This document shows, piece after piece, positions 1 to 64,000 of a stretch of 64,000 nt of DNA. This DNA comes from a virus, in the IMG/VR virus record IMGVR_UViG_3300044632_001218; one strand, written 5' to 3'. Below the pieces are notes generated by a model, which was not told where the DNA came from, did not search any database, and saw only the letters and a program-made list of their open reading frames with translations. The first letter of the stretch is position 1. Every line of letters starts with the position of its first letter. Position numbers and translations under genes: made by a program.

Positions 1-179
1 TGGCTGATAGGGCATATGAGTTTGGGTATAAAGTAAAAACACTGAAGAATATAAAAATTTGTTCTTTAATAGCAGATAAAGTAGCACAACATTTTTCTGG
101 GGACCAAGAAATATACCAAAAGAATTTAAGTTTACATAAACAAAAAGTATTGCCAGATTCACTTGAGTTTTTATTATAA
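1..179 (+). CDS. 3' end of an upstream gene (partial), probably part of the glycan cluster
   Basis: Frame from position 3 is open (ADRAYEFGYK...SLEFLL) to TAA at 177-179, which overlaps the next ATG. Confidence 0.6.
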   Translation, partial: ADRAYEFGYKVKTLKNIKICSLIADKVAQHFSGDQEIYQKNLSLHKQKVLPDSLEFLL

Positions 180-988
180 TGGAAAAGTATAAAATTAATT
201 TAGTAGGTGATTCCTTTACACATCTTACTGGTGGTAATAAAGGATATTCTGTGGCAGGAAAAGAATCTAAGTTTGTTCAATGGGTAAAAGATGATTCTCT
301 TCCTGAAACAGTTTATGTTGATGCTTGGATCAATCAAGCATTTACTGATAAAATTTCTGGAATTAAATATGCTTGGTTATTAGAGTCCAAGTGTGTAACA
401 CCAGACATTGTAGATGAGGTTAAATTCAATTATGAAGAATATTTTAAAGTATTCAAATATATTTTTACTCATAATAAAGAACTATTAAATCTTGATGATA
501 GATTTAAGTGGTGTCCTGCTAATGGTTTTTGGATTAAAGAACCAAAGATTTATGAGAAAAGTAAAATGATCTCCATGATCTCATCCAATAAAAATTTTAC
601 AGAAGGTCATTTAAAAAGGTTAGAGTGGTTATCGAGGATTAGTGATCAGGTAGATGTCTATGGTAGAGGATTTAATGAAATAGAATTCAAAGAAGAAGGT
701 CTATGTGATTATATGTTTTCTGTTGTAATTGAAAATGGATTTTATGAGTCGTACTTCACTGAGAAGATTCTTGATTGTTTCGCTACTGGTACTATTCCTG
801 TTTATTTGGGATCTCCAGACATTAAAAACTATTTTAATGAAGATGGAATAATTTTCTTAACTGATGAATTTGACGTATCTGAAGAAATATATTATAGTAA
901 AATGGATGCTATTAAAGATAATTTGAAAAGGATAGAAGAAATTGAAGTCCTTGAAGATTTTATCTACAAACAATATTTGGAGAAATAA
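179..988 (+). CDS. GT10-like (fucosyltransferase-type) glycosyltransferase
   Basis: YMFSVVIENGFYESYFTEKILDCFATGTIPVYLG resembles the GT10 motif (F.xENs...Y.TEK......PvY.G). Confidence 0.7.
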   Translation: MEKYKINLVGDSFTHLTGGNKGYSVAGKESKFVQWVKDDSLPETVYVDAWINQAFTDKISGIKYAWLLESKCVTPDIVDEVKFNYEEYFKVFKYIFTHNKELLNLDDRFKWCPANGFWIKEPKIYEKSKMISMISSNKNFTEGHLKRLEWLSRISDQVDVYGRGFNEIEFKEEGLCDYMFSVVIENGFYESYFTEKILDCFATGTIPVYLGSPDIKNYFNEDGIIFLTDEFDVSEEIYYSKMDAIKDNLKRIEEIEVLEDFIYKQYLEK

Positions 989-1618
989 ATGAGCACATTA
1001 GTTTATATTGGAACCAATGAAGGTGATGGACTAAAAGAATACATTAATCTGTATGATAGTGTTTATGCATTTGAACCTGATCCTGAAATTTTTAATATTT
1101 TGAAAAATAGGTTTGCAGATTGTGAACACGTAACTTTTATTAATGCAGCTTGCTCAGAAACAGAAGGTGTTAAAACACTTTATGTAACTGAAAATAGACA
1201 TTCAACTTCCCTATCAGAATTGTCTGAATTTTCTTTGACTAAAGGATTTTCTGGAGGTAAAGCATCATTTAAAACCTTTGATGTCAATACCATTAATCTT
1301 AATAATTTTCTTAGTGAAAATGGCATTGATCATATTGATACTTTGATTACTGATTGTCAAGGGAGTGACCTTTCAATTCTTACTACAATTAAATCTTTTA
1401 TTGATGATGGAAAAATTAGTGAGATCTTTTGCGAAACACATGCAAATTCTGTAGAACTTTATGAAGGTCTTTATAATCAGTATGATGGATTTAAGGAATT
1501 ACTTTCTCATAATTATGAAGTAAAAGATTTCTATCTTGATGGAAAACTTATGTCTAAAGATGGAGAACCTTTTGTTGAGTGGGATACTCATTGGATTTTG
1601 AAAAATGATATCATTTAA
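989..1618 (+). CDS. FkbM-family SAM-dependent methyltransferase
   Basis: VYIGTNEG...VYAFEPDP...INAAC...IDTLITDCQGSDLSIL matches the FkbM pattern. Confidence 0.75.
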   Translation: MSTLVYIGTNEGDGLKEYINLYDSVYAFEPDPEIFNILKNRFADCEHVTFINAACSETEGVKTLYVTENRHSTSLSELSEFSLTKGFSGGKASFKTFDVNTINLNNFLSENGIDHIDTLITDCQGSDLSILTTIKSFIDDGKISEIFCETHANSVELYEGLYNQYDGFKELLSHNYEVKDFYLDGKLMSKDGEPFVEWDTHWILKNDII

Positions 1619-2405
1619 TCAATTAGGAAATTTAGGACGACTTGGAAATCAAATGTTTCAGTATGCCTCTTTGAGAGGTATTGCTGCGAATAGGGGATTT
1701 GATTTTTGTATTCCACCAAAAAGTTATTTTGGTGTTGTTGACCCTAATGTAAAAAACTCTAATGTTGATATTCATAATACATTTAACATTTCTCATACAC
1801 AAACTGAAGTAACACATTATAAATCTGTTGAAGAATCTTTATATGGATTTGATGAAGAACTTTTCAACAACTGCGAAGATGAAATAGATTTGGTTGGATA
1901 CTTCCAGTCAGAGAAATACTTTAAACACATTGAAGAAGACATTAGAAAGGACTTTACATTTTCAAAAGAACTTGTAAAAAATTGTTCTGATTTTATTGAT
2001 GAGATTGATTCTAATAGAGAAGTTATTTCATTGCATATCAGACGTGGTGATTACTTAAGTTTGCAATCATTTCATCCTACGCCACCAATAGAGTATTATG
2101 AGGAAGCATTAAAACAACTTCCAAATTCTCCAGTTCTTATTTTTTCAGATGACCCTGAATGGTGTTTAAACCAACCTTTGTTTGAGTCTGATAGATTTTT
2201 AATTTCCGAATTAAATACTGCTGACTTTGATATGTGTATAATGACCATGTGTAAATATCACATTATGGCTAACTCATCATTCTCTTGGTGGGCATCTTGG
2301 TTATCTAAAAGTGAAAATGTTATTGCTCCAAAGGTTTGGTTTGGACCTTCATTGTCCCATAAAGATACTTCTGATTTATATTGTGATGGGTGGATAAAAC
2401 TATGA
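1605..2405 (+). CDS. GT11 alpha-1,2-fucosyltransferase-like protein
   Basis: GRLGNQMFQYA, GYFQSEKYF, SLHIRRGDY and NSSFSWWASWL are GT11 hallmarks. Confidence 0.9.
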   Translation: MISFNQLGNLGRLGNQMFQYASLRGIAANRGFDFCIPPKSYFGVVDPNVKNSNVDIHNTFNISHTQTEVTHYKSVEESLYGFDEELFNNCEDEIDLVGYFQSEKYFKHIEEDIRKDFTFSKELVKNCSDFIDEIDSNREVISLHIRRGDYLSLQSFHPTPPIEYYEEALKQLPNSPVLIFSDDPEWCLNQPLFESDRFLISELNTADFDMCIMTMCKYHIMANSSFSWWASWLSKSENVIAPKVWFGPSLSHKDTSDLYCDGWIKL

Positions 2406-3052
2406 GAACTTTGAATGATTATTTTGACAAGATTTATTGTATTAATCTTGATGATAGAAAAGATAGAATGGTAGATACTGTAAAGCAATTCCATAAACAT
2501 AACCTTTGGGTGGAGAGAGTTCCTGGAATTAAAGGTTCAGATATGAACCTTGATTTTCCTCCAGAAATTAAAGAAGGTGCAGTTGGATGTGCACTGTCTC
2601 AATTGTTTACACTTAAGTTAGCAAAGCAAGTTAATGCGAAAAAGTTTTTACTCCTTGAGGATGATATTGAATTTGATGAAGATTTAAATAGCAAGTTCAA
2701 TAAGTATTATGCTGAAGTTCCAAATGATTGGGATATGTTGTATCTTGGTGGGCAGCATTTTCATGGAATGAATCTTACCCAAGTATCTGAACATATTTAC
2801 AGATGTGAATATACTTTGGCAGCACATTCTGTTGCTTTTAAGTATACAGTTTATGATAGGTTTATTAATAAACTTGTAGATATTACCAAACCCTGTGATG
2901 TTCATTATGCAGAATCTCATAAAGAAATTAATGCATATGTTATTGTTCCTCACTTAACATGGCAAAGAGAAAGTTATTCTGATATTGAAAAATTTAATGT
3001 AGATTATTCTTTCCTGAAGGATCATAGATATCCACAGTGGGGCAAGCCATGA
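2402..3052 (+). CDS. GT25-family glycosyltransferase
   Basis: IYCINLDDRKDR, GAVGCALS, LLLEDD, WDMLYLG; start moved to ATG 2402 (ATGA overlap with GT11 stop). Confidence 0.8.
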   Translation: MRTLNDYFDKIYCINLDDRKDRMVDTVKQFHKHNLWVERVPGIKGSDMNLDFPPEIKEGAVGCALSQLFTLKLAKQVNAKKFLLLEDDIEFDEDLNSKFNKYYAEVPNDWDMLYLGGQHFHGMNLTQVSEHIYRCEYTLAAHSVAFKYTVYDRFINKLVDITKPCDVHYAESHKEINAYVIVPHLTWQRESYSDIEKFNVDYSFLKDHRYPQWGKP

Positions 3053-3783
3053 CTAAAGTATTATCATATTGTGTATATGGAGATGTTCCAAAATATACAT
3101 TGGGTGCTATTAGAAATGCAGAAACTAAAGATGATTATTTTCCAGATTGGGAAATGAGAATGTATCATGATGATTCTGTTCCTGTTGATATTTTGAAACA
3201 ACTTGAAAAATTAAATGTAAATTTAATTGATATAACTAAAGAAATATCAGGCATTTATTATCCAACAAAAGATGAATCAAAAACATATGGTATGTTTTGG
3301 AGATTTGTTCCTGCTGGAGATGACACTGTAGATTATTTTGTCTCAAGAGACACTGATTCAAGATTTTCTGAACGAGAAGTTTTAGCAGTTAATGAATGGA
3401 TAGATTCTGAACAACCATTTCATATTATTAGGGAACATCCGTGGGGTCATACTTGGGTAATCAACGGTGGTATGTGGGGTTGTGAGGGGGGATTTATAGA
3501 AAACATAGACCAATCAATCAAGGACTATTTGCAGACAAGTAAATGGGCACATGAGCAAGCTGCAGATCAATGGTTTCTCAAAGAGTGTATATATCCTGTT
3601 GTAAAGGATTATGCGTTTATTACAGATGAGTTTATAAATTATGAAGGAAGATCTGTATCTATTAAAAGAGATAGAGCATTGGATGATTTTGCTTTTATTG
3701 GAGAACCATTTGATGAAAATGAAATCTACGATCAAAGTCATAGAGATTTAATACAACAATACTATAATCAACTTAAAAGATGA
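3049..3783 (+). CDS. Conserved hypothetical protein, possible glycosyltransferase-like fold
   Basis: VLSYCVYG..KY..GAIRNAE, MFWRF, VSRDTDSRFSERE..AVNEW, GGMWG, DQWFL; ATGA-coupled within the cluster. Confidence 0.6.
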   Translation: MTKVLSYCVYGDVPKYTLGAIRNAETKDDYFPDWEMRMYHDDSVPVDILKQLEKLNVNLIDITKEISGIYYPTKDESKTYGMFWRFVPAGDDTVDYFVSRDTDSRFSEREVLAVNEWIDSEQPFHIIREHPWGHTWVINGGMWGCEGGFIENIDQSIKDYLQTSKWAHEQAADQWFLKECIYPVVKDYAFITDEFINYEGRSVSIKRDRALDDFAFIGEPFDENEIYDQSHRDLIQQYYNQLKR

Positions 3784-4658
3784 AAAGTTTAGTTACTGGG
3801 GGTGCTGGTTTTATTGGTTCCAATCTTGTCAACAGGTTGGTTGAAATAGGACATGATGTTATTGTTTTGGATAGAGTGTATCCAAAAGTAAAAAATAAAA
3901 ATGCACAATACTATCTTCAAGATTTGTCAGAAAGATATACAAAGTATCTTCACTTATTTGAAGGTGTAGACAATGTATTTCATTTAGCTTCAGAGGTTTC
4001 TATTCCATATTGTGTGGAGAAGCCAAATGAAAGTATGTCTAATAATGTATTATCTACTATGAACTCTTTGGAGTGTTCAAGAATTCATAATATTAAGAAG
4101 TTTATATTTTCCTCAACTTCTGCTGTTTATGGAAATACCTTGTTTATTCCAAGCATAGAGACAAACCAAGTTCATTGTATGAATACATATTCAATATCAA
4201 AGTATACTGGTGAACAACTTTGTAAAATGTATTATGAGTTGTATGGTATCAAAACAATAATCTTTAGATACTTTAATGTTTATGGTGAAGGTAATCCCAA
4301 AACAGGTCAATATGCTCCAGTAATGTCCATCTTTGAAAATCAAAAACGCAATAGTGAACCATTAACTATTATTGGAGATGGGTATCAGACAAGAGACTTC
4401 GTTCATGTGTCTGATGTAGTTTTGGCAAACATCCTTGCTTCACAAAGAGAGCTAAAAAATTATGGTGAAGTTTATAATGTAGGCACTGGAAAAGGTATAG
4501 AAATCAAAGAAATAGCAGACCTTATTTCACATTATCAAATGAGTATTCCAGAACGTCCTGGAGAGGTATTGCATTCTAGAGCATCTATTGATAAAATTAA
4601 GAATGATTTGGGGTGGAATTACAGTATAAATGTTTTGGACTGGATTAAAAATAAATGA
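3780..4658 (+). CDS. NAD-dependent nucleotide-sugar epimerase/dehydratase (SDR)
   Basis: TGGAGFIGS, SSTSAVYG, YSISK (YxxxK), RYFNVYG, RDFVHVSDV. Confidence 0.92.
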   Translation: MKSLVTGGAGFIGSNLVNRLVEIGHDVIVLDRVYPKVKNKNAQYYLQDLSERYTKYLHLFEGVDNVFHLASEVSIPYCVEKPNESMSNNVLSTMNSLECSRIHNIKKFIFSSTSAVYGNTLFIPSIETNQVHCMNTYSISKYTGEQLCKMYYELYGIKTIIFRYFNVYGEGNPKTGQYAPVMSIFENQKRNSEPLTIIGDGYQTRDFVHVSDVVLANILASQRELKNYGEVYNVGTGKGIEIKEIADLISHYQMSIPERPGEVLHSRASIDKIKNDLGWNYSINVLDWIKNK

Positions 4659-5437
4659 CTGATACATCTACAGTGAGAAAAAAACTTAAAGGGATGGGTC
4701 CAATTCTTTGGATTAATCTTGATACTGAAACTAACAGACAAGAACATATGACAAGTTTGTTAGATTTCTATGAGATTCCTCATACAAGGATTTCTGCCAT
4801 TGATGCTAGGGGTGATAATGATGTTAGCGATCTTTTGGTAGGAAGATACCCAGAAATGATTACTCAAGGTGAACTTGGTTGTACAATGTCGCACCTAAAA
4901 GCAATTAAATATTTTTATGAAGAAACAGATTTAGATTACATTATTATATGTGAAGATGATATTGTGTTTGATACAGTCCCTTATTGGCCTTTCACTTGGA
5001 GTGGATTTATTTCTCATGCTCCATATGATTGGGATGTATTACAATGTGCAATTACCAGCACTAAAAATTTGAGAGCAAATCTTCATCCAAGATTAATTAA
5101 TGATTTTTGTGCAGCATTTTATATAATTACAAGACATCATGCAGCAAAGATTCTGAAGTTGCACGTAAGGGGTGATAAGTTTAGGTTGGACCAAAAATTG
5201 AAACCAAGAGCAACATCTGAAGAAATTATCTACAATACAGGCAGAACATATTCAATGCCTTTGTTTACTTATAGATATGACTTTGACTCTGGTATTCATC
5301 AAGACCATATTGAAATTTTCCATAAAAATAATGTAGAGGGAGTTTTAAACTTTTGGAAAAGTAGATCTCCAGAAATGGGAACACAACAATTATTAGATTA
5401 TGATTACTATGGTTTTTGGGAACCTTTGGTGGGTTGA
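4655..5437 (+). CDS. GT25-family glycosyltransferase (second copy)
   Basis: WINLD...RQEHM, GELGCTMSH, IICEDD, WDVLQ. Confidence 0.75.
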   Translation: MTDTSTVRKKLKGMGPILWINLDTETNRQEHMTSLLDFYEIPHTRISAIDARGDNDVSDLLVGRYPEMITQGELGCTMSHLKAIKYFYEETDLDYIIICEDDIVFDTVPYWPFTWSGFISHAPYDWDVLQCAITSTKNLRANLHPRLINDFCAAFYIITRHHAAKILKLHVRGDKFRLDQKLKPRATSEEIIYNTGRTYSMPLFTYRYDFDSGIHQDHIEIFHKNNVEGVLNFWKSRSPEMGTQQLLDYDYYGFWEPLVG

Positions 5438-5467
5438 CAAAATAAAATTTTTAGGATAATATAAATA
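5434..5467 (+). promoter_or_regulatory. Sigma70-like promoter plus T4 late promoter upstream of the porin
   Basis: TTGACA (5434-5439), 17 nt, TAATAT (5457-5462); TATAAATA at 5460-5467. Confidence 0.6.
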
Positions 5468-5474
5468 CGTACTT

Positions 5475-5495
5475 GAAATCTAATAGTTAGATTTC
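5475..5495. repeat. Perfect 9-3-9 inverted repeat in the porin leader
   Basis: GAAATCTAA-TAG-TTAGATTTC. Confidence 0.8.
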
Positions 5496-5530
5496 TTAAC
5501 AATTGTAGTTTAGTACTAAAAAAAATTTTT

Positions 5531-7012
5531 ATGAATTTTCTCAAACAACTAATGCTCGTGCCTGTTGCACTGGGTCTTGTTGCTCCTGCTGTGAATGCTG
5601 CAGAACTCAATAATGAGGATGTCAACAAGTATGCCTCAGTACAACAAGTTACCAGCATTACACAATTCTCTGATATCCAACCCACTGATTGGGCTTATCA
5701 GGCACTTGGCAATCTTGTAGAACGTTATGGTTGTGTGGCAGGTTATCCTAATGGCACCTTTGTTGGTCGTCAGGCAATGACTCGCTTTGAAGCAGCTGCC
5801 CTTCTCAATGCTTGCTTGGATCGTGTAACTGAAACTACTGATGAACTCAAAAAACTCCTTGCTGAGTTTGATGCAGAACTCACAGTGATTACTTCTCGTG
5901 TAGATGGTCTTGAAAGTAAAGTTGGGCAACTTCAAGCAACCCAATTTTCTACTACAACCAAACTTAAGGGTGAAGCTAGCTTTGTTCTTGGTGGAGTTCC
6001 TGGTTTAAAAACAAATGATGGTGGAAACGTTGGCAACACCGCATTTAACTATGACCTTCGTCTGAACTTTGATACTTCATTCACAGGTAAGGATTTGCTT
6101 CGTACTCGTATTCGTTCTGGTAACTTCAGCAGTGATCCTTTTGGTTCAAGTTCTTCTCTGTTCAAACTGGACAAGGCAGAAACTTATGAGAACCAAGCAG
6201 TCATTGATCGTCTTTACTATCAGTTCCCAGTTACTAACAGTGTAACTCTGACTGCTGGTCCTCTGGTTCGTAACACAGAGATGGCTTGGATTCCTTCTGC
6301 TTATAAGTCAGATATCCTTGACTTCTTCCAACTTGGTGGTGCCTCTGGTGTCTATAACAAGGCAACTGGTGCTGGTTTTGGTGCTCAGTGGAAACAACCT
6401 ACTCAAAAAGGTAAAGGTGGATTTCTTGTTAACCTGAACTATGTTGCTCAAAATGGCGACAATAGTGATACTGGTGTGTTCAATGCAGATGGTGCTCTGA
6501 ACTTTATGGGTCAAGTAGGTTATCGTGCTCCTCAGTGGGGTGCTGCTGTAGCTTACAGGTATGGTACTGAAGGTTCTCGTGTTCGTACCTTCAACTCTCT
6601 TGGTGGTGGTTCTGCTGCCCTTGTGTCTGGTCAATCCAGCAACAGCATTGCTTTAAATGCTTACTGGCAACCACAAGATTCAGGTATTGTTCCCTCAGTT
6701 TCTGTGGGTTATGGATACAATGAAATTGATGGTACTGGTTCTAAAAAGGGTGCTACCAATTCTGATTCCTGGTTCGTTGGGCTTCAGTGGTCTGATGTGT
6801 TTGCTAAGGGTAATTCTGCTGGAGTTGCTTTTGGTCAACCTGGAAATTCTGAGAACATTAGTGATGATGCTCAAATGCTTGAAATTTTCTACAAGTATAG
6901 AGTGTCTGATAACATCAGCATCACTCCTGCTCTCTTCTACATCAGCAACAACCAAAGATTCCAAAATGAATCTGCTTGGGGTGGCGTAGTCCAGACAACC
7001 TTCAAGTTCTGA
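5531..7012 (+). CDS. Cyanobacterial outer-membrane porin (Som/OprB type) with SLH domain
   Basis: Signal peptide; FSDIQPTDWAYQALGNLVERYGCVAGYPNGTF.G..AMTRFEAAALLNACL (SLH); TQFSTTTKLKGE; C-terminal QTTFKF with terminal Phe. Confidence 0.92.
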   Translation: MNFLKQLMLVPVALGLVAPAVNAAELNNEDVNKYASVQQVTSITQFSDIQPTDWAYQALGNLVERYGCVAGYPNGTFVGRQAMTRFEAAALLNACLDRVTETTDELKKLLAEFDAELTVITSRVDGLESKVGQLQATQFSTTTKLKGEASFVLGGVPGLKTNDGGNVGNTAFNYDLRLNFDTSFTGKDLLRTRIRSGNFSSDPFGSSSSLFKLDKAETYENQAVIDRLYYQFPVTNSVTLTAGPLVRNTEMAWIPSAYKSDILDFFQLGGASGVYNKATGAGFGAQWKQPTQKGKGGFLVNLNYVAQNGDNSDTGVFNADGALNFMGQVGYRAPQWGAAVAYRYGTEGSRVRTFNSLGGGSAALVSGQSSNSIALNAYWQPQDSGIVPSVSVGYGYNEIDGTGSKKGATNSDSWFVGLQWSDVFAKGNSAGVAFGQPGNSENISDDAQMLEIFYKYRVSDNISITPALFYISNNQRFQNESAWGGVVQTTFKF

Positions 7013-7033
7013 TAATCACTCCCAAAATGAGTG

Positions 7034-7061
7034 AAAGCACCCCCCAAAGGGGTGCTTTTTT
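7034..7061 (+). terminator. Rho-independent terminator after the porin
   Basis: AAAGCACCCC-CCAAA-GGGGTGCTTT followed by Ts. Confidence 0.85.
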
Positions 7062-7080
7062 CTTAACCAAATCTTAGTTG
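7062..7080 (+). promoter_or_regulatory. Cyanobacterial-type Pho box upstream of pstS
   Basis: CTTAACCA-AAT-CTTAGTTG, direct repeats with an 11-nt period, close to the YTTAAYYW-N3 consensus. Confidence 0.7.
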
Positions 7081-7128
7081 ATTTTATATTTTCTTCAAAT
7101 AGAATTATCTTGTAGTTATTCACTTTTT

Positions 7129-8094
7129 ATGAAACTCAAACATTTTATTGCTATTAGTCTTGCTCTTGCACCTACTGCTGCATTTGCTGGAGTTGACCGT
7201 ATCGCTGTTGCTGGTGCTACTTTCCCAGCAACTATCTATCAACGCTGGTTTGCTGCTCTTGCCAAGTCTGGTGGACCAAAAGTAAACTATCAGTCAGTTG
7301 GTTCTGGTGCTGGTCGTAAGGCATTTATTGACCAGACAGTAACCTTCGCAGCAACTGATGATCCTATCTCTGATAAGGACAGAGCAAAGGTTTCTCGTGG
7401 TGTAGTTCAAATTCCTACCGTTGGTGGAACGATTGCTATTGCCTACAACAATCCTGCTTGTAAACTGAAACTCACCCAGAAGCAAGTAGTATCTGTCTTT
7501 ATGGGTTCTATTAACAACTGGAAGGAACTTGGATGCCCTGCTGGTAAGATTTCTGTGGCACACCGTTCTGATGGTTCTGGAACCACTGCTGCCTTTACTG
7601 AATCACTTCAATCTTTCTCCAAAGAATGGACTCTTGGTGTTGGTAAGTCTGTAAATTGGAAAGTTGGTGTTGGTGGTAAAGGTAATGAAGGCGTTGCCGG
7701 TGTTCTCCAAACTACTCCTGGTTCAATTGGTTATCTTAATCAATCTTTTGTGAAGGGTAATCTGAAAGCAGCGGCAGTTCAGAACAAGGTTGGTGAATTC
7801 GTTCTCCCCAATTATACTTCTGGCGCCAAAGCACTGAATGGTATTAAGTTGGATAAAAATCTTGCCGGACAAAATCCCAATCCTTCTGCCAGTGGTGCTT
7901 ATCCTATTGCCACTTTGACTTATGTTCTTGCCTATAAGACTGGTAATGGTCCTAAAGCAGCATCTATCAGACAGGCAATTAGTTATATGCTGAGCGATAA
8001 GGCACAGGCACTTGCTGATGATCTTGGATATGTTCCCCTTAAGGATGAAATCCAATCACGAGCACAGGCTGCTGTGAAACTTATTGGTGAATGA
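7129..8094 (+). CDS. pstS: Phosphate ABC transporter substrate-binding protein PstS
   Basis: AGATFPA.IYQRW, YQSVGSGAG, HRSDGSGTT, GYPIATLTY; signal peptide begins at ATG 7129. Confidence 0.95.
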   Translation: MKLKHFIAISLALAPTAAFAGVDRIAVAGATFPATIYQRWFAALAKSGGPKVNYQSVGSGAGRKAFIDQTVTFAATDDPISDKDRAKVSRGVVQIPTVGGTIAIAYNNPACKLKLTQKQVVSVFMGSINNWKELGCPAGKISVAHRSDGSGTTAAFTESLQSFSKEWTLGVGKSVNWKVGVGGKGNEGVAGVLQTTPGSIGYLNQSFVKGNLKAAAVQNKVGEFVLPNYTSGAKALNGIKLDKNLAGQNPNPSASGAYPIATLTYVLAYKTGNGPKAASIRQAISYMLSDKAQALADDLGYVPLKDEIQSRAQAAVKLIGE

Positions 8095-8136
8095 TAAGTC
8101 AGTAAATCCTGACATAATTAGGTATAAATGCTTACC

Positions 8137-8173
8137 AGAGGGGCTTGACCCCTCTTTCTTTTTGCTATATAAT
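8137..8173 (+). promoter_or_regulatory. Terminator hairpin overlapping a sigma70 promoter for hli
   Basis: AGAGGGG-CTTGA-CCCCTCT plus T-rich tail; TTGACC (8145-8150), 17 nt, TATAAT (8168-8173). Confidence 0.8.
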
Positions 8174-8200
8174 TCTGTAATAGTTCTTTACAAAACTCAA

Positions 8201-8410
8201 ATGACCGTAACAAAAAATGAATTTGGACAAATGAACATGTTCGCCAAAGAGCCTACAATGTGGATGTCAGAAGAAGACATTGAGCGTTATGGATTTGAGC
8301 CTTATGCTGAGAAAGCGGAGAAATCAAATGGACGTTGGGCTATGGTCGGTTTTGTTAGTGGGATCATTTCTTATACTCTCACTGGCAACTTCTTCTTCGG
8401 TATCTTCTGA
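8201..8410 (+). CDS. hli: High-light-inducible protein (HLIP)
   Basis: AEKSNGRWAMVGF chlorophyll-binding motif (ExxNGRxAMxG); start at MTVTKNEFGQMNMFAKEP. Confidence 0.9.
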   Translation: MTVTKNEFGQMNMFAKEPTMWMSEEDIERYGFEPYAEKAEKSNGRWAMVGFVSGIISYTLTGNFFFGIF

Positions 8411-8496
8411 TGACTGAAATTCTTTGGACGTTAACCACAGTTGCTTTTTTTGTGACTTTGGGTTATGCTGTAGAACAACTTGCTGAAACCTACTGA
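8410..8496 (+). CDS. 28-aa single-TM peptide (below ORF-track cutoff)
   Basis: [28 protein letters not shown]; TGATG coupling to hli; fills the gap before petF. Confidence 0.6.
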
Positions 8497-8501
8497 TTTT
8501 T

Positions 8502-8795
8502 ATGGCAACTTACAAAGTAACACTTCAATCCCCTGATGGTACTGAGACAGTCATTGACTGCCCTGATGATCAATATATTCTCGAATCTGCTGATGAGGCA
8601 GGTGTAGATCTTCCTTCATCCTGCCGTGCTGGTGCTTGCTCTGCTTGTGCTGGTAAACTGATTAGTGGTACAGTAGATAATTCTGAGCAATCCTTTCTTG
8701 ATGATGAACAAATGGAAGAAGGTTGGATTCTCACTTGTGTGGCATATCCCACCAGTGACTGTGTAATTCTTACTGAACAGGAAGAAAACCTGTGA
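8502..8795 (+). CDS. petF: Plant-type [2Fe-2S] ferredoxin
   Basis: [16 protein letters not shown]...LTC. Confidence 0.96.
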
Positions 8796-9004
8796 GTGCT
8801 AGTATGTTAGGGCAACTTGAACTTGCCCTTCAAGAACTCTCTGCTGCTGGGTGGAATCCAGACACACAATTGGAAGTCAAGATTGCAGGCACCCTAAAGA
8901 ATGACAAGTTTATTGCCATCAAACCTATCAAAGAAAAACTGGTTTGTAATCCAAACCCAGAACTTAAACAACATCACACTATTAAGGAGAAAAACAATGT
9001 TTAA
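8792..9004 (+). CDS. Hypothetical protein
   Basis: GTGA overlap with petF stop; 70-aa ORF between petF and hli. Confidence 0.6.
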
Positions 9005-9107
9005 CGAAAAGTCTGAGCGTATTAATGGTTGGTTTGCAATGATTGGTATCGTTGCTGCTATGGGAACTTATGCTTTTACTGGGCAAATCATTCCTGGCAT
9101 TTGGTGA
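8997..9107 (+). CDS. hli: High-light-inducible protein (short, 36 aa)
   Basis: [36 protein letters not shown]; SD AAGGAG upstream. Confidence 0.9.
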   Translation: MFNEKSERINGWFAMIGIVAAMGTYAFTGQIIPGIW

Positions 9108-9194
9108 CTGAAGGTAACAAAAAAAAGTTCTTGAGTATGTAAAAACACCTGTCAGGAAAACCTCATTAGTTTGAAATAATAAGCAATAATAATT

Positions 9195-9231
9195 AACTCT
9201 ATTTCTAAATATGGAAGTAGAGTTTTTTTTT
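9195..9231 (+). terminator. Hairpin with T-run, with TAAATA in the loop
   Basis: AACTCTATTTC...GAAGTAGAGTT then TTTTTTT. Confidence 0.55.
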
Positions 9232-9233
9232 AC

Positions 9234-9395
9234 ATGCCCAGAGGACAATTGACAAAAGATGAAATAAAGTGTTGGGTGTTAAAATTAAAACAAAAACTTT
9301 ATAACGAAAATATTGGTTATACCTCTGACCCAAAAGCACTTGCAGATAGTTATCTGAATAAAGTTTTAGAAAAAATAGAGGAATGTCAAAGATGA
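9234..9395 (+). CDS. Hypothetical protein, 53 aa
   Basis: MPRGQLTKDEIKCWVLKLKQKLY...; fills intergenic gap. Confidence 0.6.
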   Translation: MPRGQLTKDEIKCWVLKLKQKLYNENIGYTSDPKALADSYLNKVLEKIEECQR

Positions 9396-9466
9396 TGGAA
9401 TGGTTTTTATCTTATTTTTTAATTGTTGTAGCAATTATTATAATAAAAACATCATTATCTAAATAA
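9392..9466 (+). CDS. Possible 24-aa hydrophobic peptide
   Basis: MMEWFLSYFLIVVAIIIIKTSLSK; ATGA coupling to upstream ORF. Confidence 0.35.
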   Translation: MMEWFLSYFLIVVAIIIIKTSLSK

Positions 9467-9486
9467 AATACAGAATTGATAAAGCA

Positions 9487-10173
9487 ATGAAAGTAGATCT
9501 TCACAATTTTTTTCAATATTACGATCCAAAAAATCCAAAACATGTTGCTGCAGTAGAGCAACTTGAAGTTGATTTGAAAGACTCTCCACTCTTGGATGAT
9601 ACCTCAAACTGGGTGAAGATTTTCAGGACAAAAGTGGAACCAGTAGTTCCAGGAGTTCTCAATGTTCCTTACTACCCTCAAACGGATAATTACAGAGACG
9701 CTAATCGTACTTGTAATAGTTCTTCCTGTGCTATGTGTCTTGAGTATTTTAGTCCAGGAACACTAAAAGGACCAAAGGGTGATGATGCTTATGTTCAAAA
9801 AGTATTCGCAGTGGGCGATACAACTGATCATGCAGTTCAGACAAAAGTTCTCAGTTCTTATGGGATTAAGTCTGAGTTTAGGTATAATCTTTCATTTGCA
9901 GATCTTGATCGTGAGTTATCTGCTGGTAGACCCGTTGTTATTGGGGTACTCCATCGTGGCACTTTATCTTCTCCTACTGGTGGGCACATGTGTGTAGTCA
10001 TAGGAAAGAAAGGTGATTGTTATGTAGTAAATGATCCTTATGGTTCTTTGAATGATGGGTACACAGGACCTGTTACAAATGGTAAGGGTGTAGTTTATAA
10101 GAAGACGGATCTTCAATATCGTTGGTTGGAGAAAGGGAAAGATAAAACTGGTTGGGGCAGAATCTTCAAATGA
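9487..10173 (+). CDS. Peptidase C39-like protein (putative endolysin)
   Basis: LNVPYYPQ..N....RTCNSSSCAM (catalytic Cys), GGH (His), VNDPYG (Asp). Confidence 0.8.
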   Translation: MKVDLHNFFQYYDPKNPKHVAAVEQLEVDLKDSPLLDDTSNWVKIFRTKVEPVVPGVLNVPYYPQTDNYRDANRTCNSSSCAMCLEYFSPGTLKGPKGDDAYVQKVFAVGDTTDHAVQTKVLSSYGIKSEFRYNLSFADLDRELSAGRPVVIGVLHRGTLSSPTGGHMCVVIGKKGDCYVVNDPYGSLNDGYTGPVTNGKGVVYKKTDLQYRWLEKGKDKTGWGRIFK

Positions 10174-10787
10174 CTATAAAATTTATTGATGCAGTAAAGA
10201 ATCATAAAGATCTTCCACATCAAAATAATGCTTGGCAGTTTCTTCAAGCATCAGTTCATAAAGAAATTCTAGATGAGTTTGCAAGAATTTATCGTAATCA
10301 ACAGATCAATTTAACATTAGAGGGTCTCCCTGAACCTGGAGTTTTTCTCATCAAAGAGTTTGAAGGATGCCATCTTTCTGCATACTATGACCCCCTCACA
10401 GGAGGACTTCCGATCACAATAGGGTGGGGAAGCACCAGAAGAAAAGATGGATCCATTTTTATGATTGGGAATCGTATTTCTCAAGAAGAAGCAGATGATC
10501 TTTTATACTTTCAATTGCGTCGTGAGTTTCTTCCAACACTTCAAAAAATTCCATATTGGAGGGAGATGAATGAAAATCAACAAGGCGCAATTCTTAGCTT
10601 TGCTTATAATCTTGGTGCTGATTTTTATGGAAGCCCTGACTTTAATACGATAACTAAAGTCCTTAAGAATAAGGAGTGGGGTAAAGTTCCAGAGGCACTC
10701 AAACTCTATCGTAATCCTGGTAGTAAAGTAGAGAAAGGATTACTCAGAAGAAGAACTGCCGAAGGTGCCCTCTGGTCTTCCAAGTAA
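10170..10787 (+). CDS. GH24 phage lysozyme with N-terminal extension
   Basis: IKEFEGCHLSAYYDP.....TIGWGST, ALLSF-like ILSFAYNLG, GLLRRRTAE. Confidence 0.9.
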   Translation: MTIKFIDAVKNHKDLPHQNNAWQFLQASVHKEILDEFARIYRNQQINLTLEGLPEPGVFLIKEFEGCHLSAYYDPLTGGLPITIGWGSTRRKDGSIFMIGNRISQEEADDLLYFQLRREFLPTLQKIPYWREMNENQQGAILSFAYNLGADFYGSPDFNTITKVLKNKEWGKVPEALKLYRNPGSKVEKGLLRRRTAEGALWSSK

Positions 10788-10934
10788 CTTTCTACCACGC
10801 CTCCAAGTTCTACGAATTGCAGAACGAACTTCTGGTGGTTGTTGTTTAATTTTTATATTTCTATTCTCATTAAAGAAACCATCATTAGTCAGTAATCTAA
10901 TGAGGATGATTATCGGAAGAATTGTTTTCTTCAT
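10740..10934 (-). CDS. Hypothetical basic protein with hydrophobic N-terminus
   Basis: MKKTILPIIILIRLLTNDG...; last gene of a minus-strand run. Confidence 0.5.
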   Translation of the reverse strand: MKKTILPIIILIRLLTNDGFFNENRNIKIKQQPPEVRSAIRRTWRRGRKLLGRPEGTFGSSSSE

Positions 10935-11017
10935 TATCCCAGATAAGAATTTTGTAGATACACCAAATAACTCCTATCAGACCAACACCTAACAATATAT
11001 TTACACTCCAAACTACA

Positions 11018-11311
11018 TCACTCATTTTCCTTTTCTTCAGATTTTTTATTTAAGTTTGCTTTTAAAGCAATGATGGTTGCTAGAAGAGACATCAAAACTT
11101 GAATTGATTCTGATGTATTATCATCACATTTACTTGGAGGTTTTGCTCCACTTTTATCAAATGCTTTTACAAGATACAAGTAATGTAAACTAGACATCAC
11201 TTTGAAATTACATATCACATAGTTAGTGAATGTCATTCCAACAATTGCTGTTGCTACAAAGGCAACTAACATAGGAACAATATTATCAAGTGTTGGATAT
11301 TTAAATTTCAT
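11018..11311 (-). CDS. Two-TM membrane protein
   Basis: Hydrophobic IVPMLVAFVATAIVGMTF and VLMSLLATIIAL segments, charged C-terminal tail; start at MKFKY (ATGA overlap). Confidence 0.6.
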   Translation of the reverse strand: MKFKYPTLDNIVPMLVAFVATAIVGMTFTNYVICNFKVMSSLHYLYLVKAFDKSGAKPPSKCDDNTSESIQVLMSLLATIIALKANLNKKSEEKENE

Positions 11312-11499
11312 CTTCCCTCCTCTTTGTGAACCCAAGTCTTAAGTTCATTTAAATATTGTCTCAACATATCCGCTTTTTTTAAATGCCAAACATCACCACT
11401 CTTGAAGTACTCTTGAGTGTGATTATCTATTGCTTTGAGAATATGATGGATGGGAGAATTCCAAGGCTCACGCTTTGGAGTATTCCATTCTCTTGGCAT
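11308..11499 (-). CDS. Hypothetical protein
   Basis: MPREWNTPKREPWNSPIHHILKAIDNH; SD GAGG upstream. Confidence 0.65.
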   Translation of the reverse strand: MPREWNTPKREPWNSPIHHILKAIDNHTQEYFKSGDVWHLKKADMLRQYLNELKTWVHKEEGR

Positions 11500-11505
11500 A
11501 AATCC

Positions 11506-11610
11506 TCACTTTTTCTTACCACCATTCTTTGCTTTCTTAGCAGTTGCATTGCCCTGATTCTGTTTAGAACCATTAGATCCTTTCTTACCTTTATTTGCAG
11601 ATTTTGCCAT
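11506..11610 (-). CDS. 34-aa Lys/Gly-rich basic peptide (not in ORF track)
   Basis: MAKSANKGKKGSNGSKQNQGNATAKKAKNGGKKK; stop lies just before the next gene's SD. Confidence 0.65.
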   Translation of the reverse strand: MAKSANKGKKGSNGSKQNQGNATAKKAKNGGKKK

Positions 11611-11662
11611 AGTAGTGAGTTGGGCACTTATTTATTTATGGATAGACATGCATTTGGATAGC

Positions 11663-11691
11663 TTGACAGGATTTCCTGACAATGCTATAAT
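11663..11691 (+). promoter_or_regulatory. Consensus sigma70 promoter of psbA
   Basis: TTGACA (11663-11668), 17 nt, TATAAT (11686-11691); ATAAATA late-type element overlaps the 3' side. Confidence 0.9.
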
Positions 11692-11731
11692 AAATACATG
11701 TTAAGGAATGAAATATTTCTTAACCTTCTCT

Positions 11732-11830
11732 AACCGAGATCATGAGAAGTAAAGCATCTCTCATACCCATGATGGAGGGTGTCATGGGAAATACTGTACC
11801 TGTTCAGTCCCCCTGAACCATACTTACCCT
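11732..11830 (+). ncRNA. Structured psbA 5' leader (PhotoRC-II-like cis element)
   Basis: Three hairpins GAGAT/ATCTC, CCCATGAT/GTCATGGG, GTTCAG/CTGAAC; loop AGGGT complementary to ACCCT at 11826-11830; Rfam identity is from memory and unverified. Confidence 0.5.
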
Positions 11831-11841
11831 TTAAATAAAAA

Positions 11842-12921
11842 ATGACTGCTACTATTGCTTCACGTAATTCTACTAACCTCTGGCAAGAATTTTGCGAGTG
11901 GGTTACTTCAACAAACAATCGTCTTTATGTTGGTTGGTTTGGAGTCCTTATGATTCCATGCCTTCTTGCTGCAACTACTTGCTTTATTGTTGCATTTGTA
12001 GGTGCTCCTCCTGTGGACATTGATGGTATTCGCGAACCAGTTGCTGGTTCTCTGATGTATGGAAACAACATCATCTCTGGTGCCGTTGTTCCTTCTTCTA
12101 ATGCTATTGGTCTTCACTTCTATCCTATCTGGGAAGCTGCTTCTCTGGATGAGTGGTTGTACAATGGTGGACCTTTCCAACTTGTTGTATTTCACTTCCT
12201 CATTGGCATTTATGCTTACATGGGTCGTGAATGGGAACTCTCTTATCGTTTGGGTATGCGTCCTTGGATCTGTGTTGCTTACTCAGCACCTGTTGCTGCT
12301 GCTTCTGCAGTTTTCCTGGTCTATCCTTTTGGTCAAGGTTCTTTCTCTGATGCTATGCCCCTGGGCATTTCTGGTACTTTTAACTATATGCTTGTATTCC
12401 AGGCAGAACATAACATTCTGATGCACCCCTTCCACATGCTTGGAGTTGCTGGTGTCTTTGGTGGTTCATTGTTCTCTGCAATGCACGGTTCTCTGGTTAC
12501 TTCTTCACTGGTTCGTGAGACCACTGAAACTGAATCACAGAATTATGGTTATAAGTTTGGACAAGAAGAAGAGACATACAATATTGTTGCTGCTCATGGA
12601 TACTTTGGTCGTCTGATCTTCCAATATGCATCTTTTAATAATTCTCGTTCACTACACTTCTTCCTTGCTGCTTGGCCTGTAGTTGGCATCTGGTTTACTG
12701 CTCTTGGTGTTAGCACTATGGCATTTAACCTCAATGGTTTCAACTTTAACCAGTCTATTGTTGATAGTCAGAATCGTGTGATCCCTACCTGGGCAGATGT
12801 GCTTAACCGTGCTGGTCTTGGTATGGAAGTGATGCATGAAAGAAATGCTCACAACTTCCCTCTTGACCTTGCTGCTGCAGAGACAACTTCTGTTGCTCTG
12901 ACTGCTCCAAGTATTGGTTGA
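11842..12921 (+). CDS. psbA: Photosystem II D1 protein
   Basis: Full-length uninterrupted D1: [31 protein letters not shown] plus C-terminal extension. Confidence 0.99.
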
Positions 12922-12946
12922 TATAAAACCTCAAAAAATAAATAAG

Positions 12947-12972
12947 GGAGTTCCACAAGAACTCCTTTTTTT
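12947..12972 (+). terminator. Rho-independent terminator after psbA
   Basis: GGAGTTC-CACAA-GAACTCC-TTTTTTT. Confidence 0.9.
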
Positions 12973-13038
12973 ATGCTTTTAATCCTCCTACTCTTTCAAC
13001 TCTTCGGAGTATTCCTTTTCTTAATGTCCCTACTATGA
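12973..13038 (+). CDS. Possible 21-aa hydrophobic peptide
   Basis: MLLILLLFQLFGVFLFLMSLL; ATGA coupling to next ORF. Confidence 0.35.
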   Translation: MLLILLLFQLFGVFLFLMSLL

Positions 13039-13163
13039 TATCATCAGAAACTCCACATAAACTTGCAGAAATTATTAGGGATACCTGGCCTAACCTTTAC
13101 AGGAAACCACAACCCAAGTATAATAATCAAAAGACTTCAGAAGATGAACAAGTACAACAGTGA
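13035..13163 (+). CDS. Hypothetical protein, 42 aa
   Basis: MISSETPHKLAEIIRDTWPNLYRKP... Confidence 0.6.
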   Translation: MISSETPHKLAEIIRDTWPNLYRKPQPKYNNQKTSEDEQVQQ

Positions 13164-13467
13164 AGATTATTTCTCAGTAAGAGAAAGAAGGACTGGAAGA
13201 AAGATTTGTGATTGTGGAGATTTTGAAGATGCAAGAATGATAATGTATATGGATGCACCAAATCGTGAAATTGTAAAAAACAAAACACTCATGAGTCCAG
13301 TTGTTGATATTGAGATGCCAAAAGCACTCCCAACCTCAGAGATTGTTGTAAATATGAATGGTGGAGTTGGTGGTTCCTGGAGAGTAGAAGAGGCAACAGG
13401 AAATGGACCTGGGGCTCCCCCTCAAATCAAACTTCCAGAAGGACAACAAGAACCTGTAATAGTATGA
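13144..13467 (+). CDS. Hypothetical protein
   Basis: MNKYNSEDYFSVRERRTGRKICDCG...; start moved from the track's TTG to ATG 13144. Confidence 0.65.
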   Translation: MNKYNSEDYFSVRERRTGRKICDCGDFEDARMIMYMDAPNREIVKNKTLMSPVVDIEMPKALPTSEIVVNMNGGVGGSWRVEEATGNGPGAPPQIKLPEGQQEPVIV

Positions 13468-13673
13468 ATCATCGCAAATATAAGCAAGCAGAGAATGTAA
13501 GAAGACCAAGAAAGGAAAAATACAATCCTTATGCAAATGACCCATCAGATGCAAAGTGTCCTTATTGTGGTCAGGGTGGGAAGATTTGTTCCTATGTAAA
13601 TAGTGTTAGTCGTGGTTGGGGCAGAGGTGCTTGTGCCACAAAACATAATAATATTAAATTGGATGACCTATGA
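13464..13673 (+). CDS. Small Cys-containing hypothetical protein
   Basis: CPYC...C...C possible metal site; ATGA coupling on both sides. Confidence 0.55.
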   Translation: MNHRKYKQAENVRRPRKEKYNPYANDPSDAKCPYCGQGGKICSYVNSVSRGWGRGACATKHNNIKLDDL

Positions 13674-14422
13674 AGTTACTTCATGTAGTTTTTTCTACTA
13701 ATAGAGTAGAATTTTTGAAAAAAACATTTGAAGCAAATAAAAAATTAGATTTTAGTGAATTGGATGTAGACCATTTATTCATTGATGATTATCCAAATGG
13801 ACGGGATAATGAATCTTTAGCAGAGTTTGTAGTAGCAAATGGATATAATGAAATTATTTTTCATGAAGAAAATCAAGGCATTACAAAAACTTGGCAAGAA
13901 CTTTTCAATTTGGTTAGACAAAAAGATTATGATTATATCTTTCATCATGAAGATGATGTTGAAGTAATGTGTCCATTAAAGATAATGGATTTGATTGAAC
14001 TTCTTGAACAAGACAAGACCTTATCTCAAATACAATTGAAAAGAAATAATTGGTATGATTTTGAAAAAGAAGAAATAGGTCCAAAAGATGATGATGTAAT
14101 TTTTAAACACTATAGATATGAAAAGGCAACTCCATATTTTTGGATGCTGATGTCTTTATATCCTGCTTGGATTGCTAAAGAACCTATCTTTGAAGAGACA
14201 GGATTCAATCCATCAGAATCAGTAATTGCAAATTACTTATTGAATAAGTATAATATTGGAGCAGGATTGTTGAAAACTGCTGAAGGTGGTATAATGGTAA
14301 ATCATATTGGCGAATACTTTCATGGACAAAGAGTTTCTGAAGGAGAACCTGGATGGGATGGGTTTAAATATATTGATCCTAATGTAAAATATTGTTCTAA
14401 AACTGGTGTTATTTTGGGATGA
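13670..14422 (+). CDS. GT2-like glycosyltransferase
   Basis: VVFSTNR.EFL..T, FIDD, YIFHHEDD (DxD-like), HIGE. Confidence 0.65.
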   Translation: MKLLHVVFSTNRVEFLKKTFEANKKLDFSELDVDHLFIDDYPNGRDNESLAEFVVANGYNEIIFHEENQGITKTWQELFNLVRQKDYDYIFHHEDDVEVMCPLKIMDLIELLEQDKTLSQIQLKRNNWYDFEKEEIGPKDDDVIFKHYRYEKATPYFWMLMSLYPAWIAKEPIFEETGFNPSESVIANYLLNKYNIGAGLLKTAEGGIMVNHIGEYFHGQRVSEGEPGWDGFKYIDPNVKYCSKTGVILG

Positions 14423-14985
14423 ATGTAAATCTTATAGTTGCAGATAACTTTTATAACAATCCTGATGATGTAAGAAACTTTGCATTATCACAGGAGTTTG
14501 CAGTAAGAGGAAACTATCCAGGATTGAGAACTAAATCATTTCTCAATGAAAGTAATAGAGAAGTCATAGATGCTCTTGTCTCTCATGCCTCTGGAGGTGT
14601 GACTGATTGGTTACTTGATGAAAATGGCGATGGATATACAGGAGCATTTCAAATTTGTACATCAATGGATCGTACATGGATTCACTCTGACTATAATAAT
14701 ATGTGGGCAGGAGTATGCTATCTAACGCCAAATGCTCCATTAAGTGCTGGTACTGCATTGTATAGGCACAAAAAAACTGGGGAGAGAGCATCTATAGACA
14801 ACATTGATCATGGTGAGGATGGACATGATTATACAAAATGGGAAACTGTAGATAGGATAGGAAACATTTACAATAGATTAATTTTATATCCTGGTAAGTT
14901 ATTTCACGCTTCTATAGATTATTTTGGAAGTAATCTTCAAGATGGTAGATTATTTCAAACATTTTTTTTCAATACAAGGTACTGA
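14419..14985 (+). CDS. 2OG-Fe(II) oxygenase (DUF6445-like)
   Basis: IVADNFY.NPD.VR; WIHSD (HxD); AGVCYLTP; NRLILYPGKLFHAS (distal His). Confidence 0.75.
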   Translation: MNVNLIVADNFYNNPDDVRNFALSQEFAVRGNYPGLRTKSFLNESNREVIDALVSHASGGVTDWLLDENGDGYTGAFQICTSMDRTWIHSDYNNMWAGVCYLTPNAPLSAGTALYRHKKTGERASIDNIDHGEDGHDYTKWETVDRIGNIYNRLILYPGKLFHASIDYFGSNLQDGRLFQTFFFNTRY

Positions 14986-14987
14986 TA

Positions 14988-16019
14988 ATGTCATTAGCAT
15001 ATGTGATTGGTTCTGGAACTGCTGGTGCTACATCAGCAAGGATACTCAAAGATAATGGATGGGACGTAGAGGTCTTTGAAACCAGAGAATATCTTTCTGG
15101 CAATTGTTATGACTATGTTGATGAAAAAACAGGATGTGTAATTCATGCACATGGACCTCATGCTATCCATACAGATAATGATCGTGTTTGGGATTGGTTG
15201 AATCAATTTGCAGTTTTCAATAATTTTTCTGTTGAAGTATGGGCAAACACAAGTCTTGGAAAAATTCCTATTCCATATAATGACAACTCAGATAAAATTA
15301 TTGGCAGAAGATTATCTGACACTGAAATTAAGGAATTAGTATTCAGAGATTATTCTGAAAAAATGTGGGGAGTTAAGTTAGAGGAACTTCCTATGGGCAT
15401 TTTGAATAGACTTCCTATAAGAAAAAAAGGTTCTAATGGGTCTTTCACTCAACAAAAGTATCAAGGTCTACCTAAGAATGGATTTGTGGACATGTTCAAG
15501 AATATCTTTGATGATATTCCAGTTCATTTAAATGTATCAAAAGATGAATGGCGAACACTCAAAGACAAATGTGACTTGTTAGTTTTTACTGGAAAGGTTG
15601 ATAATTATTTTGATTATCAGTATGGAAAGTTATCTTATAGGTCATTGAACTTTGAACATGTCTATTGTCCTAAGACAGTGTATATCCAACTTAATGAATG
15701 CAACAGAAATAATGAATGGAATCGTGCTATTGACCACTCTTATTGGTATAATCAAGATGTTGAAACTACAGTAGTTACAAGAGAATATCCAGTAGAACAT
15801 ATTGAAGGATTGAATAATCCATATTATCCTATGATTTTTGGAAAGTATCTGGAACAGTTTGAACAATATAAACCATTAATGCAAGCAGAAAAAAATACAA
15901 TTTTTGTTGGAAGAACTGCTACTTACAAATACTTGACTATAGATCAGACTATAGCAAGAACAGCAAACAAACTCAAAAGAATGGGATTTGTTGATAGAAT
16001 ACTTACACCTGAATTATGA
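14988..16019 (+). CDS. glf: UDP-galactopyranose mutase
   Basis: GSGTAG FAD motif, SGNCYD, HGPHAIHT, YSEKMWG, YQGLP, YYP, GRTATYKY. Confidence 0.85.
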   Translation: MSLAYVIGSGTAGATSARILKDNGWDVEVFETREYLSGNCYDYVDEKTGCVIHAHGPHAIHTDNDRVWDWLNQFAVFNNFSVEVWANTSLGKIPIPYNDNSDKIIGRRLSDTEIKELVFRDYSEKMWGVKLEELPMGILNRLPIRKKGSNGSFTQQKYQGLPKNGFVDMFKNIFDDIPVHLNVSKDEWRTLKDKCDLLVFTGKVDNYFDYQYGKLSYRSLNFEHVYCPKTVYIQLNECNRNNEWNRAIDHSYWYNQDVETTVVTREYPVEHIEGLNNPYYPMIFGKYLEQFEQYKPLMQAEKNTIFVGRTATYKYLTIDQTIARTANKLKRMGFVDRILTPEL

Positions 16020-17122
16020 TGAAAAATACGAAAATTTGTTTGAATATGATGGTTGGTAATGAATCTCATATCATTACTAGAGTTCTTGAGTCTTGCTATA
16101 ATCACATTGACTATTGGGTTATCCAATGTAATGGCACTGATAATACGCAACAAATTATAGAAAAGTTTTTTGAAGAAAAAAATATTCCAGGATATTGTTA
16201 TAATGTTGAGTGGCAATATCCTGGTTGGAATAGTGATCATTTAATTCAAGAATGTTATGATGCAAATCACCAGTGTGATTGGTTGTTTAGAATTGATGCA
16301 GATGAAGAACTTTTAGTAGATGATGATTTTGATTGGAGTGTATTTGAAGATACCTCAATTCAATCTTGGGATGTTGTTGCTACCACTGGAGATTCATCCT
16401 GGTTAAGAAATAGAGTTTGGAATGCTAATTTTTCTTGGAGATTTAAGCACGATAAAAGACATGAGTGTATCATTCTTCCTGGATGTGGTCCAACAGGAGA
16501 AGAATTTCAAAGAGTTCTTTTGGACAAAGGGTTTAGGCATTTTATCAGAAGTGAAGGAGATACTTATACAAGTCCAACAAAATTTGTAGTAGATGCATTA
16601 GAACTTGAACAACAGCATGTATCTAAAGGTTCTTTATTGTCAGACCCTTATCATTTCTTTTATATTGGAAAAAGTTATAGCGATTGTTATGGTGTAGATG
16701 GTCTTCCTTTGGGATATGAACATCAAAAAGAATATGCAAGAAGATGTATTTTTTACTTTACTGAGTATATAAAAAACTTTTATAATGGTAATGAGAATGA
16801 AATGATATATTATTCTCAATATCTTATAGGTAGTGCTTATAGATTTTGTGGAGAGCATGATATAGCAATTGAAGAGTATATGAAATGCACCCCACTTTGT
16901 TTAAGTAGAAATGAACACTTTTGTGGCCTAATTGAATTGTATTTATATAAAGGTGAGTATGAAAATGCTTATGTCTATGCTTCTATGTTAATGCAAGAAG
17001 ACAGAAAAAATCCTTTTCCAAGAATTGGATTTTTGATCCACAATCAATGTTATTATGATACTGGAACATATGTAAAAGTATTGTTTGATCAAGCAAAAGA
17101 AAAGTTAGAATCTATTAGTTGA
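16016..17122 (+). CDS. GT2-family glycosyltransferase with C-terminal TPR-like helices
   Basis: ICLNMMVGNESHII.RVLESC, GTDNT, RIDADE (DxD), helical C-terminus. Confidence 0.75.
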   Translation: MMKNTKICLNMMVGNESHIITRVLESCYNHIDYWVIQCNGTDNTQQIIEKFFEEKNIPGYCYNVEWQYPGWNSDHLIQECYDANHQCDWLFRIDADEELLVDDDFDWSVFEDTSIQSWDVVATTGDSSWLRNRVWNANFSWRFKHDKRHECIILPGCGPTGEEFQRVLLDKGFRHFIRSEGDTYTSPTKFVVDALELEQQHVSKGSLLSDPYHFFYIGKSYSDCYGVDGLPLGYEHQKEYARRCIFYFTEYIKNFYNGNENEMIYYSQYLIGSAYRFCGEHDIAIEEYMKCTPLCLSRNEHFCGLIELYLYKGEYENAYVYASMLMQEDRKNPFPRIGFLIHNQCYYDTGTYVKVLFDQAKEKLESIS

Positions 17123-17147
17123 CATTTTATTATGTGTAATGTATAGT
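17119..17147 (+). promoter_or_regulatory. Sigma70-like promoter
   Basis: TTGACA (17119-17124), 17 nt, TATAGT (17142-17147). Confidence 0.75.
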
Positions 17148-17164
17148 ATAAGTTAAAAGCTCCA

Positions 17165-17749
17165 ATGAAGTTTATCACAGTAAGTAATTTAAATCCTAAC
17201 CCAGACAAAAGAATTTTTGTAGTAGATAATTTTTATTCTGACCCTTATGAGGTAAGAAATTATGCACTACAACAAGAATTTATAGAGGATTTGAGATATT
17301 ATAAAGGTAAGAGAACAGAGGAAAAATTTTTTGTTCCTGGAACAAAAAAAGCATTTGAAGAAATCATAGGTCAAAAAATAAATGTTTGGGATGAATATGG
17401 AATGAATGGGGTTTTTCAAACTTGTAATCCACAAGACCCATTAGTATATCATACAGATCATCAACAATGGGCTGGTATGATATACTTAACACCAAATGCA
17501 CCATTTCAAGCAGGAACATCTATGTATGCTCACAAAGAAACAAAAGCACGACATGTTTCTGACCCTGAAATTGAATCTGCTTTTGATGGTGGATTTTATG
17601 ATGGAACAAAGTTTGAACTTGTTGATTCTATTGGCAATGTTTTCAATAGGTTAGTTATTTTTAATGGCAAATGTATTCATTCTGCTTCACAATATTTTGG
17701 ACAAACATTAGAAGATTCAAGATTATTTCACATGTTCTTTTTTGATTGA
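17165..17749 (+). CDS. 2OG-Fe(II) oxygenase (DUF6445-like), paralog of 14419-14985
   Basis: FVVDNFY.DP.EVR; YHTD; AGMIYLTPNAP; NRLVIFNGKCIHSAS. Confidence 0.75.
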   Translation: MKFITVSNLNPNPDKRIFVVDNFYSDPYEVRNYALQQEFIEDLRYYKGKRTEEKFFVPGTKKAFEEIIGQKINVWDEYGMNGVFQTCNPQDPLVYHTDHQQWAGMIYLTPNAPFQAGTSMYAHKETKARHVSDPEIESAFDGGFYDGTKFELVDSIGNVFNRLVIFNGKCIHSASQYFGQTLEDSRLFHMFFFD

Positions 17750-19004
17750 TATGAATTACAAGTTTAGTATTATTACACCAGAGCACAGAAAAGAAAACAT
17801 TCCTTTTTTGATGGAACTTTATGAAACCATCAAACAACAAACATATACAAATTGGGAATGGATTATATACTTGAATGGTAATTGTAAAGCATCTCATCTT
17901 CCTCAAGAATTGAAAGATGACCAAAGAATTAAAGTTCGTAATGGAATCACACATCCTAATGTTGGGTTTGTGAAAAACAGGGCATTTAGTTTGGGGTCAG
18001 GTGATATTCTTGTTGAGGTAGACCATGATGATTTACTTTCTGAGGATTGTTTAGAAGAACTTAATAACGCATTTCAAGACCAAGAAGTTGGATTTGTTTA
18101 TAGCGAAGATCTTCTTTATGATATGAGAGGTGATGAATATAAGATTCCTTGGAATCCTGAAAATGGATGGACTTATAAATGGATGAACTTCAGAGGGGAA
18201 GATTTTATTAAAATTGATATGTTTCCTGCAACAAGTCACAGCATTGGTATTATTTGGTATGCTCCTGACCATGTTCGTGCTTGGAGGAAAAAAGTATATG
18301 ACCAAGTTGGAGGACACAATCCAGACTTGAATATTTGTGATGACCATGATTTAGTCATCAGAACATACTTACAAACTAAGTTCTGTTTTATTCCAAAAGT
18401 TCTTTATTATTATAGATGGTTGCCTGGAGGAGACAATACTCAACTTCAACGAAATCAAGATATTCAAATTAAAACTTTTGAATTGTTTCATCAATATGGA
18501 CAACAACTTGCAGAAAGAGATGCTGAACTAAATGGGTTGATGAAGGTTGATATTGGTGGAGGATTATTCCCAAGACCAGGATATACTACAATTGATCAGG
18601 AAGGTGCAGACATCACATGCGATTTGAATGATGGTATACCATTGCCAGATAATAGTGTTGGTGTTATCAATGCAAGTCATGTCATTGAGCATTTAAAAGA
18701 CCCAATCAAAACTATGTCTGAAATTCATAGAGTTTTATGTGATGGAGGTTGGGCATTTATTGAAGTTCCTTCTACTGATGGTAGAGGAGCATGGCAAGAC
18801 CCAACACATGTAAGCTATTGGAATGAAAATAGTTTTTGGTATTACACAAGAGCAGATAAAGCACAATATATAAGAAACACCACAATTAGATTTCAAGAAT
18901 TTAGACTTGAAACTACTTGGTGGGAAAACAATGTTGCAGTAACTACAGCATGGTTATGTGCCATAAAATCAGATAAAAAACGTCCACATCCAGTAAGAAT
19001 CTAA
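17742..19004 (+). CDS. GT2 glycosyltransferase fused to a class I SAM methyltransferase
   Basis: N-terminal SIITP, VEVDHDD, DDHDL; C-terminal VDIGGG, SHVIEHL, HRVLCDGG, QDPTH. Confidence 0.8.
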   Translation: MIDMNYKFSIITPEHRKENIPFLMELYETIKQQTYTNWEWIIYLNGNCKASHLPQELKDDQRIKVRNGITHPNVGFVKNRAFSLGSGDILVEVDHDDLLSEDCLEELNNAFQDQEVGFVYSEDLLYDMRGDEYKIPWNPENGWTYKWMNFRGEDFIKIDMFPATSHSIGIIWYAPDHVRAWRKKVYDQVGGHNPDLNICDDHDLVIRTYLQTKFCFIPKVLYYYRWLPGGDNTQLQRNQDIQIKTFELFHQYGQQLAERDAELNGLMKVDIGGGLFPRPGYTTIDQEGADITCDLNDGIPLPDNSVGVINASHVIEHLKDPIKTMSEIHRVLCDGGWAFIEVPSTDGRGAWQDPTHVSYWNENSFWYYTRADKAQYIRNTTIRFQEFRLETTWWENNVAVTTAWLCAIKSDKKRPHPVRI

Positions 19005-19008
19005 GGTT

Positions 19009-19257
19009 ATGAATTTTACAGTTTACAGCAAACATGGTTGCCCATATTGTACTAAAGTTATTCAAGTTTTGAATACTCTTAGTGTATCAAAGGGGTATTC
19101 AATAAGAGAGTATGTTCTTGGAACAAACTTTACAAAAGAAGAATTTTATAAAGAATTTGGAGAAGGTTCAACATTCCCTCAAGTTATTTTTAATGATAAA
19201 CATCTTGGGGGTTGTTCAGATACAGTCAAATACCTTAAAGAGAATAATTTGATTTGA
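19009..19257 (+). CDS. grx: Glutaredoxin (NrdC-like)
   Basis: CPYC, TFPQV, GGC.D. Confidence 0.92.
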   Translation: MNFTVYSKHGCPYCTKVIQVLNTLSVSKGYSIREYVLGTNFTKEEFYKEFGEGSTFPQVIFNDKHLGGCSDTVKYLKENNLI

Positions 19258-19436
19258 TGGACTCTATAAATAATGACAGTACTCTTCCTGTTAACAGGGG
19301 TATAGAGCTAGTCTTAAAAAGGAGGACTCCAAACAAAAAAACATTCTCAATATGTTTTGAAAGAGTGGTTATTTTTTTCAAACGAAAGATAACCATTTAC
19401 TTTAATTTTTCCTTGAATGTAGGAAAACCAAAGTAA
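19254..19436 (+). CDS. Hypothetical protein
   Basis: In operon order; NRGIELVLKRR. Confidence 0.55.
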   Translation: MMDSINNDSTLPVNRGIELVLKRRTPNKKTFSICFERVVIFFKRKITIYFNFSLNVGKPK

Positions 19437-19451
19437 TTTAGGAGAAACACT

Positions 19452-19676
19452 ATGTTAGCAATAACCCTTGTCTTTACTGTATTATTTGTAATAATGGCAA
19501 TTGTTTTAGGTGGTTTAGTTGGTTGGACATTAAATCAATATGTCTCACAAAAACAACCATATACTTATCATCCAGAAATGTTTGATGAAAATGGTGATGT
19601 ATTAGCAGACGACCTTATAGCATTTAGATTTGAAGGTACAGAAAATATGGAAGAGGAAGAAGAAACAGAAGATTAA
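19452..19676 (+). CDS. Single-TM hypothetical protein
   Basis: Hydrophobic N-terminus, HPEMFDENG, acidic tail; SD GGAG. Confidence 0.7.
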   Translation: MLAITLVFTVLFVIMAIVLGGLVGWTLNQYVSQKQPYTYHPEMFDENGDVLADDLIAFRFEGTENMEEEEETED

Positions 19677-19679
19677 TTA

Positions 19680-20126
19680 ATGGAGTTGAAAATGAAGTTG
19701 CCACCAGACCAGTTGTTATCTGAGATTATTCAAAAGGTATCAAATTGTAAAACAAGAGACGAGAAAATAGAAATTCTTCGTCATTATGATTCCCCTGCTT
19801 TGAGAGCTATTTTAATTTGGAACTTTGACCAAAGAGTTCAATCTGCTCTCCCAGAAGGTGAAGTCCCATACACCCCAAATGATGCTCCAATTGGAACAGA
19901 GCATACAAGACTTGTTCAGGAATGGAGAAAGTTTAACTATTTTGTAAAAGGAGTAACTAATACTCCTCAAGCAAAAAGAGAAACTATGTTTATTCAAATG
20001 TTAGAATCTCTTCAAGAAGTTGAGGCAGAATTAATATGTCTTGTAAAAGATAAGCAATTGCATAAAAGGTATAAAGTTACTAAAGTAGTAGTTCAAGAAG
20101 CATTTCCTGATATTGTTTGGGGATAA
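19680..20126 (+). CDS. Conserved T4-like phage hypothetical protein
   Basis: LLSEIIQKVSN.KT..EK; LPEGEVPY.PND; KRETMFIQMLE.L. Confidence 0.75.
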   Translation: MELKMKLPPDQLLSEIIQKVSNCKTRDEKIEILRHYDSPALRAILIWNFDQRVQSALPEGEVPYTPNDAPIGTEHTRLVQEWRKFNYFVKGVTNTPQAKRETMFIQMLESLQEVEAELICLVKDKQLHKRYKVTKVVVQEAFPDIVWG

Positions 20127-20127
20127 A

Positions 20128-20382
20128 GTGAAAAGTAAAATTAGAGTTATAAAAGAAAATTGTGATTTATCTGCAGCAAAAGATAAATCACTTCCTTTAG
20201 ATTCTTACATTGTTGAATATGACAATGGTGATGGAGTTTGTATTGATATATCACAAGGATTGCGAGTAGATATTTTTGACCATTATTATGATAGATATGG
20301 AAATGTTATTTCTATGAAATGGACTGATGGAAGGGTAAATCCAAAACTTTATAGCGAGCAACAAAAGAAAAAGAAAAAATAA
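20128..20382 (+). CDS. Hypothetical protein
   Basis: GTG start after upstream stop; DIFDHYYDRYG, GRVNPKLY. Confidence 0.65.
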   Translation: MKSKIRVIKENCDLSAAKDKSLPLDSYIVEYDNGDGVCIDISQGLRVDIFDHYYDRYGNVISMKWTDGRVNPKLYSEQQKKKKK

Positions 20383-20709
20383 ATGGGAAAACATTATCTA
20401 CTAAATCTGTATGGTTGTTCGTTTGTTCTTCTGGATGATGAGCGCTGTCTTATAGACCTATTGGAAAATGCAGCAGCAGCAAGTGGAGCAACAGTGGTTC
20501 AGACTGTATCTAAAAAGTTTGAACCACAAGGAGTAACTGTACTCTGTTTGTTGTCTGAAAGTCACATCAGCATTCATACTTGGCCTGAAGAAGGAAAGGC
20601 TGCAGTAGATGTGTATACTTGTGGGGATTGTAATCCTAAGATTGGATGTGATATTATTATACAGCAGCTCTATGCACAAACCCACACTCTTAGTTACATT
20701 GAAAGGTAA
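20383..20709 (+). CDS. speD: S-adenosylmethionine decarboxylase proenzyme
   Basis: KFEPQGVT..LLSESHISIHTWPE.G.AAVDVYTCG with the ES pyruvoyl cleavage site. Confidence 0.95.
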   Translation: MGKHYLLNLYGCSFVLLDDERCLIDLLENAAAASGATVVQTVSKKFEPQGVTVLCLLSESHISIHTWPEEGKAAVDVYTCGDCNPKIGCDIIIQQLYAQTHTLSYIER

Positions 20710-20739
20710 ATGCTAAATAACCCTATATGGAGACTACAT

Positions 20740-21060
20740 ATGCTCTCTACCCAGTATAGACTACGCTTAGAGGCAATTTGTGCAAAGATTGTACAACATG
20801 AAGAAGTAAGTCTAGAAGATATGATCTGGGCAGAAAAACTTTCAAGAGTTAATAGAACTGCAACAACAATGTTGAGGCAAGCAAGAAGGAAAGCAGAGAA
20901 TCCTGATATGCAGGAGGGTGATTTGGACGACTTCCTCAATCAATTAGATATTGGTGGATTAGGTAACGAAAGATTTGGTGTCAATAGATTTAATAATGTA
21001 GATGATATTGTAGATTTCTTCAAAGAAGATAAACCAGAAGATTGGAGACAAAGAGACTAA
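20740..21060 (+). CDS. Hypothetical protein
   Basis: MLSTQYRLRLEAIC...DWRQRD; late-type CTAAATA element upstream. Confidence 0.7.
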   Translation: MLSTQYRLRLEAICAKIVQHEEVSLEDMIWAEKLSRVNRTATTMLRQARRKAENPDMQEGDLDDFLNQLDIGGLGNERFGVNRFNNVDDIVDFFKEDKPEDWRQRD

Positions 21061-21100
21061 ACTGTATAAGTAAGTAGGCATAAATTTTTGTTAAGGAATC

Positions 21101-21129
21101 CTGACAAATACCATACATAATGTTAGAAT
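21101..21129 (+). promoter_or_regulatory. Sigma70-like promoter with extended -10
   Basis: CTGACA (21101-21106), 17 nt, TG-n-TAGAAT (21124-21129). Confidence 0.6.
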
Positions 21130-21191
21130 TATGAGGTCATACAAATGAAAGAAATTCTTTGTGATGATATTCTTTGTGCGTGGAGGTCATT

Positions 21192-21368
21192 ATGCACAAT
21201 CTTATTTCTTACAATCAACTTGCATCTTGGAATCATTTAGAAAATACAATTAGTAAATTTACTGAGGAAAACGAATTGATGAATGATTACTTTAATTGTT
21301 TAATTGAGTGTGATAATAATCAACAACAATGTAAAAAAATCTGTAGAGAGATATTAAAACAATTGTAA
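21192..21368 (+). CDS. Small 4-Cys protein
   Basis: MHNLISYNQLASW...DYFNCLIECDNNQQQCKKICRE; SD GGAGG. Confidence 0.75.
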   Translation: MHNLISYNQLASWNHLENTISKFTEENELMNDYFNCLIECDNNQQQCKKICREILKQL

Positions 21369-21376
21369 TGATGGTT

Positions 21377-21402
21377 GGGGGAGTTGCTCTCCCCCTTTTT
21401 TT
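21377..21402 (+). terminator. Rho-independent terminator
   Basis: GGGGGAG-TTGCT-CTCCCCC-TTTTTTT. Confidence 0.9.
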
Positions 21403-21431
21403 ATGTTAGAATACCTGAAAAGAATTAACTT

Positions 21432-21590
21432 ATGAACAAAGAAAGAGTAAAATTAATAGTCAAAAATATGGAACTATTAATTGATTCACTTAAAAAAGAA
21501 TTAAATGAAACTGAAACTGAAGATGTAGGAGAACAAATCATAACTACAATTCCTTATGTAGAAGATTATGATGAGGTATTTTCTGGATGA
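21432..21590 (+). CDS. Hypothetical protein, 52 aa
   Basis: MNKERVKLIVKNMELLIDSLKKEL...YDEVFSG. Confidence 0.65.
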   Translation: MNKERVKLIVKNMELLIDSLKKELNETETEDVGEQIITTIPYVEDYDEVFSG

Positions 21591-21766
21591 GACTTAAAAA
21601 AATGTTAAAGTTGCTCAAAGAAGCAACAAAAAATAATGGGTCAATCTATACTCAAGCAGAATTAAATTATATGAATAATCAACTTGAAGTGATTGAAAGC
21701 GAATTAAAAAAATTAGAACATAGAGACTATAAAGGATTTGGAAAAAAGTATGAAACCAATAGTTAA
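21587..21766 (+). CDS. Hypothetical protein, 59 aa
   Basis: MRLKKMLKLLKEA...YTQAELNYM...KGFG; ATGA coupling. Confidence 0.65.
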   Translation: MRLKKMLKLLKEATKNNGSIYTQAELNYMNNQLEVIESELKKLEHRDYKGFGKKYETNS

Positions 21767-22391
21767 ATTTGTTAGTGTAACTCCAGATGCAGAAAAGGCT
21801 ATGGCATATATTGCCAGAGTTTCTAATCCATCAAATCAGGATAATGACAATTATGCAGGTCTTCTGAAGTATTGTATTAAGCACCAACACTGGTCTGTGT
21901 TTGAGCAGTCACACATGTCCCTTGAGATTGAAACTACAAGGGGAATTGCTGCACAGATTTTGAGGCATAGGAGTTTTACATTCCAAGAGTTTTCTCAAAG
22001 GTATGCTGATACAAATCTTCTTTCTGAACATATTCCTATCCCAGATTTGCGTAGGCAAGACACAAAGAATCGTCAAAACTCAATTGATGACATCTCTGAG
22101 TATGTAAAATTAAAACTTCAAGGAGAAATTTCAGGGCATTTTATTGCATCTAAAAATCTTTATAATCGTCTTTTGGAAGCAGGAGTTGCTAAAGAATGTG
22201 CAAGGTTTGTTCTACCTCTTGCAACACCAACAAGAATTTACATGACTGGTTCTTGTAGGAGTTGGGTACATTACATTCAACTTAGAGAAAAGAATGGGAC
22301 TCAAAAAGAACATATGGATATTGCTCTTGAGTGTAAGAAAATATTCATTGAACAATTCCCATCAGTATCAGAAGCTCTTGAATGGGTCTAA
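21750..22391 (+). CDS. thyX: Flavin-dependent thymidylate synthase
   Basis: HWSVFE, QILRHRSFTFQEFSQRY (RHRx7S), E.ARFVLP. Confidence 0.95.
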   Translation: MKPIVKFVSVTPDAEKAMAYIARVSNPSNQDNDNYAGLLKYCIKHQHWSVFEQSHMSLEIETTRGIAAQILRHRSFTFQEFSQRYADTNLLSEHIPIPDLRRQDTKNRQNSIDDISEYVKLKLQGEISGHFIASKNLYNRLLEAGVAKECARFVLPLATPTRIYMTGSCRSWVHYIQLREKNGTQKEHMDIALECKKIFIEQFPSVSEALEWV

Positions 22392-22416
22392 ATAAATTAT
22401 CTTGAATTTGTAACTT

Positions 22417-22659
22417 ATGGCATTATATCCCATTATCCATGTAGAAACTGGTGAAAAAAAAGTAGTTGAAATGAGTGTTCATGACATTATGGAATGGTAT
22501 AAAGACAATCCTGAATGGAAAAGGGATTGGTCTGAAGGATGTGCAACTCCAGGAGAGGTTGGTGATTGGCGTAACAAGTTAATCAGCAAGAGACCTGGAT
22601 GGAATGACGTTCTCGAAAAGGCATCAAAAGCACCTGGATCACGAGTAAAAAAAATCTAA
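22417..22659 (+). CDS. Hypothetical protein
   Basis: YPIIHVETGE...DNPEWKRDWSEGCA..GEVGDW. Confidence 0.7.
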   Translation: MALYPIIHVETGEKKVVEMSVHDIMEWYKDNPEWKRDWSEGCATPGEVGDWRNKLISKRPGWNDVLEKASKAPGSRVKKI

Positions 22660-23420
22660 TGGCAAGAAACAGAAGAAGAAACACAGGAGATTCTCCTATT
22701 GGTATTGGCACTACAGCAAGAAACAGGAAAAAGAAAAAACCAATTAGTGCAGAAAGTTTAGTTGATATTCAACCATTAACTGCAAATCAAAAGATACTTT
22801 TTGAGTCTTACAAACAAGATAAGCACTTGTTTGTTTATGGTTGTGCTGGAACTGGTAAAACATTTTGTGCATTATATTTGGCACTCAAGGATGTTCTTGA
22901 TGAATTAACACCATATGATAAAATTGTTATTGTAAGGTCACTTGTGTCTACAAGGGAAATTGGGTTTCTTCCTGGAGACCATGAAGACAAATCAAGTCTT
23001 TATCAGATTCCATACAAGAATATGGTAAAGTATATGTTTGAACTCTCAAGTGATTCTGAGTTTGAAATGCTTTATGGCAATCTTAAGTCTCAAGAAACAG
23101 TTACTTTTTGGAGCACATCATTCATTAGAGGAACTACTTTAGACAACTCTATTATCATTGTAGATGAAAGTCAGAACCTTAATTTCCACGAGCTTGATTC
23201 TATTATCACTCGTGTTGGTGATAACTCAAGGATTGTATTTTGTGGTGATGCTACACAATCTGATTTAACTAGAAATAACGAAAAGGATGGTATCCTAAAC
23301 TTTATGAAAATTATTCAAAGAATGCCTGAGTTTGAATCAATTGAGTTTGGTGTAGAAGATATTGTCAGGTCTGGATTAGTCAAGTCTTACATTGTGAATA
23401 AAATGGCAGCTGGATTTTAA
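22659..23420 (+). CDS. phoH: PhoH-family ATPase
   Basis: GCAGTGKT Walker A, EIGFLPG, FIRGTT, VDESQN, GDATQSD, IVRSGLV. Confidence 0.95.
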   Translation: MARNRRRNTGDSPIGIGTTARNRKKKKPISAESLVDIQPLTANQKILFESYKQDKHLFVYGCAGTGKTFCALYLALKDVLDELTPYDKIVIVRSLVSTREIGFLPGDHEDKSSLYQIPYKNMVKYMFELSSDSEFEMLYGNLKSQETVTFWSTSFIRGTTLDNSIIIVDESQNLNFHELDSIITRVGDNSRIVFCGDATQSDLTRNNEKDGILNFMKIIQRMPEFESIEFGVEDIVRSGLVKSYIVNKMAAGF

Positions 23421-24097
23421 TGTTTAGACATATTGATATGAATCTTCCCAAGTTAGAAAGGGAAGAAATTGATGGGGTAAGATATTATAAACTACCTGGA
23501 GAGGATAAACTTTCCAGGTTAGTTTCTATTACATCAGTTACAAGTTTTCATAATAGACATATTTTTGAAAACTGGCGAAAGAAAGTTGGAGAAGAAGAAG
23601 CAAACAGAATTAATAAGAAAGCAACAAGTCGTGGTACTGATTTGCACTCTTTAGTAGAAAATTATCTTCTTAATGAACATCTTCCAGAAGTTCAACCAAT
23701 TTCAAATTTTCTATTCAAAATTGCTAAGGAAAAACTTGGCAACATAAATAACATTCATGCTCTTGAAAGTTCTCTTTATAGCAAACAGTTAGGCATTGCA
23801 GGAACTGTAGATTGTATTGCTGAATATAATGGTGAACTGGCAGTCATAGATTTCAAGACATCTAAAAAACCAAAACCAAAAAATTGGGTTGAACATTATT
23901 TTGTTCAGTGTGCTGCATATGCTTGTATGTTTTATGAAATTACAGGCATCCCAGTTAAGAAACTGGTCATCTTAATGGCATGTGAAGATGGGGATTGCGT
24001 TGTCTATGAAGAGTATGATAAAATGAAGTATATTAGGTTACTAAATGATTACATTAGAGAATTTGTTCAATCTAAACTACAAGAATATGGAAGATAA
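23420..24097 (+). CDS. PD-(D/E)XK exonuclease (T4-like phage ExoA type)
   Basis: SITSV, RGTDLH, E..L, AGTVDCI, IDFKTS, Q..AY. Confidence 0.85.
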   Translation: MFRHIDMNLPKLEREEIDGVRYYKLPGEDKLSRLVSITSVTSFHNRHIFENWRKKVGEEEANRINKKATSRGTDLHSLVENYLLNEHLPEVQPISNFLFKIAKEKLGNINNIHALESSLYSKQLGIAGTVDCIAEYNGELAVIDFKTSKKPKPKNWVEHYFVQCAAYACMFYEITGIPVKKLVILMACEDGDCVVYEEYDKMKYIRLLNDYIREFVQSKLQEYGR

Positions 24098-24344
24098 ATT
24101 AAAAGACGCATTAGAACTAAAGTTCCTATGTCCAGCAAAGTTTTCTCAAATCATAGAAGAACTTGTGAAGACAAACGAAGAAATGAATTACATAGATGCT
24201 ATAGTTCATTACTGCGAAGAGAATGGATTGGAAGTAGATTCTGTATCTAAACTTATTAGCAAACCACTAAAAGAAAAAATTAAGTGTGATGCTATCAACT
24301 TAAACTTTTTGAAAAGAACATCCAGAGCTAAACTTTTGATATGA
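24087..24344 (+). CDS. g33: Late transcription coactivator gp33
   Basis: YIDAIVHYCEENGLEV....KLISKPLKEKI..DA..LNFL; position before g59. Confidence 0.85.
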   Translation: MEDKLKDALELKFLCPAKFSQIIEELVKTNEEMNYIDAIVHYCEENGLEVDSVSKLISKPLKEKIKCDAINLNFLKRTSRAKLLI

Positions 24345-24931
24345 CCTCCTTTGATGCTTATAAAACTTACCTTGCACTGAAGAACCACTTTAGTAAACCA
24401 AAGTATGACTACTTCAAATATGCAGGTAAGTCCAGAGCATCAGTAGAAACATTTAACAAACGTAAAGATAAGTATTGGTTTGAGAGAATTAGTAGACAAA
24501 AAAATGACCAGGAAATAAAAGATTTCTTTGTTGCTAATTTTGTGAAAAGTGATAATCCACAGTCAATGTGGATTGGGCAATTGATGCGTGAAGGTGAGGA
24601 CTGTTATAAGGAATGGTCTAAAAGACAACAAAGTTTGTCTTACATTTTTAAACAAGAGTCAGAAGATTTGTTGTCATCAGGAACCATAGATGAGATTCTT
24701 GATGCCTCAAGGCAACATCCAATCATTCTTAAAATGTTCCTGAGCGGGAAAATTAGTATAGAAACACTAGTGGTTTGGGATAAAATTTTCCTGTTCAGGA
24801 ACAATTTTGATAAGCAACTTTTGGACCCTGTGTGGGAGATAGTGTCTTTAAAGATACAGAAGTATTCTTTGTTTCTAAATATCAGTATACAGGATTACAA
24901 AAAAATGTTGAGAAACATTGTAGAGGGGTAA
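24341..24931 (+). CDS. g59: Helicase loader gp59
   Basis: YLALKNHF....YDYFKY.GK, F.KRKD.Y.F; gene order 33-59-32. Confidence 0.88.
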   Translation: MTSFDAYKTYLALKNHFSKPKYDYFKYAGKSRASVETFNKRKDKYWFERISRQKNDQEIKDFFVANFVKSDNPQSMWIGQLMREGEDCYKEWSKRQQSLSYIFKQESEDLLSSGTIDEILDASRQHPIILKMFLSGKISIETLVVWDKIFLFRNNFDKQLLDPVWEIVSLKIQKYSLFLNISIQDYKKMLRNIVEG

Positions 24932-24932
24932 T

Positions 24933-25268
24933 ATGGCCTTCTTTGATTCAGAAATAGTTCAGAACGAATTAAAAACTATAGAAAATCTTCAAAGGCATTT
25001 GACCAGAGGAGTTTTGAGACTACCAATAATGTCAAAGGCAGAAAAGCTTGAGCATGTAAATTTGTTATCTGAACTATTAGAGAAACAAAAAATCCTGTAT
25101 ACCAGATTGTCATTGTCAGATGACCCTCAAGCCATAGAAAAAAAGAATGAAATTATTGAATCATCTAAACTTTTAGGTTATGGCAACCCTTCAAATATGA
25201 ATCTGGTTTTTGAAAATATGCAAAAGGTTATTGCCAGACTCAAGAAAGAAGCAGAGGTTGACAAGTAA
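24933..25268 (+). CDS. Conserved cyanophage/cyanobacterial hypothetical protein (DUF1825-like)
   Basis: FFDSEIVQ.EL...EKQK.LYTRLSLSDDP. Confidence 0.7.
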   Translation: MAFFDSEIVQNELKTIENLQRHLTRGVLRLPIMSKAEKLEHVNLLSELLEKQKILYTRLSLSDDPQAIEKKNEIIESSKLLGYGNPSNMNLVFENMQKVIARLKKEAEVDK

Positions 25269-25286
25269 CCTTTGTTTTGTTATGAT
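25258..25286 (+). promoter_or_regulatory. Sigma70 promoter of gene 32
   Basis: TTGACA (25258-25263), 17 nt, TG-n-TATGAT (25281-25286). Confidence 0.85.
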
Positions 25287-25297
25287 GTCTGTGGATA

Positions 25298-25324
25298 ACT
25301 AATCCAATCAATCCAACTAATCCG
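25298..25324 (+). repeat. Three 9-nt tandem repeats in the gene 32 leader
   Basis: ACTAATCCA ATCAATCCA ACTAATCCG immediately before SD GAGG. Confidence 0.8.
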
Positions 25325-25334
25325 AGGTAATCTA

Positions 25335-26249
25335 ATGTCTTTTTCGGACCTTAAGAAAAAATCAAGTCTTGGTTCACTCACTTCTAAACTGGTTCAAGAA
25401 GTTGAGAAAATGAATTCAAGCAGTGGTTCTACAGATGAACGTCTGTGGCGACCTGAAGTGGATAAAGCAGGCAATGGGTTTGCTGTTATTCGTTTTCTTC
25501 CTGCACCATTGGGTGAGGAACTTCCTTGGGCAAAGGTTTATACCCATGCCTTTCAAGGTTCTGGTGGATGGTTTATTGACAACTGTCTGACCACACTGAA
25601 TCAAAACTGTCCTGTATGTGAGGCAAACAGGGAACTGTGGAACACAGGAAGTAAAGCAAATCAAGATATTGTTCGTGATCGTAAGCGCAAACTGTCTTAC
25701 TATTCCAACATCTATGTTGTTCAGGACAAAACACATCCTGAAAATGAAGGAAAGGTATTCCTTTATAAGTTTGGCAAAAAAATCTTTGATAAGATTACTG
25801 CAGCAATGCAACCAGAGTTTGATGATGAAACTCCCATTGACCCATTTGATTTTTGGAAAGGTGCTAATTTCAAACTGAAAATCACCAAGAAAGATGGGTA
25901 TTGGAACTATGACAAGTCAGAGTTTGGTAGTTCAGAACCACTCTTTGATGATGATGATGTTATGGAAGCAGTCTGGAAAAAGACTTATTCTCTTGCTGAA
26001 TTTACTGATGCAGAGAAGATGAAAACCTATGAACAGTTGAACACTCGTCTGAAAGCTGTTCTTGGTAAGAAACCAGTTCAACAAGATGAATCATTTGATG
26101 ATGAAGATGATGAACGTGGTCCTGTTCCTACTAATGAAGAACTACTGCAGGGAAAATCTGGTGGAACTCGCTCACAAAAGAGTTCTGTATCTTCTAATGA
26201 AGATGATGATGACACCCTTGCATACTTTGCCAGGTTGGCTGAAGAGTGA
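25335..26249 (+). CDS. g32: Single-stranded DNA-binding protein gp32
   Basis: DERLW....DKAGNG.AVIRFLP, ENCxT..CPVC-type zinc motif, YKFGKKIFDKI, acidic tail. Confidence 0.97.
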   Translation: MSFSDLKKKSSLGSLTSKLVQEVEKMNSSSGSTDERLWRPEVDKAGNGFAVIRFLPAPLGEELPWAKVYTHAFQGSGGWFIDNCLTTLNQNCPVCEANRELWNTGSKANQDIVRDRKRKLSYYSNIYVVQDKTHPENEGKVFLYKFGKKIFDKITAAMQPEFDDETPIDPFDFWKGANFKLKITKKDGYWNYDKSEFGSSEPLFDDDDVMEAVWKKTYSLAEFTDAEKMKTYEQLNTRLKAVLGKKPVQQDESFDDEDDERGPVPTNEELLQGKSGGTRSQKSSVSSNEDDDDTLAYFARLAEE

Positions 26250-26912
26250 TTATCTTGGGGAGAGGACTCTTAAGTTCTCTCCCTTTTTAGTGTTGTCATT
26301 AATATATTGAGAAGAGAATCCATAAGACATAATAGTTCTTAAATCATCAAGAGCAGCTTGTAAGAATCTTGGTCTTAAAAGATAAATGTTTCTCTTCTTA
26401 TCATTCTGTGCAATCTCATACTCATAGATACTGACAAGTTTAACTGGAGTTTCTGTAATGGTTAAGTTTGTTCTTTCATCATAGTAAGTTACAGAAAAAT
26501 TAGAATCCACAATTTTGCCTGCAGGAACAATCAGTCTTCCTCTTGAATCAGACAAAGGAGTTGTTTCATAATGATGTGGTGATGCTAACTCTGCTTCTGT
26601 ATATTTTCTTTCTAAGTAATCAGTAAACTCTGAATCAGACAGTGGCCATTCAGTTCTTACATTTAGGATATTGTTGGAGATTAAAACTAACCAATCATAG
26701 GTAGGACTTCCATAAGTTTTTTCTGCTACTTGTTCTGGTCGCTCTTCACCAATAATTTTATACTTGGTGAACACAGTTGCAGACTGGAAAAAGTCATCAC
26801 GAATCTTTGCTCTACGAAAAAGATTTTTGACTCTTGCATAATCATATGAAGAGTTTCTGTTTGGATTTTGTGACTGATAAAGTAAGTCTGATACTTCTCT
26901 GAAATACGTCAT
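26250..26912 (-). CDS. g53: Baseplate wedge subunit gp53
   Basis: YFR..., KNLFRR.KIR, GERP-like RPEQVA...YG....WLVL..N, HHYET. Confidence 0.88.
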   Translation of the reverse strand: MTYFREVSDLLYQSQNPNRNSSYDYARVKNLFRRAKIRDDFFQSATVFTKYKIIGEERPEQVAEKTYGSPTYDWLVLISNNILNVRTEWPLSDSEFTDYLERKYTEAELASPHHYETTPLSDSRGRLIVPAGKIVDSNFSVTYYDERTNLTITETPVKLVSIYEYEIAQNDKKRNIYLLRPRFLQAALDDLRTIMSYGFSSQYINDNTKKGENLRVLSPR

Positions 26913-28570
26913 TATCTTCCTCCTGGATTTATTCCTGGTAGACCTATTCCTGGTAAACCGTTTGCTAGATCATTTGGCAGTCCTATTCCAGAAGAAGGTG
27001 TTGGGGATTCTGAAGACCCAGTAATTTTATATTCAGACCCTTCAGGACCTATGCTGTTTTCTGCTCCATCACCTTCTGCATCATATTCATCATTATAAAC
27101 TGGAGTAAGTTCTGTAAATGCAAGTTGCATTACTGTTGCTATTGGTTGAGATCCATTTGGTCCATCATAGGCAGCATAAAATCCATCAGGAGTATAGTTG
27201 ACTGTACAAGATACTAATGCACAAGTTTTTATTCTTCCAATACCCTCAATATCTTTATCTGCTCCAGTTACAAATTTTAATTTAAAAACATTTGGAGTTC
27301 CAAGATATATTGATTTTTCTGCTACTGTGCTTCTTCTTGGAGCCATTCCTTTTTTGAAGAATTTTACAATACTTCTAATATTTCTTGCTTCATCTGCACT
27401 TCTTGGCGTCATTTTAAAACTAAATCCAAACTGTCTTAGTTTTGGACCATTAAATAAAAGTTCTAAGTTTGGATTAATAGCAACTCCAGTAACTCTGTTT
27501 AAATATGCTTCTGGGTCTACGTTTATTCCTCCAAGTTTTATTAAAGATGCTGCAGCATTTGTAGTTAAAAATTGATTCAACCTGTTTTTAGTTTGACCAC
27601 TAAATAAAGTTTCTCCAAGTCCTCTAACTGCATCTATTGATTCTCCAGGATTAGCAGTGGCAAGTCCTTGAGCAGCACGAGCAGCAGGATTCATTAAAGC
27701 TGCAGCAATAGTTGATAGGGAACTTTCTCCCCATGCAGTTTGGTTTGTTTCTGAAATATCATTAGGCATAGGTAATACAACCATACCTAAAGATTTTGTT
27801 AATTGAGAATCTCTATTTCCCAATAATTCAGATATTTGATTTATATTTGTATTGGCAGCAGTGATACCAGAAGGGACATATTCAATTTGAGTTATCATAA
27901 TTCTATCTTGTCCATTATCAATAGATGTGGGATATTTTAAAAATGATTCTTTTAAAGCTCCAAATGTATTTGTTGTATCAAAGTTTTCTAATTGACTTCC
28001 TAATCCAGTAAGTGCTTGTGGATCTATGTTTGCATTTGGATTTTCTGAATTTGGTCCAGTAGCAATTGGATTTTGATCTAAATTGGGGTCAGTTGGTGTT
28101 GATGTTTGTAATGATGATGCAAGTTGAGGTGCTAGTCCAGATCTAGTATTAACTGCAGCATTAATAACTTGGTTTTGAACTGCTTCATAGTAAGGACTTC
28201 CAGGAGTGTTTAATGATGCTATAGCAGCAGCACCTAAAATAGGATCTCCAACTTTTGCGCCAGGAGGAAGGGAATTTTCTGATCTATAATTAAGTGTTCT
28301 AAATGTTTTCCCACCATCATTACTATAAGCTGCTATAGAATATCCTCCAGGGTCAAAATTGGATGTACTTGTAGGAGTTCCTCCACCAAAAGTATTTCCA
28401 GCACTATCTCTTCCTCCTGGAATTGCAGAATAATATACATAAATTTCGCTTGAAGTCACAGTTCCTGAAGAATCTTCTTCGTATTTTACAATTGTTCTAG
28501 TTGGCAAATTAACTCCATTTACAGTTGGAGTTGTTTGTTCTCCATATAAAAATTTTACTGTATCAGCCAT
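26912..28570 (-). CDS. g48: Baseplate tail-tube cap gp48
   Basis: LPMPNDI, NPNLELLFNGP.LRQF.FSFKM.PRS..EA..I..I..FFK..M.P. Confidence 0.88.
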   Translation of the reverse strand: MADTVKFLYGEQTTPTVNGVNLPTRTIVKYEEDSSGTVTSSEIYVYYSAIPGGRDSAGNTFGGGTPTSTSNFDPGGYSIAAYSNDGGKTFRTLNYRSENSLPPGAKVGDPILGAAAIASLNTPGSPYYEAVQNQVINAAVNTRSGLAPQLASSLQTSTPTDPNLDQNPIATGPNSENPNANIDPQALTGLGSQLENFDTTNTFGALKESFLKYPTSIDNGQDRIMITQIEYVPSGITAANTNINQISELLGNRDSQLTKSLGMVVLPMPNDISETNQTAWGESSLSTIAAALMNPAARAAQGLATANPGESIDAVRGLGETLFSGQTKNRLNQFLTTNAAASLIKLGGINVDPEAYLNRVTGVAINPNLELLFNGPKLRQFGFSFKMTPRSADEARNIRSIVKFFKKGMAPRRSTVAEKSIYLGTPNVFKLKFVTGADKDIEGIGRIKTCALVSCTVNYTPDGFYAAYDGPNGSQPIATVMQLAFTELTPVYNDEYDAEGDGAENSIGPEGSEYKITGSSESPTPSSGIGLPNDLANGLPGIGLPGINPGGR

Positions 28571-28572
28571 TC

Positions 28573-29112
28573 TTATCTACCCCACACCTTGTCTGAACGG
28601 ATTGGTATCTCTACCCCACCCAAGTCCCTTACAAATTCTTCTACTGGTAATAGACACATAGTTTGCCATTCTTGTTGTGCTAATATCAAGTAAGGGCTTC
28701 TTACCTCTGATAATAAGTATTTATGTGCTCCTTTACGAAACTTTGGGATTCTATCTTCCATTAAACTCATCACAAGACCCATTCTTTGTTCAGGAGAATA
28801 GTAATGTAAGTTCACTGCAAAGAATGACCTTGCATCCATTTCTAAAACAAATGCTAAAGGATACTTATCATAAAAGGGAAGGTCTCTTCTTGTCTTTGCT
28901 TTATACTTATAAAGCATTAAGTTGAATAGCAAAGGAAATGATGTGCTTCTATTTTGGTCTCGCTCCAAAACATCTCCAACTTCATCTGCCCTTTCTTCTG
29001 TTATAATATTTTCAGGACTTTTATCAAATACTTTTTCTCTATACCATTCTCTTGGTTGACTTCTTCCTCCAGTCTCTTCTTGGATTTCTTCGAAGATAGT
29101 TTTATAAGCCAT
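28573..29112 (-). CDS. g2: DNA end protector gp2-like protein
   Basis: Y.YKAKT...LPFYD.YPL, NLHY, KYL.S.V; position between g48 and g4. Confidence 0.75.
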   Translation of the reverse strand: MAYKTIFEEIQEETGGRSQPREWYREKVFDKSPENIITEERADEVGDVLERDQNRSTSFPLLFNLMLYKYKAKTRRDLPFYDKYPLAFVLEMDARSFFAVNLHYYSPEQRMGLVMSLMEDRIPKFRKGAHKYLLSEVRSPYLILAQQEWQTMCLLPVEEFVRDLGGVEIPIRSDKVWGR

Positions 29113-29546
29113 TATACCCCCAAGTGGTCTTCAGTCAATATTTGAAACTCCCATCTTCTATCCTCACAAAATTCTTTTGCTGCTTTCCATTTTGCTTGGT
29201 TCTTAGCAAACTCTTTTATTTCATACATTTGCTTTTGTGACACACGCTTTTGTGCTTTAGGTCCTTCAACTTGTCTTTTTGGTTTTATTTCAATCAAACT
29301 TTCTTTGATATTACCTTTACTATCTTTGTATTTTATAAAAAAGTCAGGAAAATATCTATGTACTCTTCTATCTATTGGTGACAAATAAGGAATCCAAATT
29401 TCTTCTGATGCCCACTTCATTATATTTTCATTCAAATCACAGTAGGTCATAAACTTTCTTTCCCACAATGACCTGTAGACAATATTGTTTGGGTCTCCTA
29501 TGTATTTTTGTGGATAAGAAGGTTTGTATATTCCTTTATAACTCAT
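29112..29546 (-). CDS. g4: Head completion nuclease gp4
   Basis: YKG.YKP..PQKY.GDP.NIVYRSLWERKFM.YCD, HRYFPDF, IEIKP. Confidence 0.92.
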   Translation of the reverse strand: MSYKGIYKPSYPQKYIGDPNNIVYRSLWERKFMTYCDLNENIMKWASEEIWIPYLSPIDRRVHRYFPDFFIKYKDSKGNIKESLIEIKPKRQVEGPKAQKRVSQKQMYEIKEFAKNQAKWKAAKEFCEDRRWEFQILTEDHLGV

Positions 29547-29577
29547 ACATATAATATAGGCACTTCAAAGTATTTAG

Positions 29578-30354
29578 ATGGCAGTAGATTACACTAAGTT
29601 GTATTATAAAACTGATGATATATTAAAGAAATTTAAACCTTCTTTATCTAATTATTTTAATGTGCATGTAAGTGCTGACTATGATGGTATCAACCAATCT
29701 TTTGAAAAGGATATAGATTTTTTGGCATATGAGGCAGTTCTTCCAGGAACTTCATATGAAACCACGCAAGTATTTGGAGACAGACAAGGAATCACAGAAA
29801 CATTTGCAAATAAAAGAGTTTATCCTCCTGTAGATATAAGTTTTTATATTGATAATAACTATAATATTTTAAGATTTTTTGAAAGTTGGATGGGATATAT
29901 TAGTCCAAATTCAGGGGTTCCTTATGAGTCATATCAAAAGTTTAATTATCCTCAAAATAATGGATTAAGTGGATATAAAAAAGAAGTTATTATAACTAAA
30001 TTTGAAAGAAATTTTAGAACCCCTGACCAAAGATTAGTTGAGAATGGAGTATATGATGTTCCTGATAGTAACTGCACTTATATTTTAAGAAATGCTTATC
30101 CAACTAATGTAATTGCAGTTCCAGTTTCATATGAAGGCGCAAATATATTAAGAACAACAGTAACATTTAATTATGATATTTACAGATTTGAAAAGTCTGA
30201 TGGAAAACCAATAAATGGTGATGGTGGAAATTCAAGTGCTCAACCTGGAGGAGATTCTGGAGCAACATTGGGGGAATTAAATAGACAAGTTAGATTGATT
30301 AATGAAAATATTCCTATCACTGGATTAAATCCTAACCCAAGAGATGTGGGATAA
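29578..30354 (+). CDS. Tail tube-like protein (gp19/gp54 family)
   Basis: A.LPG.S, R.YPPV..SFY.D..Y..L.FFESW..YI, LRNAYP; divergent from g4. Confidence 0.7.
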   Translation: MAVDYTKLYYKTDDILKKFKPSLSNYFNVHVSADYDGINQSFEKDIDFLAYEAVLPGTSYETTQVFGDRQGITETFANKRVYPPVDISFYIDNNYNILRFFESWMGYISPNSGVPYESYQKFNYPQNNGLSGYKKEVIITKFERNFRTPDQRLVENGVYDVPDSNCTYILRNAYPTNVIAVPVSYEGANILRTTVTFNYDIYRFEKSDGKPINGDGGNSSAQPGGDSGATLGELNRQVRLINENIPITGLNPNPRDVG

Positions 30355-30383
30355 ATAACTAAACCTGAATTTTATATTTTAAT

Positions 30384-31115
30384 ATGCCTTTACCTACAGT
30401 TGCAACTCCAACCTATGAGTTGACATTACCATCAAACAAAAAGACTATTAAGTACAGACCTTTCTTAGTCAAGGAAGAAAAGATTCTTATCTTGGCTATG
30501 GAAAGTGGTAATTCAAAAGATATTACTAATGCAGTTAAGAATACATTGAAAGATTGTATTTTAACCAGAGGCATTAAGATTGATTCTCTTCCAAGTTTTG
30601 ATATTGAGTATCTGTTTTTAAATATTAGAGCAAAGTCAGTTGGAGAATCAGTAGAATTAATCATCACCTGTCCAGATGATAATGAAACACGTGTAGATGT
30701 TACTGTTAATATTGATGAGATTGAAGTTGTAATTCCAGAAAATCATACATCTGAAATTAAAGTTGATGATAGTATTACAGTTAAGATGAAGTATCCATCA
30801 CTTCAAGAGTTTATTGATAATAATTTTGATTTCTCTGGACAAACTGGAAGTAAAGAAACTATTGACAAATCATTTGATATTGTTGCATCTTGTGTGGATA
30901 TGGTTTATACCAAAGATGAATCTTGGTCTGCTGCTGATGTTACTAAGAAAGAATTGATTGAATGGTTACAGACATTTGATTCAAATCAATTCAAAGGTAT
31001 TGAAGAGTTCTTTGATACTATGCCTAAACTTTCTCACACATTAACAGTTAAGAATCCAAACACTGGCGTTGAGAATGAAATTGTATTGGAGGGACTCTCA
31101 AGTTTTTTCGGATAG
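30384..31115 (+). CDS. g26: Baseplate hub assembly protein gp26
   Basis: MPLP....PTYEL.LPS..K..KYRPFLVKEEKILILA, FD.EYLFL.IR.KSVGE, LEGLSSFF. Confidence 0.92.
   Translation: MPLPTVATPTYELTLPSNKKTIKYRPFLVKEEKILILAMESGNSKDITNAVKNTLKDCILTRGIKIDSLPSFDIEYLFLNIRAKSVGESVELIITCPDDNETRVDVTVNIDEIEVVIPENHTSEIKVDDSITVKMKYPSLQEFIDNNFDFSGQTGSKETIDKSFDIVASCVDMVYTKDESWSAADVTKKELIEWLQTFDSNQFKGIEEFFDTMPKLSHTLTVKNPNTGVENEIVLEGLSSFFG
31088..31109 (+). promoter_or_regulatory. Putative -1 programmed frameshift signal
   Basis: GGAGGG (31088-31093), then in-frame X_XXY_YYZ heptamer T_TTT_TTC (31103-31109). Confidence 0.65.
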
Positions 31116-31291
31116 TCCTTAGTCATGAAGATTTGGAGTCTTATTATAGAGTTAATTTTGCCTTGATGCAGTATCATAAATACTCTTTGACTGAGATTGA
31201 AAATATGATGCCGTGGGAACGTGAAATCTACTTAACTCTTTTAGAAAATCATATCAAAGAAGAAGAAGAAAAAGCATCAAGAGTAAAATAA
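31103..31291 (+). CDS. g51: Baseplate hub assembly catalyst gp51 (probably made as a gp26-gp51 frameshift fusion; first ATG 31166)
   Basis: -1 frame reads FFRIVLSHEDLESYYRVNFALMQYHKYSLTEIENMMPWEREIY... Confidence 0.85.
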   Translation, partial: FFRIVLSHEDLESYYRVNFALMQYHKYSLTEIENMMPWEREIYLTLLENHIKEEEEKASRVK

Positions 31292-33010
31292 ATGACTCCA
31301 GGAGATTTTGGATTTAAAGATAGAGTATCTAGATTTATTTCAGGAGCAAGTTCCAGAAGTAAATTTGGATTCTCTGCTACGCCAAAACTCACAAGAATTG
31401 CTGGGATGTTTCCAAAAAGACAAGTCCCTCAACAAATTGTATCTGGGTCTTCTGAACAAACAGATCCAGAAATTGGAGCGCCAAAAAGAGTTATTTCTTC
31501 TTTAGGAAGATTGACTTTAGACCTTGAGATTGTCAACAATAATCTTGATAGAATTGCATCAATTATTCTTCAAGATTATAAAGAAACTCAAGATACAAAT
31601 AAAAAAGAAATAGAAGATTTTAGAAAAAGAGTTGCAAATAGAGGTAGATTATTTGGTAAGAAAGAGTTAGGAGATAAGAAATCTGATGTTCTTGGTGCAG
31701 TTAAAAAATATGTAGGGTCATTCTTTAGTGGTGCTGGAGGTGCTATCAGAGCACTCTCTATGTTTAATTTGATGCAGGGGATTTTATCTGGAGACCCATC
31801 TAAAATTATTGGACCACTTCTTGGAATAGGATTAACATATCTTCCTGCTATTGGTGCTGGAATTGCTGGTGCAGTAGCAACATCTTTGGTTGGGAAGTTA
31901 TTTGGAGGTGGGGCAGCAACAAGAGCAGCAGCATCAGCAGCTCCTGCAGCAGCTGGAGCAGGGGGAGCACTTGGAAGATTGGGTAAATTTGGTGGAAGAG
32001 CTGCACTTGTTGGTGGAGGAATTGCATTAGCAAGTAGTATCTTCAATAGACCACAAGAAGATCAATCACAACAAAGATTAGAAGAACTTACACAACAACA
32101 AAAAGCATCAGTAGAACCTGGAAATTTAGTTCCAATTCCACAAGATGATTTGAGGAGATTCGAAAAATTAAACAAAAAATTTGAAGCAGCACTTGACTTT
32201 TTATTAGGCAAACAAAAAGAACAAGACAGGCAACCTCAAAAAACAGGTGGGAGAGGAGGTGGAGGAGGTGGGGGTGCTCCTCCCCCTCCTGGTCAAATTA
32301 TGTCAGGACCTGCCCCTGGAGAAATTAATGCTTTGATGTCAGCAATTTCTGGAGCAGAAGGTGGATTAGAATCAGTTAATAAAATAGGTCCTATGCCTGG
32401 TTTGTCTCAAATGACTATTGATGAAGCCATATCAAAAGTTGAATCATTCAGAGCACAAGGTAAAACCTCAGGGGCTATGGGCAACATGCAGCAAATGTCT
32501 TATTACTTGAGAGAAAGAGCTATAGCAGCAGGGTTAGATCCATCAACAGCATTGTATAATCAAGAAAATCAATACAAAATTAATAGAGCATATCTTGCCG
32601 GTCTTTTTTCTGGAGGAGAACAGGAAATAGTTAATTTAATTAGGTCAGGTAAAATCAATGAAGTAGTGAATAAATTAAAAGGAGTTTGGCCATCTCTTCC
32701 TGGAGGATCTCAAGAAAATGTTCATACATCAGATTTTTATAGAAGATTTCAAACTTTCTTAGGGCAAATATCATCTCCTGGAACTGTAACACCACCAATA
32801 AGTCCTGTTGCACCAGCACCAAGATCTGCAGCAACTGCTGCTCCAAGAGCACCACAAACACAAGTTACAGTTCTTCCTTTACCAACTCAACAACAATCTT
32901 CCCAAGCATCTGCAGTTTCTGGAGGAAATGATACTGTTCCATCAATAGATACTACTTATCCTGAAAACTTCTTGGCTTTGTATTCTAAACTAATCTATCA
33001 GATTGTTTGA
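31292..33010 (+). CDS. Tape-measure-like tail protein with C-terminal muramidase-like domain
   Basis: Coiled-coil plus Gly/Ala hydrophobic segments; AISGAEGG...AMGNMQQM...ENQ...WPSLP resembles a lambda-type lysozyme fold. Confidence 0.55.
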   Translation: MTPGDFGFKDRVSRFISGASSRSKFGFSATPKLTRIAGMFPKRQVPQQIVSGSSEQTDPEIGAPKRVISSLGRLTLDLEIVNNNLDRIASIILQDYKETQDTNKKEIEDFRKRVANRGRLFGKKELGDKKSDVLGAVKKYVGSFFSGAGGAIRALSMFNLMQGILSGDPSKIIGPLLGIGLTYLPAIGAGIAGAVATSLVGKLFGGGAATRAAASAAPAAAGAGGALGRLGKFGGRAALVGGGIALASSIFNRPQEDQSQQRLEELTQQQKASVEPGNLVPIPQDDLRRFEKLNKKFEAALDFLLGKQKEQDRQPQKTGGRGGGGGGGAPPPPGQIMSGPAPGEINALMSAISGAEGGLESVNKIGPMPGLSQMTIDEAISKVESFRAQGKTSGAMGNMQQMSYYLRERAIAAGLDPSTALYNQENQYKINRAYLAGLFSGGEQEIVNLIRSGKINEVVNKLKGVWPSLPGGSQENVHTSDFYRRFQTFLGQISSPGTVTPPISPVAPAPRSAATAAPRAPQTQVTVLPLPTQQQSSQASAVSGGNDTVPSIDTTYPENFLALYSKLIYQIV

Positions 33011-33013
33011 TAA

Positions 33014-34999
33014 ATGGACCCAACATTACTTCTTAACAGACCAGTTGTAAAACCAAGAATAGTAGCAAAGATTACGAAGTTTAATAATCTTGTTGAGGTT
33101 TCTACTGAAGCTAGAAAGTCTTCTACTAAACTTAGAAAGGTTTTTGAAAAGGGAAGTTACCAAAAGAAAACCCAACTTTCAGTATTAAACAGATATAAAA
33201 AACGATTAGAAACTATTCAGAAACAAAATGATAGATCATTTCGTAAAAAACAAAGAGTAAAAGTTAAGTTACCAGACATTAAAAAGTATGTTGGAAACTT
33301 TTTTACGCCAGGATCTGCTGATGATCCTCTCAAAGCAATAGGAGCACTTGCAGCATTTAAAGCAGTTCAAAAAGGTTCTAAAGGTGATTGGGGTGGGGCA
33401 TTAGCTTCTGGTTTAGTTGCAGCAGGATTAACTCTTGGACCTTCACTGTTGGGATTTGGTGCTGGTGCTTTGATGGGTAGAGGGGGAAGAGGAGGAGGTG
33501 TTGGTCCTGAAGTAGGAGTTACTCCTCCCAAACCATTAAAACCAGGGTCTATAAGTAGATTAAATGCATCACAAGCAAGATTCATTCAAGGTAGTGCAAA
33601 TATTGGTGATAGGGCAAGATTAATTCGTAGAGGAACTATTTCTCCTACAGGGGCATTTTCTCGTGGTGGTCCAGAGCAAATGGCAAAGTATGGGGCAGAC
33701 ACCTCAAAAGTTGGAAAAGCATTTGGTAGATTTGGTAAAGCAATTATTCCAGGCGTTGGTGCTGCAGTTGGGGCTATTGATGCAGGATTGAGAACAAGTG
33801 AAGGTGATTACACAGGAGCTAAAATAGCAGGAACATCAGCAACTTTAGATGCACTTGCTGCTGCATCTGCTGCTACTGGAATTGGATTGCCAGTTGCTGG
33901 ATTACTTTCTATTGCATCATTTGCATTAGATGTAACTAATCTTGTTCGTGATTTAAGTGGCTCAAGTGAAAAAGAAGCACTGGCAAATAAATCTCAGCAA
34001 AATAGGTTAAAACAACAAACAGAAAAACAAAAACAAGCAGTTGAGGGTAAGAAGGAAGAAGGTGGAGCACTTACCTTTAGAAAAACTTTGAATGGTTATG
34101 AAAAGGCAGTTAATAAATTTGAAGAATTTGTTAAAGGATTTAAAGGTGGTATGGGAATGGGTGGGGAACAGTCTGGAGTTATTGAAACTGGAAATAGAGG
34201 ATTAACTACTGGTGAATCCCTTCAAGATTTAGAAGCAACTGGAGGAGAAGTTCCAGGAAGACCAGATTCTGCTTATGGCCCAAGAGGAGGAAGACTACAC
34301 AAGGGGAACGATTATAATAGATCAGTTGGCACTCCAATCAGTATCATACAACCAGGAACTGTAACTGTTGCAGATATGAATTATGACCCCAGTGGATGGG
34401 GAGCAGTAGTTGAGATTAGACATCAAGATGGGTCTATAAGTAGGTATGCACACCTAAGTCAAATAAATGTTGCAGCAGGAACTCAAGTTTCTCCTGGACA
34501 AGTAATAGGAAAAGTTGGTGGTGCTCCTGGTGCTCCAGGATCTGGAAACTCTACAGGAGCGCATTTGCATTTTGAATATGAAAATGGTTCAGGAAGAATT
34601 GATCCAACTGCAATAGCACCAAGAATTTTTAGATTTGGTGGCGATGTAAGAGTTAAGCAACAATCAACACAACCACAACCTCCTGGTTCCAGACCAAGCA
34701 CTGCAGCACAATTGAGAGCAATTGGACAATCTGATGCTGCTTCACTATTAGAAAGACAACAACCTCCTGCTCCACGTAGACCTCCTTCAATTACACCTCC
34801 ACCACGAACACCAAGACCTGTTGGAAGTTTTCTTCCATATCAACAAGGAAGTCAACAACAAGTCACGGCATTTTATCCTGTGTCACAACCACAACAACAA
34901 CCTATGCCATCTGAAGATGTTCCTATGATGATGACAGGTCCATCAGAGCAACAGTTGTTAAATAGTTTCTATAAGAGAGTCCTTCTTAATACTGTATAG
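33014..34999 (+). CDS. Tape-measure-like tail protein with M23 peptidase domain
   Basis: HKGND, YAHL, STGAHLHFE (HxxxD/HxH zinc ligands). Confidence 0.75.
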   Translation: MDPTLLLNRPVVKPRIVAKITKFNNLVEVSTEARKSSTKLRKVFEKGSYQKKTQLSVLNRYKKRLETIQKQNDRSFRKKQRVKVKLPDIKKYVGNFFTPGSADDPLKAIGALAAFKAVQKGSKGDWGGALASGLVAAGLTLGPSLLGFGAGALMGRGGRGGGVGPEVGVTPPKPLKPGSISRLNASQARFIQGSANIGDRARLIRRGTISPTGAFSRGGPEQMAKYGADTSKVGKAFGRFGKAIIPGVGAAVGAIDAGLRTSEGDYTGAKIAGTSATLDALAAASAATGIGLPVAGLLSIASFALDVTNLVRDLSGSSEKEALANKSQQNRLKQQTEKQKQAVEGKKEEGGALTFRKTLNGYEKAVNKFEEFVKGFKGGMGMGGEQSGVIETGNRGLTTGESLQDLEATGGEVPGRPDSAYGPRGGRLHKGNDYNRSVGTPISIIQPGTVTVADMNYDPSGWGAVVEIRHQDGSISRYAHLSQINVAAGTQVSPGQVIGKVGGAPGAPGSGNSTGAHLHFEYENGSGRIDPTAIAPRIFRFGGDVRVKQQSTQPQPPGSRPSTAAQLRAIGQSDAASLLERQQPPAPRRPPSITPPPRTPRPVGSFLPYQQGSQQQVTAFYPVSQPQQQPMPSEDVPMMMTGPSEQQLLNSFYKRVLLNTV

Positions 35000-35000
35000 C

Positions 35001-36362
35001 ATGGAAGATACAAGTTCATATTTTAATTGGAAACTTAGAGAGTTTTTGATTGAGTCACAGGATGATACTAAGTTTTATAATATGACTCCTTATGTGAGTG
35101 CTGTTCAATATTATGAAGACTTGTTTTCGCCATCTATTTTTCTTACAGTATTACTTGTAGACACTGATGGTAAGTTATCTTCGTTGATTGATGGAAGAAC
35201 ATCAGGACAAAATGGACTTAAAGGTGGAGAGAGAGTTAGATTAATTATAGATCAAACTGCTACAGGGGAATCTATTTCTTTAAAGGAAGATAGTAATAAG
35301 ACTAACTATTACATTTACAAAATCTATGCTTCAACTACAGAGTATACAAGAGAAGCATTTATTGTAGAGTTATGTCCTGCTGAAGTTTTTCAGAATGAAA
35401 CTTCAAGAGTGGTTAGAAAGTATAAAGGTAATATTGGCAATAGTGTAAATCAAATTTTAAAAGATGTATTAAAAACTAATAATTATGATCAAAATAACAT
35501 AGAACAAACTCAAAATGATTATGTCTTTTATGGAAATACAAAAAGACCTTTTACTGTTGTAACTTGGTTGTGTCCTAAATCTATACCAGGAAAAAATAAG
35601 TCCAGTCCAACTGAAGGGACTGCAGGATTTCTTTTTTATCAAAATAAAAATGGATTTAATTTTAAAAGTTTAGATTCTTTAATCAGTGGATATGTGTTGG
35701 GGACAACAAATACAAAACCATATGTGACATACAGATACAATCCAGTTGGAAATCCTGCAAGTTATGATTCTAATTTTTTAATTCAGAACACTCCAACTTT
35801 TGAAAAGAACGTAAATATTATGGAAAACTTGAGGATAGGAATGTATGCAAGTAAAAGTTACTTCTTTGATATTAATTCAAGAAAATTTTATGAATATGAT
35901 TACTCTTTAAACAGTAGTTATGATTTGATGGAGCATACATCAGGGTCAAATAAAAAACCTCAAGTTCCTTTAGACCTCGATAAAAATCCATCAAGAGTTA
36001 TGGTAAGAACTTTAGATAATTTTAATGCAGACCCAGCAATACTTGAAGATTCTAATACTGCTGCAATAAATAATCCTAATGAAGATAAAACTACTTTATA
36101 TCAGGCAGCTTCATTGGCAAGATACAATCTTGCATTTTCTCAAAAGTTAAATATAACAATCCCCTTAAATTTAAAATTGACTGTTGGTGATTTAATTAAG
36201 TTAGAATTTCCAGAAATTAAAGTTGGAACTGATAAAGTTAGAGATGATAATAAATCTGGATTCTATTTGATTAAAGAATTATCCCATGTATTTTCGCAAA
36301 ATAAAGGATACACTGGACTTAAGTTAATTAGGGATTCTTATGGAGTCAAACAAAATGTCTAA
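35001..36362 (+). CDS. Baseplate hub protein (gp27-like)
   Basis: YYEDLFSPS, LKGGERV, NETSRV..KY, FLFYQ...GFNFKS.D.L, G.YLIKEL.H; synteny before g5. Confidence 0.65.
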   Translation: MEDTSSYFNWKLREFLIESQDDTKFYNMTPYVSAVQYYEDLFSPSIFLTVLLVDTDGKLSSLIDGRTSGQNGLKGGERVRLIIDQTATGESISLKEDSNKTNYYIYKIYASTTEYTREAFIVELCPAEVFQNETSRVVRKYKGNIGNSVNQILKDVLKTNNYDQNNIEQTQNDYVFYGNTKRPFTVVTWLCPKSIPGKNKSSPTEGTAGFLFYQNKNGFNFKSLDSLISGYVLGTTNTKPYVTYRYNPVGNPASYDSNFLIQNTPTFEKNVNIMENLRIGMYASKSYFFDINSRKFYEYDYSLNSSYDLMEHTSGSNKKPQVPLDLDKNPSRVMVRTLDNFNADPAILEDSNTAAINNPNEDKTTLYQAASLARYNLAFSQKLNITIPLNLKLTVGDLIKLEFPEIKVGTDKVRDDNKSGFYLIKELSHVFSQNKGYTGLKLIRDSYGVKQNV

Positions 36363-36567
36363 CATCAACGATCATATCCAAAAAGACATAGATGAACTAA
36401 GTAATCCTATGCTTTCATCTCAAAGACGTAGACACGTAGAAGAAGAGTTAGAGTCTTTGAAGAAGTATCATGTTAATCATCCAGAAGATGATCATGACCC
36501 AACTTCTTTGGAATTATTTTGTGATGAAAATCCAGATGCTTTAGAATGTAAGGTATACGACTTATGA
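36355..36567 (+). CDS. cp12: CP12 Calvin-cycle inhibitor (C-terminal Cys pair only)
   Basis: DPTSLELFCDENPDALECKVYD. Confidence 0.85.
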   Translation: MSNINDHIQKDIDELSNPMLSSQRRRHVEEELESLKKYHVNHPEDDHDPTSLELFCDENPDALECKVYDL

Positions 36568-38600
36568 TGCTTGAGCAATCCCTAATTAGTCCCAACTTTT
36601 TAGGTAAAGAATCCTTTAGATGGTTCATTGGTAAAGTTACAGACTATGGAAAAATTCAAGACTCTAACATTGGTGGAGGATATAAAGCCAAAGTTAGAAT
36701 TATGGGTTATCACCCAGATCTTCAAAGTGTCATACATGATGATGAACTTCCTTGGGCACATGTTCTTGTTCCATTGAATATGGGATGTGGAAATGGTGGA
36801 AATACTGGTGGGACAATTCCCAATGGAGGAGAAACAGTTATAGGTTTTTTTCTGGATGGTGATAATGCTCAACAACCAGTTATCATAGGAGGTTTATTTT
36901 CTGGATATGATGTAGACCATACAAATACTTTTGAACAAGGAACAGATAAATTTAATACATTTCAAAGAAAAACTTCTGCTTTTAATGAAAATAATGTAAA
37001 TTCAAAGACTGGAAGTGCAACAAATCCAAATACTAAAGCCACTAATGTTCCAGATCCAAGTAATCAAGTAGTAACAGAAGATGGGTCAGTAAATACAACA
37101 GGATCAGATAAAACTGATATTGGAGGTAAAGCAGGAACAGTAGTTGTTTCTAATGTTCAAACCTGTGATAGATCAGATAGTACGTTTGGAAAAATAGTAA
37201 AAGCACTTAAACAATTTTTATTAACAGCACAACAAATTACAAATGGTTTTATCAATCCAGCTTTAAATGCAATAAGTAATATACCAGCACTTGTTGGACA
37301 AGTGACAATTGTATTGACTGATTTGTTTAGTAGATTTATTTTAAGAGCAAAAAATTTAGTCTTAGGTCAAATTTATGCTCAACTGGAACAAATTATAGGT
37401 AGATTATTACCAAAGGATATTAAACTTTTCAAACAACTCGCCACTGATAAAGTAGTTGATGCTATTCAGTGTGCATTTTTGAAAACAATTAAACAACTTG
37501 CAGAATTTTTTACTGAATTTTTATTGCAACTTGCAGACTCTGCAATTAGTGTTCCTCTTTGTGCAGTAGAAGCATTGGTTGGCAGCACATTATCTTCAGT
37601 AACATCGACAATTAATGATACAATAGGTCCTGCAATACAAGAATTTACCACAGAAGTTGGTGGTGTTATTGGGTCTATTAATGGATACATTTCTCAAGCA
37701 TTATCTTATCTTGATGCAACAGTTAATTTTCTTACTTGTGATAGTGTTGAGTGTAAGGTGGTATATGATTATTCTCTTTCCGTAGGATGGATTCCACCAG
37801 AATCTGTATCAGATTTTCAAAATGCTTTAAATTACCCATCTAATGCTATTGCTAATGCATCTCAGTCTGCCACTAATTTAATAAATGGACTTGGTGGTGA
37901 TGCAGCAACAATTCCTCCAGAATTGTCTGGTTCAATTCCATTAGATTGTAACATAGCAGCACTTGATTGTGGTCCACCAGAAATAATCTTCTTTGGTGGA
38001 GGTGGTTCTGAAGCTGCTGGAGAAGCAATTATTGATTCATTCAATCAACTTATTGGCGTTAACATCATCAATCCAGGTTCTGGATATTCCCAAGCACCAT
38101 ATGTTTCCATTCAAGATGCTTGTAATAATGGATTAGGTGCTCAAGCAACTGCAACAGTTGGATCTGGTGGAACAATAACTCAAGTAATAGTTACTAATCC
38201 TGGTTCAGGATACTTAGGACCAATAAAGACAGATAAAGATCCTTGTGATGTAAATCCAGTCACATCATCTGGGTCTGAAGTTGTTGGATCTATTGTTGGG
38301 GTTGCTATTATTAGAAATGGAATTGGATATAAACCAACAGATGTAATCACAAACATTACTTGTAGTAGTGATGTTGAGATTTATCCAGTAGTAGATGATA
38401 GAGGAAGAATTATAGATGTTAATATTGTAAATCCAGGTACTGCAATTAGGGTTCTTCCAGAACTTTCAATAAATACTGAGAGTGGTGAAGGGGCAATCTT
38501 GAAACCAATATTATCATTCAAACCAATTGAACCTGTGACTTCAGAAACTAATAGAGAAAAGGTTCAAAGAGTAATCCTTTGTGCAGAAAATCATGGCTGA
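36564..38600 (+). CDS. g5: Baseplate hub/spike gp5 N-terminal (OB-fold) protein
   Basis: FRWFIG.V, KVRIMGYH, LPWA.V..P, GETV.GFFLDG..AQQPVI.G; no lysozyme motif seen. Confidence 0.85.
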   Translation: MMLEQSLISPNFLGKESFRWFIGKVTDYGKIQDSNIGGGYKAKVRIMGYHPDLQSVIHDDELPWAHVLVPLNMGCGNGGNTGGTIPNGGETVIGFFLDGDNAQQPVIIGGLFSGYDVDHTNTFEQGTDKFNTFQRKTSAFNENNVNSKTGSATNPNTKATNVPDPSNQVVTEDGSVNTTGSDKTDIGGKAGTVVVSNVQTCDRSDSTFGKIVKALKQFLLTAQQITNGFINPALNAISNIPALVGQVTIVLTDLFSRFILRAKNLVLGQIYAQLEQIIGRLLPKDIKLFKQLATDKVVDAIQCAFLKTIKQLAEFFTEFLLQLADSAISVPLCAVEALVGSTLSSVTSTINDTIGPAIQEFTTEVGGVIGSINGYISQALSYLDATVNFLTCDSVECKVVYDYSLSVGWIPPESVSDFQNALNYPSNAIANASQSATNLINGLGGDAATIPPELSGSIPLDCNIAALDCGPPEIIFFGGGGSEAAGEAIIDSFNQLIGVNIINPGSGYSQAPYVSIQDACNNGLGAQATATVGSGGTITQVIVTNPGSGYLGPIKTDKDPCDVNPVTSSGSEVVGSIVGVAIIRNGIGYKPTDVITNITCSSDVEIYPVVDDRGRIIDVNIVNPGTAIRVLPELSINTESGEGAILKPILSFKPIEPVTSETNREKVQRVILCAENHG

Positions 38601-39159
38601 TTATCAACATCCTTCAGGATATGTAATTAATAATGCTGATTATGGAAGTATTTTTATAGGTGAGGACAAAGGGACTCAAAGAACAAGGCAAATAGAACTT
38701 CATTCTGCATCTAATGCAGCACTAAAACTTTTTAGTGATGGTGGATTTCAAATACAAAGTCAAAAAAGTGGGACTTCTGGTTCAAATAAGGAAGATTCTA
38801 TTGTCAGTAGATCTGATGATGGATTGTTTATTAATGCTGATAGCAATATTCACATATCTGCTGGTCCTACAGGAGCTATAACACTTGCTGCAAGAGAAAT
38901 AAGGTTTGAATCAACTGCACATGATGAAACTTTTGTCATTAGAGCAACTAAAAATTTACAATTGCAAGCAGATAATATAAAAATTGATGGTGGAACTGTT
39001 GCAATTGGTGCAAAAGTTAAAATGTTACTTCGTTCTCCTGGACCAATCTATATAAATTCAAGTGCAGGAGTTTCCATTGTGGAACCAAAGTTATCATTAT
39101 GCCCTAAAAATCTTTTGCAAGTTGTTCAAACTTTAGCTACTAATGTATTTGGATATTAA
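38593..39159 (+). CDS. Probable gp5 C-terminal beta-helix-like spike segment
   Basis: Repetitive I.I.A..G.I.L.A.. strands; follows g5. Confidence 0.55.
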   Translation: MADYQHPSGYVINNADYGSIFIGEDKGTQRTRQIELHSASNAALKLFSDGGFQIQSQKSGTSGSNKEDSIVSRSDDGLFINADSNIHISAGPTGAITLAAREIRFESTAHDETFVIRATKNLQLQADNIKIDGGTVAIGAKVKMLLRSPGPIYINSSAGVSIVEPKLSLCPKNLLQVVQTLATNVFGY

Positions 39160-39161
39160 AC

Positions 39162-39821
39162 ATGGCAAACATTAATACCATAGAAACTGAATCAATTCAG
39201 GTTGGGACAGCTCTTGCTCCTGCTATTGCTGCTGTAGATATTTGGCCATCTTTAGATCCAACTGTGCCATTTTCACAACAAGTTAATGGTATTAATAATT
39301 TTGTAGCACTGACAAATCAAATTGGTTTGTATAATGGTATAGGACTACAATCTATTACTGGTCTTAGTAATTTGCTTGGATTTAAAACTGGTGTTGGTGG
39401 GCAAGCAAATGCAGAACCAAAACAAGACAATGCAACTCCTACTGCAAAGCATAGTTCTCCAAATGGCAATCTTCTTGGAAGTTGGAAGTTAAATGGAGTA
39501 CCTATACAAACAGTATCAGACATTAAATTTAAAGTAAATATAAAACCTCTTCAAAATTCTTTAGATAAAGTTTTGAAGTTGCAAGGTATGGAATATGATA
39601 GGACTGATTATGAAAAGCACGAATATGGATTAATTGCACAACAAGTAGAACAAGTAATTCCAGAACTTGTAGATGAAAATTCAGAAAAAACTAAATTAGT
39701 TCATTATCAAAACTTAACTGCTGTTCTTGTAGAGGCGATTAAAGAACAACAAGAACAGATCAATTCCCTCAAGCAGACAGTTCAGGAACTGTCCACCAAA
39801 CTTGCAGAGTGCTGCTCTTGA
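39162..39821 (+). CDS. Spike/fibre tip protein with peptidase S74 intramolecular chaperone
   Basis: SDIKFKVNI, LDKVLKLQG, GLIAQQVEQVIPELV, Y..L.AVLVEAIKE. Confidence 0.85.
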   Translation: MANINTIETESIQVGTALAPAIAAVDIWPSLDPTVPFSQQVNGINNFVALTNQIGLYNGIGLQSITGLSNLLGFKTGVGGQANAEPKQDNATPTAKHSSPNGNLLGSWKLNGVPIQTVSDIKFKVNIKPLQNSLDKVLKLQGMEYDRTDYEKHEYGLIAQQVEQVIPELVDENSEKTKLVHYQNLTAVLVEAIKEQQEQINSLKQTVQELSTKLAECCS

Positions 39822-39830
39822 TGCTATGAT
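39802..39830 (+). promoter_or_regulatory. Sigma70-like promoter inside the end of the S74 gene
   Basis: TTGCAG (39802-39807), 17 nt, TG-n-TATGAT (39825-39830). Confidence 0.55.
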
Positions 39831-39857
39831 GGATAGGTAAGCAACCCCTGTAATCAA

Positions 39858-40028
39858 ATGCAAATCAACCGTGACCAACTGGATGAACTGAAAGGACTTC
39901 AAGAAGATACTGCTGCCCATTTCACTGATGGCAATCTTGTAAGTGGTGAAACCTATTGGACTTGCGTTGAAGCATTTGCCCAAGCAAAACTGGCAGAACT
40001 TCGTGGTGAGTTGGTTTATGAGGGTTGA
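39858..40028 (+). CDS. Hypothetical protein, 56 aa (not in ORF track)
   Basis: MQINRDQLDELKGLQEDTAAHF...VSGETYWTCVE..A.AKLAELRGE. Confidence 0.65.
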   Translation: MQINRDQLDELKGLQEDTAAHFTDGNLVSGETYWTCVEAFAQAKLAELRGELVYEG

Positions 40029-40053
40029 CTTGGTGGTGGCAGTGTGGTATAAT
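40025..40053 (+). promoter_or_regulatory. Sigma70 promoter of the tRNA
   Basis: TTGACT (40025-40030), 17 nt, TATAAT (40048-40053). Confidence 0.85.
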
Positions 40054-40100
40054 ATCAAGGTGTGAAGGAAGTGCTGGAGAGGATTCTTTCTCTCCACTTT

Positions 40101-40184
40101 GGGAGCATGGCGTAATTGGTAGCCGCACCAGACTTAAAATCTGTTGGTCTTAAGACCGTGGGAGTTCGACCCTCCCTGCTCCTA
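40101..40184 (+). tRNA. trnL: tRNA-Leu, anticodon TAA, CCA not encoded
   Basis: Acceptor GGGAGCA/TGCTCCT, D-loop AATTGGTA, anticodon loop CTTAAAA, variable arm GGTC-TTAA-GACC, T-loop TTCGAC. Confidence 0.95.
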
Positions 40185-40221
40185 TTTCAAAATTGACTTT
40201 TTATTTCAAAAATCCCCTCGA

Positions 40222-40257
40222 AAAAACTCCAGGCAAAAATTGCCTGTAGGGTTTTTA
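40222..40257. terminator. Bidirectional terminator-like hairpin between convergent units
   Basis: AAAAACTC-CAGGCAA-AAA-TTGCCTG-TA-GGGTTTTT. Confidence 0.6.
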
Positions 40258-41577
40258 CAACCATTCATCATTTGCAGGGTCTTGGAAGAAACTTAATAAA
40301 GCATTATTGACTGCAATAGATTGATTCAGTTGTGCAGTTGATTCATTGTAAGCATAATTCTGTAATTCATATCCAGATTTTCCTGCTTTTAATATATTTA
40401 CTTTTGTGATTAAATTATTTCTTTGTGTTCTTAAAGTTGTAATTTGTGAATTTAGGTTTGAAATAGATGTAGCATAACCAGTACAAGTTCCTGAATCGCA
40501 AGATAATCCAATACAAGTTCCAATTGGGTCTATGTAGATGCCAATAGACACTGAATCTACATAAGTTTCTGTTCCAAGACCAGCAGTATCTCCTGGAGTA
40601 CCTACATATACAATTGGTGTAGTTATGTAATTTGAACCTGGATTTACAACAGTAATGGATTGAAGTCTTCCATTACTATCAATTGTAGATGTTGCAGTTG
40701 CAGTAGTTCCAAATCCAACAGAGGATAGTGTAACAGTTGGAGTAAATGTATAACCATATCCAGGATTAGTTACTTCAAATCCAGTTACTACGCCAACAGA
40801 TACATATGCAGTTGCAGTTGCTGTGGTTCCTATTCCAGGTCCTATTACGGTTGGAGGTTGAATAGAAACTGAAGGTGCTTGAGTGTAACCATATCCTGCA
40901 TTAGATACATTTATTGCAGTTACTATTCCAGGAGCACCAGTGGTTGCAACACCAACAGCAGATTGTATTAGTGGTGAGGCAATAGTTACTGATGGTGCAG
41001 AAACATAACCTTTTCCAGCATTGACTACAGAAATTGATGTAACTCTTCCATTTGATACTAATGCAGTAGCAGATTGGGAATCCGAAGATGCAACACTGAC
41101 TAATGTTCCATTGATAGTTTCAAATGGATTGGGGGAAAGATATGTGTATCCTCTGTATCTTAAGGTATCTTTATAAACTACAACTATGTCTTCTGGGAGA
41201 ATCCCACTAAACAAATCACTTCTTCCAGAAAATAAAAGGAATAATACTGTAGCAAAACTATAAAAAAGAAACGACAAAGGGTCTACGCCACAACCAATAA
41301 GGTTTGCTTCTTGTCCAAGAGACAACAACTGTAATTGTAATGTATTAATTTGATTATTGATTTCTACAATTTTATCATCTAATTTTTCAATAGGGGTGTC
41401 ATAGTTTGCTATAACTTCATTAACGCCCCAAATTTTGATTTGTTCTGTAGTACCAATTCCAGTTTTTATATTATATCCACCTTGAACTAAAGCAACCTGA
41501 GATAATTGTTGTGAATCTAAAGAATTTTTTTGGTTATATAATTCAATAAGTGCCTCAGTTTGTGTGCTAATTGCCAT
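40255..41577 (-). CDS. Virion structural protein with repeated V.I.V.N.G.GY..AP.V.I modules
   Basis: Three such repeats between coiled-coil ends; the same motif occurs in the g5 ORF and the 46794 ORF. Confidence 0.7.
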   Translation of the reverse strand: MAISTQTEALIELYNQKNSLDSQQLSQVALVQGGYNIKTGIGTTEQIKIWGVNEVIANYDTPIEKLDDKIVEINNQINTLQLQLLSLGQEANLIGCGVDPLSFLFYSFATVLFLLFSGRSDLFSGILPEDIVVVYKDTLRYRGYTYLSPNPFETINGTLVSVASSDSQSATALVSNGRVTSISVVNAGKGYVSAPSVTIASPLIQSAVGVATTGAPGIVTAINVSNAGYGYTQAPSVSIQPPTVIGPGIGTTATATAYVSVGVVTGFEVTNPGYGYTFTPTVTLSSVGFGTTATATSTIDSNGRLQSITVVNPGSNYITTPIVYVGTPGDTAGLGTETYVDSVSIGIYIDPIGTCIGLSCDSGTCTGYATSISNLNSQITTLRTQRNNLITKVNILKAGKSGYELQNYAYNESTAQLNQSIAVNNALLSFFQDPANDEWL

Positions 41578-41651
41578 TATTCAATCAATTATGAGTAATC
41601 CTATTTATTGATAAATAAGACAAGAGAAGTATAACAACAGGATAATCTGCA

Positions 41652-44600
41652 ATGCCCTTAGCGAGATTAGAGAACTTTCTTAAAAATCTTAATGGTAATA
41701 CATTATATGTTGACCCCAATGAATTAGATTCAACTGATTCTATTGAAAATAGAGGTAACTCAAGATTACGCCCATTTAAAACTATTCAAAGGGCACTCTT
41801 AGAGGCAGCAAGATTTTCTTATGTTGCTGGGTCAAATAATGATTTGTTTGACCAAACCACAATCATCATTTCTCCAGGTACTCATTACATTGATAATAGA
41901 CCTGGATATTATGTTGATGCAAGCAATATTTTAAAAGATGTTAATAATTCAACTGTAACTATTTCTGAATTTAATATCTTAAGTAATTTTGATGCTACTG
42001 ACCCAACTAATGAACTTTATATTTACAATAGCGTAAATGGTGGTGTAATTTTACCAAAAGGAACTTCTTTAGTAGCAACTGATTTAAGAAAAACAAAAAT
42101 TAGACCATTATTTGTTCCAGATCCAGGAAATAGTGGTATAGAAAAAACATCAATCTTTAGATTGACTGGTTCTTGTTATTTCTTTGGATTTAGTATTTTT
42201 GATGGCGATCCACTGGGTAAAGTTTATAATACTTATGCAACAAACACAGTAACTCCTGCATTTTCCCACCACAAATTAACTGCATTTGAGTATGCTGATG
42301 GTGTCAATGATGTAGTTAAGAACAGTACAAATCTTGGTCGTACTGACCTTGAAATGTATTATTATAAACTTTCACTGGGATTTGGTCAGCAATCAGGACG
42401 AAATGTCATTGATGGATATGCTAACTTCCAACCTAATATTGATGAATATAGAATTGTTGGTGAACTTGGTGTAGGTTCTATTAATATTAATCCAGTAGCA
42501 GGTTCAGTAAAATCTGGTGATGGCGTAACTGGAACCAATGTTATTACTGTAGTTACTGAAACAGAGCACGGATTGACTCCATTGTCTCCTATTTTGATTT
42601 CTGGCGTTGGAATAGCAGAGGGAAGTCCAACAACAACTGAATACAATGGCAACTTTATTGTTGCTCAAGTCATAGATTCAAAAACATTTACTTACTTAAC
42701 TCAAGCAATTCCAACTGCAACTTTAAATCCAAGTTCTGATGGTGCAGCAGTTAAAGTTATTTCCGACACAACCACTTCATCATCACCATACATCTTCAAC
42801 TGTAGTTTGAAGTCAGTTTATGGTATGAGTGGACTTCATGCTGATGGTTCTAAGGCAACTGGATTTAGGTCAATGGTGACTGCCCAGTTCACTGGAATTT
42901 CACTGCAAAAAGATGATAGGGCATTTGTAAAGTATGATGATGTTACTGGTGGATATTTAGATCAGACAAGTTTTGGGGTAAGTGAATTCTTACATCAACA
43001 AATAGATTCAGTTTACAAACCAGATTGGGCAAGTTTCCATATCAAGGCATCTAATGATTCTTTCATTCAGTGCGTTTCTATCTTCGCTATTGGTTATGCA
43101 AATCAGTTTGTTGCAGATACTGGTGGAGACCAGAGCATCACAAACTCAAATAGCAACTTTGGACAAAGAGCATTAATTTCAGAGGGATTCAAGGCAGAGG
43201 CATTTCCAAAAGATGATTATGGATTTGTCACGCACATTATCCCACCAAAAGATGTTTCAATGGAAGAAAGAAACATCAATACTTATGGTGTTGATAGTAA
43301 CCTTCCAAATTCAAATACTAAAATTTATTTGAGAGGGTTTGATGATGTCCTAACTCCTCCAAATGCAAAAGTTAGAGGATACTCTATTGGTGGTAGGGAA
43401 AATGATAAAATCTATTACAATTACTTTGGGACAGAGTATTTTGCAGATATTACTCCAAACTATCAAGTAAAACCTAATGTAACCACTATTGATACTGGAA
43501 ACAATACCTTAACATTATCAAGTGTATCTGGAATAAGCACAGGAGCACCTGTAAAAGTTGTTTCTAAAAATGCTCTCTTGCCTGATGGTATTGAGTATGA
43601 CCAGACATATTTTGCAAGAATAGTTTCAGGTAACATTGTTAGAATTTATGAAAACTTAGAAAATTGTACCTCTGATGTTACAAGTAGTGGCGTAACAGCA
43701 GTAGATATCAAAAATACAGTTGGATTGACTTCAGGTAATTTGTCTGTATTAAGTAAAGTTTCAGATTTGTCTTCTGGAAGTGTTGGAAGCCCTGTTCAAT
43801 GGGATAATACAAATAAAAATTGGTACATTGGCATTACTACAAGTGCAAGTTCTCCAACTTTTGTTTCTAATATTATAACACAAGATATTTCTCCAACTTT
43901 ATACCTGAAGAGAATTATTGATACAAGACTTGATGAGGATAAAACATATAGAGTTAGATATGTAGTTCCAAAAGAATCTTCAAATGCTGCAGTCCCATCT
44001 TCAGGATTTGTATTTGAAAAATCTGGGTATCCACTCAATTCATCTTATCCAACTTCAACTGATTCTGGATTACAAGCATCATCTGGAGGAGAATTAACAT
44101 CAATCAGAAATAAAAATGTTATTGTTGATGCTTCTTATACAGGTGGAACTGTAACAGTAACTACCAAAAATCCACATGGACTTAGAACTGGTAATAAAAT
44201 CAGTATTTACAACCTCAAGAGTTCTAATGAACCTGCTCCAATTGGAATTGGAACTGGGACTGGATTCAATGGAAGTTTTGAAGTAGCAAGTGTTCCAAAT
44301 GATATATCATTTACATATTCAATTTCAAGAAATCCAGGAACAATCACTGTTGGAGTATCAACAGTTGCCACTTGGTTAAATGATCGTGATTGTAATCAAG
44401 TAACAAGAATTCCTCCCTATACAGTTTATGAGACAGATAGAGGAAATCTTCCATATTTTACTTGCAATCAAATTAGTAATCATCATACTTCTTATGAAAT
44501 AAAGGAAATACAAAAATATACTCAAGGTTCTACTGATGGTGTTTATCACATTACATTAGATACATTTAAAAATACCCCTACAGTTTCTCCTTTCAATACC

Positions 44601-46757
44601 TCAGATTATAAGTTTGGTCAAAGTTTAAATAATGTTTATCCAAAAACAGATTTTGATAATCTCATAGTTGACCCTGAATCAACAACCACTGTTGCATCAA
44701 GAAAAACTATAGGAACTGTAGATATTAGTGACCCATACTACAGTTCTACTAAAGAAACTGCAATTGAATTCTTAAAAGATTTTAATTTTGGTCAAAAAAT
44801 TACAGGATTTGTTAAGTCTGGAAGTAATGTAACCATTACAACTGAACAAAATCATGGATTGGGAGGAATCAGAAGAGTCACTGGAACTATTTTAGGTTCT
44901 GGATATTTGCAAGGAAAATATTATGACCTTCCTCTTTGTGGAGGAACAGGTTCTAATGCTACAATTAATTTAGAAGTTAACTCTGGTGGTAGCGTAATTT
45001 CAAGTTCTCTGGAAATTGCAAACTCAGGTTCTGGATATACTATTGGAGATACTTTATCAGTAAAGGGTATTCCAGGTTCAACTAATGCCACAACTGTCAC
45101 AATTCCTTCCAATGTTGGATTGAATTTTGATGCAAATGATTCTGATTTGATTCAGATTTTTGGAGCAACAAATACAGGAAATAATGGGCCATTTATTATT
45201 TCATCAGTTACTGCTAATACAATCACATTTGCAAATACTTTAGGTGCAACAGAAGCAACTACAAATGCAGTTATTGTTCTTTCTGGTCAAGGGTTCCCAA
45301 TTGATTCAGTTTCTTATAGTGCCACAACTGGAATCAGTACCATTACCACATCTACCTTAACTCCACATCCATTTGCTCCTGGAAATAAAATTGTTTTCAA
45401 TAACATTAATGTTGGCATCTGCACAGTAACAACTGTAGTTGGGGTTAATACTTTTACAGTACAAGGAAACATCACTGGAGCAGATAGGTCTTATTTGATT
45501 GGATTGATTCCAACATTGAGGGATACTAATGCACTTAATGAAAACTTAAATGTAAGACAATTTACAACATATGCTGGATATAAGAGTAGATTGGGACAAG
45601 ATGTTTCTACCTCTGCTTCATCATTCACTGTAGATAATGTTCAAGGATTGAAGAAAGGTGACTTTATTGAAGTTTTAAGTGAAATAATGTTAATTACCAG
45701 AATTACTGGTAGCTCAATTACAGTAAAAAGAGCTCTGTTTGGAACACAGGCAGTAGCACATCCTGATAATACATCTTTCCAAACTATTTTCATCCCTGCA
45801 GTAGAAATTAGAAGACCTTCTATTTTAAGAGCATCTAGCCACACCTTTGAATATACTGGATTTGGTCCAGGAAACTATTCAACTGCAATGCCAAGCAATC
45901 AGACTAAAGTCTTGAGTGATGAAGAAGTTCTTAATTCACAATCACTTTCGAACAGAGGTGGTTTGGTAGTTTACACTGGTATGAATAGTAATGGTGAGTT
46001 CTTTATTGGTAAGAAAAAGTTTAATGCAGCATCTGGTAATGAAATAGTAGGGGCAGGAACCGTAGAGGAAACAGTAGTTTCTGATTTTGATGTATTGACT
46101 GTCAATAAACTTATTGTTAATGAAGAAATTGATTCATCTACTGCATTCCAAGAGATAAGAGATTTAACTATTACTGGCATTACATCAATCACTAACGCCA
46201 CAGAATCAAATTCTTGTGATACTGGTGCTTTGGTTGTTGAAGGTGGTGTTGGTGTTGCTAAAAACTTAAATGTTTGTGGTAGTGTAAATGTAACTGGTGC
46301 TGTAACTGGTGATGTAACTGGCAATGTTACAGGAAATGTAACTGGTAATGTTACAGGAAATGTGACTGGTAATGTTACAGGAAATCTTACAGGAAATGTA
46401 ACTGGTAATGTTACTGGTAATGCAGGCACTGTAACTAATGGTGTTTATACTACCAATTTCACTGGAATTAACCAAGACTTTGTTGGAACTTCTGGGTATC
46501 AAATAATGCCTGGAGGATTGATTATTCAATGGGGAGTATCATCATCATTGGGGCAAGCATCAGAAGTTCAAACATTTGCTACACCATTTACTACTGCAGT
46601 ATTTTCTATTGTAGCAACACCAACTACTGGTAATACTGCTAATGGCGATAGAAGGGATCATTGGGGAGTTACTAATTTTACCTTAAATAATTTTACATTA
46701 GTTAGTTGGTTTGAAAATACAACAACCACTTATAATTGGATTGCAATAGGGTATTAA
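41652..46757 (+). CDS. Large tail fibre/baseplate protein (beta-helix N-terminus, VTGN shaft, fibre-tip domain)
   Basis: YVDP...GNS..RPFKTIQRAL; pectin-lyase-like repeats; SGYQIMPGGLIIQWG tip domain. Confidence 0.75.
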   Translation: MPLARLENFLKNLNGNTLYVDPNELDSTDSIENRGNSRLRPFKTIQRALLEAARFSYVAGSNNDLFDQTTIIISPGTHYIDNRPGYYVDASNILKDVNNSTVTISEFNILSNFDATDPTNELYIYNSVNGGVILPKGTSLVATDLRKTKIRPLFVPDPGNSGIEKTSIFRLTGSCYFFGFSIFDGDPLGKVYNTYATNTVTPAFSHHKLTAFEYADGVNDVVKNSTNLGRTDLEMYYYKLSLGFGQQSGRNVIDGYANFQPNIDEYRIVGELGVGSININPVAGSVKSGDGVTGTNVITVVTETEHGLTPLSPILISGVGIAEGSPTTTEYNGNFIVAQVIDSKTFTYLTQAIPTATLNPSSDGAAVKVISDTTTSSSPYIFNCSLKSVYGMSGLHADGSKATGFRSMVTAQFTGISLQKDDRAFVKYDDVTGGYLDQTSFGVSEFLHQQIDSVYKPDWASFHIKASNDSFIQCVSIFAIGYANQFVADTGGDQSITNSNSNFGQRALISEGFKAEAFPKDDYGFVTHIIPPKDVSMEERNINTYGVDSNLPNSNTKIYLRGFDDVLTPPNAKVRGYSIGGRENDKIYYNYFGTEYFADITPNYQVKPNVTTIDTGNNTLTLSSVSGISTGAPVKVVSKNALLPDGIEYDQTYFARIVSGNIVRIYENLENCTSDVTSSGVTAVDIKNTVGLTSGNLSVLSKVSDLSSGSVGSPVQWDNTNKNWYIGITTSASSPTFVSNIITQDISPTLYLKRIIDTRLDEDKTYRVRYVVPKESSNAAVPSSGFVFEKSGYPLNSSYPTSTDSGLQASSGGELTSIRNKNVIVDASYTGGTVTVTTKNPHGLRTGNKISIYNLKSSNEPAPIGIGTGTGFNGSFEVASVPNDISFTYSISRNPGTITVGVSTVATWLNDRDCNQVTRIPPYTVYETDRGNLPYFTCNQISNHHTSYEIKEIQKYTQGSTDGVYHITLDTFKNTPTVSPFNTSDYKFGQSLNNVYPKTDFDNLIVDPESTTTVASRKTIGTVDISDPYYSSTKETAIEFLKDFNFGQKITGFVKSGSNVTITTEQNHGLGGIRRVTGTILGSGYLQGKYYDLPLCGGTGSNATINLEVNSGGSVISSSLEIANSGSGYTIGDTLSVKGIPGSTNATTVTIPSNVGLNFDANDSDLIQIFGATNTGNNGPFIISSVTANTITFANTLGATEATTNAVIVLSGQGFPIDSVSYSATTGISTITTSTLTPHPFAPGNKIVFNNINVGICTVTTVVGVNTFTVQGNITGADRSYLIGLIPTLRDTNALNENLNVRQFTTYAGYKSRLGQDVSTSASSFTVDNVQGLKKGDFIEVLSEIMLITRITGSSITVKRALFGTQAVAHPDNTSFQTIFIPAVEIRRPSILRASSHTFEYTGFGPGNYSTAMPSNQTKVLSDEEVLNSQSLSNRGGLVVYTGMNSNGEFFIGKKKFNAASGNEIVGAGTVEETVVSDFDVLTVNKLIVNEEIDSSTAFQEIRDLTITGITSITNATESNSCDTGALVVEGGVGVAKNLNVCGSVNVTGAVTGDVTGNVTGNVTGNVTGNVTGNVTGNLTGNVTGNVTGNAGTVTNGVYTTNFTGINQDFVGTSGYQIMPGGLIIQWGVSSSLGQASEVQTFATPFTTAVFSIVATPTTGNTANGDRRDHWGVTNFTLNNFTLVSWFENTTTTYNWIAIGY
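46290..46421 (+). repeat. Eleven 12-nt units encoding (V/L)TG(N/A/D)
   Basis: GTAACTGGTAAT / GTTACAGGAAAT alternation. Confidence 0.9.
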
Positions 46758-46758
46758 T

Positions 46759-46792
46759 ATAAATAATCTTATAAAAGGGGGATAGGGAACCC
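46759..46792 (+). promoter_or_regulatory. Late promoter plus conserved leader motif, copy 1
   Basis: TATAAATA at 46758-46765, then CTTATAAAAGGGGGATAGGGAACCC. Confidence 0.7.
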
Positions 46793-46793
46793 G

Positions 46794-49631
46794 ATGGCTT
46801 CACAAGATAGATATTTTGTAGTTAAGAAAGGAATAGGAGTAGGGTCTGAAGCATTATATGCTGATGGTGCTTCTAAAAGAGTTGCTATTGGTAAAACAAC
46901 AGCAAACTATCCTCTTGATGTAGTAGGAGATATAAATGCAAGTGATTCTGTTTATGCGCAAACTGCAGTTGCTATTGGAACAAATTTAAATTATCAGCAA
47001 CTTGATGTAATAGGTTCTGCATATATTCAGAATAATATCGGTATTGGTACAACAAACCCAACTCAAGTTGTTCAGGTTGGAGTTGCTGCATCACAATCAG
47101 TTGTAGTTACAGGAATTGGTTCTGTTGGTGTAGGAACTCTTACACCTTTTTATAAGTTAGATGTTTTTGGTAATGCAAGAGTTACTGGACTTGCCACAAT
47201 TAGTCAAGTTTATGCTGGCATTGCCACTATTGGTATTGCTTCTATTTCGCAAGAACGTGTAGGATTATCTACAGTATCTACTGCTAATATTCAAGAAGAA
47301 ACAGTAGGAATATCAACCATTGGCAATCTGAATGTCACTGGAATCACCACAACAGCATTACTTGATGTAGGTATTGGTGGGACAATTGTAAAGGCAGCAA
47401 ACTTTGCAATCAGCACTACAACCACTTCAAGTGGTGGTGTCAAAACTATCAAACCTTTAGTTGGTATTGGTACTGAAATTGCAACAAGCACATTAGATGT
47501 TGCTGGTGATATCAGAATCAGAGGAGAAGTATTAGATGCTAACAATAATGTAGGATTTGCTTATTCCGTTTTAGCATCTGATGGAAATGGTAAGGCAGTT
47601 TGGAATCCTCCTGGCGCAAGAATTGGAAATCAGTATTTTGTAAACAAGTTTGGTGATGATGATAACTTTGGTAGAAGTCCTGGTGATGCATTCTTGACCA
47701 TCAAAAAAGCATGTTCAGTTGCACATCCTGGAGACACAATCAAAGTATTTGCTGGACTTTATACTGAAGATGGTCCTATTCAGGTCCCAGAGAGAGTTGC
47801 TATTGTTGGAGAAGATTTGAGAAGAGTATTGGTTACAACATCAGGACAAACTGATTTGTATCATGTTAGAAGAGGTTGTTATATTTCTGGTCAATCATTT
47901 GTTGGTCCAGCAAATCCAAATGCAATAGTTTCATTCCCAACACAGGGTAATGGATATGCTAATGGAACAGAAGAAGATTGGCAGTCTCCATATGTACAGA
48001 ACTGTACAAACTTTGTTCCAAATAGCGTTGGAATGAGAATTGATGGTAATAGAGCTGGTGGTTTCAAATCAATGGTTCTTGATGCTTTTACTCAATATAA
48101 TCAAGGTGGTATTGGAGTTTCCATTACTAATTTTGGATATGCTCAGTTAGTTTCACTCTTTACTATTTGCTGTGACATTGCAGTATATTGTGACAGTGGT
48201 GGTGTTTGTGACCTTAATAACTCAAACTCCTCATTTGGTAATTTTGGATTAGTTTCTGATGGTGTTACGCCACTTCAATATATTGGAACAGTTTTAGAAA
48301 CTCCAACTGCAGAAAATGTTGATAGTTTAGTCATCAATGTTGGAGTAGGTGCATCTCAAGAGTTTATTGATACTGTTGAATTATTGAGAGAAAACAAAGA
48401 ATTTATTGCAACAGAAGCAGTAGGATTTCTTACTAGCACTTCTGGTCCTTATGGTGCAAATGGTCCAAACTTTGATTATGGTGGTTCAACTGTTGGTAGG
48501 TCTAAGTGCATTAGAGATGGTCAGATTATTATAGAATCTATTTGTTCTGATATTCTAACTCTTGGAAATGCAAATTCAATCAATGCAGGATTAGCATATA
48601 GAGATTCAGTAGGTGGAACACTTACATATCTCAATGAAACTGTTCCCCCACCAACAGGATTTAGTACTGGATATGTAAAAGATGGTGAAGTTGCCATAGT
48701 CAATTATATTGCTGGTATTTCCACATATGTTGCCAACAACTTAATTTTACCAAATAGTTATCAAAGTGGTGTTGGTTCAGTTGCTCAAACTATTGATTTA
48801 ACAAAGACATACTCACCTTTGGTTAAACCTTTCATCACCAGTAAAGCGGGTATTATTACAAGTATTGTTGGGATTGGAACTTCTGCTGCTCCAGCATTAG
48901 AACTTCCAAAAGGTCAAAGACCTTATGATGGTCAAGTTGCAATTATTGATACTCAATATTACTTTATCAGTAGAATTAATATTGATTTTCCTGGTATAGG
49001 ATATGACCCTAATGTTCCAGTAGAGGTTACAATTGATTTACCTCCAGATAGTGATTTCTTTATTCCTGCAGAAGCTGCAGTTTTTGAATCAGATATTAAT
49101 GATGATGGCACAATTAACAATGTTTCCATCCTCGTTTCTGGAACTGGATATACAGTAACACCACCAACAGTAACTATTTCTCCTCCTCCTGGTTCTGGAA
49201 CTAATGCACAAGCAAGTGCAGTAATGGAAAAATATTACTTCAATCCAGTTGTCTCAACACCTGTTTCTATTGGTGGTACAACAACAGTAACATTTGATGA
49301 GTTTATTACATATCCTGTAAGTGCTGGTTCTACTGTTCATTTCTTCCAATCCAGTAAAATTATTGCCAGTTCTATTACATTTGAATATATAGGAACAGGA
49401 ACTACTATAACTCAAGCTGTTCCATCTAAAGGTGCTGTTCCTATAGATGATAATCAGGTGATCGCTACAAATGGAGGAAAAGTTCCATTTACTAGCACAG
49501 ACCAAAGTGGAGACTTTAGAATTAGCAAAGGTATTACAATCAATCAAAATACTGGAACTATCAGTGGTCAGGCATTTAGTAAGAGCTTACAAGCAGAAGT
49601 TACCCCATTAATTATTGCCCTTCAACAATAA
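46794..49631 (+). CDS. Tail fibre/spike with pectin-lyase-like beta-helix
   Basis: GIGTTNP repeats; YFVNKFGDD.N.G.SPGDAFLTIKKA; SMVLDAFTQYNQGG.G. Confidence 0.75.
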   Translation: MASQDRYFVVKKGIGVGSEALYADGASKRVAIGKTTANYPLDVVGDINASDSVYAQTAVAIGTNLNYQQLDVIGSAYIQNNIGIGTTNPTQVVQVGVAASQSVVVTGIGSVGVGTLTPFYKLDVFGNARVTGLATISQVYAGIATIGIASISQERVGLSTVSTANIQEETVGISTIGNLNVTGITTTALLDVGIGGTIVKAANFAISTTTTSSGGVKTIKPLVGIGTEIATSTLDVAGDIRIRGEVLDANNNVGFAYSVLASDGNGKAVWNPPGARIGNQYFVNKFGDDDNFGRSPGDAFLTIKKACSVAHPGDTIKVFAGLYTEDGPIQVPERVAIVGEDLRRVLVTTSGQTDLYHVRRGCYISGQSFVGPANPNAIVSFPTQGNGYANGTEEDWQSPYVQNCTNFVPNSVGMRIDGNRAGGFKSMVLDAFTQYNQGGIGVSITNFGYAQLVSLFTICCDIAVYCDSGGVCDLNNSNSSFGNFGLVSDGVTPLQYIGTVLETPTAENVDSLVINVGVGASQEFIDTVELLRENKEFIATEAVGFLTSTSGPYGANGPNFDYGGSTVGRSKCIRDGQIIIESICSDILTLGNANSINAGLAYRDSVGGTLTYLNETVPPPTGFSTGYVKDGEVAIVNYIAGISTYVANNLILPNSYQSGVGSVAQTIDLTKTYSPLVKPFITSKAGIITSIVGIGTSAAPALELPKGQRPYDGQVAIIDTQYYFISRINIDFPGIGYDPNVPVEVTIDLPPDSDFFIPAEAAVFESDINDDGTINNVSILVSGTGYTVTPPTVTISPPPGSGTNAQASAVMEKYYFNPVVSTPVSIGGTTTVTFDEFITYPVSAGSTVHFFQSSKIIASSITFEYIGTGTTITQAVPSKGAVPIDDNQVIATNGGKVPFTSTDQSGDFRISKGITINQNTGTISGQAFSKSLQAEVTPLIIALQQ

Positions 49632-49637
49632 CCAATT

Positions 49638-50018
49638 ATGGCTTTACAACCTTTAAATCAATATAAAACAGTAGTGGGAGTAGTAAGCACTACTGATACA
49701 GAAATCTATAGAACTAAAACTGGTTACACCAGCATTGTTTTGTATGCACAAGTAGCAAACACTGGTGTTGGGGTTGGAACGGTTACTTTTGTTCATCAGA
49801 GAGAAACAAGAGGTCAATCTGGCATCACTACAGGAACTACAGAACTCATTGTGGGAGGATTAGTTCCAGATAATGATGCCTTGATTTTGTTGGATGGTAG
49901 ATTAGTTTTAGAGAAAACTGCTTTAAAAACAGATAGCATTAGAATGGTTGGTGTTTCGTCAACAACTCCAAATACTTTAAAGTATACAGTTAGTATTTTG
50001 GAGACTCTTAATCAGTGA
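49638..50018 (+). CDS. Small structural/accessory protein
   Basis: MALQPLNQYKTV...IVLYAQVAN...SILETLN. Confidence 0.7.
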   Translation: MALQPLNQYKTVVGVVSTTDTEIYRTKTGYTSIVLYAQVANTGVGVGTVTFVHQRETRGQSGITTGTTELIVGGLVPDNDALILLDGRLVLEKTALKTDSIRMVGVSSTTPNTLKYTVSILETLNQ

Positions 50019-50051
50019 TAAATAACCTTATATAGGGGGATAGTGGAACCC
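50018..50051 (+). promoter_or_regulatory. Late promoter plus conserved leader motif, copy 2
   Basis: ATAAATAACCTTATATAGGGGGATAGTGGAACCC. Confidence 0.7.
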
Positions 50052-50055
50052 AAGT

Positions 50056-53000
50056 ATGGCTAAGTATTTAAGTAGAAGAGTACCAACAACTCCAGCAGCA
50101 AAACTACCAGCAAGTAGATACGATTTTTTAAGGATTGCTGATGCTGAGCCTAACTTAGGACAACCTCCTGGCGATGGTAATGTACCTATTGGAACGCAAT
50201 ATTTTCCTGTAAGTGTTCCTGGATATCCCCAAAGATATTGGATTCCTGTTCCACCTGCAGTATTTTCTCAAGGTATTACAGTTAGAGATGAAGGAACCAT
50301 TGTAGGTGTTGCAGGTTCTATTTCTCAACTGAATTTTGTTGGTCTTGGTGTAGTAGCAACTGCTGATGCAGCTATTGGCATTGCCACTATTACAATTTCC
50401 AACCCTCCTATATTAGAACCCACTGATTCTAGAGTAAGATATTTAGGATTTACTAGCGAAAGAGCTGGTGCTGCTTTAACTTCTTTTGAAATTGCACCAT
50501 CATCTTTAGTTTTTGTTCCAAGTAGTGGAAATCTGGGGATTGCTAATACTCAGCCAGCTTATCCAGTAGATATTAATGCTAATGTAAGAATTAGTGCAGA
50601 CATTGTTAATAGAGATGGTATAACTGGTACATATGCAGAAGTATTAACATCTCTTGGACCAGGATTAGGGTTTACTTGGGCATATGCTTCAGGACCTCTT
50701 GGACCTCAAGGATTTCAAGGTCTTCAAGGTCCTCAAGGACCTATTGGTCCACAAGGATTTCAAGGACCTCAAGGACCTCAAGGAGCACAAGGTGATATAG
50801 GTCCTCAGGGTTCTATAGGACCTCAAGGTTCAATTGGACCTCAAGGAGCACAAGGTGATATAGGACCTCAGGGTTCTATTGGACCTCAAGGTGCACAAGG
50901 AGCACAAGGATCTCAAGGATTTCAGGGTCCTCAAGGAGCACAAGGTGCTGCAGGGGCTCAAGGAACTGCAGGTGCTCAAGGTTCTATAGGACCTCAAGGT
51001 GCACAAGGAGTACAAGGATCTCAAGGATTTCAGGGTCCTCAAGGAGCACAAGGAACTGCAGGTGCACAAGGAACTGCAGGTGCACAAGGTTTCATAGGAC
51101 CTCAAGGTGCTCAAGGTGCTAGTGGTGGTGTAGGAATATCAGGACCTCAAGGTGCTCAAGGGCCACAAGGAGGAATTGGACCTCAAGGACCTCAAGGAGT
51201 TGGACCACAAGGTGCACAAGGTCCTCAAGGATTTCAAGGTCCTCAAGGTTTTGTAGGTCCACAAGGTGCACAAGGACAATCTGGAACTTCTGTAACTATT
51301 GTAGGAAGCAAATCATTAACTGTTGGAATTGAAACATATCAATTAAATGAACAATTAAATTCTTGGTATCCTGCTCAAAATGGCAATGGTGTTCTTGACA
51401 ACAACTTAGGAAATCTTTGGGTTGCTGCTGTTGGACTTGCTACCACAAGTTGGACTAATGTTGGACAAATTAGAGGACCTATTGGACCACAAGGTTCCAT
51501 TGGACCACAAGGAGCACAAGGAAATACAGGTGCTCAGGGTGCTGTAGGTTCTCAAGGTTCTTCAGGAGCTCAAGGTGCTGCAGGTGCACAAGGTGTTCAA
51601 GGTCTTCAGGGGTTTGGACCTCAAGGTGCTGTAGGTGCTCAAGGTACTGCAGGTGCTCAAGGTGCTGCAGGTGCTCAAGGTGCTGCAGGAGCACAGGGAT
51701 CTACAGGATCTACAGGTGCTCAAGGTTCTGCAGGAGCACAAGGTGCTACAGGATCTACAGGTGCTCAAGGTGCTCAAGGAACTGCAGGTGCACAAGGAAC
51801 TGCAGGTGCTCAAGGAACTGCAGGTGCTCAAGGAACTGCAGGTGCTCAAGGTATATCAGGGGCTCAAGGTTCTACAGGTGCTCAAGGAGCACAAGGTGTT
51901 GCAGGTGCTCAAGGTTCTGCAGGTTCTGCAGGTGCTCAAGGCACTACAGGTTCTACAGGAGCACAGGGAGCTACAGGTGCTCAGGGTACTCAAGGTTCAG
52001 TGGGAGTACAAGGCCCACAAGGATCTCAAGGTCTTACAGGACCTCAAGGATCTCCTGGAATTACAGGTGCTCAAGGATTTCAGGGAATAATTGGACCTCA
52101 AGGTTCACAAGGATTCCAAGGTTTACAAGGACCACAAGGTGCTCAAGGATTTCAGGGAGTTAGAGGTCCTCAAGGTCCACAAGGATTCCAAGGTCCACAA
52201 GGAGTACAAGGTCCACAAGGAACTGGACCACAAGGTGCTCAAGGATTCCAAGGTCCACAAGGAGTACAAGGTCCACAAGGAACTGGACCACAAGGTGCTC
52301 AAGGATTCCAAGGAAATACAGGACTTCAAGGGCCACAAGGTGCTCAAGGATTCCAAGGTCTTCAAGGATTCCAAGGTCCACAAGGATTCCAAGGTCCACA
52401 AGGAACTGGACCTCAAGGTCCACAAGGTGCTCAAGGTCCACAGGGAAGAGTTGGACCTCAAGGTGCTCAAGGTTCTAGTGGTGCTGTAGGAACAGCAGGA
52501 CCTCAAGGTGCTCAAGGTCCACAGGGAAGAGTTGGTCCTCAAGGTGCTCAAGGTTCAATAGGACCTCAAGGTTCTCAAGGTGTTCAAGGAAATTCTGGTT
52601 CTTTAGGACCACAAGGTATAAGAGGACCTCAAGGTTCTACAGGAGCACAGGGTTCTCAAGGATTCCAGGGACCTCAAGGGCCTCAAGGTGCACAAGGACC
52701 TCAAGGTGCACAAGGTGCTACTGGAACTTCTATAACTATTGTAGGAAGTAAGGCGTTAACTGTTGGTATTGAAACATATCAACTGAATGAGGATGTAAAT
52801 TCTTGGTATCCTGCACAATCTGGAGATGGTGTTCTTGATATTAATTTAGGTAATTTGTGGGTTGCAACAGTTGGTATCGCCACTACAAGTTGGGGTAATG
52901 TTGGTCAAATTAGAGGACCTGTTGGACCACAAGGCGTAAGAGGACCACAAGGACCACAAGGACCACAAGGTGCTCAAGGTACTGCAGGTGCTCAAGGTGC

Positions 53001-53934
53001 TCAAGGAGCTAGAGGACCTCAAGGTGCACAAGGTGTTCAAGGACTTCAAGGTTTTGGACCTCAAGGTGCACAAGGAGCACAAGGTGCACAAGGTACTACA
53101 GGTTCTACAGGTGCTCAAGGAGCACAAGGACTTAGAGGACCTCAAGGTGCACAAGGTGCTCAAGGTCCTCAAGGAACTGGACCTCAAGGAACACCAGGAC
53201 CTCAAGGTGCACAGGGAGCTACAGGTTCTCAAGGGGCACTGGGTTTAAGAGGACCTCAAGGTGCTCAAGGTTCTTCTGGTATTGGGGTTGATGGTGCTCA
53301 AGGTTCTCAAGGTTCAAGAGGACCTCAAGGTGCACAAGGTGCTGCAGGCACTACAGGTGCTCAGGGTGCTGCAGGTGCACAAGGTGCTACAGGTTCTACA
53401 GGTGCTCAAGGTTCTCAAGGTCCTCAAGGAATTGGACCTCAAGGTGCTCAAGGTGCTACAGGCCCATCAACTGAAATAAATGCTACAAATACAACAACAA
53501 ATGATACATATTATCCAGTATTTGTAGCTGCTGCTGGGTTTAATCAAACCGCAAGAGTAAGAACTACAGCAACTGCATTTTCATTTAATGCCTCTACTGG
53601 AGACCTTGTAGTTGGTGGTACAGTCAGTGCATCTTCTGATGAAAAATTAAAAACTGATATTTCTGTTATAACAGATGCATTAGATAAAGTATTAAAACTG
53701 AGGGGTGTTGAATTTACATATAAAGAGCATGGTGGCAAATCTATTGGATTTATTGCACAAGAAGTTGAAAAGATAATTCCAGAATTGGTGACAAACCAAT
53801 TAGATTCTAATAATGAAATATTTAAGACTGTTGCTTATCAAAACTTTGTTGCTATTCTTGTAGAAGCAATAAAAGAATTGAAGCAAGAGATTAATGAATT
53901 GAACAAAAAAATAGAAGATTTATCTCAACCATAA
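50056..53934 (+). CDS. Collagen-like tail fibre with C-terminal S74 chaperone
   Basis: Long Gly-X-Gln run; SDEKLKTDI, LDKVLKLRGV, GFIAQEVEKIIPELV. Confidence 0.9.
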   Translation: MAKYLSRRVPTTPAAKLPASRYDFLRIADAEPNLGQPPGDGNVPIGTQYFPVSVPGYPQRYWIPVPPAVFSQGITVRDEGTIVGVAGSISQLNFVGLGVVATADAAIGIATITISNPPILEPTDSRVRYLGFTSERAGAALTSFEIAPSSLVFVPSSGNLGIANTQPAYPVDINANVRISADIVNRDGITGTYAEVLTSLGPGLGFTWAYASGPLGPQGFQGLQGPQGPIGPQGFQGPQGPQGAQGDIGPQGSIGPQGSIGPQGAQGDIGPQGSIGPQGAQGAQGSQGFQGPQGAQGAAGAQGTAGAQGSIGPQGAQGVQGSQGFQGPQGAQGTAGAQGTAGAQGFIGPQGAQGASGGVGISGPQGAQGPQGGIGPQGPQGVGPQGAQGPQGFQGPQGFVGPQGAQGQSGTSVTIVGSKSLTVGIETYQLNEQLNSWYPAQNGNGVLDNNLGNLWVAAVGLATTSWTNVGQIRGPIGPQGSIGPQGAQGNTGAQGAVGSQGSSGAQGAAGAQGVQGLQGFGPQGAVGAQGTAGAQGAAGAQGAAGAQGSTGSTGAQGSAGAQGATGSTGAQGAQGTAGAQGTAGAQGTAGAQGTAGAQGISGAQGSTGAQGAQGVAGAQGSAGSAGAQGTTGSTGAQGATGAQGTQGSVGVQGPQGSQGLTGPQGSPGITGAQGFQGIIGPQGSQGFQGLQGPQGAQGFQGVRGPQGPQGFQGPQGVQGPQGTGPQGAQGFQGPQGVQGPQGTGPQGAQGFQGNTGLQGPQGAQGFQGLQGFQGPQGFQGPQGTGPQGPQGAQGPQGRVGPQGAQGSSGAVGTAGPQGAQGPQGRVGPQGAQGSIGPQGSQGVQGNSGSLGPQGIRGPQGSTGAQGSQGFQGPQGPQGAQGPQGAQGATGTSITIVGSKALTVGIETYQLNEDVNSWYPAQSGDGVLDINLGNLWVATVGIATTSWGNVGQIRGPVGPQGVRGPQGPQGPQGAQGTAGAQGAQGARGPQGAQGVQGLQGFGPQGAQGAQGAQGTTGSTGAQGAQGLRGPQGAQGAQGPQGTGPQGTPGPQGAQGATGSQGALGLRGPQGAQGSSGIGVDGAQGSQGSRGPQGAQGAAGTTGAQGAAGAQGATGSTGAQGSQGPQGIGPQGAQGATGPSTEINATNTTTNDTYYPVFVAAAGFNQTARVRTTATAFSFNASTGDLVVGGTVSASSDEKLKTDISVITDALDKVLKLRGVEFTYKEHGGKSIGFIAQEVEKIIPELVTNQLDSNNEIFKTVAYQNFVAILVEAIKELKQEINELNKKIEDLSQP
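50692..53466 (+). repeat. Collagen Gly-X-Gln repeat with two 66-aa non-collagen inserts
   Basis: GGWNNNCAA triplets; inserts at 51283-51480 and 52723-52920; perfect 60-bp tandem at 52181-52313. Confidence 0.95.
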
Positions 53935-53951
53935 ATAATTAAAAAACTGAA

Positions 53952-54281
53952 ATGGCAGTACCATCAGTTAACATAGTCATAGAAAAAAACACTGACTTTT
54001 CAACTAATTTTAAGTTGAAAAAGGATGGTGCTCTTCTTGATTTGTCTTCGTATACATTTACATCCAAATTACGTAAACACTATACAGCATCATCATCTTA
54101 TAATTTTACAGTGACTCCAATAGCACCATTGACAAGTGGAATTGTTAGAATTGGAATGGCGAGTACAATCACTGCAACTATTCCAAGTGGAAGGTATGTT
54201 TATGATGTCTTGGCAACTTCTTCTGGAACAACTATAAAAGTTATTGAAGGAACTGTAATAGTCAAAGGAACTGCAACATAA
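53952..54281 (+). CDS. Small Ig-like (BppU-N-like) structural protein
   Basis: NIVIEKNTDF...LDLS.YT....RK...S, GRYVYDV, EG.V.V. Confidence 0.65.
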   Translation: MAVPSVNIVIEKNTDFSTNFKLKKDGALLDLSSYTFTSKLRKHYTASSSYNFTVTPIAPLTSGIVRIGMASTITATIPSGRYVYDVLATSSGTTIKVIEGTVIVKGTAT

Positions 54282-54595
54282 TGGATATAGAAGTGGAGGT
54301 TATATCATCATCTTTTGATGTTAGTTTTGATTTATCCCAAACCATAGATGTAGATACTAACGTGGCAGCAACAAGATTAGAAGATTTAATAAATTTTGAT
54401 GGAAGTAATAAAAATGACCAATATGTTATTATGTACAATTCTTCCACACAAAAATATGAATTAGTTAACCCAGACAAAGTTTTGTCTTCTGCTGCTGTAG
54501 ATGAACCTATTCAACCAGGATTGCCTAATGATTTTGTAGATGAATTGGATGTTGACTTGGATGATAGAATTGATTTGGATGCTGGCAACTTTTAA
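54281..54595 (+). CDS. Acidic hypothetical structural protein
   Basis: L.DL.., YN...KYE, ends LDAGNF. Confidence 0.65.
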   Translation: MDIEVEVISSSFDVSFDLSQTIDVDTNVAATRLEDLINFDGSNKNDQYVIMYNSSTQKYELVNPDKVLSSAAVDEPIQPGLPNDFVDELDVDLDDRIDLDAGNF

Positions 54596-54626
54596 ATAAT
54601 AAATAGAAAAAAGAGAACTGAGAATC

Positions 54627-56822
54627 ATGCCAGCACCAGTTTTACAGGTAAAAAGGGGTGCTTTATCAAATCTGCCAGGTTTAAGAGCAGGTGAACCAGC
54701 CTTTACTACAGATACATTTGATTTTTATGTAGGTATTAACAGCACAACAAACAATAATAAGTTTGTAGGTTCCCATAGATATTGGACCAAAGAAACTGCT
54801 TCTAAAGGTAGTGGAATTAACCTTGTAGAAGCAACTGGAGGTTCAGATTTTATTACTCTTGCATCTCCAGCATCTGTTGGAGCTGCAGTTACTTATTATT
54901 TTCCTGCTACTCAGGGAATTAATGGTACAGTTTTAACTAATGATGGAAGTGGAAATCTTTCTTGGGGAAGTGGTTCTAATAATGCTATTTTTAGTGGCAT
55001 CACAACATTTTCAGATACCACTGACTCCACTGATAAAGACACTGGAGCAATTATTGTAGAAGGTGGTATTGGGGTAGAAAAGAGCGTTAATATTGGTGGA
55101 AATCTTAATGTCACTGGATTATCAACATTCAATGGATTAGTTGTTGGTAACAATGGCATTAATGTCTCTGGATTTTCGACAATTTATAATTTACATGTTA
55201 CTACTGGATTAAATGTTGGAGGAAAATTAGACCTTGATGGTGTTCTTGATGCTGGAAATGATGCAGTATTTGCAGGAATTACATCATTTACCAATCAAAC
55301 ACAATCAACAACCTATGATGATGGTGCAGTAGTTCTTGATGGTGGATTAGGAGTTCAAAAAAATGTTAATATTGGTGGAAATCTTGATGTTGCTGGAAAT
55401 GTCACTATTGGGGGAACCACCATTGTATTGCGTGGTCAAGATGTTTTCATTCAAAACAAAGATATTGTTTTAGGGTATACAACAAGTGTTACTGGACAAG
55501 ACATTTCTAATGATGACACAGCAAATCATGCTGGTGTTGCCATTGCATCGACAATAGGAAGTCCATTAGTTTCATTTGTTGCAACTGGAATTAATACTCT
55601 TCCAGATACTTATAAGCAAATGATGTGGTTCAAGAGTGGAACTCTTGGATTCTCTACTGATGCTTTTGCCTTTAACTATGGACTTGCCATTGGCACCACA
55701 ACAATGGCAAATGGTGTTCGTCTTGCTGTTGGTTCAGGCATTACAATGTCTGATGATTCCATTTCAGCAACTAATGGATACTTTACAAATATTTCAGCAT
55801 CTAATATTACTGGTACTGCATCAACTGCAACCAGAGCAACTACAGTAGATACAACAGGAACTTCATCTAATGCTGATTACTATGTAACTTTTGTTGATAC
55901 TCTCTCAGGTCAAACTGGTGAAACTTTAAGAGTTGGTGCAGGATTATCAGTCAATCCTTCTACTGGAGATGTAAAAGTTTCTAATTCTTTAAGTGTTACT
56001 AATAATGCAAACATAACTGGGATTGCAACTGTAGGAACATTTAAGTTAAGTGGAACTTCTGGTATTGGAATTACTGGTATTTCTGCAAGCACTGCACTTG
56101 TAGAAAATAGCAATAGTTACTTACCAACTCAAGCAGCAGTCAAGGCATATGTAGATGCTGTTGATGTAACTCTTGGTCTTAATGCTGATACTGGTGGCCC
56201 AAGTACAGTTAATACTTCACAAACACTGACTATCAGTGGAACTGCTAATGAAGTTAATACTTCAGTTTCTGGACAAACAGTCACTGTTGGACTTCCAGAT
56301 ACAGTTAATATTACAACTTTACTTGATGTCCCAACTATTGAAGTTACTGATGTTAAAGCAAAGGATGGAACTACCTCAATTACAATTACTAATGGGACAG
56401 GTGCAGTAGGATTTGCTAATAGTGTTACTATCAGTGGAGACTTATATGTTCTTGGAACAGCTACTGAAGTCAACACATCAACATTGAAAGTTGAGGATAC
56501 TTTAGTTGATTTAGGTCTTGTTAATGATAATGGTGTTCTTGTTCCCCCATCTTCAGATTTAAACCTTGATATTGGTATTTTACTTAATTGGTATAGTGGT
56601 TCTGCTAAGAAAGCATCACTGTATTGGGATGATAGTGCACAAAGAGTTGGTATTGCATCAGATGTAACTGAATCTACTGGAGTACTGACTGCAAATGCTT
56701 ATGCTGCAGTTGAAATTGGAGCACTTTGGGTCACTGATTGTGCAGGAACTTCACAAGTCATTTCTTGCACTGGTGCAGAAAGATTCTTAAATAACATTAC
56801 AGTCGATGCTGGAACTTTCTGA
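54627..56822 (+). CDS. Tail fibre protein with Mtd-N-like head
   Basis: VLQVKRG...LP.L.AGEPAFTTD...FYVG; GA.IV.GG.GV.K..N.GG repeats; ends VDAGTF. Confidence 0.75.
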   Translation: MPAPVLQVKRGALSNLPGLRAGEPAFTTDTFDFYVGINSTTNNNKFVGSHRYWTKETASKGSGINLVEATGGSDFITLASPASVGAAVTYYFPATQGINGTVLTNDGSGNLSWGSGSNNAIFSGITTFSDTTDSTDKDTGAIIVEGGIGVEKSVNIGGNLNVTGLSTFNGLVVGNNGINVSGFSTIYNLHVTTGLNVGGKLDLDGVLDAGNDAVFAGITSFTNQTQSTTYDDGAVVLDGGLGVQKNVNIGGNLDVAGNVTIGGTTIVLRGQDVFIQNKDIVLGYTTSVTGQDISNDDTANHAGVAIASTIGSPLVSFVATGINTLPDTYKQMMWFKSGTLGFSTDAFAFNYGLAIGTTTMANGVRLAVGSGITMSDDSISATNGYFTNISASNITGTASTATRATTVDTTGTSSNADYYVTFVDTLSGQTGETLRVGAGLSVNPSTGDVKVSNSLSVTNNANITGIATVGTFKLSGTSGIGITGISASTALVENSNSYLPTQAAVKAYVDAVDVTLGLNADTGGPSTVNTSQTLTISGTANEVNTSVSGQTVTVGLPDTVNITTLLDVPTIEVTDVKAKDGTTSITITNGTGAVGFANSVTISGDLYVLGTATEVNTSTLKVEDTLVDLGLVNDNGVLVPPSSDLNLDIGILLNWYSGSAKKASLYWDDSAQRVGIASDVTESTGVLTANAYAAVEIGALWVTDCAGTSQVISCTGAERFLNNITVDAGTF

Positions 56823-57007
56823 TGAATGATATTGATTATCAAGCTTTGTTATCTGCATATCAAAAAAAAGTTTCTGAACTTTCTAATCAAGTTGTAGTTT
56901 ATGAAGCTAAAATTAATTCTTTGTCATCTACTATAAGTGAATTGAATATTGAACTTGATAAACTAAAAAAATCCAAAACAAATGTAAAAAAGGAAAGTGA
57001 TTTTTAA
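56822..57007 (+). CDS. Small coiled-coil protein (possible fibre chaperone)
   Basis: Heptad pattern, TGATG coupling to the fibre gene. Confidence 0.6.
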   Translation: MNDIDYQALLSAYQKKVSELSNQVVVYEAKINSLSSTISELNIELDKLKKSKTNVKKESDF

Positions 57008-57009
57008 TT

Positions 57010-58530
57010 ATGGCACTTGGTCACTCACCACGAATAGTCACTGATGGAATGGTGCTGTATTTGGATGCAGCAAATCCAAAGAACTATAATCTCACAGAGG
57101 TTGAAGTTCTTGTGGTTGCTGGTGGTGGCGGAGGAGGATCCTTTAATGGTGGTGGTGGTGGTGCTGGCGGTTTAATATACAATAGAAACTTTGCCGTAAC
57201 TCCTGGTTCTGCAATTACTGTAACTGTAGGTGCCGGTGGTATTGGTGATGGAAGACCAGGAAACGGTGCTACTGGTGCTAGTGGAGCAGTGGGAACTAAT
57301 GGGGGAAATTCTGTATTTGGATCATTAACTGCTATTGGTGGTGGAGTTGGTGCATCTTATTCTGTAAGAACTTCTGGAGTATCTGGCGGATCTGGCGGGG
57401 GAAGTTGGGGGGCATTAAATTTTGCTAGTGGAACTGCTGGTCAAGGTAATGCTGGAGGAGGTGGATATCCTATAGGAAATAACTATACCGAAACTGCTGG
57501 AGGAGGTGGAGGTGCCGGAAGTAGTGGTGTTGATGGAGGAACATCTTCAAATCAACCTGGTGCTGGAGGACTTGGATTATTATTCAATATTAGTGGTAGT
57601 GTCCAATTTTATGCTGCTGGTGGTGGTGCTGGAGCAAATAGATTGGGTGGGTCTGCTTTAGGTGGGAGTGGGATAGGTGGAAATGGTGGCACCACATCAT
57701 CATTAGCAGGTGTGGCAGGAGTTTCTAATACTGGTAGTGGAGGTGGTGGCGCTGCTTATAACGGGTTTCCGGGTTCATCTGCTGACGGTGGTGCAGGTGG
57801 TTCAGGAATAGTAATAGTAAGATATCAAGGACCGCAAAAGGCAATAGGTGGAACGGTAACATCAGTTGGTGGTTATACAATTCATACCTTTACAACTGTT
57901 GGTTCTACTACATTTACCCCATTAGTTGCCACAAATAACTCTGCAATTCTTGGACTTTCAGATTTTTCTGGTAGAGGTAACTTTGGAACTTCAGTAAATG
58001 GACCGACTTATAATAGTGCTAATGCTGGTTCTTTGAGTTTTGATGGGACTGATGATTATGTTACTACAGGATTTACTAGAGGAACTTTAGGAAATTACTT
58101 AACATTGATTACCTGGTATAAGTATACTGGAACTGCAGGAAGAACTTATTCTGCTATAATAGGAGGCAAAGAAGCAGCCACTGAATTTTTCATAGGAAAA
58201 AACACTGGCAATACAGATATTGGAGTACAAGATGGAAACTATTATAGTAATTTTGTAACTGGTAGTAATGCTTTTGATGGAAACTGGCATCAAATTGTAT
58301 ATTCTTACGATAATGGAACTGGAAAAATATATTTGGATGGCACATTAAAAAACACCAATTCTTTCAGTAAGTGTAATGATGCAGAAGAAATAATAATTGG
58401 AGGTGAAACTGAAAGTAGTGGTTTTTATTTTAATGGAAATATTTCTCAAGTTTCTTTTTATAATCGTGTTCTAACAGCAACAGAAATCCAACAAAACTTT
58501 AATGCTCTTAGAGGCAGATTTGGAATCTAA
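57010..58530 (+). CDS. LamG/ConA-like lectin protein with inserted Gly-rich domain
   Basis: PRIVTDGMVLYLDAAN; VEVLVVAGGGGGG...GGSGIVIVRY; FDGTDD...WHQIV..Y.....IYLDG...YNRVL...EIQQNF. Confidence 0.8.
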   Translation: MALGHSPRIVTDGMVLYLDAANPKNYNLTEVEVLVVAGGGGGGSFNGGGGGAGGLIYNRNFAVTPGSAITVTVGAGGIGDGRPGNGATGASGAVGTNGGNSVFGSLTAIGGGVGASYSVRTSGVSGGSGGGSWGALNFASGTAGQGNAGGGGYPIGNNYTETAGGGGGAGSSGVDGGTSSNQPGAGGLGLLFNISGSVQFYAAGGGAGANRLGGSALGGSGIGGNGGTTSSLAGVAGVSNTGSGGGGAAYNGFPGSSADGGAGGSGIVIVRYQGPQKAIGGTVTSVGGYTIHTFTTVGSTTFTPLVATNNSAILGLSDFSGRGNFGTSVNGPTYNSANAGSLSFDGTDDYVTTGFTRGTLGNYLTLITWYKYTGTAGRTYSAIIGGKEAATEFFIGKNTGNTDIGVQDGNYYSNFVTGSNAFDGNWHQIVYSYDNGTGKIYLDGTLKNTNSFSKCNDAEEIIIGGETESSGFYFNGNISQVSFYNRVLTATEIQQNFNALRGRFGI

Positions 58531-58559
58531 ATAACAAAATAAAGAGAAACTGAAAGGGA

Positions 58560-60257
58560 ATGGGAATATCTTATAATCCAAGAATAGTTACTGATGGTCT
58601 TGTATTAGCACTTGATGGTGCAAATTTAAAAAGTTATAGTCAAAATGTTTTTCCTTATCCACTAGATGGATATTCTTGGGGAACCAGTGGATATCAAATG
58701 ACAGTATCTAGAGATACTTCAACTTCAAGTCCAGTTGGAAATTCTCCCTTAAAATTAGTAACATCAGGAACTTCTGCATATACTAATACATATAATTCAC
58801 TCCCATTTACTTTATCTCCTGCTGCACAAGGACAAACTTGGACATTTAGTTTTTGGGTAAAAGGAAGTTCATCATTCTCAGCATCTATGCTAATATTTGA
58901 GTCTAACTCAAGTGGAAATTATACTGCATATGGACAACCTTATTATAGTGTAACTACAGAATGGACTCGTGTTTCTGGTAGTTATACTATGACACAAGCA
59001 ACTACTGCTGGAGTACAAGTTAGAATAGATTGTTATGTTAATGGTGTGACACTATGGGTTGATGGATTTCAGTTAGAAAAAGCAAGTTCTGCATCTTCAT
59101 TTAATTCTATATCAAATACAAATGGAACCACTTGGAGAGATTTGATTGGTAATGGGAATACAGGAACTCTTACAAATGGACCGACTTATAGTAGTGCTAA
59201 TAATGGGTCTATTGTTTTTGATGGTGTTGATGATAGAATTGAATGTGGAACTTTCAGTGTTCCATATTTGACTGTTTCAACTTGGGTATATAAAACATCA
59301 TCAGCAACTAATCAAGGAATTTGTAGAAAAGAAACTGGATGGGCAGTGTCGCAATATAATGGAACTTTACAAGTAGCACCAGGAACTAGTTGGACTTTTT
59401 ATGATACTGGATATACAATTCCATTAAACACTTGGGTCAATATTGTTTATACTTATAGTGGTACTGGAACAACTGGTTCTCAAACTGTCTACATAAATGG
59501 TTCTAGTATATACAGCACTACTGCTGGTTCTGGTCCCATAACTGCAAATTCAAATGCAGTTAGAGTTGGATTTGACGATAATAATTGGTTTTGGGGTGGA
59601 AGAATATCAAACACACAAATATACAACAGAGCACTCTCGGCATCAGAAATCCAACAAAACTATAATGCTCTTAAAGGAAGATATGAAAAGGGAGGAATAA
59701 ACAATCCATTCACCAGTCCAACAGAAGCAAGATTATTGGGTTACACAAGTGGAGACTATTACTTCAAATCTGGAAGTATGTCTTCTCCACAATTACTTGA
59801 ATTCCAAAGAGATTATTATGAAAATAGAGGATGGGTTTGTGTCTTTAGGTCTCCATATCGTTCTACTGCAACTACCAATAAGATTGATTTGAATATTCCT
59901 ATGGATGGTCTTTTGGTCCAAAGAGATACATTAGATTTAAGAGGAGCAGTGTATTGGTCAACTCCAATTACTTATAATACTGTTCTTGGGTCAGGAAATA
60001 ATACTGCAGATAGTGGAACTGGATATGCAGGGTCTAATGCTCGTAGAGTTATGCTTGGAGGTGGTGGAGGTCATGGCATTTATCGTACAGATCAATCCCA
60101 ATGTAATTGGGGAAATTCCACAGGTGCAATTGGTGCTGGTTGGGATGGTGTTAATTGCGGATCTTTCCCTAATGATTTAGTTTGGGGAACTGGAAATGCC
60201 AATCCAGCATATGAGAACAGAAGTGGCACTTGGTCTCACTGGATTACTTGGAGTTGA
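58560..60257 (+). CDS. LamG protein with inserted CBM-like domain and an extra C-terminal domain
   Basis: PRIVTDGLVLALD; TFSFWVKG...WTRV...DGFQLE; GTTW.DL.GNGN.GTL.NG; YNRALS..EIQQNY. Confidence 0.8.
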   Translation: MGISYNPRIVTDGLVLALDGANLKSYSQNVFPYPLDGYSWGTSGYQMTVSRDTSTSSPVGNSPLKLVTSGTSAYTNTYNSLPFTLSPAAQGQTWTFSFWVKGSSSFSASMLIFESNSSGNYTAYGQPYYSVTTEWTRVSGSYTMTQATTAGVQVRIDCYVNGVTLWVDGFQLEKASSASSFNSISNTNGTTWRDLIGNGNTGTLTNGPTYSSANNGSIVFDGVDDRIECGTFSVPYLTVSTWVYKTSSATNQGICRKETGWAVSQYNGTLQVAPGTSWTFYDTGYTIPLNTWVNIVYTYSGTGTTGSQTVYINGSSIYSTTAGSGPITANSNAVRVGFDDNNWFWGGRISNTQIYNRALSASEIQQNYNALKGRYEKGGINNPFTSPTEARLLGYTSGDYYFKSGSMSSPQLLEFQRDYYENRGWVCVFRSPYRSTATTNKIDLNIPMDGLLVQRDTLDLRGAVYWSTPITYNTVLGSGNNTADSGTGYAGSNARRVMLGGGGGHGIYRTDQSQCNWGNSTGAIGAGWDGVNCGSFPNDLVWGTGNANPAYENRSGTWSHWITWS

Positions 60258-60278
60258 AATATAAATACCTAAAAAACT

Positions 60279-60608
60279 ATGTACGAATCAAGAAACTTTG
60301 CAATCTTCTCAACAACAGAAATTGATAAGATTGATTTCTCTCAAGTATGCGAAACAAGTGCAGAAACTCTACGCAGATCGGTTTCTGGTACTAAAACTTT
60401 CGTAAAGTGGGATCAAGGACCTTATGACCCAACACCTTATGAAATTACAAACGCAGAGACAAACGAAATAGAAACAATCATACCACAAGAACCACAACCA
60501 CCAAGTTTTATTAGTGAACTCACAACACTTGAAGGGATTTATAGTTACACAGAGATTTTAGAGATATTGAGTGGTGAGGAATGGGTGAGTATTATGGAGG
60601 GTATGTAA
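60279..60608 (+). CDS. Acidic hypothetical protein between LamG genes
   Basis: E.DKIDFSQVCETS.ETLR.S..GTKTFVKW; TATAAATA at 60260-60267. Confidence 0.7.
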   Translation: MYESRNFAIFSTTEIDKIDFSQVCETSAETLRRSVSGTKTFVKWDQGPYDPTPYEITNAETNEIETIIPQEPQPPSFISELTTLEGIYSYTEILEILSGEEWVSIMEGM

Positions 60609-60609
60609 G

Positions 60610-61308
60610 GTGGGTGTTTATGGTGGACCTACTAATTCTTGGATAAATCTAAGTCCTTCTAATTCACTAAATGGTTTAGTGACTAGTGGATTAGTTCTTG
60701 CTCTTGATGCTGGTAGGACTTTAAGTTATCCTGGTTCTGGAACCACTTGGACTGATTTGAGTGGTAATGGTAATACAGGAACACTGACGAATGGACCGAC
60801 TTATAGTAGTGCGAATTTTGGGTCTATTGTTTTTGATGGGGTTGATGATAAAGTATCAACAAACTATAAACCTTCTGGAGCAAGAAGTTATTTTATTTGG
60901 GTCAAATTTAGTTCTCTTACACATCCTTCTGGTTATCAACTGTCTGGAACTCAAGAAGTCAATGCCTATACTTACATAGGAATAGAAAATGGTGGTGGTG
61001 TATATTATTATGCTGGCGCAAATACTGGAGGAAACATTGGAAATCCAGTGACGGTTAATACTTGGGTAAATCTTGGATTTGTTTTGAATGCAGATGGTTC
61101 AAGAATTGTATATAAAAATGGAGTAAATATTCACTCTAATACTGGTGGTCTTGGCGGAACAGCAACACTAGAATTTTCAGTAGGTTGTATTAATAATAAT
61201 TACCACGTAAATGGAAACATAGCACAAGTCTCAATATACAACAGAGCACTCTCCGCAGCAGAAATCCAACAAAACTTTAATGCCACTCGTTCAAGATTTG
61301 GAATCTAA
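60610..61308 (+). CDS. Minimal LamG/ConA-like protein
   Basis: GTG start; GLVLALDAG...SYPGSGTTWTDLSGNGN; YNRALSAAEIQQNFNA.R.RFGI. Confidence 0.8.
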   Translation: MGVYGGPTNSWINLSPSNSLNGLVTSGLVLALDAGRTLSYPGSGTTWTDLSGNGNTGTLTNGPTYSSANFGSIVFDGVDDKVSTNYKPSGARSYFIWVKFSSLTHPSGYQLSGTQEVNAYTYIGIENGGGVYYYAGANTGGNIGNPVTVNTWVNLGFVLNADGSRIVYKNGVNIHSNTGGLGGTATLEFSVGCINNNYHVNGNIAQVSIYNRALSAAEIQQNFNATRSRFGI

Positions 61309-61327
61309 ACTCATCTAAATAATCAAT

Positions 61328-61360
61328 AACTCTTATATAAGAGTTTCTAAGGTATATACC
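61328..61360. repeat. Two adjacent perfect palindromes
   Basis: AACTCTTATATAAGAGTT (61328-61345) and GGTATATACC (61351-61360). Confidence 0.85.
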
Positions 61361-61374
61361 ACCACTGAGGATGA

Positions 61375-64000
61375 ATGAATACAAATCCTATAGTAAGAGT
61401 TAAACGTTCATTAGTTCAAGGCAAAGTACCTGAAATAACTCAACTTGGATTAGGTGAGTTAGCGATTAACCACTATGATGGAAAATTATTCATTCGTCAG
61501 GATACTCTTGGTGTTGGTATTGGAACTACTGTAGTTCAACTTGGAAATGTAGGACCTCAAGGGGCTCAAGGTTCTACAGGTGCTCAAGGTACTGCAGGAG
61601 CACAAGGAGTACAGGGAACTGCAGGAGCACAAGGAGCACAAGGAGCACAAGGAGCTCAAGGTGCTGTAGGAGCACAAGGTGCTCAAGGATTTCAAGGACC
61701 TCAAGGTGCTCAAGGAGCACAGGGAACTGCAGGAGCACAAGGTGCTCAAGGTACTGCAGGAGCACAAGGAGCACAGGGAACTGCAGGAGCACAAGGTGCA
61801 CAGGGAACTGCAGGAGCACAAGGTGCTCAAGGATTTCAAGGACCTCAAGGTGCTCAAGGAGCACAAGGTACTGCAGGAGCTCAAGGTGCTCAAGGTACTG
61901 CAGGAGCACAAGGAGATCAAGGTGCTGTAGGAGCACAAGGTGCTCAAGGATTTCAAGGACCTCAAGGTGCTCAAGGAGCACAGGGAACTGCAGGAGCTCA
62001 AGGATTTCAAGGACCTCAAGGTGCTCAAGGAGCACAGGGAACTGCAGGAGCACAGGGAACTGCAGGAGCTCAAGGATTTCAAGGACCTCAAGGTGCTCAA
62101 GGAGCACAGGGAACTGCAGGAGCACAAGGAGCACAAGGAGCACAAGGAGCACAAGGAGCACAAGGAGCACAAGGAGCACAGGGAACTGCAGGAGCACAAG
62201 GAGCACAAGGAGCACAGGGAACTGCAGGAGCTCAAGGTGCTCAAGGTACTGCAGGATCTCAAGGAGCACAGGGAACTGCAGGAGCACAAGGTGCACAAGG
62301 AGTTACTGGTCCAGTAGCAGGTTCTGCAAATCAAGTAGTTTATAAAGATGCATCAAATATTGCAACAGGTTCAGGTAATTTAACTTTTGATGGTTCTAAT
62401 CTTTATGTTGGAGGAAATATTACTGTCGGAGGAACTACAGCATTCCTTGCTGTAAATGAATTAAAAGTTACTGATAAAGATATTGTAGTTGGATATACAA
62501 CTAATGTATCTGGTGTTGAAATTTCAAATGATACTACTGCAAGTAGTGGTGGTATTGCAGTTGCTTCTACAATAGGAAGTCCTCTTATTAGTATGAATTC
62601 TGGTGGAGAACTCACACCAGATACTTATAAGCAACTAATGTGGTTCAAGTCTGGTGCTTTTACTGGACTGAATACTGATGCTTGGATATTTAACTATGGC
62701 GTTGGTATTGGTTCAACTCAAATTCCTTATGGAGTGAGATTTGCTGCTGGTGGAATGCAAGTTACTGATACTACAATAACAACTCCACAACTCCAAGTAA
62801 CTGGAATCTCAACCTTCACAAATGGTCCAGTACTGATTGGAAGTGGAACTTCTACAGGAACAGCATCACAACCACTTCAAGTTACTGGTGGTGCTTATGT
62901 TTCTGGTAATGTCGGTATAGGAACCACAAATCCACAAACAAAACTTCAAATTAATGGAGTGTTGGGATTTGGTGCGAATAATAACGCAAGAATTGGTGAT
63001 AGTACTACTGGTGCTTCCATTACTAGTGGTACTAATAATATCTTTATTGGTGCTAATGCAGGAAACAGTAATAATACTGGAAGTTCTAATATATTCTTAG
63101 GTCAACTTGCGGGATTCTCCAACCAAGGTGGACTTAGTAATGTCTTCCTTGGTAGTTCGGCAGGATATACCAACACAGGAAGTTCTAATGTCTTCTTTGG
63201 AAGTAATGCAGGATTCAATAACAGCAGTGGAGGTTCTAATAGTTTTATTGGTGTTGCTGCTGGAATTAGTAACCAAACTGGAAGTAATAATATTTTCCTT
63301 GGACCCAGAAGTGGTATTTCAGCAGCGGCATCTTATAAAGTTATAATTGGTAGTGGATACCTCTCTAATTATTTTGACTCTCCCAATACTACTAAGGATA
63401 CTCAATTTGCTGTTGGTGTAAGAACTGATGCTAATGCAAGTAAGTATTGGTTAGTTGGTGATGAGAACTTTAATATTGGTATAGGAACCACAAATCCAGG
63501 AGCAGGAATTAAACTTGATGTTGTTGGTGGAGAAATCAAGGCAGGTAGAATTGATACATTTAATGAAGGTGGTCAGTTAAGTTTTGGTAGAGCAACTGAT
63601 AATGCAACTGCTTGGTATATTGATGTTTATGGAAATACTTCAACACCAAATCTTCGTTTTGTTGATGTTAGTAATGCGGCAGTAAGAGCTCAAATTGATG
63701 GTTCTGGAAACTTTGTTTTTGAGAGTCCTATTGAATTAAATTCTACATTAAGGGACATTTATAATAATGTAGGTCTTGCTGGATCAGTTTTAAGTTCTAC
63801 TGGTTCTGGTGTAAGTTGGATACCTGCTGCATCAGGTGCTCAAGGTGCAACAGGAGCTCAAGGTGCAAGAGGACCACAGGGACCTCAAGGTGCTCAAGGT
63901 GCTACAGGAGCTACAGGAGCACAAGGAGCACAAGGTTCTATAGGACCTCAAGGATCACAAGGAACTACAGGAGCACAAGGTGCTCAAGGTACTCAAGGTA
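61375..64000 (+). CDS. Collagen-containing tail fibre (3' partial; absent from the ORF track because it has no stop)
   Basis: [19 protein letters not shown]...GELAIN..DGKLF; GAQ run about 61550-62300; N..IG..AG beta-helix repeats; second GAQ run from about 63830; no stop seen in the stretches I translated. Confidence 0.85.

Follow-up and report, generated by a model that had tools for sequence, protein, structure and literature searches.

Our analysis of 64,000 nucleotides of viral DNA (IMG/VR virus record IMGVR_UViG_3300044632_001218; this whole stretch is referred to below as the window) indicates that gene 26 of this T4-like phage is very probably a tail (baseplate-hub) assembly chaperone gene that, judging from comparative sequence data, would yield a short and a long form through ribosomal -1 slippage at the heptamer T_TTT_TTC. 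A first-pass annotation, made from the letters alone, had proposed a -1 frameshift giving a 243-aa gp26 together with a 302-aa gp26-gp51 fusion, similar to the lambda G/GT pair. This proposal is supported by the invariance of the heptamer relative to an internal control, by coding open reading frames (ORFs) that lack a start codon, by the colinearity of the predicted fusion with T4 gp51, by the loss of the T-run from phages that carry two separate genes, and by the predicted fold of gp26.

Gene 26 and the overlapping -1 frame

Gene 26 occupies positions 30384..31115 of the window (plus strand, as do all features described here) and encodes a 243-aa protein, the predicted short chaperone form (TAC-N), which matches PF12322 (T4_baseplate) over its full length (E 2.1e-75; residues 8-242 against profile positions 1-218 of 219) as well as phrog_150, a family labeled "baseplate hub," i.e., gp26. 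In the zero frame, the 3' end of the gene reads ...TTG GAG GGA CTC TCA AGT TTT TTC GGA TAG, with the stop codon at 31113-31115. The sequence confirms that this end holds an in-phase T_TTT_TTC at 31103..31109, as the first-pass annotation had described it; the heptamer has the X_XXY_YYZ phase and is the proposed site of tandem -1 slippage by two tRNA-Phe.

The -1 frame was likewise found to be as first described. It is closed upstream by a TGA (31076..31078), is open from 31079, 24 nt before the heptamer, and ends at the TAA at 31289-31291, reading FFRIVLSHEDLESYYRVNFALMQYHKYSL..., with its first in-frame ATG at 31166-31168 and in-frame TTG codons at 31133 and 31163. A conceptual gp26-gp51 fusion comprises 302 aa, and the zero-frame product comprises 243 aa. 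At the predicted junction of the 302-aa form, ...EGLSSFFR is followed by IVLSHEDLESYYR, while the short form ends in ...SSFFG.

The -1-frame extension itself (31109..31291; ~60 aa) is the putative Gp51_C domain and C-terminal tail of the long form (TAC-NC). Its peptide matches phrog_634, "baseplate hub assembly catalyst" (E 2e-30), and precomputed annotations of relatives assign the corresponding tail to PF28602 (Gp51_C). A tblastn search with the tail reached gp51 of Aeromonas and Stenotrophomonas phages. The peptide also aligns with the final 55 positions of phrog_150, the profile of gp26, a first hint that some members of the family carry the tail in frame.

With respect to its neighborhood, gene 26 follows a tail-tube-family gene (gp54/gp19-like; 29578..30354; PF23849 Phage_TTP_2, E 7e-14; phrog_45 tail tube, E 9e-34), whose counterpart in relatives is annotated "baseplate tail tube initiator" and neighbors gene 26 there as well. 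The g26/51 locus is followed in turn by two long Gly/Ala-rich proteins, a tail protein, and a gp5-like spike. The first of the two long proteins (572 aa; 31292..33010) is placed after the chaperone gene, as in relatives; it had no Pfam match and no BLASTP similarity to T4 gp29. The second (661 aa; 33014..34999) contains an M23 peptidase domain (PF01551, E 6.5e-22), through which its PHROG matches come to include tape-measure families, and it showed only a weak BLASTP match to T4 gp29 (E 0.009). Neither protein belongs to a recognizable tape-measure family according to Pfam, PHROG, or BLASTP against T4 gp29, and we infer no more than that the 572-aa protein is a candidate tape-measure-type protein. 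The DNA of the locus is ~70% identical to that of Kyanoviridae such as S-SRM01 and P-SSM2.

Conservation of the heptamer and its surroundings

In the AT-rich DNA of the window, TTTTTTC occurs 34 times against an expectation of 36.5, which is not above chance, so the significance of the copy at the end of gene 26 rests on its position, phase, and conservation. These are far beyond chance. Our sample of relatives comprised 80 IMG/VR loci with 75 to 100% gp26 identity in addition to P-SSM2, S-CAM4, S-PRM1, and S-PM2; the 85 loci analyzed represent 67 distinct sequences with a median nucleotide identity of 76%. Alignment of the g26-g51 junctions across these relatives, which the first-pass annotation had named as a way to check its proposal, revealed TTTTTTC one codon before the g26 stop in every one of the 85 loci and thus in 67/67 distinct sequences. 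Entropy among the 67 is zero at heptamer positions 0-7, three consecutive synonymous sites included, compared with an average of 1.15 bits at upstream third positions. The same genes provide an internal control, as their other Phe-Phe pairs are freely written TTCTTT, TTTTTT, TTCTTC, or TTTTTC, and only 1 of 67 has the control Phe-Phe preceded by T and written TTT TTT. Elsewhere in gp26, Phe is encoded by TTT 536 times and by TTC 215 times.

More distant phages were sampled by tblastn on a phage collection and by look-ups of cluster representatives, the searches with the KVP40 and Rhizobium gp26 loci having yielded close relatives only. All 10 distant T4-like isolates with a single gene carry T_TTT_TTN at the end of g26 in the same register: GAT TTT TTC in KVP40, OLIVR5, Mosig, S-CRM01, and P-HM1; AGT TTT TTT in Melnitz-3 and HTVC008M; AAT TTT TTT in phiN3; GAT TTT TTG in Rhizobium phage RHph_I34; and TCT TTT TTG in phiM9. 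Variation within these heptamers is confined to the Z position, where the tandem-slip rule tolerates it, and the run outlasts a change from Phe to Leu. The codon before TTT is always NNT, whether it specifies S, D, N, T, or A.

The gp26 family as a whole comprises ~4,500 clusters at 50% identity. Among 121 full-length gp26 representatives, 119 end with F-[F/L] within the last 10 residues. Phe-Phe is also conserved as protein, so that the amino acids account for part of the constraint on the run. Of seven cluster representatives that were chosen by gp26 similarity alone and for which DNA was obtainable, six have T_TTT_TTY, preceded by AAT, GAT, GAT, ACT, GCT, and GAT, respectively. The exception, representative P0216 (locus L103), has TTT ACC, and its contig ends 5 nt past the stop.

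The signals that stimulate slippage in other systems did not prove to be conserved. The SD-like GGAGGG that the first-pass annotation had pointed out is indeed present in the window (31088..31093), 9 nt upstream of the heptamer, but the motif is found in only 41/67 relatives and is missing from the other 26. It forms part of the codons for L-E-G, within which Glu alternates between GAG and GAA (1.05 bits at synonymous site -12), and may be a lineage-specific stimulator. In the window, the 60 nt following the heptamer show no more stable folding than shuffled sequences (z +0.92), and no consensus structure was detected in the window's clade (alifold energy ~0). Strong hairpins with differing sequences lie 5 to 9 nt downstream in P-SSM2 (z -3.25), S-PRM1 (z -2.12), S-PM2 (z -5.48), OLIVR5 (z -3.53), S-CRM01 (z -2.17), and P-HM1 (z -2.31), and a downstream hairpin is absent in KVP40, HTVC008M, and RHph_I34. 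As neither SD-like motif nor hairpin is conserved, the heptamer close to the stop is the only universal signal. The window shares with dnaX of Escherichia coli, where an internal SD upstream is combined with a hairpin downstream, the SD-like GGAGGG 9 nt before the heptamer; unlike in dnaX, it has no hairpin, and neither element is conserved in the gp26 family.

Proposed entry into the -1 frame

Considering these data, we propose a model in which most ribosomes would terminate at the TAG (31113-31115) and release the 243-aa short form, while a minority would slip back by one base at U_UUU_UUC when one tRNA-Phe is paired with UUU in the P site and another with UUC in the A site. Both tRNAs would re-pair with UUU, the -1 frame would be read from CGG at 31109, and the slipped ribosomes would stop at the TAA (31289-31291), generating the 302-aa long form with Gp51_C as its last ~60 residues. 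By analogy with lambda G/GT, the rate of slippage is probably a few percent. A shift in the opposite direction can be dismissed, since stops abound in the +1 frame of every lineage.

The first-pass annotation had stated that no ATG precedes the gp51-like segment, which holds for the window and about half of the relatives, whereas many others have an ATG, GTG, or TTG after the g26 stop. In 33 of the 67 distinct relatives, there is no ATG, GTG, or TTG between the heptamer and a conserved His, and the ORF is also start-less before the conserved residues in OLIVR5, Melnitz-3, Mosig, HTVC008M, and the representatives P0169 and P0199; in P0199, the first Met of the -1 ORF sits only 30 residues from its end. 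Among the relatives without a start codon, the 17 codons that follow the heptamer have the periodicity of the -1 frame (0.41, 0.20, and 0.72 bits at positions 1, 2, and 3), and 53% of codon differences are synonymous in the -1 frame, compared with 17% and 12% when either of the other frames is read. By these sequence measures, the ~17 conserved codons after the heptamer demonstrably evolve as -1-frame coding sequence, even where no start codon precedes them. The distance from the opening of the -1 frame to the heptamer is 24 nt in 49 relatives, 12 nt in 11, and 0 nt in 5. A -1-frame stop lies directly 5' of the heptamer in these last 5 relatives as well as in Melnitz-3, P-HM1, and P0259, and in such sequences, entry into the -1 frame must occur at the heptamer itself.

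It is conceivable that the slip takes place during transcription, with RNA polymerase adding one U at T6 so that part of the mRNA would carry a single frame for the long form and no ribosome would need to slip. What is conserved is a homopolymer (T6 or T7), and a requirement for a long run would account for the comparative data, and for the invariant T in front, as well as a tandem-slip requirement does. However, bacterial RNA polymerase slippage is usually reported on runs of ~9 or more A/T, and T6 is short by this measure. Furthermore, all 67 sequences of the window's clade keep T6 followed by C, even though TTT would be synonymous and would lengthen the run, and the run never departs from the X_XXY_YYZ phase, which is a requirement of ribosomal slippage alone. 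Thus, although polymerase slippage on U-runs has been described (reviewed in Atkins et al. 2016, PMC5009743), we consider its involvement here very improbable, and we infer that the slip is ribosomal.

We regard it as very improbable that recoding is absent altogether, with the small ORF translated alone, either from a start of its own or through reinitiation after termination at the g26 stop, and the T-run being kept for Phe-Phe. In the window, the candidates for such a start would be TTG 31133, ATG 31166, and non-canonical codons like ATA 31112. This scenario draws on the start codon found right at or after the g26 stop in about half of the relatives, where an independent small product could be made: in many, an ATG overlaps the g26 stop (TAATG or TGATG) or lies 2 to 5 codons past the heptamer, and one representative that lacks the run has an ATG right after the stop. 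A separate gp51 is, moreover, called in annotated genomes. However, GenBank records either start the small ORF at differing internal Met codons, which cuts off conserved sequence, or omit it, and independent translation cannot account for the start-less relatives described above. It is also at odds with the codons of the terminal Phe-Phe, which are fixed while those of the control Phe-Phe vary, with the in-frame fusion of the same tail in T4 gp51, and with the loss of the run from two-gene phages. A free Gp51_C peptide may nevertheless be an additional product, beside those of ribosomal slippage, where an ATG overlaps the g26 stop.

The tail is also carried by 47 longer database proteins. The two in-frame long forms that we inspected owe their frame to a T7 run (L101) and an extra A (L102), and, as both are singletons from Pilon-polished long-read assemblies, they are likely indel artifacts and were kept out of the evidence.

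Relation to T4 gp26/gp51 and to other tail assembly chaperones

T4 gp26 and gp51 are hub assembly chaperones (Leiman et al. 2010, PMC3004832), and T4 gp51 is required for assembly yet absent from the particle. T4 gp26 (208 aa) consists of PF12322 alone, whereas T4 gp51 (249 aa) has PF12322 over residues 1-201 (E 4e-52) followed by the phrog_634 tail, its residues 147-246 matching the same family as the tail in the window. When we aligned the conceptual -1 fusions of the window, P-SSM2, KVP40, and RHph_I34 with gp51 of T4, 44RR2.8t, and IME13 using MAFFT, there was no gap at the junction, T4 gp26 ended exactly at this point, and the tail of the window was colinear with T4 gp51 residues ~200-249. 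The 302-aa product would thus resemble T4 gp51, with a PF12322 body and a Gp51_C tail, and the 243-aa product would resemble T4 gp26.

The two systems differ in their genetic layout. The window has one gene with a -1 overlap, while T4, 44RR2.8t, and IME13 have paralogous genes 26 and 51, which are separate and divergently transcribed, and in none of these three phages is there a T6 run at the end of g26 or at the g51 junction; in T4, g26 ends GAG TTC TTT GAG TTA CTA TAA. T4 and its close relatives make their two forms from gene 26 (short) and gene 51 (long). A tree of PF12322, in which T4 gp51 sits on a long branch, did not resolve the deep order between a change from one gene to two and the reverse. 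It has been noted that gp51 of cyanophages and marine vibriophages is without the first ~200 residues of T4 gp51, for which no explanation was given (Sullivan et al. 2010, PMC3037559). Frameshifting would offer one, as gp26 itself would supply these residues. The small "gp51" annotated separately in cyanophage-type genomes is, on this sequence evidence, the C-terminal tail of the long form and not a gene of its own.

Structural comparisons are consistent with a role as a chaperone. An AlphaFold2 model of gp26 (pLDDT 94.3) was compared with 48,161 chains in an exhaustive VIA-align structure search, and only three chains reached Z>=5, all of which align with gp26 residues 1 to ~90: 3fgx (Z 7.8, rmsd 4.0, 86 aa), the HK97 tail assembly chaperone 2ob9 (Z 7.5, rmsd 3.8, 85 of 104 residues; in the Z 7.5-7.8 range), and YqbN 3klu (Z 7.3). 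The next match had Z 4.8, and the remainder had Z <=3.9; the Z scores of the top three are themselves moderate. A sequence search of the PDB with gp26 gave no match, and Foldseek with the gp26 model returned nothing at E<=0.001. The VIA-align matches support an HK97 tail-assembly-chaperone fold for the predicted N-terminal domain of gp26. For a database long form of 302 aa (P0131; model pLDDT 90.5), the tail is modeled as a long terminal helix (pLDDT 88-95) together with three short ones (pLDDT 65-77).

The lambda G/GT heptamer is G_GGA_AAG, and the E/E+E' tail chaperone of phage P2 is produced by a -1 slip on TTTTTTG. The U_UUU_UUC of the window is unlike the former. P2 likewise has a contractile tail, and its chaperone ORF also bears a poly-T heptamer close to its end; the Rhizobium phage and phiM9 variants are T_TTT_TTG. 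By sequence, the P2 proteins belong to a different family. As with lambda G/GT, the gene of the window lies after a tube-family gene; the long genes downstream may be of the tape-measure type, and the gene product has an N-terminal domain with a predicted TAC fold. No sequence similarity to lambda gpG was detectable in gp26, which at 243 aa is larger and has an extra C-terminal half with a zinc-ribbon-like element in many relatives. In lambda, the heptamer lies near the stop, and assembly requires a low rate (~30:1; Atkins et al. 2016, PMC5009743); the same review summarizes the work on gpG/gpGT and on -1 frameshifting as a conserved feature of chaperone genes (Levin et al. 1993; Xu et al. 2004). 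Analogously, the two forms in this phage may act on a putative tape-measure-type protein and the tube in the manner of lambda gpG and gpGT.

The first-pass annotation had treated such a frameshift as not known to be described for T4-like cyanophages, but this view is incorrect as far as the kind of gene is concerned. Later papers (PMC10885494, PMC12846349) credit Vladimirov, Gautam & Davidson (Virology 2022;566:9-15) with the identification of TAC genes in T4-like phages. The PRFect paper cites this study for short and long (fused) chaperone genes in some T4-like phages, with no frameshifting, and the phage Adele paper refers to it for the poly-T -1 signals that TAC-N genes of T4-like phages carry. 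Our literature search for a gp26/gp51 frameshift found nothing direct beyond these two papers. Insofar as they convey the content of the 2022 study, TAC genes and poly-T signals of T4-like phages are published, so the gene described here is of a known kind, and the window contributes one more, unannotated member. A further conclusion, which we consider rather unlikely to stand, depends on the 2022 study having left the single-gene T4-like phages open or even having argued against a ribosomal slip. In that event, the invariance of the heptamer at three synonymous sites, the loss of the run from two-gene lineages, and the start-less coding ORFs, in a family of ~4,500 clusters, would for the first time make a solid case for production of the long chaperone in most T4-like phages by a stimulator-free -1 slip on U_UUU_UUN, with the two-gene layout of T4 as the exception, and lineages with an ATG at the stop might add a free Gp51_C peptide, a three-product system not known for tail chaperones.

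Public annotation is wrong or incomplete at the g26/51 locus in hundreds of T4-like genomes, where the small ORF is annotated as a separate gene, is started from an internal Met, or is left out, and where the long product is never annotated. If the model is confirmed at the bench, the rule of short and long tail chaperones would extend to the largest group of contractile-tail phages. These phages would then also offer a natural pair for the replacement of frameshifting by gene duplication, with a slip within one gene here and two genes in T4.

Hairpins 3' of the proposed slip heptamer

Strong hairpins (z -2.1 to -5.5) lie 5-10 nt 3' of the heptamer, the proposed -1 slip site, in P-SSM2 (sequence L001, positions 1115-1150), S-PRM1 (L003, 1111-1141), S-PM2 (L004, 1121-1155), OLIVR5 (L094, 915-939) and P-HM1 (L100, 874-891). 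Their location is equivalent in these lineages, yet they are formed by unrelated sequences, and no downstream hairpin was found in the window's own clade. The post-heptamer hairpin has the appearance of a frameshift stimulator specific to certain lineages and subject to gain and loss.

Records and contigs at the gp26/Gp51_C locus

GenBank/RefSeq records disagree with one another at this locus. The -1-frame Gp51_C ORF is left unannotated in S-CAM4 (L002, 1114-1292) and S-PRM1 (L003, 1111-1295), and it is begun at an internal Met in Melnitz-3, Mosig and HTVC008M (L095, L096 and L097, around 905-965), which removes about 17 conserved residues. None of the GenBank/RefSeq records at the locus fuses it to gp26. 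Rare "in-frame gp26-gp51" proteins of ~300 aa do occur in public metagenome assemblies. They come from long-read contigs polished with Pilon, where the run is T7 (L101, 1008-1014) or an additional A stands shortly upstream (L102, 1009-1014), and they probably reflect homopolymer indel errors rather than natural fusions.

In P0216, one gp26 cluster representative, the T-run of the heptamer is replaced by AAT TTT ACC GGT GGG TGA (L103, 880-927), with a -1-frame ATG directly 3' of the stop; its 932-bp contig ends just past that stop, and in this lineage the proposed frameshift may have been lost.

Neighboring tail genes

Adjoining the gp5-like spike gene is a 219-aa ORF (window 39162-39821). The ~100 residues at its C terminus match the C-terminal ends of over 30 PHROG families of tail fibres and baseplate wedges, with a best E value of 2e-29. 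Possibly this ORF encodes a small module of the fibre-tip or fibre-chaperone-like type.

Directly after the chaperone gene, two adjacent genes encode long Gly/Ala/Pro-rich proteins, the first of 572 aa and without a family (window 31292-33010), the second of 661 aa and with an M23 peptidase domain (33014-34999). BLASTP found no convincing homology to T4 gp29 for either protein. The pair may jointly provide a tape-measure and tail-lysin function, which in T4 is covered by gp29 and gp5.
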